A stretch of DNA of 13,206 nucleotides, taken from sequence record MN496305.1. One strand, 5' to 3'. Positions 1-13,206 of the stretch are shown here, piece by piece. How positions within the stretch are numbered: position 1 is the stretch's first letter; the number at the start of each line of letters is the position of its first letter. The position numbers and the translations under genes were made by a program. The notes under the pieces are model-generated. The model was not told the origin of the DNA. It did not search any database and was given only the letters and a program-made list of their open reading frames with translations.

Positions 1-19
1 CCCTTTTTAAAGTCATATT
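1..19 (+). promoter_or_regulatory. Promoter of the a82-b251 operon (T9-like), TTTTTAAA box
   Basis: CCCTTTTTAAAGTCATATT about 30 nt upstream of the ATG at 37; 18/19 identical to 7319-7337 upstream of the tail operon. Confidence 0.7.
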
Positions 20-36
20 TCTTTTTTCTTCTTAAG

Positions 37-285
37 ATGTCCGCATTAGGTGATACAATCTATATTTTAAGCCTTATTTTGCCAGCTGTAGGAATTATAA
101 CAAGAAACTATCTCATCAATTTGCTGGCATTCTTCATGGGGACTATCGGCTTCTTAGTCTTTGTGCAGAACTACACAGATATTGCCTTCAGCGGAAGCAC
201 ATTCTATTTAGCGATATTTCCTTTACTGTTAGGGCTGGTCAACTTCGGCTTATTCTTCAATTGGGTTCGAGAAGAGAGGATTTAA
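37..285 (+). CDS. a82: Fusellovirus core membrane protein, SSV1 A82 homolog
   Basis: 82 aa with three hydrophobic segments; MSALGD...FNWVREERI matches recalled SSV1 A82; syntenic after vp2. Confidence 0.9.
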   Translation: MSALGDTIYILSLILPAVGIITRNYLINLLAFFMGTIGFLVFVQNYTDIAFSGSTFYLAIFPLLLGLVNFGLFFNWVREERI

Positions 286-286
286 C

Positions 287-592
287 ATGAGGGGATTTTA
301 CCATGTTGTTAACAGAGCCGATACCCGCAAAATACATAGAATACGGGGAAATCATAGATACAATATTTATTATTATCTATTTGCTGTTCAGAAAATCAAA
401 GAGCAAATCAGAACAAACTATAGGGAATCGGCTAGATACAAAATTGTTAGGTTACTATCTGGTGACATCCGCAATATTTGTGCTGTTGATAGCTCACTTT
501 GCTCAATACGCAAATTATTTGGATTACTACTTAGGCCTTATACTAGATTCATTAGTGTTTTACATGGGGCTCAGGCTGGTGATGAAGAATGA
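287..592 (+). CDS. Overlapping alternative-frame ORF, positional equivalent of SSV1 C84
   Basis: 101-aa basic ORF open across all of a92 in another frame; SSV1 has an overlapping c84/a92 pair here. Translation unproven. Confidence 0.3.
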   Translation: MRGFYHVVNRADTRKIHRIRGNHRYNIYYYLFAVQKIKEQIRTNYRESARYKIVRLLSGDIRNICAVDSSLCSIRKLFGLLLRPYTRFISVLHGAQAGDEE

Positions 593-596
593 GTAA
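303..596 (+). CDS. a92: Fusellovirus core membrane protein, SSV1 A92 homolog
   Basis: 97 aa hydrophobic protein with 3 probable TM segments, between a82 and b277; its stop overlaps the b277 start (ATGAGTAA). Confidence 0.8.
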   Translation: MLLTEPIPAKYIEYGEIIDTIFIIIYLLFRKSKSKSEQTIGNRLDTKLLGYYLVTSAIFVLLIAHFAQYANYLDYYLGLILDSLVFYMGLRLVMKNE

Positions 597-1365
597 TGGA
601 AGTTTGGAAAAGGCAATGGAAGAAGCACTTCGCAATGCAAAGAGCCTAGAGGAGTTGGAAGCACTCTACAGACAGATACCACAACCCTCAAAGAAACTCT
701 ACAAAGTCTATGAGAAGAGGAAATTCGAATTAAAGTACGCTGAGTACAAAAAGTTAAAGGAAGAACTTTCACAAAGGAAGAAGAAGCTAAAGAAAGAGAA
801 AGTTGATATTCATGTTAAGATAGCAAAGAAATGGATAAACAGCAGACTGTTCACAGCAGAGCACTATGTTGCATTGCTTCAGCAAAGTAAAGATGGGCTT
901 CAGCTTATGTTTTTGCGTAAGGCAAAATTGGTTGAGAATCAAGGTTATCTGATGTTGGAGGTCCGCAAACTAAGAAAGGCATGGGTGTTGCAAAGCGAAC
1001 CAATTCTACTTGAAAAGAGCAGAATCTTCTTTGGGAAGAAATTTGTTGCAGTGCACTTTGTCTTGCCAGATTTTCCATATACTCTTGGCATAGCTGTGGA
1101 TGAAAAATTAAGGCAGTTAGCAATCAAAGGAGTAAACGGCCCACAGATATTGCATAGTGTCGTCAGGACCAAGTTCTTTGAGGCACTGGCCCGTGTTGGG
1201 ACAGGGCCAGATTATATGATGCTTATTATTGGCGCAGTGATGGGAATAGGACTAGGAATGGCGATTGGCTTCGGCGTATCGCTATTCCACTTAACATCTA
1301 CTCCACCCGCTCATACTAACACAACAACCACAACCATGAATCCATTCCCTACGTCAACAAAATGA
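589..1365 (+). CDS. b277: Fusellovirus core protein, SSV1 B277 homolog
   Basis: 258 aa; Lys-rich N-terminus, C-terminal TM (IIGAVMGIGLGMAIGFGV) and Thr-rich tail, as in B277; syntenic. Confidence 0.9.
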   Translation: MSNGSLEKAMEEALRNAKSLEELEALYRQIPQPSKKLYKVYEKRKFELKYAEYKKLKEELSQRKKKLKKEKVDIHVKIAKKWINSRLFTAEHYVALLQQSKDGLQLMFLRKAKLVENQGYLMLEVRKLRKAWVLQSEPILLEKSRIFFGKKFVAVHFVLPDFPYTLGIAVDEKLRQLAIKGVNGPQILHSVVRTKFFEALARVGTGPDYMMLIIGAVMGIGLGMAIGFGVSLFHLTSTPPAHTNTTTTTMNPFPTSTK

Positions 1366-1374
1366 GGTGAGACA

Positions 1375-1842
1375 ATGCCCAACAAAAAAGCATCCGGTAA
1401 TGCTGTCGAAGAGCTAAAGAAAGAAAATGAAGAGCTAAGAAAGAAAATTGAGGAATTGGAAGCTTTGTTAAATGGACCAGAAGAGGAAGATGAGGAAATA
1501 CAAGAAATCGAGAACCCTTACACAGTCACAAACCGAGCAATCTCAGAGTTAGTTGAGCCCAAAGACACTATGTTATATCTTTCGGGAAGTCAGATTAATC
1601 TGATTTTATCCGCTTACGAATTCGCCCGTTTACCCGTTTATTTTGGGGAAGAGCCTGTGCTAGAGTTGGCTGAGTTTGCGAGTAAACTGAAGTACTACTT
1701 AGTGAGTAAGGGCGGACGCGGTAGAAGGGATATACTCAGAGTGCTGAGAGTAAGCAGTGGCCAGACTAGGGAAAATGTCAATAAATCAATCTTTAGGCAA
1801 CTACTACAAGGGGGGAAAGATTCAGATGTCGAAGAAGACTGA
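1375..1842 (+). CDS. a154: Fusellovirus core protein, SSV1 A154 homolog
   Basis: 155 aa; GGTGA RBS; N-terminal coiled coil (ELKKENEELRKKIEELEALL); conserved VSKGGRGRRDILRVLRV; immediately upstream of b251. Confidence 0.9.
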   Translation: MPNKKASGNAVEELKKENEELRKKIEELEALLNGPEEEDEEIQEIENPYTVTNRAISELVEPKDTMLYLSGSQINLILSAYEFARLPVYFGEEPVLELAEFASKLKYYLVSKGGRGRRDILRVLRVSSGQTRENVNKSIFRQLLQGGKDSDVEED

Positions 1843-2548
1843 AGAACAGAAAGCTGATGATTTACTATGGTTGGCACAAAAAATAGTGTCAGCATATAAG
1901 AATGTAGGATTTGTATCAGCAGTGATTTTCGGCAAACAAGGAAGTGGCAAAACAACATACGCATTTAAAGTAGCGAGAGACGTTTTCTACAAACTATATA
2001 ATTTACAGACAAAGGATGAGGCATGGCAATATGTTAGGACCAGCTATTTCTTTGAATTGCCAGAAGCATTGATGAAGATACAGGATGCAATAGACAATGA
2101 CTACCGCATTCCATTGATAATCTTTGATGATGCGGGAATATGGCTTTCAAAATATGTGTGGTATGAGGACTACATGAAGGCGTTTTATAAAATATATGCA
2201 CTCATACGAACTAGGGTGTCGGCTGTTATCTTCACTACACCCAGCCCAGAAGATATAGCATTCTTCTTAAGGGAAAAAGGATGGTACCAAATCAAGATTA
2301 GTATGATAAATAGAAAGGATATGATTGCGAGAGCAACTTTATACGCTAAAGATTTCGCAAGGAATACAAAGGGCGAAATTGTCACTCAGGTGAAGACAAA
2401 GGCGTTAGATATGTTTAAGGTTGATATTCCAAATAATATATATGAGGAATATATGCAAAAGAGAAGAGAAACAGAAAGAAAATTACTCGCAGAGCTGAAA
2501 CAAATACTATCAAGTTTTACGGAAAAGAACGCCGTTATTGAGGCTTGA
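1826..2548 (+). CDS. b251: P-loop ATPase, SSV1 B251 homolog (DnaA-like AAA; replication or packaging)
   Basis: Walker [10 protein letters not shown] and Walker [12 protein letters not shown] 1826 (MSKK..., 240 aa) is preferred over the track's start at 1757. Confidence 0.92.
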
Positions 2549-3575
2549 AAACGGGGGTAGGCTCATTTATAATATTTTTCAACCACTCCGCGTATTTCTT
2601 GTAGTGTTCTTTTGCAACACCAAATAATGAAACATAATGTTGTGTAGCAACTCTTATCGGTTTTCTACCTTGAATAAAATCTATGACGTCTAGCGGAATA
2701 CCTAATTGGGCCATTTGAGTTGCGACAAATTTTCTTATGTATTTTATGCGCACAGCGTCTTTGTACGTTTTCTCAAATTTTGCAATTACACCGCGCGTTA
2801 TATTTGTTTGTCGTAGTGGCGTTATGTGGAATAGATAAAAGGACCCTTTATAGCCTCTGGTCCAACTGATTGGATAATAACGAATCTCACCATCAGCGAT
2901 ATCACGCTCTGGCTCTCTTAATACTTTTAGTATTTCAATTAATCTAGCCCCTGACTCCAAAGCTAAGCGATAAACGAGATAAACGTTATCGCTATACTCT
3001 TTCGCAAGCAACAATGTTTGCTTTATTTGTTCAATTGTAGGAACGTATAGGTCAGCCTTAGTTGATTTTACTTTAATGATCTTCAACACTTTATCAGCAA
3101 ACTCCTCACTAATTAAGCCACGTAATGCTAAGTATTTTGCAAATAGTCTGTACGCTTTCTGTGAATTTCTACTATCTGTATATTTGCGCCTTAACGCATT
3201 GATGTATTCTTTTACTGTTTCTTCAGATATTCTTCTTTTATTGATCAAATATTCAAAGAACCCGTTAATGTTGCCGTCTGTCGCATATTGGCGTAAATTG
3301 GCAACCACGCCAATTTTACGCCGTTCTTCTTTTTCAGACGGGCCTCCCAAGCCGGTGATCCCGGGTTCAAATCCCGGCGGCCGCATAGTGGGGGATTCCC
3401 CCACACCCCCATTTTCTTTCAATTTAATGTATGTTTCTACGACATCAGTTAAGGGACCTACATAAGTTTCCTTTAACTTACCGTTTATCGTTCTCAGTAT
3501 ATAAACATAATACTTCCCTTTTCTTTCCCTTATGATTACATCACCATATTTATAACGCGTCTTATCTTTTGTCAT
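2535..3575 (-). CDS. int: SSV-type tyrosine integrase (SSV1 D335 family), intact
   Basis: 346 aa; ESGARL, KYIRKF, QGR and QHY catalytic motifs; N-terminus [12 protein letters not shown] as in SSV1 Int; attP translated as [14 protein letters not shown]. Confidence 0.97.
3341..3385 (+). other. attP core = 3' half of tRNA-Gly(CCC), inside the integrase gene
   Basis: GGC-CTCCCAA-GCC anticodon arm (CCC), T-arm CCGGG-TTCAAAT-CCCGG, acceptor strand GCGGCCGCA. No 5' half or D-arm, so not a full tRNA. Confidence 0.92.
3388..3404. repeat. GC-rich hairpin next to attP
   Basis: GTGGGGG-ATT-CCCCCAC, perfect 7-bp stem directly after the attP core. Confidence 0.7.
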
Positions 3576-3595
3576 ATTCCCCTAATGTATTATGA

Positions 3596-3625
3596 TTGCC
3601 AAAAGAGGTTTATAAGCTCTGGCAA
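3596..3625 (-). promoter_or_regulatory. Putative integrase promoter (TTTATAA) inside an inverted repeat
   Basis: TATA-like element about 33-40 nt upstream of the int ATG, flanked by TTGCC-aaa-AGAG ... CTCT-GGCAA. Confidence 0.45.
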
Positions 3626-3745
3626 CTCGTAAATTTTTGCCGTTAAAAAACGTAGAATTGAAAGTAGACGGCAAAGATTCCTAGGCAGTAATACTAAAAA
3701 TATCGTATTATTATTATATAGTTATTTGAGCAAATTACCTATTAC

Positions 3746-3813
3746 GCTAATAGCAGCATTGCTGCTACTAATAGCAGCGATTTAGCAAAACATTGCTGCT
3801 AATAGCAGCATTG
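3746..3813. repeat. Palindromic repeat array, 3x CTAATAGCAGC interleaved with GCTGCTA
   Basis: CTAATAGCAGC at 3747, 3768 and 3799; hairpins TAGCAGC-att-GCTGCTA (3751-3767) and GCTGCTA-a-TAGCAGC (3795-3809). Confidence 0.85.
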
Positions 3814-3818
3814 TCGTA

Positions 3819-4373
3819 TTACTTTACGTAGACTGAAAGCCATCTCTTAAACTGAGATGGCTTCATCCAGTCTTTCCATCTTGTCAGCACATATGTTCTC
3901 TCGCCCTTTGCAAACTCTTCTGAGACGACTGCTTTTCCATGCTTTTCCAATGTTCTCAACAGTGTGAAAGGCATGAATCTAACTTCCCCTTCTGAATCAG
4001 CAATATTCATGAACACAGCTTTGTATCCCTTAGATTCTAAGATTTCCGCAACACTAACTTTTACGCCTAACACAGCAATTACTGAGCCTTGCATATTCAT
4101 CTTATGAGCTCTGCTTTTACTCTGTCCCTTCGTCAAAGAAGTACCAGTAACATCAAGATATAATTTGAAGCGGGGAATGTAAAAATCAAACTTCTTGAAA
4201 GGATCCCCTTCCCATGTTTCGTCTACTCTGTCAGTTGACAATACACCAATTCCATTCACTGTAATGTCCTTTTCCTTAAGATTTAGGACCAAACGTAGCC
4301 ATTTTTTCGCAATCTCTTCCCTAATTGAAGATATAGCCCAATACTTTTCGTACTTGTCTTTAAGCTCACTCAT
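3819..4373 (-). CDS. d244: PD-(D/E)xK-like nuclease, SSV1 D244 / SSV-RH D212 family
   Basis: KYW..RE, FDFYI..LYLDVTG and GERTY motifs parallel D244 (KYW..RE, YDY..VEVTG, GEKPY). ATG 4373 has the better-spaced GAGGG RBS; 4379 is an alternative start. Confidence 0.8.
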   Translation of the reverse strand: MSELKDKYEKYWAISSIREEIAKKWLRLVLNLKEKDITVNGIGVLSTDRVDETWEGDPFKKFDFYIPRFKLYLDVTGTSLTKGQSKSRAHKMNMQGSVIAVLGVKVSVAEILESKGYKAVFMNIADSEGEVRFMPFTLLRTLEKHGKAVVSEEFAKGERTYVLTRWKDWMKPSQFKRWLSVYVK

Positions 4374-4545
4374 GTTCATCCCTCAGATGGTAGAGGTCCG
4401 CAAAGATTTGTTGGCTCAGAAACAAGGCCTTATCTATTTTCTCTTTGCAGTCATTCTCACATGCCAGCTCTATCTTGATTTCGTGAACAAGGGTTAGTAG
4501 TTCCCTTATTTCTTCATCCAAAGTTCTCAATATATCAGAGTCCAT
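4366..4545 (-). CDS. d63: SSV1 D63 homolog (helical-hairpin adaptor), 59 aa, not in the ORF track
   Basis: Hand translation MDSDILRTLDEEIRELLTLVHEIKIELACENDCKEKIDKALFLSQQIFADLYHLRDEHE; LDEEIRELLTLVHEIKI matches D63 LDEDVRELLSLIHEIKI; overlaps both neighbouring genes. Confidence 0.85.
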   Translation of the reverse strand: MDSDILRTLDEEIRELLTLVHEIKIELACENDCKEKIDKALFLSQQIFADLYHLRDEHE

Positions 4546-4918
4546 GGGCCAACACTCTCATTGGGCATTTGGACCAGAATTGAGCACAATTATTAGTTTG
4601 TGATATTGTCAAAATTCTTCTTAACACGGAACAATATGCCAGATACCCTTGTTCGTTTTTCACTATTCGGAAATAATCGCATTCGCTAACTACTTCTTCT
4701 AAGATACTAATCTTTGGGTAGAAATTAACAACCTTTTCCACAGTGTCGCCGAATAATTCCAATCCTTTTTTCTGCCCTTCTTGTTCTGGTTCTTTATAAT
4801 ACCTACAAGTACTGTATTCCTTCAAACACCTGTGGGATGCTGTTACGCTGTCCGTAGGCTTATCAAGTAGTGGTGAAACACAATAACCATTTTTGTAGTA
4901 TGGGCAGACATTAGGCAT
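4535..4918 (-). CDS. Cys-rich putative metal-binding protein with two 4-Cys repeats
   Basis: ATG at 4918 downstream of a GGGGGTG RBS (the track uses TTG 4927); 8 Cys in two similar units; in the operon between the F112-like and D63-like genes. Confidence 0.8.
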   Translation of the reverse strand: MPNVCPYYKNGYCVSPLLDKPTDSVTASHRCLKEYSTCRYYKEPEQEGQKKGLELFGDTVEKVVNFYPKISILEEVVSECDYFRIVKNEQGYLAYCSVLRRILTISQTNNCAQFWSKCPMRVLAHGL

Positions 4919-4939
4919 TATTAGCAAACACCCCCATAT

Positions 4940-5176
4940 TCATGCTTGGGCACCGTTTCTATTGGGTTTCCATATTAGTGTTAGGGGGTAGTCTTGTCTT
5001 TCGCAAGACCCAGTCTCATCCCTTTCGCATAGCATGTACACGAGTTTTGCTATGTTATATGCAGTACTTGGGGATACCTCAAATTGAAAAATAATGTCTT
5101 CAATTGTGATTTGGCCTTTTTTCTTTAAAATTTCATACATGATTTGGGCCTTGTGAAATGTGTTTTGTCTAGGCAT
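4940..5176 (-). CDS. f112: Winged-helix DNA-binding protein, SSV1 F112 homolog (shorter)
   Basis: KAQIMYEILKKKGQITIEDIIFQFEVSPSTAYNI..CER matches F112; ATG 5176 follows a GGGTGA RBS; first gene of the leftward early operon. Confidence 0.85.
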   Translation of the reverse strand: MPRQNTFHKAQIMYEILKKKGQITIEDIIFQFEVSPSTAYNIAKLVYMLCERDETGSCERQDYPLTLIWKPNRNGAQA

Positions 5177-5183
5177 CTTTTCA

Positions 5184-5248
5184 CCCTCTATTCTTCTTCT
5201 ATTCATTCTGAGTTTAAAAGTTTTGCTCTTCTATTCTTCTTCTTTTCA
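5184..5248 (-). promoter_or_regulatory. T5-like early promoter with two pairs of 11-bp tandem operators
   Basis: Minus strand: TGAAAAGAAGA-AGAATAGAAGA, 21-nt spacer containing TTTTAAAC, then TGAATAGAAGA-AGAATAGAGGG; inverted copy of 5870-5934. Confidence 0.85.
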
Positions 5249-5307
5249 TTTTAGTTTCAACCAAGTGAGTATTCCTTATAATATAATTTGTATAATAGGG
5301 GTAAAAG

Positions 5308-5454
5308 ATGGGGTGTCAGAGAGCAGAACTACTGGCCCTTCTTGAGTATATTGAAGAAGAATGCAAAAAGAGAGACTGCATAAGCGTAGTGAGAGAGATA
5401 AAAGAGCGCGTAAAGAAGAACGCAATGCTAGAAGCGATAAACGGGCTGTACTAG
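5308..5454 (+). CDS. b49: SSV1 B49 (Tind transcript) homolog, 48 aa, not in the ORF track
   Basis: MGCQRAELLALLEYIEEECKKRDCISVVREIKERVKKNAMLEAINGLY resembles recalled B49 (MGCAKSEQVILLQYIKTNC..DC..I..EV.RRIMNNAI) and sits between the T5/T6-like promoters. Confidence 0.75.
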   Translation: MGCQRAELLALLEYIEEECKKRDCISVVREIKERVKKNAMLEAINGLY

Positions 5455-5477
5455 GCCAGCTCTTTCTATTCACTTTC

Positions 5478-5507
5478 TATTTTTTCTTTTTTTGTTTTTT
5501 TGTTTTT
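5478..5507 (+). terminator. T-rich terminator of the B49-like transcript
   Basis: Long oligo-T tracts about 25-55 nt after the stop, typical of Sulfolobales terminators. Confidence 0.55.
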
Positions 5508-5552
5508 ACTTCCAACAAAGTAAAAACAAAACTATAAAACAAAGCAATCTAC

Positions 5553-5575
5553 ATTATACAAACTGTTTGTATAAT
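5553..5575. repeat. Perfect 23-bp palindrome, candidate origin or protein-binding site
   Basis: ATTATACAAAC-T-GTTTGTATAAT, within an AT-rich imperfect inverted repeat (~5460-5650). Confidence 0.8.
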
Positions 5576-5610
5576 ATAGTTTGTTTTTGTTATAGTGGGT
5601 CTGTTATTGC

Positions 5611-5634
5611 AAACAAAAAAAAAAAAACAAAAAA
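5611..5634 (-). terminator. T-rich terminator of the F55-like transcript
   Basis: 13-A run plus flanking A tracts on the plus strand = oligo-T on the minus strand, about 20-40 nt after the RHH stop at 5653. Confidence 0.5.
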
Positions 5635-5652
5635 TGAATAGACAGAAAAAAG

Positions 5653-5817
5653 CTATGATTTCGTTAGCTCCTCTATCCTACGCCTCACTGCATCTATTAC
5701 AAACTCTTGTCTGCTAGTGTACCCAGCTTTCCCCATCTTCAAAATTTCATCTATTTGGTCTGCCAATGATTTTGGAATTTTCACCCCTACCCATTCGATT
5801 TTATCTTTTTTAGGCAT
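5653..5817 (-). CDS. f55: Ribbon-helix-helix repressor, positional and structural equivalent of SSV1 F55, 54 aa, not in the ORF track
   Basis: MPKKDKIEWVGVKIPKSLADQIDEILKMGKAGYTSRQEFVIDAVRRRIEELTKS: beta strand VGVKIP, helix, S-R-x-E-F-V..A RHH pattern; GAGGT RBS; leftward gene next to the T6-like promoter, like f55. Confidence 0.75.
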   Translation of the reverse strand: MPKKDKIEWVGVKIPKSLADQIDEILKMGKAGYTSRQEFVIDAVRRRIEELTKS

Positions 5818-5869
5818 CTTCGCTACCTCTTTTATTCTTATAGTATGTTTATCGTTAAAAAAAAGATGT

Positions 5870-5934
5870 TGAATAGAAGTAGAATAGAAGAGTAAAGTTT
5901 AAATATGAGAGTAGAATAGAAGTAGAATAGAGGT
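5870..5934 (+). promoter_or_regulatory. T6-like early promoter with two pairs of 11-bp tandem operators
   Basis: TGAATAGAAGT-AGAATAGAAGA, 21-nt spacer containing TTTAAATA, then AGAATAGAAGT-AGAATAGAGGT, then ATG 5941. Confidence 0.87.
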
Positions 5935-5940
5935 GGCAAA

Positions 5941-6240
5941 ATGGAAACCCCCAAACCCAAATACGAAATTGTTGGGGAAGAAGAAATACATTTTTTTGTA
6001 AGAACGTTGCGTGAAGAAGAACCACCATATGACAAATACATTGAAATAGAATTTGAGAAGCCTTTTGCTGATACTGGCAGATTCTATATTGGCGACATAA
6101 GCGTAGAATCCGTCGAAAGAGAGGTAAAATACATATTACAATTATATAAAATATATAACAAAACAGCTAATGGCGAATTGCAAAATGAAATACGAAAAGA
6201 GATCCTTATAACTTTAGCGAAAATTGCCGGCATGTTGTGA
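5941..6240 (+). CDS. a100: SSV1 A100 homolog
   Basis: PY..YI.I, LYKIY and IRKEILITLAKI match A100 (PY..YLHI, LYEVY, IQKEALLTIAKI); first gene after the T6-like promoter. Confidence 0.75.
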   Translation: METPKPKYEIVGEEEIHFFVRTLREEEPPYDKYIEIEFEKPFADTGRFYIGDISVESVEREVKYILQLYKIYNKTANGELQNEIRKEILITLAKIAGML

Positions 6241-6246
6241 TGCAAG

Positions 6247-6417
6247 ATGAAAGTAGTGACGTTTAAGCTGGAAGATGACTTGTTAAGGATTTTAGACTTA
6301 TACGCTATCAAGACGAAAACGACAAGAAGCGACGTAATTCGCCAAGCATTGATGTTGTTATTGAAGGATGAAATAAACAAAGCGAGAGCGAAAGTCGAAA
6401 CAATCCCGCTGAGGTGA
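6247..6417 (+). CDS. CopG-like ribbon-helix-helix protein (C80-type position), 56 aa, not in the ORF track
   Basis: MKVVTFKLEDDLLRILDLYAIKTKTTRSDVIRQALMLLLKDEINKARAKVETIPLR; classic VTFKL...RSDVIR.AL RHH pattern. Confidence 0.85.
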   Translation: MKVVTFKLEDDLLRILDLYAIKTKTTRSDVIRQALMLLLKDEINKARAKVETIPLR

Positions 6418-6421
6418 AACT

Positions 6422-6565
6422 ATGTATTACCAATGTATAAAGTGCGGACAGATTTTCCCCAAGAGAAAACAAATAAGGGAGCATGTAAGAAGACAGCATA
6501 ATGCTAGCAAAATCGTAGTTGATTTCTATATTTCTGCATTTGTTCCGCTCAAGGTGAGTTTATGA
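6422..6565 (+). CDS. a45: C2H2 zinc-finger protein, SSV1 A45 homolog, 47 aa, not in the ORF track
   Basis: MYYQCIKCGQIFPKRKQIREHVRRQHNASKIVVDFYISAFVPLKVSL; CxxC-x12-H-x4-H; GAGGTGA RBS; ATGA overlap with b129. Confidence 0.85.
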   Translation: MYYQCIKCGQIFPKRKQIREHVRRQHNASKIVVDFYISAFVPLKVSL

Positions 6566-6951
6566 GCGTTCTGCCTGGAAAAAAACAGTTAGAAAGAAAA
6601 AGATATCCAAAATACGAAATTACATTTAACATCACAGAGCAGGAGCATCAGAACTACCACAGCTTAACCCCAGAGCAAAAGAAGTTTCTGCGGATGTTGG
6701 TGAGGCTGATTCTACAGAAACCAGAACTGTTGAATTATGTAGAGACATGGTACAACTTTCTCTTACAGAAAGTTTTTGTTGACTACATTTGCCCCGCATG
6801 TTTGGCGCCATTTCCACACAGAAGAGCATTAGTAATGCATTTACGTTATGAGGAACACTCAACCGAATGTAAGATGTGTGGTAGGGAACTCTCAAGTACT
6901 GACGGACTACTAGATCATGTTTGCAAAAAGCACAATATTTGTGTTCAGTAG
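6562..6951 (+). CDS. b129: Tandem C2H2 zinc-finger protein, SSV1 B129 homolog
   Basis: 129 aa; CPAC..H....H and CKMC..H....H fingers at the C-terminus. Confidence 0.9.
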   Translation: MSVLPGKKQLERKRYPKYEITFNITEQEHQNYHSLTPEQKKFLRMLVRLILQKPELLNYVETWYNFLLQKVFVDYICPACLAPFPHRRALVMHLRYEEHSTECKMCGRELSSTDGLLDHVCKKHNICVQ

Positions 6952-6983
6952 AGTTAAAATCCTTTTTCTTTATATTTTTATTT

Positions 6984-7280
6984 ATGTCACTGCTACAAAA
7001 GTCATGGGCTAGGGGGTTAACTTATTCTGGGATTTTCTTTCTATCATGGGTAGTAGATCTTGCGACAATAATTTTATTTAATATACAAGCTAACGGATTT
7101 AATTTAGGCGTTCTTCTCTATTGGTTGTTTAGTCCTACTCTTTATTCTTCCATCTTTATTGCTTACTTTGTAAAGAGAAAGCACTATTTTTCCCTCATAG
7201 TTCCGATACTTAACTTCCTCTTAGGAATAGTCTTCTTTATTTTCATAGCAATTATCCTTATTGGAGCCAGTTCAATGTAA
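6984..7280 (+). CDS. Accessory small membrane protein (~3 TM, 98 aa)
   Basis: ATG 6984 after an AT-rich TATA-like stretch (probably leaderless); three hydrophobic segments. The track's start at 6921 overlaps b129 and is unlikely. Confidence 0.65.
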   Translation: MSLLQKSWARGLTYSGIFFLSWVVDLATIILFNIQANGFNLGVLLYWLFSPTLYSSIFIAYFVKRKHYFSLIVPILNFLLGIVFFIFIAIILIGASSM

Positions 7281-7318
7281 GGCATATTGTTTTTATTGCA
7301 GTAGGTGGTTCCTTCTAA

Positions 7319-7337
7319 CCCTTTTTAAAGCCATATT
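7319..7337 (+). promoter_or_regulatory. Promoter of the tail/structural operon
   Basis: CCCTTTTTAAAGCCATATT about 25-30 nt before ATG 7352; near-identical to positions 1-19. Confidence 0.7.
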
Positions 7338-7351
7338 CTTTTTGCCCATTA

Positions 7352-7984
7352 ATGAAGTGGCCCCTATTACTATTTACCGTATTATTAATAATAGGATTTA
7401 CATTGATTGCTAGAGCGGGCACTATTTCTCTTCTTTCAACCCCTCCCGTAAACCCACCCGCATACAGCTACTTTTATATTGAATTTCAATTCTTGCCTAC
7501 AAATAATACTCCGCAACCATACGCTATCTTTGTAGGACCAAATCCCAATAATCTCACTGAAGTAGCAGAAGGTTACACTTTGAGCAATGGGACCGGATAT
7601 GCAAGGGTCCCCGTTATTAATGCCCAGACAGAATACGTAGACATTGTATGGGTTAATCAAAACTATACAATGTTTGAAATATTTCCACAAATACAAAACG
7701 CCACTACGACTGTCACATTAAGTGCTAACAATAATCAAGGATTCTCATTCTCATTGCCTACATGGGTCAGTTGGGTTATTGGCGCAGTGCTAATGTTGAT
7801 CTTCATGGGTGTTGGGTGGAAGTTCATGGGCCCAGCCGGTCTAGCGATTTTTGGCATTTTCGGTCTTTTCATTGCAATGTTCTTCGGGCTTTTACCCAGT
7901 TACTTGATGTATGTAATTCTTTTCATAGTAGCGATTGTGGGAGCTAGAATCCTCACGAAGCAATTAGGAGGCGGTGAAGAATGA
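7352..7984 (+). CDS. Virion tail adaptor (SSV19 B210 / SSV6 C213 type)
   Basis: 210 aa; signal peptide, beta-rich glycosylated ectodomain, 3 C-terminal TM segments; precedes the large VP4 as in SSV6-type tail modules. Confidence 0.75.
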   Translation: MKWPLLLFTVLLIIGFTLIARAGTISLLSTPPVNPPAYSYFYIEFQFLPTNNTPQPYAIFVGPNPNNLTEVAEGYTLSNGTGYARVPVINAQTEYVDIVWVNQNYTMFEIFPQIQNATTTVTLSANNNQGFSFSLPTWVSWVIGAVLMLIFMGVGWKFMGPAGLAIFGIFGLFIAMFFGLLPSYLMYVILFIVAIVGARILTKQLGGGEE

Positions 7985-10900
7985 AGAGAGTATTCCTATT
8001 ATATATAATAGGTATATTACTCACATTATTCCTTCCTCTGATTCAAACACAAAGTGCTGTATCGCTTCCACCACTATACGTAGAGGATGCAGTGAACGCT
8101 GAGATACAACAGCTCTGGTCTAAGAGCCCTACTGGTGTTTATGCTTTCCATGAGGCACCTAGCGTGAACAATAGTTTCTGGCCTGATGATAATGCAAAAT
8201 TCTTAGAATCGATAGCACCTTGGTGGCAAAGCTATTCTTCTTACGTAAATTCAACACTACAATTCCTTCAACAAAGCGATGTAAATGGACTCTTTATCAA
8301 GAGATTTGAATACCCCTTGAATCCACTCCAATCAATAACAATCGGCAATTTATCAGGGTACACTAACGGATTCTACGATATTGTTGGTAATCCTTTACTG
8401 AACAGTATGAGGATTGCGACATACTATAACCCAACATTAGCTGTGACTTATCTATTTGGAAATGTAGTCCAGTATCCAAATGGAATATTAGTGAATATTG
8501 AACAAGGATTAGAAAACCCAATCACAGATGGTGGATTTGGCGGGACCGGTGGGCAAAATCCACCTTGGGAGTCCCTGAACTCTTCGTCACTTGTAAATGA
8601 TTCGATTGTTAGTATAGTCAATAACGCAAAAACATATCTGAATTTAACTGGACCTACGTTCTTTGGAACTCCTAGTGAGGAATTGCAATACAATTTCCCA
8701 ATTGTCAATGTCCTTCCTCATTATTTGGCGTTTCAGAATGTAAACGGAATTCTAGGACAATATAATTATCAAGGTAAATTCATCCCATTCAACGTAACAC
8801 TTGTACTTCAATCTAGCTCAATCAATAGGATTTACTTAGAATTCATTTGGGAAAACAGTACAAGTGGTACTTACGTGCTGACAGATATACCAGTATACTT
8901 TACAGCAAATGGGCAATGGCAACAAGTTGTAGTCACAGTCCCCGCTAGTGCATGGCCCAAATATTGGAATTTAGGGGCATTGTCCGCTGTGCCATTGCTG
9001 ATAGGAATAGGTCTCGATTTACCTGGCAGTAGTCCTTCGCAGACTGGACCTACTGGAGTTTATGTAGGCGATATAGCAACAAATTATCCCACTACTTTCG
9101 GTCCGCAGTTTAATGTGACAAATAAAGGAAGTTATGTAGTGTTTAACGAGAGTTGGAAGAGTGATTCTTTAGGTGCCACATTTTGGATAGCGTATGTTCT
9201 GGGCCAAGGCAATGCGATTGAAGTATTAGCGTCAGCCCCAGTAAATCAGTCTTGGATTTATGTTGGGTACAATGGTCTGGCGACAATAGGTACTGGATAC
9301 ACTATTCTTGAGACCCCATCAGGAATTCTGAAGAATTACCAGAACAGTGGCAACATTAGCTGGACTTATTTAGGTCCAAATTTTGGAAAATGGATGCTGT
9401 TATCAACCAATTACGCACCAAACTGGATTGGTGATTTCCAGATGCTCTTCATCTTTCCAATGGCAGGAACTTCTAATCCATATATGGATACATTAAACAA
9501 CGCTGTTTACATGGGTGATCCAACAGAGGTTAGGAACACTTTGTACTTTGGGAATTACACTACTTTGCCGGGATACTTCCAATGGGTCCAAATTGCTTAC
9601 CAAAATGATGGCAACACATCTGGAGTCTTTGGGTTCTTCTTGATACCTAGCGTAGATTACTTGGTGAATCCATCAGTGATAGTTAACGACATGTTTCCAT
9701 CTAGCTTAACAGCATACAGCCCGTCTTCAATACCAAACTATTGGTGGGAGGCAGTTTGGGGCGAGAATTATTATGAAGGCGAAATAATCTATGCTTTAGC
9801 ATTATTGGGCAAATACGGGAATTCGCAAGCATTGCAAATGGCCCAACAGGCATGGCTATCTTATTATAATCAATTGAAAGCGTATAATGGGGCAACTTAC
9901 ACATCTTCATTAGCGCGATTTATTATGGCAACAATACTGTTATACAATATAACGGGAAACACACAGTACAGCAATGCGTATACACAATTGGCAAACTGGC
10001 TTCTTCAATATCAGAATCAATCGAAATACGCCTATGTTTACATCCCCATGTGGTATCACAAAGATGTTGATGTTCCCTCTGTGAATGGTTTTGCAACATA
10101 CGGATACATCATCAATAGAACTGCACAAATGGATGTGGGTACTGTCATATCTGGAACATCAATTGGGCTGAACTTCTTTGAAGACATTCCGCTAAATACA
10201 TCATATGGAATATATTTGTTAACTAATGGAACTGGAAAATTACCATTCACATATCAGAATGTATTGAATGTAAGCGGAACATTCATAACATATTTATACA
10301 TGAATGGAGGAGGCACTGCAACTACGGCTAACATCACTATAACTGTTCAGATAGCGTATAATGGAAATGTACTACAGACAATAGGAACAGCAGCTGTAGA
10401 CAATGTTCCAATTCAGCCCGGAGGGATCAGCGGTTCCCCACCATTCTATCCAGTCAAGATTGTAGTGCCAGTACTAACTACAGTTAATGCCCCACCGGGC
10501 TCTACATTAATCATAGGCTGGAATATCAAAGCCCCGCAAACCGTGTACGTCTTAATCGATAGTACAAATGGACCTTCTAATGTGACAATTCCATTATCAT
10601 GGCCAAATCCATTCTATGGTTTATTCACCATTCCCAAAATCTACAATCCGAATCCGGGAGTCCACAATTATCCACAGCCATACTTCTTAGATATAAGTGC
10701 AATGGCTGGGCAAGCTATGATGGCACTATACGCAGTCACTAAGAATATTACATATTTACTTGACGCCCAACTGGTGATGAATGCCATTCACTATGGACCA
10801 GTGCCTATGCCAACATATGGGATACTAGGAGTGCCTAATCCGCCAGTAGAACCTAGGCTATGGGTTTATGCGAATTACTCAACAGTTGATGCAGATTACT

Positions 10901-11691
10901 ACACATATAAATCTGAATTAGTAAGCGAATTCGGTGATGCAATAGGCAACAATACGCTAGCCAGTCTAGCAATAAGTAGGGTTTGGCAGAGGACCAGCTA
11001 TACATATCCCACCAGCTACATTTACTATGTAGCCCGTTACGGCTCAGGATTGCAAATGAACTCAGAAACTCAGCCATGGGGTGATGTTGCCACTCAGTTT
11101 TATGTCAACACATGGTCCCCATCAAATTTGGACCTATTTTGGGCCTCGTTGCCTAACAATAACTATATCACAAACCAGACATGGAATGGAACAGCATTAT
11201 TCATTCATTTATACGCATATCAGCAAAGCCAAGTTCAGCTAATCTTCTTGACCACTACTGTGAACTTCAATGTACTTGTTAATGGGAACTACACAAACTA
11301 TGAGGCAAATCATCAGATAATGCAGATTGCGCCAACATTAGAGCCCGGGCCAAATACAATCATTATTATTCCAAATCCAAAGAACCAAGTATCACAAAAC
11401 ACTAACATTTCTACTACAACCACAACATCCCCGCTTTCAAATGCAATTAGTGGGTTAGGGATCACCTTAACACAAAACGAACTAATGCTCTTAGGATTCG
11501 TGATATATTTCGTCATTATTATGGTAACATATGGGGTCTCAAGAAACAAGACGATTACAGTTTTATCTAGTATTGTTGCTGTTGCAATAGTTTATGCGTT
11601 AGCCTTATGGCCCACCTACATGGCATTTATTCTAGGGGCTGTGGGCTTCTTCATGCTCTTCTACTCAATAAGTAGGAGGGAGGAGGAGTAA
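7981..11691 (+). CDS. vp4: VP4 tailspike / host-recognition protein (SSV6 B1232 / SSV19 VP4 type) with a glycoside-hydrolase-like alpha/alpha barrel
   Basis: 1236 aa; signal peptide, many N-x-S/T sequons, helical repeats LLYNITGNTQY..A and ALYAVTKNITYLLDA, Thr-rich linker, 3 C-terminal TM segments. Confidence 0.88.
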   Translation: MKRVFLLYIIGILLTLFLPLIQTQSAVSLPPLYVEDAVNAEIQQLWSKSPTGVYAFHEAPSVNNSFWPDDNAKFLESIAPWWQSYSSYVNSTLQFLQQSDVNGLFIKRFEYPLNPLQSITIGNLSGYTNGFYDIVGNPLLNSMRIATYYNPTLAVTYLFGNVVQYPNGILVNIEQGLENPITDGGFGGTGGQNPPWESLNSSSLVNDSIVSIVNNAKTYLNLTGPTFFGTPSEELQYNFPIVNVLPHYLAFQNVNGILGQYNYQGKFIPFNVTLVLQSSSINRIYLEFIWENSTSGTYVLTDIPVYFTANGQWQQVVVTVPASAWPKYWNLGALSAVPLLIGIGLDLPGSSPSQTGPTGVYVGDIATNYPTTFGPQFNVTNKGSYVVFNESWKSDSLGATFWIAYVLGQGNAIEVLASAPVNQSWIYVGYNGLATIGTGYTILETPSGILKNYQNSGNISWTYLGPNFGKWMLLSTNYAPNWIGDFQMLFIFPMAGTSNPYMDTLNNAVYMGDPTEVRNTLYFGNYTTLPGYFQWVQIAYQNDGNTSGVFGFFLIPSVDYLVNPSVIVNDMFPSSLTAYSPSSIPNYWWEAVWGENYYEGEIIYALALLGKYGNSQALQMAQQAWLSYYNQLKAYNGATYTSSLARFIMATILLYNITGNTQYSNAYTQLANWLLQYQNQSKYAYVYIPMWYHKDVDVPSVNGFATYGYIINRTAQMDVGTVISGTSIGLNFFEDIPLNTSYGIYLLTNGTGKLPFTYQNVLNVSGTFITYLYMNGGGTATTANITITVQIAYNGNVLQTIGTAAVDNVPIQPGGISGSPPFYPVKIVVPVLTTVNAPPGSTLIIGWNIKAPQTVYVLIDSTNGPSNVTIPLSWPNPFYGLFTIPKIYNPNPGVHNYPQPYFLDISAMAGQAMMALYAVTKNITYLLDAQLVMNAIHYGPVPMPTYGILGVPNPPVEPRLWVYANYSTVDADYYTYKSELVSEFGDAIGNNTLASLAISRVWQRTSYTYPTSYIYYVARYGSGLQMNSETQPWGDVATQFYVNTWSPSNLDLFWASLPNNNYITNQTWNGTALFIHLYAYQQSQVQLIFLTTTVNFNVLVNGNYTNYEANHQIMQIAPTLEPGPNTIIIIPNPKNQVSQNTNISTTTTTSPLSNAISGLGITLTQNELMLLGFVIYFVIIMVTYGVSRNKTITVLSSIVAVAIVYALALWPTYMAFILGAVGFFMLFYSISRREEE

Positions 11692-12086
11692 TGGGGACTA
11701 AAATTATAATAAATGTAATCTTCTTTGACATCATCTTAGCACTGCTAATGATGAGTTTTGCATCAATTCAGCCACCTTCAATCGCAAACCCACCAACTGT
11801 GGCACAGGCTCAGGCACAAGCAAACATTACGTGGAATCTTACTGTGGGGTCCATTAATTGGGAATGGCTTTGGCCTGTCTTCTACTTCGTAGACTGGCTG
11901 ATATGGATAGTCACTACGATATTTGCCGTAGTTGCTTTCATCTTCAATGTCTTTACAACATCATTATCTCTATTGGCATCAGTCCCGATTGTAGGACCAT
12001 TCTTGTTAATGTTCGCTGTCATCATCAACTTCGTTCTCATTTGGGAAGTTGTCAAATTGATTAGGGGTTACGATAATCCGGGGTGA
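11691..12086 (+). CDS. Core membrane virion protein, SSV1 C166 family (SSV19 C131 nozzle type)
   Basis: 131 aa, hydrophobic; located between vp4 and b115. Confidence 0.75.
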   Translation: MGTKIIINVIFFDIILALLMMSFASIQPPSIANPPTVAQAQAQANITWNLTVGSINWEWLWPVFYFVDWLIWIVTTIFAVVAFIFNVFTTSLSLLASVPIVGPFLLMFAVIINFVLIWEVVKLIRGYDNPG

Positions 12087-12090
12087 CATT

Positions 12091-12417
12091 ATGGATTACA
12101 ATGCAAACTCTATCAGAGCAAAACTACTAAGAAAGAAGATACTGCAGTTAATAGCTGAAAACTATGTTTTATCAGCCTCACTCATTTCTCATACTCTCTT
12201 ATTGAGTTATGCAACAGTCCTCAGACATTTGAGAGTGTTAGAAGATGAAGGGGTTGTGGAACTATACAAAGAGGGGCGCACATTATATGCAAAAATTAAA
12301 GAAAACAATAAACAAATTCAGATTCTGAATTCAGAACTGCAAGGGTTTAAAAAGCCCCAAGTTACTACTACCTTGAACAAAAATGAGATGGCAGATACGA
12401 AAATTGAGAAGGGCTGA
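12091..12417 (+). CDS. b115: Winged-helix (ArsR-like) regulator, SSV1 B115 homolog
   Basis: LSASLISHTLLLSYATVLRHLRVLEDEGVVELYKEGRTLYAKI HTH-wing; directly upstream of vp1. Confidence 0.9.
   Translation: MDYNANSIRAKLLRKKILQLIAENYVLSASLISHTLLLSYATVLRHLRVLEDEGVVELYKEGRTLYAKIKENNKQIQILNSELQGFKKPQVTTTLNKNEMADTKIEKG
12346..12353 (+). promoter_or_regulatory. Putative vp1/vp3/vp2 promoter inside the b115 3' end
   Basis: TTTAAAAA about 30 nt before the vp1 ATG at 12383, which has an in-frame stop just upstream. Confidence 0.5.
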
Positions 12418-12637
12418 GGGATTTAATGTCGGCTTGCTAATCGGATTGTTCATCTTCATTCTCGTAGGAATTGTGCTATTGCCAGTGATAACTAGCGAGG
12501 TATCCTCACTAACCAGCGGTACCAGTCCAGCGGTCACTGGCACTAATGCCACATTGCTAAATCTAGTGCCCTTGTTCTACATACTCATCCTAGTAATTGT
12601 ACCAGCGGTCCTAGCATACAAGATGTACAGGGAATGA
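12383..12637 (+). CDS. vp1: Major capsid protein VP1 precursor
   Basis: Short basic leader (MRWQIRKLRRA), then E-GFNVGLLIGLFIFILVGIVLLPVI...GTNATLLNLVPLFYIL, the two-TM SSV VP1 mature domain. Confidence 0.96.
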   Translation: MRWQIRKLRRAEGFNVGLLIGLFIFILVGIVLLPVITSEVSSLTSGTSPAVTGTNATLLNLVPLFYILILVIVPAVLAYKMYRE

Positions 12638-12655
12638 TTCCGCGGGTGGTAAAGG

Positions 12656-12934
12656 ATGGAGGTAAATGTAAAGACAATAATTTTTCTATTTTTATTCATA
12701 GTTATCGGCGTTATACTTCTAGGTCCTATCATGTCTTATATCCAGAATGTCACTACACCATACTATACAACTGTTATAACTAGTGGAACACTTACCCAAA
12801 CTTCAACTATCTCAAATACAAACTACGCGGGCTCAACTGGTTCCATACTTGTTTCAGTTGTCCCAATCTTCTATATCCTCATCCTAATCATAGTCCCCGC
12901 TGTTATCGCTTACAAATATTGGAGGGAGGAATGA
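12656..12934 (+). CDS. vp3: Minor capsid protein VP3
   Basis: 92 aa, two TM helices, paralogous to VP1 (VPIFYILILIIVPAVIAYK). Confidence 0.95.
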   Translation: MEVNVKTIIFLFLFIVIGVILLGPIMSYIQNVTTPYYTTVITSGTLTQTSTISNTNYAGSTGSILVSVVPIFYILILIIVPAVIAYKYWREE

Positions 12935-13206
12935 TGGCAGAAGAGAAGTGGATCCAAAAGGCAATCAAACATAAGGGCAGGGTTCACAGATACTTGATAA
13001 GGCTCTATGGCAAGAAGGCGTTTACAAGGGATGGGGATATCAAAATGTCATACCTCAACAAAGCGATAAAGCATGTTAAAAAAGAGAAGCTAAACAAGGA
13101 AGAGAAGAGGTCACTCTTATCCGCACTCCTCTTGGCAAAGAGGTTGAAGAAAATGCATAAACACCATAAGAAGCATCATCATAAGAAGAAACACCACCGC
13201 AAATAG
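12931..13206 (+). CDS. vp2: DNA-binding virion protein VP2 with a His/Lys-rich C-terminal extension
   Basis: KWIQKAIKHKGRVHRYLIRLYGKKAFTRDGDIK...RSLLSALLLAKRLKKMH matches SSV1 VP2; start ATG 12931 or 12934 after a GGAGG RBS. Confidence 0.93.
   Translation: MMAEEKWIQKAIKHKGRVHRYLIRLYGKKAFTRDGDIKMSYLNKAIKHVKKEKLNKEEKRSLLSALLLAKRLKKMHKHHKKHHHKKKHHRK

Follow-up and report, generated by a model that had tools for sequence, protein, structure and literature searches.

A probable diverged homologue of the SSV1 Tlys/Tind control module in the archaeal virus SSV19

No lysogeny control in an archaeal virus is understood better than the F55/Tind switch of SSV1. In reviews up to 2022 this switch is treated as an oddity of a single virus, F55 and B49 being called unique to SSV1, and a preliminary description of the locus studied here, which referred to an SSV1-specific module, thus renders the literature correctly. 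According to these reviews F55 binds tandemly repeated ATAGATAGAGT units at T5, T6, Tind and Tlys, two F55 sites being reported for the Tind promoter, and titration of RadA has been proposed as the sensor of DNA damage. Deletion of either f55 or b49 does not abolish the infectivity of SSV1, indicating a modulatory and not an essential role of the module.

The window analysed here (13,206 bp) covers the entire genome of Sulfolobus spindle-shaped virus SSV19, an archaeal virus (100% match to MN496305.1). Two integrated copies, 99.9% identical and opened within the integrase gene, are present in the 2.55-Mb chromosome CP045706.1, and this integration into the host chromosome fits a temperate or carrier lifestyle. 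The stretch from 5184 to 5934 lies between divergent T5-type (F112-first) and T6-type (A100-first) operons, which are 'early' by analogy with SSV1, and quite probably represents the Tlys/Tind control module of SSV1 in a diverged, homologous form. The gene order is common to both viruses and comprises, in SSV19, the following elements:

4940 to 5176, minus strand: F-112-type winged-helix gene, first in the leftward T5-like operon (Pfam PF09645 F-112, E 3.6e-16)
5308 to 5454, plus strand: B49-like gene, 48 aa, with invariant cysteines C3, C19 and C24 and a predicted helical hairpin
5455 to 5652, no strand: AT-rich central region with oligo-T runs on both strands
5653 to 5817, minus strand: F55-like ribbon-helix-helix (RHH) putative repressor, 54 aa, beta strand IEWVGVKIP, GenBank QGA87221.1
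5941 to 6240, plus strand: A100-like gene, first in the rightward T6-like operon (phrog_4746, 1.6e-9), unannotated in the SSV19 record

Both small reading frames are found exactly where the preliminary description had placed them, and its F55-like and B49-like reading of them was borne out, as both genes are homologous to their SSV1 counterparts, and synteny and promoter-operator layout copy SSV1. The same homology and synteny refute its proposal of an independent version of the switch and point to a diverged homologue instead. Beyond SSV19, the module occurs in SSV20 as well as in proviruses and hot-spring metagenomes.

The 54-aa protein is 65% identical to SSV1 F55 over its full length (E 1e-23) and matches phrog_38461 at E 1.1e-23. 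In both viruses an RHH protein of 54 or 55 aa is encoded between the divergent T5 and T6 promoters and convergently with B49. Among 50,697 viral records searched by tblastn, F55-type homologues were found in SSV19, SSV20 and SSV1 only. Word-indexed protein searches with either small protein returned self matches only; the loci of the relatives were found by pattern-based locus searches and exact look-ups. Structural modelling supports an RHH (CopG/Arc/MetJ) fold: the AlphaFold2 model (pLDDT 84) has an extended N-terminus followed by helices 16-28 and 36-53, and its top Foldseek matches are all RHH proteins (HicB3, Arc, ParD and NikR; TM 0.63-0.76, with E-values above 0.1). Moreover, the F55-type family profile aligns to the RHH domain of NikR with an E-value of 0.026. 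Pfam RHH_1 scored 14.9 bits on the 54-aa protein, under its cut-off of 20.5 bits. Both small genes had been described as missed by the ORF track, which holds true for the B49-like frame and not for the RHH gene, listed in GenBank as 'putative transcriptional regulator'.

The 48-aa protein shares 55% identity with SSV1 B49 (E 7e-17) and matches phrog_25221 (E 8.3e-18). The two proteins, 48 and 49 aa in length, have C3, C19 and C24 in common and are encoded at the equal position and on the equal strand; in an alignment of 12 B49-type members these three cysteines are invariant. The AlphaFold2 model (pLDDT 83) yielded no structural match in the PDB, nor did the B49 profile yield a sequence match there. 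Comparison of the gene with that of SSV1 gave pN 0.27 and pS 0.73, a substitution pattern indicating that the B49 reading frame is under purifying selection at the protein level, which bears on the doubt over the translation of B49. The gene is convergent with the repressor gene across the T-rich centre.

Eight 11-bp units of the type [A/T]GAATAGAAG[T/A] are present, four at each of two divergent TATA boxes, where they form two tandem pairs that enclose the box and lie 21 nt apart:

5184 to 5205, minus strand: T5-side proximal operator pair TGAATAGAAGA AGAATAGAGGG, between TATA box and start codon, scores 16.6 and 15.2
5213 to 5219, minus strand: TATA box TTTTAAA of the T5-like promoter, read from the sequence, in the 21-nt gap between the pairs, where the SSV1 box lies likewise
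5227 to 5248, minus strand: T5-side distal operator pair TGAAAAGAAGA AGAATAGAAGA, between the T5-like and the B49-side TATA boxes, scores 14.1 and 17.3
5870 to 5891, plus strand: T6-side distal operator pair TGAATAGAAGT AGAATAGAAGA, immediately upstream of TATA/BRE
5898 to 5905, plus strand: TATA box TTTAAATA of the T6-like promoter, identical to SSV1 T6 box A
5913 to 5934, plus strand: T6-side proximal operator pair AGAATAGAAGT AGAATAGAGGT, spanning the predicted transcription start at about 5928

When one mismatch at most was allowed, AGAATAGAAG matched nine times in the whole window as compared with 1.31 matches expected from 200 shuffles, the shuffle maximum being 5. All but one of these nine matches fall inside 5184-5934, seven of them being members of the eight-unit set and one the single unit at 5829-5838; the remaining member of the set, TGAAAAGAAGA at 5238-5248 on the minus strand, deviates from AGAATAGAAG at two positions. 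The eight units score 14-17 on a weight matrix derived from them. Coordinates and repeat enrichment thus confirm the previously noted arrangement of two tandem pairs, 21 nt apart, that flank the TATA box at each divergent promoter. Between SSV19 and SSV20, conservation amounts to 95-96% in the promoters and operators (96% for the T5-side distal pair) as opposed to 60% in the adjacent T5 gene. A scan for sigma-70 promoters and hairpin terminators was set aside as inapplicable to archaeal promoters.

The layout resembles that of SSV1 in its 11-bp direct repeats, in the two tandem pairs that enclose the same TTTAAATA box, the last unit covering the transcription start, in the equivalent position of the T5 proximal pair, and in the one unit ahead of the repressor's ATG. 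As the T6 start of SSV1 lies 30 nt past the start of the TATA box and inside the last unit, the T6-like start of SSV19 would be located near 5928. In contrast, the gap between the pairs is 21 nt at both SSV19 promoters and 17 and 19 nt in SSV1, and the B49-side promoter of SSV19 lies about 60 nt from the T5 TATA box and lacks clear units of its own. The unit itself likewise differs, reading AGAATAGAAG[T/A] in SSV19 and ATAGATAGAGT in SSV1, with only ATAGA and the 11-bp period in common. In the best rotation the SSV19 unit agrees with the SSV1 consensus at 7 of 11 positions, in keeping with the different operator sequence claimed before, and 48% of composition-matched permutations equal this value; since the units are alike only at the chance level, we do not infer homologous operators from the unit sequence by itself.

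In addition, three elements are found close to the starts of the two small genes:

5276 to 5286, plus strand: predicted TATA box TTATAATATAA for the B49-like (Tind-like) transcript, its centre 27 nt upstream of the ATG
5292 to 5302, plus strand: weak operator-like unit ATAATAGGGGT, matching AGAATAGAGGT at 9 of 11 positions, candidate low-affinity site
5828 to 5838, minus strand: single unit AGAATAAAAGA, 10 nt upstream of the repressor ATG, weight-matrix score 11.9

The B49-side TATA box is predicted from the sequence and from the analogy to SSV1, in which Tind transcription begins at the B49 ATG; in both viruses it is placed for a leaderless or near-leaderless transcript. The single unit described at the B49-like start is indistinguishable from chance, as it scores below 7.1 and falls outside the top 30 sites, and the weight-matrix scan of the B49-side promoter of SSV19 revealed no convincing unit of its own. 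The T5 distal pair is located approximately 30-50 nt upstream of the predicted B49-side TATA box and could serve both the T5-like and the B49-side promoter. The single unit described before the RHH start is present, though its score is at a level reached about three times by chance in the SSV19 genome and does not set it apart. Its support comes from the comparison with other loci: in 18 of 18 scanned stretches, several of which are copies of one virus, the F55-type gene has a unit of the matching type at most 30 nt upstream of its ATG. On the grounds of this sequence comparison, the unit at 5828-5838 is a probable autoregulatory site.

The AT-rich centre contains further elements, partly operator-like:

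5462 to 5483, minus strand: degenerate third tandem pair AAAATAGAAAG TGAATAGAAAG, right behind the B49-like stop codon, with a 10/11 self-match at period 11
5474 to 5518 and 5604 to 5648: arms of an inverted repeat
5541 to 5587: near-palindrome
5552 to 5563: conserved 12-mer CATTATACAAAC
5636 to 5646, plus strand: single operator-like unit TGAATAGACAG, right behind the F55-like stop codon

The oligo-T runs of the centre likely form a two-way terminator; for the equivalent part of SSV1, a bidirectional terminator has been described and an origin of replication proposed. Within the degenerate pair the 5462-5472 half reaches a weight-matrix score of 10.0. The central regions of SSV19 and SSV20 are unalignable (34% identity), and the unit at 5636-5646 is kept in SSV20 though the remainder of the centre differs. 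Operator-like units flank the central region of SSV1 as well. The GTCTGACAG repeats of the SSV20 centre are not present in SSV19.

At three alternate positions of the beta strand the repressor carries W/G/K in SSV19 and Y/T/S in SSV1, and in each of the same 18 stretches these residues match the type of the repressor's own upstream unit. Repressors with the Y/T/S strand co-occur with SSV1-type units, whereas those with the W/G/K strand (SSV19, SSV20 and F55a of an L031-type provirus, two or three independent lineages only) co-occur with AGAATAGAAGT-type units, one of them before the repressor's own ATG. The L031-type provirus displays the same mirrored 2+21+2 layout of units as SSV19, and one provirus type carries both repressor classes, each beside its own cognate site. 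One locus, L006, was considered as evidence against distinct specificity, an SSV1-type repressor being found there beside SSV19-type T6 operators; this objection was dropped because the same genome holds a second repressor, of the W/G/K type, next to T5.

A natural replacement is seen in SSV21/22, whose sequence to the right, beginning with the T6 TATA box, shares 95.5% identity with SSV20. Here the RHH is replaced by an RH3/E73-type protein and the repeats at both TATA boxes are replaced by GGATTGATAG. The E73/E51 (RH3-type) regulators are likewise small RHH proteins, and that of SSV21/22 occupies the same slot (Pfam RH3_dom, 6.7e-35); they differ from the F55 type in constituting a separate RHH family, in their GGATTGATAG repeats and in having no B49 partner. 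Taken together, the co-variation and the joint swap in SSV21/22 support a repressor-operator pair, as judged from sequence.

Following the SSV1 model, the 54-aa protein would be produced in the carrier or integrated state, and its dimers would bind to the tandem 11-bp units on either side of the leftward T5-like and the rightward T6-like TATA boxes. As one pair would overlap the BRE/TATA-upstream side and the other the transcription start, their occupancy would block assembly of the transcription machinery. The single weaker unit before the repressor's ATG would confer negative autoregulation, the AT-rich centre would terminate both small transcripts, and the convergent 48-aa B49-like gene would encode a real protein partner. 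DNA binding, repression, the order of derepression and the release after DNA damage would be as in SSV1, from which they are transferred by analogy. The same applies to the graded affinity and the DNA-damage induction that the preliminary description had put forward, both being extrapolated from SSV1. The accessible literature, to which the J Virol 2020 description of SSV19 did not belong, yielded no induction data for SSV19-22 and no binding or transcript data for SSV19. The lambdoid imm regions (lambda CI, OL/OR) may serve as a working analogy, membership not being implied: they share the small repressor gene between divergent early promoters with repeated operators, the autoregulation, and the exchange of repressor and operators as one cassette, as in SSV20 versus SSV21/22. 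In contrast to these, SSV19 has an RHH instead of a helix-turn-helix fold, direct repeats instead of palindromes, archaeal TATA/BRE promoters and no self-cleavage domain.

The repressor-operator pair could be real and nevertheless act as a steady-state damping or superinfection-immunity cassette that does not respond to DNA damage, the UV induction of SSV1 requiring features absent from SSV19. We consider this unlikely, albeit a serious competitor, given that UV induction is reported for SSV1 only, that the B49-side promoter of SSV19 has no clear sites of its own, and that F55-type RHH cores occur in bacteria unlinked to induction (59% identity in an Ignavibacteria genome). The exchange of the cassette as a unit among the near-identical SSV20 and SSV21/22, reminiscent of the immunity regions of other temperate viruses, speaks in its favour as well. 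However, both partner genes of the SSV1 switch are retained under purifying selection, and conservation of the layout extends even to where the units lie with respect to TATA box and transcription start. In addition, RadA is universal in archaea, and it is the host RadA that would act as the sensor in SSV1.

Two further explanations dispense with the repressor. The units might be replication iterons or origin elements that are bound by another protein and flank a proposed origin, the RHH gene being a mere neighbour; the proposal of an origin in the Tind-Tlys region of SSV1, the operator-like units on both sides of the AT-rich centre in SSV19 and SSV1, and the conserved 12-mer in this centre are in line with this reading. 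We regard it as very improbable, as the units lie on both sides of TATA boxes, at fixed distances from them, and overlap predicted transcription starts, their type follows the recognition strand of the RHH protein including the site before each repressor's ATG, F55 binding to the SSV1 units is reported, and the centre itself is unconserved between SSV19 and SSV20. It is hardly credible that the repeats merely reflect chance purine-rich low complexity or generic promoter elements read by host factors without a specific viral partner: none of 200 shuffles reached nine matches, the 11-bp phasing is exact, the mirrored 2+21+2 layout recurs on both promoters and in the L031-type provirus, and SSV21/22 replace the repeats together with the RHH gene. 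This holds despite the purine-rich character of the units, a likeness to the SSV1 operator no better than chance, and single units that are inseparable from background by score.

Proceeding from the reading as a diverged SSV1-type module, we tentatively put forward a wider proposal, which we hold to be possible but somewhat short of probable. F55-type repressors would split into at least two specificity classes, Y/T/S with ATAGATAGAGT and W/G/K with AGAATAGAAGT, which would represent separate immunity cassettes moved by recombination among fuselloviruses together with their operators and stackable in one provirus. On this view, SSV1 would be joined by SSV19 and SSV20 as the second and third fuselloviruses in culture that are inducible by DNA damage, and B49 would be a conserved cysteine-bearing protein partner, not just a transcript. 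If so, SSV20 and SSV21/22 would provide a natural near-isogenic pair for the question of inducibility and immunity by the cassette alone. As a natural cassette swap, these viruses bear on sufficiency; SSV19 provides a second operator-repressor pair for work on specificity; and SSV19 and SSV20, both cultured and with known hosts, the virion structure of SSV19 being solved, are comparative material for the RadA-sensor model. The advance lies in a wider reach and a corrected annotation of a known switch and introduces no new principle.

That the module seemed confined to SSV1 can be traced to the records. In the supplementary table of a 2022 review the RHH proteins of SSV19 and SSV20 make up a separate group of two that has no SSV1 member, the SSV1 reference record carries no annotation of F55, and the B49 homologues are hidden under wrong-frame ORFs: the SSV19 GenBank record lacks the B49-like ORF and annotates a different-frame ORF at 5361-5537 instead, and in SSV20 the homologue is also unannotated with a wrong-frame ORF listed. 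The A100-like gene of SSV19, which scores 24.9 bits against Pfam DUF5517 (cut-off 27 bits), is replaced in GenBank by a minus-strand CDS at 5838-6041 that has no family match in Pfam or PHROG; its SSV20 homologue is annotated. The B49-like and A100-like genes are thus mis-annotated in the SSV19 record. At the T5 side, the start that GenBank gives for the F-112-type gene, 5206, falls within the operator and would precede the predicted transcription start. The true start is likely the ATG at 5176; the SSV20 homologue begins with MPRQ.

The window matches MN496305.1 end to end at 100% and is the circular genome of Sulfolobus spindle-shaped virus SSV19, a fusellovirus whose host, Sulfolobus sp. 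[quoted passage not shown] Two small ORFs were confirmed in this region, at 5308-5454 (+) and 5653-5817 (-). The 54-aa product of the latter shows 65% identity over its full length to F55, the ribbon-helix-helix (RHH) repressor of the SSV1 lysogeny switch (E 1e-23), and matches the F55-based PHROG family (1.1e-23), and the 48-aa product of the former has 55% identity to B49 of SSV1 (E 7e-17) and matches phrog_25221 (8e-18). The leftward first gene encodes an F-112-type winged-helix protein (Pfam, 3.6e-16), family searches identify the rightward first gene as A100-like, and the genes are arranged as in SSV1: F112-like, B49, AT-rich centre, F55, A100-like. The preliminary description was right in its core, an F55-like RHH gene with a B49-like gene; its 'independent version' of the switch went too far, since the module is homologous to that of SSV1 and shares its gene order. 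The AlphaFold2 model of the 54-aa protein (pLDDT 84) predicts an extended N-terminus and two helices. Only RHH domains (HicB3, Arc, ParD and NikR; TM 0.63-0.76) are among its top structural matches, though with such a small fold the E-values are weak. The family profile matches the RHH domain of NikR (E 0.026), and Pfam RHH_1 scores under its cut-off on the 54-aa protein. For the B49-like protein a two-helix hairpin with three invariant cysteines is predicted, and a search with this model found no structural match.

Both genes had been considered hidden, which holds for the unannotated B49-like ORF and not for the RHH gene, already entered in GenBank as a putative transcriptional regulator. 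GenBank lists 5361-5537 (+) in place of the B49-like ORF and 5838-6041 (-) in place of the A100-like ORF; family searches returned no match for either CDS, and both, overlapping the unannotated genes, look like wrong calls. The true start of the F112-like gene (GenBank 4940-5206, -) is probably 5176; the GenBank start at 5206 sits inside the operator. SSV1 F55 itself has no annotation in the SSV1 reference record, yet is readable at 5510-5677 (-). A second RHH gene of 56 aa at 6247-6417 (+) (Pfam RHH_1, 5e-9) is the C80/aCcr1-like regulator noted for SSV19-22 by the 2022 fusellovirus review.

That review treats F55 and B49 as SSV1 singletons, and the SSV10 paper describes F55 and its promoter as unique to SSV1. 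In the orthogroup table of the review, OG0000105 comprises only the SSV19 and SSV20 RHH proteins and OG0000106 only the two wrong-frame ORFs, and F55/B49 were consequently taken as SSV1-only. The SSV19 module corrects this view and offers cultured, comparable systems. In a set of 50,697 viral records, the repressor is encoded by SSV19, SSV20 and SSV1 alone. Further members came from pattern searches: one IMG/VR provirus contig, 11 hot-spring metagenome contigs at an identity of at least 63%, and a 13.3-kb fusellovirus contig filed in a Brevundimonas assembly (NZ_JBLYQL010000032.1, a 13,279-bp fusellovirus genome labelled Brevundimonas sp. FT23042), presumably as a contaminant. Most of these contigs also encode B49, and the F55-B49 pair is found in either orientation relative to the divergent early promoters T5 (leftward) and T6 (rightward). 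An exhaustive B49 profile search of 1.84 billion representative proteins yielded only six matches, five of them small (48-57 aa). A distant B49 relative of 53 aa on a hydrothermal-vent contig (L028 4001-4564) is convergent not with an RHH gene but with an 81-87-aa ORF that reads by eye as winged-helix-like. An Ignavibacteria genome (L007 5001-5132) and two metagenome contigs of unassigned origin (L021 and L022, 3001-3144) also encode RHH proteins, with 50-59% identity to the F55 core; the core is therefore not virus-specific.

Between SSV19 and SSV1, synonymous sites are saturated (pS 0.73-0.78) but non-synonymous change is 0.26-0.27 in the F55-like and B49-like genes, and therefore both reading frames are under protein-level selection. 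For B49, this bears on the doubt published in the 2022 review as to whether its transcript Tind is translated.

The 11-bp units were identified by reading the sequence and by weight-matrix scoring, with the following promoter layout.

5870-5891 (+): T6-side distal pair, TGAATAGAAGT AGAATAGAAGA, from sequence and weight matrix
5898-5905 (+): T6-like TATA box TTTAAATA, within the 21-nt gap between pairs
5913-5934 (+): T6-side proximal pair, AGAATAGAAGT AGAATAGAGGT, followed by the ATG at 5941
5248-5227 (-): T5-side distal pair, TGAAAAGAAGA AGAATAGAAGA, mirroring the plus-strand layout
21-nt gap between the minus-strand pairs (-): T5-like TATA box TTTTAAA, from sequence
5205-5184 (-): T5-side proximal pair, TGAATAGAAGA AGAATAGAGGG, followed by the ATG at 5176

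With at most one mismatch, AGAATAGAAG occurs 9 times in the window, as compared to 1.31 expected from 200 shuffles, none of which reached 9, and eight of the nine matches fall in 5185-5933. The eight units score 14-17, and the repeat observation, with two tandem pairs per promoter and 21-nt gaps, is borne out. SSV1 and SSV19 have the same rightward TATA box, TTTAAATA; if, as in SSV1, 30 nt separate the beginning of this box from the start site, rightward transcription would start near 5928, inside the last unit. The single unit upstream of the RHH gene (5828-5838) scores 11.9, against a background of about 3 chance sites per genome at scores of at least 10. In every sequence-testable feature but one the region belongs with the SSV1 F55/B49 module. 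The exception is clear repressor sites of its own at the B49 promoter, where the unit at 5292-5302 scores below 7.1 and is therefore inseparable from background; to name it an operator, as the preliminary description did, went too far.

The units of SSV1 and SSV19 share only ATAGA and the 11-bp period, a similarity no better than chance; the gap between pairs is uniformly 21 nt in SSV19 as opposed to 17 and 19 nt in SSV1, and the residues of the recognition strand differ. In RHH proteins such as Arc, MetJ and CopG, alternate positions of the N-terminal strand contact DNA. These residues are Y/T/S in SSV1 F55 and in the repressors encoded on the IMG/VR and the eleven metagenome contigs, and these loci carry 6-14 SSV1-type and essentially zero SSV19-type units. 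The SSV19 and SSV20 repressors have W/G/K, and both viruses carry units solely of the SSV19 type. The Brevundimonas-labelled genome and its integrated relatives encode two F55 paralogues each.

L031 9400-10560 (also L030, L032-L042 and L006/L037): two-paralogue lineage, virus or provirus, with the cognate unit before each ATG

The first paralogue, a 54-aa W/G/K protein, adjoins T5, and SSV19-type units are present at T5, T6 and the start of its gene, with the pair, 21-nt gap, pair layout kept; the second, a 68-aa Y/T/S protein, has ATAGATAGAGT abutting its own ATG. In this lineage, B49 adjoins T6. For the 68-aa paralogue by itself the sequence collection has 33 blocks, some of them contigs above 1 Mb. 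The scan covered 18 stretches, and in each of them every repressor ATG is preceded, at no more than 30 nt, by a unit of the matching type, which is the main reason for accepting 5828-5838 as a real site.

SSV21 and SSV22 are 95.5% identical to SSV20 rightward of the T6 TATA box, and approximately 1.1 kb leftward is replaced.

L023:1206-1436 (-) (locus 880-1560, L023 and L024, SSV21 and SSV22): RH3/E73-type RHH gene in the F55/B49 slot

The replaced segment contains no B49, and GGATTGATAG repeats stand at both early TATA boxes in place of the SSV20 repeats, which looks like a swap of the whole cassette. Between SSV19 and SSV20, identity is 95-96% in promoters and operators, 94% in the B49-like gene and 94.5% in the F55-like gene, whereas it is 60% in the adjoining T5 gene, and the centre is unalignable. 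Co-variation, the natural swap and the SSV19/SSV20 conservation speak for the RHH protein as the partner of the repeats; replication iterons and chance sequence both fit the units poorly.

CP045706.1, a 2.55-Mb chromosome, encodes the same RHH protein and contains two 99.9%-identical SSV19 copies. Both are opened within the integrase gene, the pattern that integration of the SSV type should leave, and SSV19 therefore occurs in proviral form. The copies (L025, L027) lie about 15 kb apart, and one has its tailspike gene annotated as pieces (843, 249 and 100 aa) as compared to 1236 aa when whole. Homology, layout, co-variation and integration are the steps demonstrated for SSV19, and binding, repression, order of release and a DNA-damage trigger are what we infer by analogy; on inducibility, too, the preliminary description went too far. 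In the most likely mechanism, by homology with SSV1, RHH dimers would occupy the tandem units on either side of the T5-like and T6-like TATA boxes and so silence the early operons during the carrier state, and the repressor would limit its own synthesis via the unit before its gene. As occupancy falls, the earliest release would be that of the B49-like transcript, whose site is the weakest or missing. Such a circuit would resemble a lambdoid immunity region in its working, with an unrelated origin. Alternatively, the cassette may be a steady-state damping or immunity device that does not respond to damage, which we consider possible though rather unlikely. In the repressor switch, the T-rich centre would terminate both small transcripts, as described for the SSV1 centre.

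The SSV19 centre, flanked by the B49-like and F55-like genes, holds one copy of the 12-mer CATTATACAAAC, within a near-palindrome at 5541-5587; the 12-mer is likewise found once in SSV1 (L003 5414-5425) and in ten metagenome loci (L010-L019), is absent from SSV20, and is a candidate origin or terminator element. The B49 codons for YI(D/E)(R/E)E (window 5350-5362; SSV1 L003 5219-5229) resemble, in each virus, an operator of the type found in that virus, ATAGATAGAGA in SSV1 and GAAGAAGAAT, the junction of two units, in SSV19; this could be an intragenic site or merely E-rich coding.

What the first reader, a model, noticed from the sequence alone, without database searches (positions are those of the whole stretch)
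5184..5934. The whole control region has near two-fold symmetry about one point
The two 65-bp promoter/operator blocks (5184-5248 and 5870-5934) are inverted copies with midpoint 5559. The perfect palindrome is centred at 5564. The two convergent small genes start 256 nt (5308) and 253 nt (5817) from that centre and both end in oligo-T tracts facing it. This mirror layout suggests an ancient inverted duplication, or selection for a symmetric looped nucleoprotein structure coupling bidirectional early transcription to a central origin.
Basis: partly seen in the sequence, partly recalled or inferred. Interest (0 to 1): 0.65.

Follow-up and report, generated by a model that had tools for sequence, protein, structure and literature searches.

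The report
Mirror-image early switch of fusellovirus SSV19
The near two-fold symmetry is real, but it is the SSV19 copy of the known SSV1 lysogeny/UV-induction switch, and relatives conserve the mirror plan rather than the exact distances.

Summary
The window is the complete genome of Sulfolobus spindle-shaped virus SSV19 (MN496305.1). In detail: four pairs of 11-bp operator boxes mirror exactly about 5559. A further box pair and the two stop codons mirror about 5553.5, the two ATGs about 5562.5, and a perfect 23-nt palindrome sits at 5564.

The region is homologous to the SSV1 T5 / Tind(B49) / Tlys(F55) / T6 switch. F55 is 65% identical and B49 55% identical to the SSV1 proteins. Two reviews call both proteins unique to SSV1. 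GenBank does not annotate b49 in SSV19.

I compared eight f55-bearing loci: SSV19, SSV20, SSV1 and five environmental contigs.
- Gene order and box polarity are conserved in all eight.
- In 7 of 8 the region between the two stop codons is a large imperfect palindrome centred within 4.5 bp of its midpoint.
- The block-to-block span varies from 698 to 944 bp with no conserved helical phase.
- SSV1 itself is about 35-47 bp off-centre.
- The centre sequence is replaced in SSV20 and inverted between relatives.
- The SSV19 palindrome is an inverted doubling of an 11-mer that is single-copy at the centre of SSV1-type loci.

The most likely reading is two mirrored promoter-operator modules driving two convergent small genes. 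A central origin or an F55 loop remains untested.

The parts
4940..5176 (-). First gene of the leftward early (T5-like) operon, F-112 family winged-helix protein. The true start is most likely ATG 5176, not the annotated 5206.
   Evidence: Pfam F-112 PF09645 E 5e-16, with the match starting at residue 15 of the long form. GGTGA lies 7 nt before ATG 5176. The SSV20 homologue is annotated from the equivalent ATG. 5206 falls between the TATA box and the predicted transcription start.
5184..5250 (-). T5-side promoter-operator block: 11-bp boxes at 5186-5196, 5197-5207, 5229-5239 and 5240-5250 (the last degenerate), flanking a TATA-like element at 5213-5220.
   Evidence: Same geometry (11/32/11) as the right block. 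Homologous in plan to the SSV1 T5 promoter with its F55 sites (PMC5569661).
5251..5307 (+). Inner promoter region of the Tind-like transcript (AT-rich, TATA-like 5274-5285). Contains a 10/11 copy of the central 11-mer at 5286-5296.
   Evidence: sequence only; the transcription start is not mapped in SSV19.
5308..5454 (+). B49 homologue (48 aa). Not annotated in MN496305.1, which lists the overlapping frame 5361-5537 instead.
   Evidence: 55% identity to SSV1 B-49, E 7e-17. Conserved in 7 loci with three invariant Cys. Predicted two-helix hairpin, pLDDT 78. The annotated frame runs into the oligo-T tract.
5464..5507 (+). 3' module of b49: tandem operator-like boxes (5464-5474, 5475-5485) starting 10 nt after the stop codon, then an oligo-T tract at 5480-5507 (predicted archaeal terminator).
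   Evidence: Oligo(dT) termination of Tind/Tlys in SSV1: preprint 10.64898/2026.06.17.732947.
5541..5587 (.). Central palindrome: perfect 23 nt at 5553-5575 centred on 5564, imperfect arms 5541-5563 / 5565-5587. It is an inverted doubling of the 11-mer GTTTGTATAAT (plus G in most loci), which is single-copy at the centre of SSV1, L009, L010 and L011.
   Evidence: A 49-nt stretch here (5517-5564) is one of only three stretches of the whole region that blastn aligns between SSV19 and SSV1.
5611..5642 (-). 3' module of f55: an operator-like box at 5636-5642, 10 nt after the stop codon, then an oligo-T tract on the - strand (5611-5634).
   Evidence: A box just after the f55 stop is present in all 8 loci.
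5653..5817 (-). F55 homologue (54 aa), a ribbon-helix-helix repressor (Tlys-like gene).
   Evidence: 65% identity to the unannotated SSV1 f55 ORF, E 1e-23. Weak Pfam RHH_1 match. Model has an extended N-terminus plus two helices, pLDDT 82.
5818..5869 (-). Inner promoter and 5'UTR of the Tlys-like transcript, with GAGGT 8 nt before the ATG.
   Evidence: sequence only.
5868..5934 (+). T6-side promoter-operator block: boxes at 5868-5878, 5879-5889, 5911-5921 and 5922-5932, flanking a BRE/TATA at about 5892-5905.
   Evidence: Close to the Sulfolobales BRE/TATA consensus quoted in the preprint. Counterpart of the SSV1 'direct repeat 1' copies around T6 box A.
5941..6240 (+). First gene of the rightward early (T6-like) operon, A-100/DUF5517 family. 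Not annotated in MN496305.1, which lists 5838-6041 on the - strand instead.
   Evidence: 28% identity to SSV1 A-100, E 6e-8. DUF5517 E 2.5e-5, below the curated cut-off. 81% identical to the annotated SSV20 homologue.

Best explanation
This is the SSV19 version of the SSV1-type lysogeny/induction switch. Its symmetry comes from the way it is built.

Construction. One promoter-operator module of about 135 bp is present twice, in inverted orientation. Each copy holds four 11-bp direct-repeat boxes: two overlap the BRE side and two overlap the start-site side of an outward-firing early promoter (T5-like to the left, T6-like to the right). Each copy also holds an inward-firing promoter 53-60 bp further in.

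Inward transcripts. The inward promoters drive two unrelated small genes of nearly equal size, b49 (147 nt) and f55 (165 nt). These converge on opposed oligo-T terminators.

Inferred mechanism, taken from SSV1. F55 dimers bind the tandem boxes cooperatively and occlude both early promoters and their own neighbourhood during the carrier state. Loss of F55 after DNA damage releases first Tind and then T5/T6.

Why the centres coincide. Equal modules plus nearly equal genes place every midpoint within a few bp of 5559. Nothing requires selection on the exact distances.

The AT-rich centre. It has 24% GC and is bracketed by extra boxes in mirror orientation. It behaves as an exchangeable and invertible palindromic cassette, and it carries a conserved 11-mer. 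Its role, whether bidirectional terminator, origin or both, is not established.
For: Identity. The window is SSV19 at 100%. F55, B49, F-112 and A-100 homologues sit in the SSV1 order and orientation.

Boxes. They are strongly enriched and strictly polar. They flank the TATA elements as the SSV1 'direct repeat 1' copies flank T6 box A and its start site. F55 binding to such tandem 11-mers at T5, T6, Tind and Tlys is published (PMC9608457, PMC5569661).

Module similarity. 99 identities over 129-137 nt.

Geometry is not conserved. Spans are 745, 835, 814, 944, 702, 790, 708 and 698 bp. SSV1 is off by 35-47 bp.

The centre is replaceable. In SSV20 the flanks are near-identical but the centre is unalignable and 90 bp longer. 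It is also invertible: L009 against L010 gives 85.8% over 155 nt in inverted orientation, E 1e-49, with collinear flanks. L009 and L011 are sisters on the tree, which implies one inversion event.

Repressor and operator changed together. SSV19/SSV20 boxes have core TCTATTC and F55 beta-strand residues W9/G11/K13. The six SSV1-type loci have core CTCTATCT and Y/T/S at those positions.

SSV1 transcript ends. The 3' ends of Tind and Tlys overlap in a low-GC, palindrome-rich bidirectional terminator (preprint 10.64898/2026.06.17.732947).

SSV21. It carries a different cassette with a third box type, again mirrored at T5/T6, and its inner genes are not convergent.
Against: No binding, transcript or replication data exist for SSV19, and no RNA run was listed.

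The intergenic centre is a strong palindromic structure centred on its midpoint in 7 of 8 loci, despite complete sequence turnover and lengths of 160-391 bp. The extra boxes sit exactly 10 nt after both stop codons in SSV19. This is more order than two independent terminators need, and it hints at a constraint or a homogenising process acting on the centre itself.

The repressor/operator co-variation rests on a single evolutionary split.
Confidence: 0.62

Rival explanations
1. The symmetry is selected. F55 oligomers bound to the two outer blocks and to the inner bracket boxes bridge the DNA into a symmetric loop, in the manner of lambda CI at OL-OR. The palindromic centre is the replication origin, so early transcription and origin firing are repressed and released together.
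For: Mirror polarity of all boxes in 8 of 8 loci. Bracket boxes just after both stop codons in all loci. The inverted-repeat centre lies within 4.5 bp of the intergenic midpoint in 7 of 8 loci and within 7.5 bp of the outer-block centre in 6 of 8. A conserved 11-mer sits at the centre in 5 of 8 loci. This is the lowest-GC part of the genome. The Tind-Tlys region has long been hypothesised to hold the SSV1 origin.
Against: The span is variable with no common helical phase. SSV1, the only tested virus, is off-centre. The centre is swapped for unrelated sequence in SSV20, L008 and L012. b49 and f55 deletions leave SSV1 infectious, and deletions in the Tind region are tolerated (PMC9608457). No SSV origin has been mapped (PMC6080066). 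F55 bridging has never been reported.
Confidence: 0.18
2. The symmetry is a by-product of DNA dynamics. The inverted box clusters recombine with each other. This flips the central segment and homogenises the two arms by gene conversion, so the region stays palindromic while its sequence turns over. The SSV19 palindrome is a footprint of such an event.
For: There is a documented inversion whose end points fall in the inverted box clusters, and it is a single event on the tree. Nested inverted repeats of unrelated sequence occur in L008 (poly-C/poly-G) and SSV20 (CACA and GTCTGACAGAC repeats). The 11-mer is single in SSV1-type loci, occurs in either orientation, and is doubled head-to-head in SSV19.
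Against: Only one inversion is seen among eight loci. Recombination explains how the arms are maintained, not why boxes sit there in the first place. This reading is compatible with the best explanation and does not replace it.
Confidence: 0.15
3. The apparent symmetry is chance in AT-rich, low-complexity DNA.
For: The region is AT-rich (32% GC; centre 24%). T and A runs generate many weak inverted matches.
Against: For the 7-mer count, 0 of 200 shuffles reach the observed value, and polarity is perfect. Inverted-repeat scores are 25-74 against at most 6 in shuffles. The plan is conserved in eight loci.
Confidence: 0.02

Closest known systems
SSV1 early control region (T5 / Tind-B49 / Tlys-F55 / T6), the F55 lysogeny-UV induction switch
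   Same: Same four transcription units in the same order and orientation. Homologous F55 (65%), B49 (55%), F-112 and A-100. Tandem 11-bp direct-repeat boxes on both sides of the T5 and T6 TATA boxes. A box just after the f55 stop. Convergent oligo-T terminators. An AT-rich, palindrome-rich centre holding the same 11-mer.
   Different: The box sequence differs (core TCTATTC against CTCTATCT), with matching changes in the F55 beta-strand. Unit spacing is 43 bp against 39-41 bp. The Tind-like ATG is 60 bp from the T5 block in SSV19 and 143 bp in SSV1, so SSV19 is symmetric and SSV1 is not. The central 11-mer is doubled into a perfect palindrome. No experimental data exist for SSV19.
Ribbon-helix-helix repressors that bind arrays of short repeats cooperatively (MetJ on tandem met-boxes, omega of pSM19035 on heptad arrays, Arc/Mnt, CopG). 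This comparison rests on my own knowledge of these families, not on a test here.
   Same: A small RHH protein and short repeats spaced about one helical turn apart that overlap promoter elements. Specificity is expected to lie in alternate beta-strand residues.
   Different: This is an archaeal promoter (TBP/TFB), with two units placed on either side of the TATA box. The oligomeric state of F55 on DNA is not known here.
Lambda immunity region (CI, OR/OL) and lambdoid immunity cassettes. Analogy drawn in PMC5569661.
   Same: One repressor holds divergent early promoters off and regulates itself. Release follows DNA damage. Repressor and operators co-vary as an exchangeable cassette: SSV19/20, SSV1-type and SSV21 carry three box types.
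   Different: The proteins are unrelated, the boxes are direct rather than palindromic, and the repressor gene lies between convergent rather than divergent inner units. Long-range looping has not been shown.
Polyomavirus (SV40) core origin between divergent early and late promoters. Analogy from my own knowledge.
   Same: A central palindrome with flanking A/T tracts, bracketed by repeated binding sites in mirror orientation, lying between divergent transcription units.
   Different: No initiator is known to bind here and origin function is untested. The bracket sites resemble repressor boxes, not initiator sites.

Membership tests
SSV1-type F55 switch | F55-family ribbon-helix-helix protein encoded between the T5 and T6 promoters | tested here: met
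   65% identity, E 1e-23 to SSV1 F55. Model consistent with RHH. Pfam RHH_1 match only weak, E 0.026.
SSV1-type F55 switch | B49 gene convergent with f55 | tested here: met
   55% identity, E 7e-17. Convergent orientation in all 8 loci.
SSV1-type F55 switch | Two pairs of tandem 11-bp direct repeats flanking the TATA box of both divergent early promoters | tested here: met
   Boxes at 5186-5250 and 5868-5932, spacing 11/32/11. Counterpart repeats in SSV1.
SSV1-type F55 switch | F55 binds these boxes and represses T5, T6, Tind and Tlys | not testable with these tools
   Published for SSV1 only (PMC9608457, PMC5569661). The SSV19 boxes differ in 4-5 of 11 positions.
SSV1-type F55 switch | UV or DNA-damage inducibility | not testable with these tools
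   No RNA runs were listed. The SSV19 description paper is not held.
Replication origin | AT-rich unwinding region with repeated or palindromic elements | tested here: met
   Centre 24% GC. Perfect 23-nt palindrome, hairpin z -4.1. These features are necessary, not sufficient.
Replication origin | Initiation of replication or ARS activity mapped to the element | not testable with these tools
   No SSV origin has been functionally characterised (PMC6080066).
Inverted duplication of a whole gene-plus-promoter unit | Homology of the two small genes and of the two outer genes | tested here: not met
   No alignment between F55 and B49. Different predicted secondary structures. The outer genes belong to different families.
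Inverted duplication of the regulatory module only | Similarity beyond the shared binding sites | tested here: inconclusive
   99 identities over 129-137 nt. The inner-promoter part scores above 495 of 500 shuffles. Functional constraint (boxes, TATA, Shine-Dalgarno-like motif, ATG) could also produce this.
Spacing-constrained symmetric nucleoprotein complex | Conserved distance or helical phase between the mirrored blocks in relatives | tested here: not met
   Spans 698-944 bp. Their remainders on a 10.5-bp helical repeat are spread from 0.24 to 0.95 of a turn, computed by hand from the spans. SSV1 is asymmetric by about 95 bp between the two inner ATG offsets.

The most novel reading that the evidence does not exclude
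The centre is the fuselloviral replication origin, built as an exchangeable and invertible palindromic cassette and bracketed by mirror-oriented F55 boxes. One small repressor would then gate both divergent early transcription and origin firing. The palindromic frame would be conserved while its sequence turns over. The conserved GTTTGTATAAT element would be the initiator or unwinding core, doubled in SSV19.
Probability: 0.18. Interest if true: 0.65.

Novelty: new member of a known kind. Interest (0 to 1): 0.38.

Why it matters
F55 is the best-understood regulator of any archaeal virus. Reviews from 2018 and 2022 state that F55, B49 and the Tlys promoter are unique to SSV1 (PMC6080066, PMC9608457).

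This work shows the complete switch in SSV19 and SSV20, both cultivable viruses, and in five environmental contigs. SSV19/20 carry a second operator/repressor specificity. That gives a natural comparison set for three questions:
- how the repressor reads its boxes;
- which features of the layout matter;
- whether the palindromic centre is the long-sought fusellovirus origin.

The symmetry itself is mostly explained by the construction of the region, so the finding refines known biology and does not add a new kind of system.

Tried and rejected
- Single-protein scans for F55 relatives in viral and genome contigs found nothing. An alignment query was needed.
- The word-based protein search returned only F55's own cluster. 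Its other members are two SSV19 proviral copies in the host chromosome CP045706.1. They differ from the virus only in homopolymer lengths, so they are not independent evidence.
- L013 is an unrelated 90-aa RHH protein next to a 168-aa ORF that I did not scan against families. It was excluded.
- A 15-mer scan of viral contigs for the central element gave only unrelated-looking hits, which I did not inspect. It is uninformative.
- blastn of the SSV1 centre against the phage records found only SSV1.
- No sequencing run was listed for this DNA.
- The primary papers were not held: Fusco 2013 and 2015, Iverson 2017, Zhang 2020. I therefore cannot say whether Zhang et al. already noted the F55 homologue, or whether Fusco et al. 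tested the intergenic boxes.
- GC skew changes sign near here, but it follows the coding strand and was not used as origin evidence.
- Complex prediction was not used, because no protein-protein contact is claimed.

Full report
**What the window is**

The 13,206-bp window is the complete circular genome of Sulfolobus spindle-shaped virus SSV19 (MN496305.1, host Sulfolobus sp. E11-6), matched at 100%.

**The observation**

- The two 65-bp blocks are inverted copies: 47/65 identical without gaps, 53/65 with two 1-nt gaps.
- I scanned every candidate centre between 5500 and 5620 for complementarity over 5150-5960. The best is 5559.0 at 43.6%; the next best is 37.9%.
- The blocks are built from 11-bp boxes with core GAATAGA. 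That 7-mer occurs 10 times in the genome against 2.4 +/- 1.6 expected, and 0 of 200 shuffles reach 10.
- Nine of the ten copies lie in 5187-5931. All copies left of the centre are on the - strand and all right of it on the + strand.
- Four box pairs share the centre 5559 exactly.
- The 23-nt palindrome at 5553-5575, centred on 5564, is perfect and the longest in the genome. Its extended form folds as a hairpin with z = -4.1.

I add two mirror pairs.
- A box lies exactly 10 nt after each of the two stop codons (5465-5471 and 5636-5642; centre 5553.5).
- The real start codons of the two outer genes, 5176 and 5941, have midpoint 5558.5.

**What it is**

- The - strand ORF 5653-5817 is 65% identical to the unannotated f55 ORF of SSV1.
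- The + strand ORF 5308-5454 is 55% identical to SSV1 B-49 (E 7e-17).
- The leftward operon starts with an F-112 family gene. The rightward operon starts with an A-100/DUF5517 homologue.
- Order and orientation match the annotated SSV1 map: T5 leftward, Tind/B49 rightward, f55 leftward, T6 rightward, with 'direct repeat 1' copies on both sides of T6 box A.

In SSV1, F55 is a dimeric ribbon-helix-helix repressor. It binds tandem 11-mers (consensus ATAGATAGAGT) at the T5, T6, Tind and Tlys promoters, overlapping BRE and start site. It leaves them in order of affinity after UV (PMC9608457, PMC5569661).

The AlphaFold model of the SSV19 protein has an extended N-terminus plus two helices (pLDDT 82). 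That is the RHH pattern for a monomer.

**Comparison with relatives**

An alignment-based scan recovered SSV1 again plus five further f55 loci: L008 from IMG/VR and L009-L012 from metagenomes. With SSV20 this makes eight loci.

Conserved in all eight:
- f55 and b49 converge, flanked by F-112 on the b49 side.
- T6-side boxes and boxes just after the f55 stop lie in one orientation.
- Boxes just before the b49 stop and T5-side boxes lie in the opposite orientation.

Within the intergenic centre, the dominant inverted-repeat centre lies within 4.5 bp of the midpoint between the two stop codons in 7 of 8 loci. Scores are 25-74 against at most 6 in shuffles. It lies within 7.5 bp of the outer-block centre in 6 of 8.

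The distances themselves are not conserved.
- Block-to-block spans are 745, 835, 814, 944, 702, 790, 708 and 698 bp. Their remainders on a 10.5-bp helical repeat are scattered.
- In SSV1, the F55 ATG is 297 bp and the B49 ATG 202 bp from the block centre.

**The centre turns over**

- SSV19 and SSV20 are near-identical from each block to the end of each small gene. Between the genes, SSV20 has 288 bp of unrelated repeats in place of SSV19's 198 bp.
- L008 and L012 carry a GTGTTAACAC doublet instead.
- An 11-mer, GTTTGTATAAT, sits at the centre of SSV1, L009, L010 and L011 as a single copy in either orientation. In SSV19 it appears as the two arms of the palindrome.
- Besides part of f55 and the T6 block, this central stretch is the only part of the region that blastn aligns between SSV19 and SSV1.
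- The whole central segment of L009 aligns to L010 in inverted orientation (85.8% over 155 nt, E 1e-49) while the flanks are collinear. L009 and L011 share this orientation and are sisters on a tree of the flanks, which implies a single inversion.

**Repressor and operator changed together**

- SSV19 and SSV20 use boxes of the form YTCTATTCWWY. Their F55 beta-strand has W9, G11 and K13.
- The six SSV1-type loci use CTCTATCTATA with Y, T and S at those positions. The alternating hydrophobic residues are essentially unchanged (V10 is T in one locus).
- SSV21, a sibling of SSV20, has a different cassette. It has two same-strand genes and a third box type (GATTGATAG), again mirrored at the T5 and T6 promoters.

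The control region therefore behaves like an exchangeable immunity cassette. Mirrored operators at the divergent early promoters are a general feature. The full two-fold layout belongs to the f55/b49 cassette.

**Was it an inverted duplication?**

- The regulatory modules are alike. 5174-5310 against the reverse complement of 5815-5943 gives 99 identities over 129-137 nt, reaching from one start codon to the other. The inner-promoter part scores above 495 of 500 shuffles.
- The genes are not alike. F55 and B49 give no alignment. B49 is predicted as a two-helix hairpin with three invariant cysteines.

**Mechanism**

Shown here: homology, box enrichment and polarity, geometry, and comparative variation.

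Inferred from SSV1: F55 occupies the boxes and blocks TFB/TBP and polymerase at T5 and T6, and the inner transcripts end in opposed oligo-T tracts. For SSV1, a 2026 preprint reports overlapping Tind and Tlys 3' ends in a low-GC, palindrome-rich bidirectional terminator. The authors recall the old hypothesis that the origin lies there.

The coincidence of midpoints in SSV19 follows from two equal modules (inner ATG 60 and 53 bp from the blocks) and two genes of 147 and 165 nt.

What this does not fully explain is why the centre stays palindromic about its midpoint through complete sequence replacement. Candidate reasons are recombination and gene conversion between the inverted box clusters, or a function such as an origin.

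**Literature position**

The symmetric plan is implicit in the published SSV1 maps. Two reviews state that F55, B49 and the Tlys promoter are unique to SSV1 (PMC6080066; PMC9608457). GenBank does not annotate b49 in SSV19 or SSV20. The SSV19 description paper was not available to me.

First-stage notes of this scan on the same window (s1-165233, s1-165580, s1-166713) describe the switch, the palindrome and the bracket boxes. I reached the same points independently, before that look-up.

**Verdict**

- This is a new member of a known kind. Its useful comparative additions are a second operator specificity, a conserved central 11-mer, and an invertible and replaceable centre.

Noticed in passing
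window 5308-5454 (+), 5361-5537 (+), 5838-6041 (-), 5941-6240 (+), 5176/5206 (-): The GenBank annotation of SSV19 looks wrong in the control region. The b49 homologue and the A-100-like first T6 gene are not annotated. Two probably spurious ORFs are listed instead: 5361-5537, which runs into the oligo-T tract, and 5838-6041 on the - strand. The F-112 homologue most likely starts at 5176, not 5206.
   Followed up: yes
L004 and L006 (CP045706.1 2520436-2526600 and 1-5468): The 2.55-Mb chromosome record CP045706.1 holds SSV19 sequence at two places. They differ from the virus record in this region only in homopolymer lengths. L004 is flanked by an ABC-transporter permease gene (MacB/FtsX).
   Followed up: partly
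L014 (SSV21, MN496307.1) 880-1560: SSV21 has a different cassette between the T5 and T6 promoters: two same-strand small genes, no f55 or b49, and a third operator type (GATTGATAG repeats) mirrored at both promoters. Similarity to SSV19 resumes inside the T6 block.
   Followed up: partly
window 5308-5454; alignment A2: B49 is conserved as a protein in seven loci with three invariant cysteines (C3, C19, C24) and a predicted two-helix hairpin. This argues that Tind is translated, which the 2022 review doubts.
   Followed up: partly
window 6247-6417 (+): A second small ribbon-helix-helix gene lies in the T6-like operon (Pfam RHH_1, E 5e-9). By the 2022 review it is probably the C80/aCcr1-like regulator of SSV19-22.
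   Followed up: no
window 7995-8012: The only other perfect palindrome with arms of 9 nt or more in the genome (CCTATTATATATAATAGG) lies just inside the start of the 1236-aa tail-spike ORF.
   Followed up: no
L008 2724-2733 and 2995-3010: One environmental f55 locus has a poly-C run and a poly-G run placed as mirror images about the intergenic midpoint. They lie inside nested inverted box clusters.
   Followed up: no

Follow-up and report, generated by a model that had tools for sequence, protein, structure and literature searches.

A perfect palindrome built from a conserved word in the B49-F55 spacer of Sulfolobus spindle-shaped virus SSV19, and its possible role in replication

What does a perfect 23-bp palindrome do in the AT-rich spacer between two convergent genes of a Sulfolobus spindle-shaped virus? 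The window analyzed here, a stretch of 13,206 nucleotides from sequence record MN496305.1, corresponds at 100% identity to the complete circular genome of SSV19. In SSV1, B49 (Tind) and F55 (Tlys) form the induction/lysogeny pair, and the interval between them, described as palindrome-rich, has been proposed, though never shown, to be the origin of replication (PMC9608457; PMC6080066; bioRxiv 10.64898/2026.06.17.732947); indeed, no SSV origin has been characterized in the literature. A preliminary description of this DNA had assigned the palindrome to the interval equivalent to the one proposed for SSV1, and the SSV19 element does lie between the B49 and F55 genes.

The B49-F55 spacer of SSV19

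The features of the region are the following:

4940-5176, minus strand: F-112-family winged-helix gene, first gene of a T5-like operon
5287-5297, plus strand: third copy of the 11-mer, TTTGTATAATA, at -21 to -11 before the B49 start, after a TATA-like stretch
5308-5454, plus strand: B49 homologue, 48 aa, unannotated in MN496305
5455-5652, no strand: B49-F55 spacer, 198 bp, dyad-symmetric, 24% G+C
5461-5487, minus strand: operator-like repeat just 3′ of the B49 stop, matching the T5 repeat at 78%
5480-5507, plus strand: four oligo-T runs (T6, T7, T7, T5), proximal terminator signals of the B49 (Tind-like) transcript
5498-5531: perfect 14-6-14 hairpin, the longest in the SSV19 genome, 22 nt to the left of the palindrome
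5531-5596, no strand: extended imperfect dyad around the palindrome, its left arm A-rich and its right arm T-rich
5553-5575, no strand: perfect 11-1-11 palindrome, ATTATACAAAC-T-GTTTGTATAAT
5615-5634, minus strand: A13-C-A6 on the plus strand, i.e., oligo-T on the minus strand, proximal terminator signals of the F55 (Tlys-like) transcript
5634-5652, plus strand: operator-like GAATAGA word just 3′ of the F55 stop, inverted relative to 5461-5487
5653-5817, minus strand: F55 homologue, 54 aa, a repressor of the ribbon-helix-helix type

Since the flanking genes are convergent homologues of B49 and F55, the palindrome sits in the 198-bp spacer between them. The 48-aa ORF is 55% identical to SSV1 B49, which bears out its earlier designation as “B49-like,” and the F55 homologue is about 65% identical to SSV1 F55. 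The start of the F112-like gene is probably 5176 rather than 5206: the shorter form aligns from residue 1 with the SSV20 homologue, and a GGTGAAAAG-ATG context precedes both this start and the F55 gene. Where the B49 homologue lies, the deposited record annotates a CDS at 5361-5537 (plus strand), which has a Phe-rich tail that crosses the oligo-T runs and is probably spurious. A 99-aa A100/DUF5517-like ORF at 5941-6240 (plus strand), conserved in SSV20, SSV21, and SSV1, is missing from the same annotation; its Pfam score of 24.9 bits falls just short of the threshold of 27 bits. The genome as a whole is a mosaic, in which positions 1-4522 match SSV22 at 93%, the flanks of the B49/F55 module match SSV20, and 5480-5628 is unique, representing a replaced cassette relative to SSV20. 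Two SSV19-like proviral stretches (L135 and L137) are found in a host chromosome of 2.55 Mb (CP045706.1); their palindrome is identical to that of the virus record, and the sole differences from this record are in how many A residues make up the poly-A runs at 5615-5627 (A13) and 5646-5651 (A6).

The palindrome is present exactly where it was first described, at 5553-5575, and only about 3% of shuffled genomes match its length. When perfect inverted repeats with a loop of up to 6 nt were scored in dinucleotide-preserving shuffles of the SSV19 genome (n = 300), arms of at least 11 nt were encountered in 3.3% of the shuffles and arms of at least 12 nt in none of the 300. Among the perfect inverted repeats of SSV19 (loop ≤6 nt) the palindrome ranks second, behind the hairpin at 5498-5531, whose left arm is the final oligo-T run 3′ of the B49 homologue; hairpin and palindrome, which rank first and second in the genome, are therefore within 80 bp of each other. 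The imperfect extensions that had been noticed beside the palindrome (5531-5547 and 5581-5596) pair with each other in predicted folds. The T-rich arm of this larger dyad contains second-tier oligo-T runs in both directions and is homologous to the motif-side arm of the spacers of SSV1 and of two metagenome contigs, L010 and L012.

The surroundings are very AT-rich, as the preliminary description had stated (24% G+C for 5455-5652). Predicted folding of the spacer is far stronger than that of shuffled sequences, with z scores of -6.9 for DNA and of -7.8 and -9.4 for RNA of the two strands, and the predicted fold of the whole spacer is one nested dyad enclosing two inner hairpins. Positions 5462-5661 form the least stable 200-bp duplex in SSV19 (z = 3.5, 22% G+C); at the scale of 60-100 bp, the promoter regions of the genome are about as unstable as the spacer. 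Terminators of the Sulfolobales are oligo(dT) runs (bioRxiv 10.64898/2026.06.17.732947), and the SSV19 spacer presents the convergent genes and the oligo-T runs on both strands that characterize a bidirectional terminator. This assignment covers the spacer and does not account for the conserved word described below.

At both ends, the spacer carries repeats (5461-5487 and 5634-5652) that resemble those of the T5-like and T6-like promoters at 5187-5252 and 5868-5931. In SSV19 and SSV20, each of these promoters holds two GAATAGAAG-type repeats that are 43 bp apart, and in the T5-T6 region of SSV21 and SSV22 (L003/L004) there are GATTGATAGAT-type repeats together with different small genes that replace B49 and F55. 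Judging by these four genomes, operator repeats and regulators are exchanged together.

The type of region is already known from SSV1, whose Tind-Tlys region shares with that of SSV19 its flanking genes, its A/T-rich dyad layout, and F55-site-like repeats at both ends. What defines the SSV1 element, namely convergent B49 and F55 genes, AT-rich DNA with oligo(dT) on both strands and shared sequence above chance, is found in SSV19 as well. The flanking repeats are of the GAATAGAAG type in SSV19 and of the ATAGATAGAG type in SSV1, and SSV19 adds to the SSV1 layout the strong oligo-T runs before the center and the 14-6-14 hairpin. At the spacer center, the two viruses share the 13-nt word CATTATACAAACT, present in one copy in SSV1 and in two head-to-head copies in SSV19.

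A conserved word at the spacer center

The palindrome consists of the conserved motif gTTTGTATAATg written twice, head to head, at 5553-5563 (minus strand) and 5565-5575 (plus strand). Elements with an F55 homologue were compared, i.e., SSV20, SSV1, two IMG/VR contigs (SSV1 itself being one of the two), the metagenome contigs L010 to L013, a group of Metallosphaera-type proviruses (L008 and L138-L144), a Logan contig (L145), L149-L152, and an element of Sulfolobus tengchongensis (L146; CP146017). The half-site that the preliminary description had singled out was found in SSV1 and in seven other module-bearing elements, and in the equivalent spacers of SSV1, SSV19, and seven other elements gTTTGTATAATg is the sole invariant block, the remainder being unalignable. 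Two copies, head to head, occur only in SSV19, whereas eight relatives carry one: SSV1 (5414-5425), L010, L011, L012, L145, L151/L152, L141, and L146, in which the first base differs. By shuffling, the longest word shared with the SSV19 spacer measures 13 nt in SSV1 (p = 0.003), 14 nt in L012 (p < 0.001), and 12 nt in L010 (p = 0.024), and is no longer than expected by chance in spacers that have another center. The motif lies at most 2 nt from the spacer midpoint in SSV1, L010, and L012, and a consensus of ten copies reads A-rich, gTTTGTATAATg.tg, T-rich, so that one flank is rich in A and the other in T. The exact motif is absent from SSV2, SSV4, SSV7, SSV8, SSV10, SSV21, and SSV22, all of which are devoid of the module, and a 14-mer containing it returned only scattered chance matches, in unrelated contigs, when compared with viral contigs.

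The orientation of the motif relative to the F55 gene is the same in four cases and opposite in four. In L010 and L011, the motif has the same 48-nt surroundings, which are turned around relative to the flanking B49 and F55 genes, hence the spacer core has been inverted; by eye the inverted stretch extends over about 78 bp, of which the central 48 nt were checked to be identical. This pair shows that the core flips between the inverted repeat arrays. The motif is also kept, with a changed gene order and different flanking repeats, in the Metallosphaera-type provirus L141 and in L146 of S. tengchongensis, and overall it persists across elements with three types of flanking repeats. In L141 and L146, the F112-like gene is followed by two tandem F55 paralogues with the motif-bearing core between them and then by B49, which is convergent with the second F55 paralogue and separated from it by almost no spacer; in such an arrangement, Tind-like transcription would run antisense through a repressor gene. 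A 13.3-kb contig labelled Brevundimonas (L008/L140; NZ_JBLYQL010000032.1) contains fusellovirus F55-like, B49-like, and zinc-finger B129-like genes, with the same F55-like protein as in Metallosphaera assemblies, and looks like a contaminant or a mislabelled contig in a bacterial assembly.

Other elements have other centers. The spacers of L007 and L013 are centered on two tandem copies of the self-complementary word GTGTTAACAC, and in L007 this pair amounts to another perfect 11-1-11 palindrome, at the same place and of unrelated sequence. L149 and L150 have a perfect 18-bp palindrome at the center, and SSV20, which retains the module, has large nested repeats of unrelated sequence. In the Logan contig of SRR28178319 (L145), an SSV1-like relative, some 75 bp have been inserted into the B49-F55 spacer, and at 1700-1725 this insertion holds a perfect mini-ORB core, TTCCAGTGGAA, with GGGGT after it and a small palindrome beside it; the mini-ORB is the motif bound by the host initiator Orc1/Cdc6, and the scan relied on the ORB pattern of Sulfolobaceae (PMC4164010).

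With palindromes of unrelated sequence at the centers of L007, L149, and SSV20, and with spacer folding at z of -7 to -9, the palindrome might be thought to act as a structure, i.e., as a hairpin or cruciform serving as terminator stem, stabilizer of an RNA 3′ end, or nick site for rolling-circle replication. Its stem does lie between upstream A-rich and downstream T-rich runs, much like a bidirectional intrinsic terminator. However, eight relatives keep the word once and without a partner, so that the stem is not the conserved feature, and at 78°C, near the growth temperature of the host, the RNA hairpin of 23 nt should be open according to prediction (folds computed at 78°C with DNA parameters gave nonsensical structures and were disregarded). 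A scan of Rfam matched no family, the sub-threshold hairpin-like matches reaching 20-24 bits against gathering thresholds of 48-140 bits, and to our knowledge no rolling-circle Rep has been reported for fuselloviruses. Such a structural role is thus improbable in our judgment.

The inversion of the spacer core between L010 and L011, the swapping of 5480-5628 relative to SSV20, and the viability of SSV20, an isolate without the motif, would also fit a palindrome that has no function of its own, arisen as a by-product of inversion or recombination in a dyad-symmetric spacer, with the word shared by descent only. This explanation hardly seems likely, as the word is invariant amid an unalignable spacer, in elements with no more than 55-65% identity in B49 and F55, and has outlasted changes of operator type and host genus.

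Probable protein recognition of the word, and the convergent transcripts

Conservation of the sequence and not of the hairpin makes the word very probably a recognition site on duplex DNA, and the comparison points to a protein recognition site of 11-12 bp. The palindrome of SSV19 would then seat two symmetric protomers and the single word of other elements one; possible binding partners are B49, the F112-like protein, and factors of the host. Since the motif is kept across three types of flanking repeats and changed gene order, it is not an F55 operator. In SSV1, the repeats of the T5 and T6 promoters match the published F55 site, ATAGATAGAGT, and the SSV19 palindrome is unrelated to the GAATAGAAG-type repeats of the T5/T6 promoters. 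The word is also unlikely to be a promoter, because a recent cappable-seq study of SSV1 lists no transcription start at 5177-5686.

No viral protein or other ORF in the fetched flanks tracks the type of spacer center. B49 and F112-like genes were found in every element whose fetched flank extends to them, and none was without the F112-like gene; neither of the two tracks the center, both being nearly identical between elements with different centers. The 151-153-aa T5 protein does not track GTGTTAACAC either: it is present in both GTGTTAACAC-type elements and also in SSV20 and SSV21, which do not have this word. The DnaA-like protein does not co-vary with the motif among SSV19, SSV20, and SSV22. 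The consensus of the host activator Sta1 (ATNT-N8-A/TNAT) is too degenerate for site matching.

The recurrence of the 11-mer at 5287-5297, 10 nt before the B49 ATG at 5308, had been reported from the outset and is correct. With at most one mismatch, the 11-mer has three matches in SSV19 against 1.0 expected, a number reached in 22 of 200 shuffles, and two of the three are the arms of the palindrome itself; a match within the 60 nt upstream of the B49 ATG has p of about 0.013 by shuffling. The match at the promoter is real and statistically weak. From it, one dimeric regulator could be imagined to bind both the palindrome and the single half-site before B49 and so to link the induction promoter with the spacer, as the preliminary description had put forward. 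SSV19 and SSV20 both have the exact 11-mer before B49, at -21 to -11. In the comparison across lineages, these two score 10/11, as does a word shortly before B49 in L151 (p = 0.002); L010, L011, and L013 score 9/11 there (p of about 0.05), and SSV1 has an inverted 9/11 match (p = 0.066). The Tind promoter of SSV1 is regarded as non-canonical, which was counted for a shared regulator. On the other hand, pooling one shuffle p per lineage in a Fisher-type calculation by hand gives about p = 0.05, which is borderline, and L007, L012, and L141 have no match upstream of B49. The promoter word matches in four of seven lineages without co-variation with the type of center: it is kept in L013, which has a different palindrome as center, and in SSV20, which has no spacer motif. 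SSV20 does not count as independent evidence, since its promoter is about 84% identical to that of SSV19 (blastn piece 5016-5479). Moreover, the distance of the half-site from the B49 start varies (-22 in SSV19, -12 to -14 elsewhere), and the promoter stretch is low-complexity, TATAAT-like DNA that fits the spacer in two registers. Paired inverted half-sites, as in a palindromic operator, are not conserved, the eight relatives being single-copy, so a dimer on the palindrome would be a peculiarity of SSV19 and not the conserved state. One protein acting at both places is thus possible but unlikely.

The mapped 3′ ends of SSV1 transcripts are tTindB at 5349, tTlys at 5388, tTlysB at 5428 (after UV only), and tTind at 5459. 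The ends at 5388 and 5459 flank the motif at 5414-5425, which accordingly lies in the middle of a 72-nt overlap, and the spacer works as a bidirectional terminator; this explains the A/T arms without an origin and leaves the 11-mer unexplained. It is quite possible, and nearly as likely as a role at an origin, that the word is a protein site with no part in replication, a boundary or regulatory site amid the zone where Tind and Tlys termination overlap in both directions, at which a protein linked to the module (F112-like or B49) or one of the host would set the extent of convergent read-through and hence of antisense interference between repressor and inducer. In line with this role, the motif is limited to elements with the F55/B49 module, the post-UV isoform of SSV1 Tlys stops 3 nt before the motif, the SSV19 palindrome has proximal and distal oligo-T runs on each side, and the core of the inverted module of L141 is still found between convergent transcription units. 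Tlys RNA is also reported to be degraded after UV (PMC9608457), and this was counted in its favor. Nevertheless, termination in archaea needs oligo-T runs only, so that a terminator role leaves an invariant 11-mer unexplained, and the strong proximal T-runs of SSV19 should halt most transcripts before they reach the palindrome. The tTlysB end is preceded by a U5 run and may be no more than the outcome of Tlys transcription colliding with induced Tind transcription, and no protein co-varies with the type of center.

A candidate replication origin and its significance

The most likely single role of the palindrome, at a probability of roughly 0.35, is that of a landing site for the replication-initiation machinery at an origin shut by a repressor. 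In the carrier state, an F55-type repressor on the flanking repeats would close the spacer region; upon induction, this repressor would depart from the repeats, the two convergent transcripts would mostly end before the spacer center, and a protein bound at the central word would then open the A/T arms on either side. In a fuller version that we hold tentatively, and as possible only, the word would be the core of a repressor-licensed origin belonging to the F112/B49/F55 module, bound by the F112-like winged helix, B49, or a host initiator and shut by F55 on the flanking repeats until DNA damage, with the core acting as an invertible and exchangeable cassette for which GTGTTAACAC in two copies or a mini-ORB would be the other centers.

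Several observations suit the origin role. The least stable 200 bp of the genome (5462-5661) surround the word, as would befit an unwinding region, operator-like repeats bracket the spacer, and the word survives in either orientation. In equivalent spacers, L145 has a mini-ORB with a G-string and L007 an unrelated 11-1-11 palindrome. The cumulative GC skew dips locally at about 5.6-6.0 kb and is lowest near 12 kb; it tracks gene orientation and speaks neither for nor against an origin in the spacer. A fragment of SSV1 has reportedly acted as an autonomously replicating sequence when placed in a shuttle vector; this was not used as evidence.

Other results weigh on the opposite side. A scan of SSV19 for ORB and mini-ORB sequences (TCCA...GAA plus G-string) gave a best match with 5 mismatches in 20, the mini-ORB being found only in the relative L145. 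Co-occurrence of the palindrome with the putative initiator, the DnaA-like protein, fails in both comparisons: this protein is 100% identical between SSV19 and SSV22, which has neither palindrome nor module, and 46% identical between SSV19 and SSV20, which has the module with another center. The initial proposal of the palindrome as a candidate origin is partly supported, by its SSV1-equivalent interval and conserved half-site, and the mismatch between DnaA-like protein and palindrome in SSV22 speaks against it. Furthermore, the absence of the exact motif from SSV2, 4, 7, 8, 10, 21, and 22 means that it is not a general fusellovirus origin.

Known origins offer partial parallels. Archaeal ORB/mini-ORB origins, which are recognized by Orc1/Cdc6, likewise have an AT-rich unwinding region adjoining inverted protein-binding sites (candidate sites in the case of SSV19), and they differ in that SSV19 has no ORB-like sequence and no adjacent initiator gene. 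The core origin of SV40 consists of a central perfect palindrome, an AT tract, and a neighboring imperfect palindrome. The likeness to SSV19 is a functional analogy only, comprising a perfect palindrome of about 25 bp, an AT tract, a second inverted repeat, control by early gene products, and a place in the principal non-coding control region; the two are not homologous, and no helicase-initiator similar to large T antigen is known in fuselloviruses. The origin of the haloarchaeal virus SNJ2 is, like the SSV19 element, a cis element at the transcription-termination end of an operon, in which an inverted repeat that varies is joined to a conserved element (PMC13107129). In SNJ2, a conserved hairpin is nicked by a rolling-circle Rep, whereas in SSV19 the sequence is conserved and not the hairpin.

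Within the fuselloviruses, an origin with a large stem-loop, “Tori,” has been proposed upstream of the integrase gene of SSV10, where a transposon insertion was non-functional (PMC6080066). It occupies another genome location than the SSV19 palindrome and is unrelated to it in sequence; its counterpart in SSV19 is 3570-3820. SSV19, SSV20, SSV21, and SSV22, genomes that are otherwise 70-93% identical, agree at almost 100% in this non-coding region, which contains interleaved TAGCAGC/GCTGCTA palindromes, with one extra unit in SSV20. It is a rival candidate for the origin, or else may be a control region of the integrase.

A literature search, with several key papers outside its reach, found no account of the conserved word. 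What is new is this central conserved word, the fact that SSV19 has it twice, a core that can be exchanged and inverted, and a module that is widely distributed. Fuselloviruses serve as the principal model of temperate viruses in archaea and have gone forty years without a mapped replication origin. In this context, what was a “palindrome-rich region” is narrowed to one short, conserved, central word, and the F55/B49/F112 switch module, which had been described as unique to SSV1, is widespread, with single, double, inverted, or replaced centers that provide natural variants for comparison. If the origin role is true, the word would belong to the first defined fusellovirus origin and would tie the lysogeny switch directly to origin firing.
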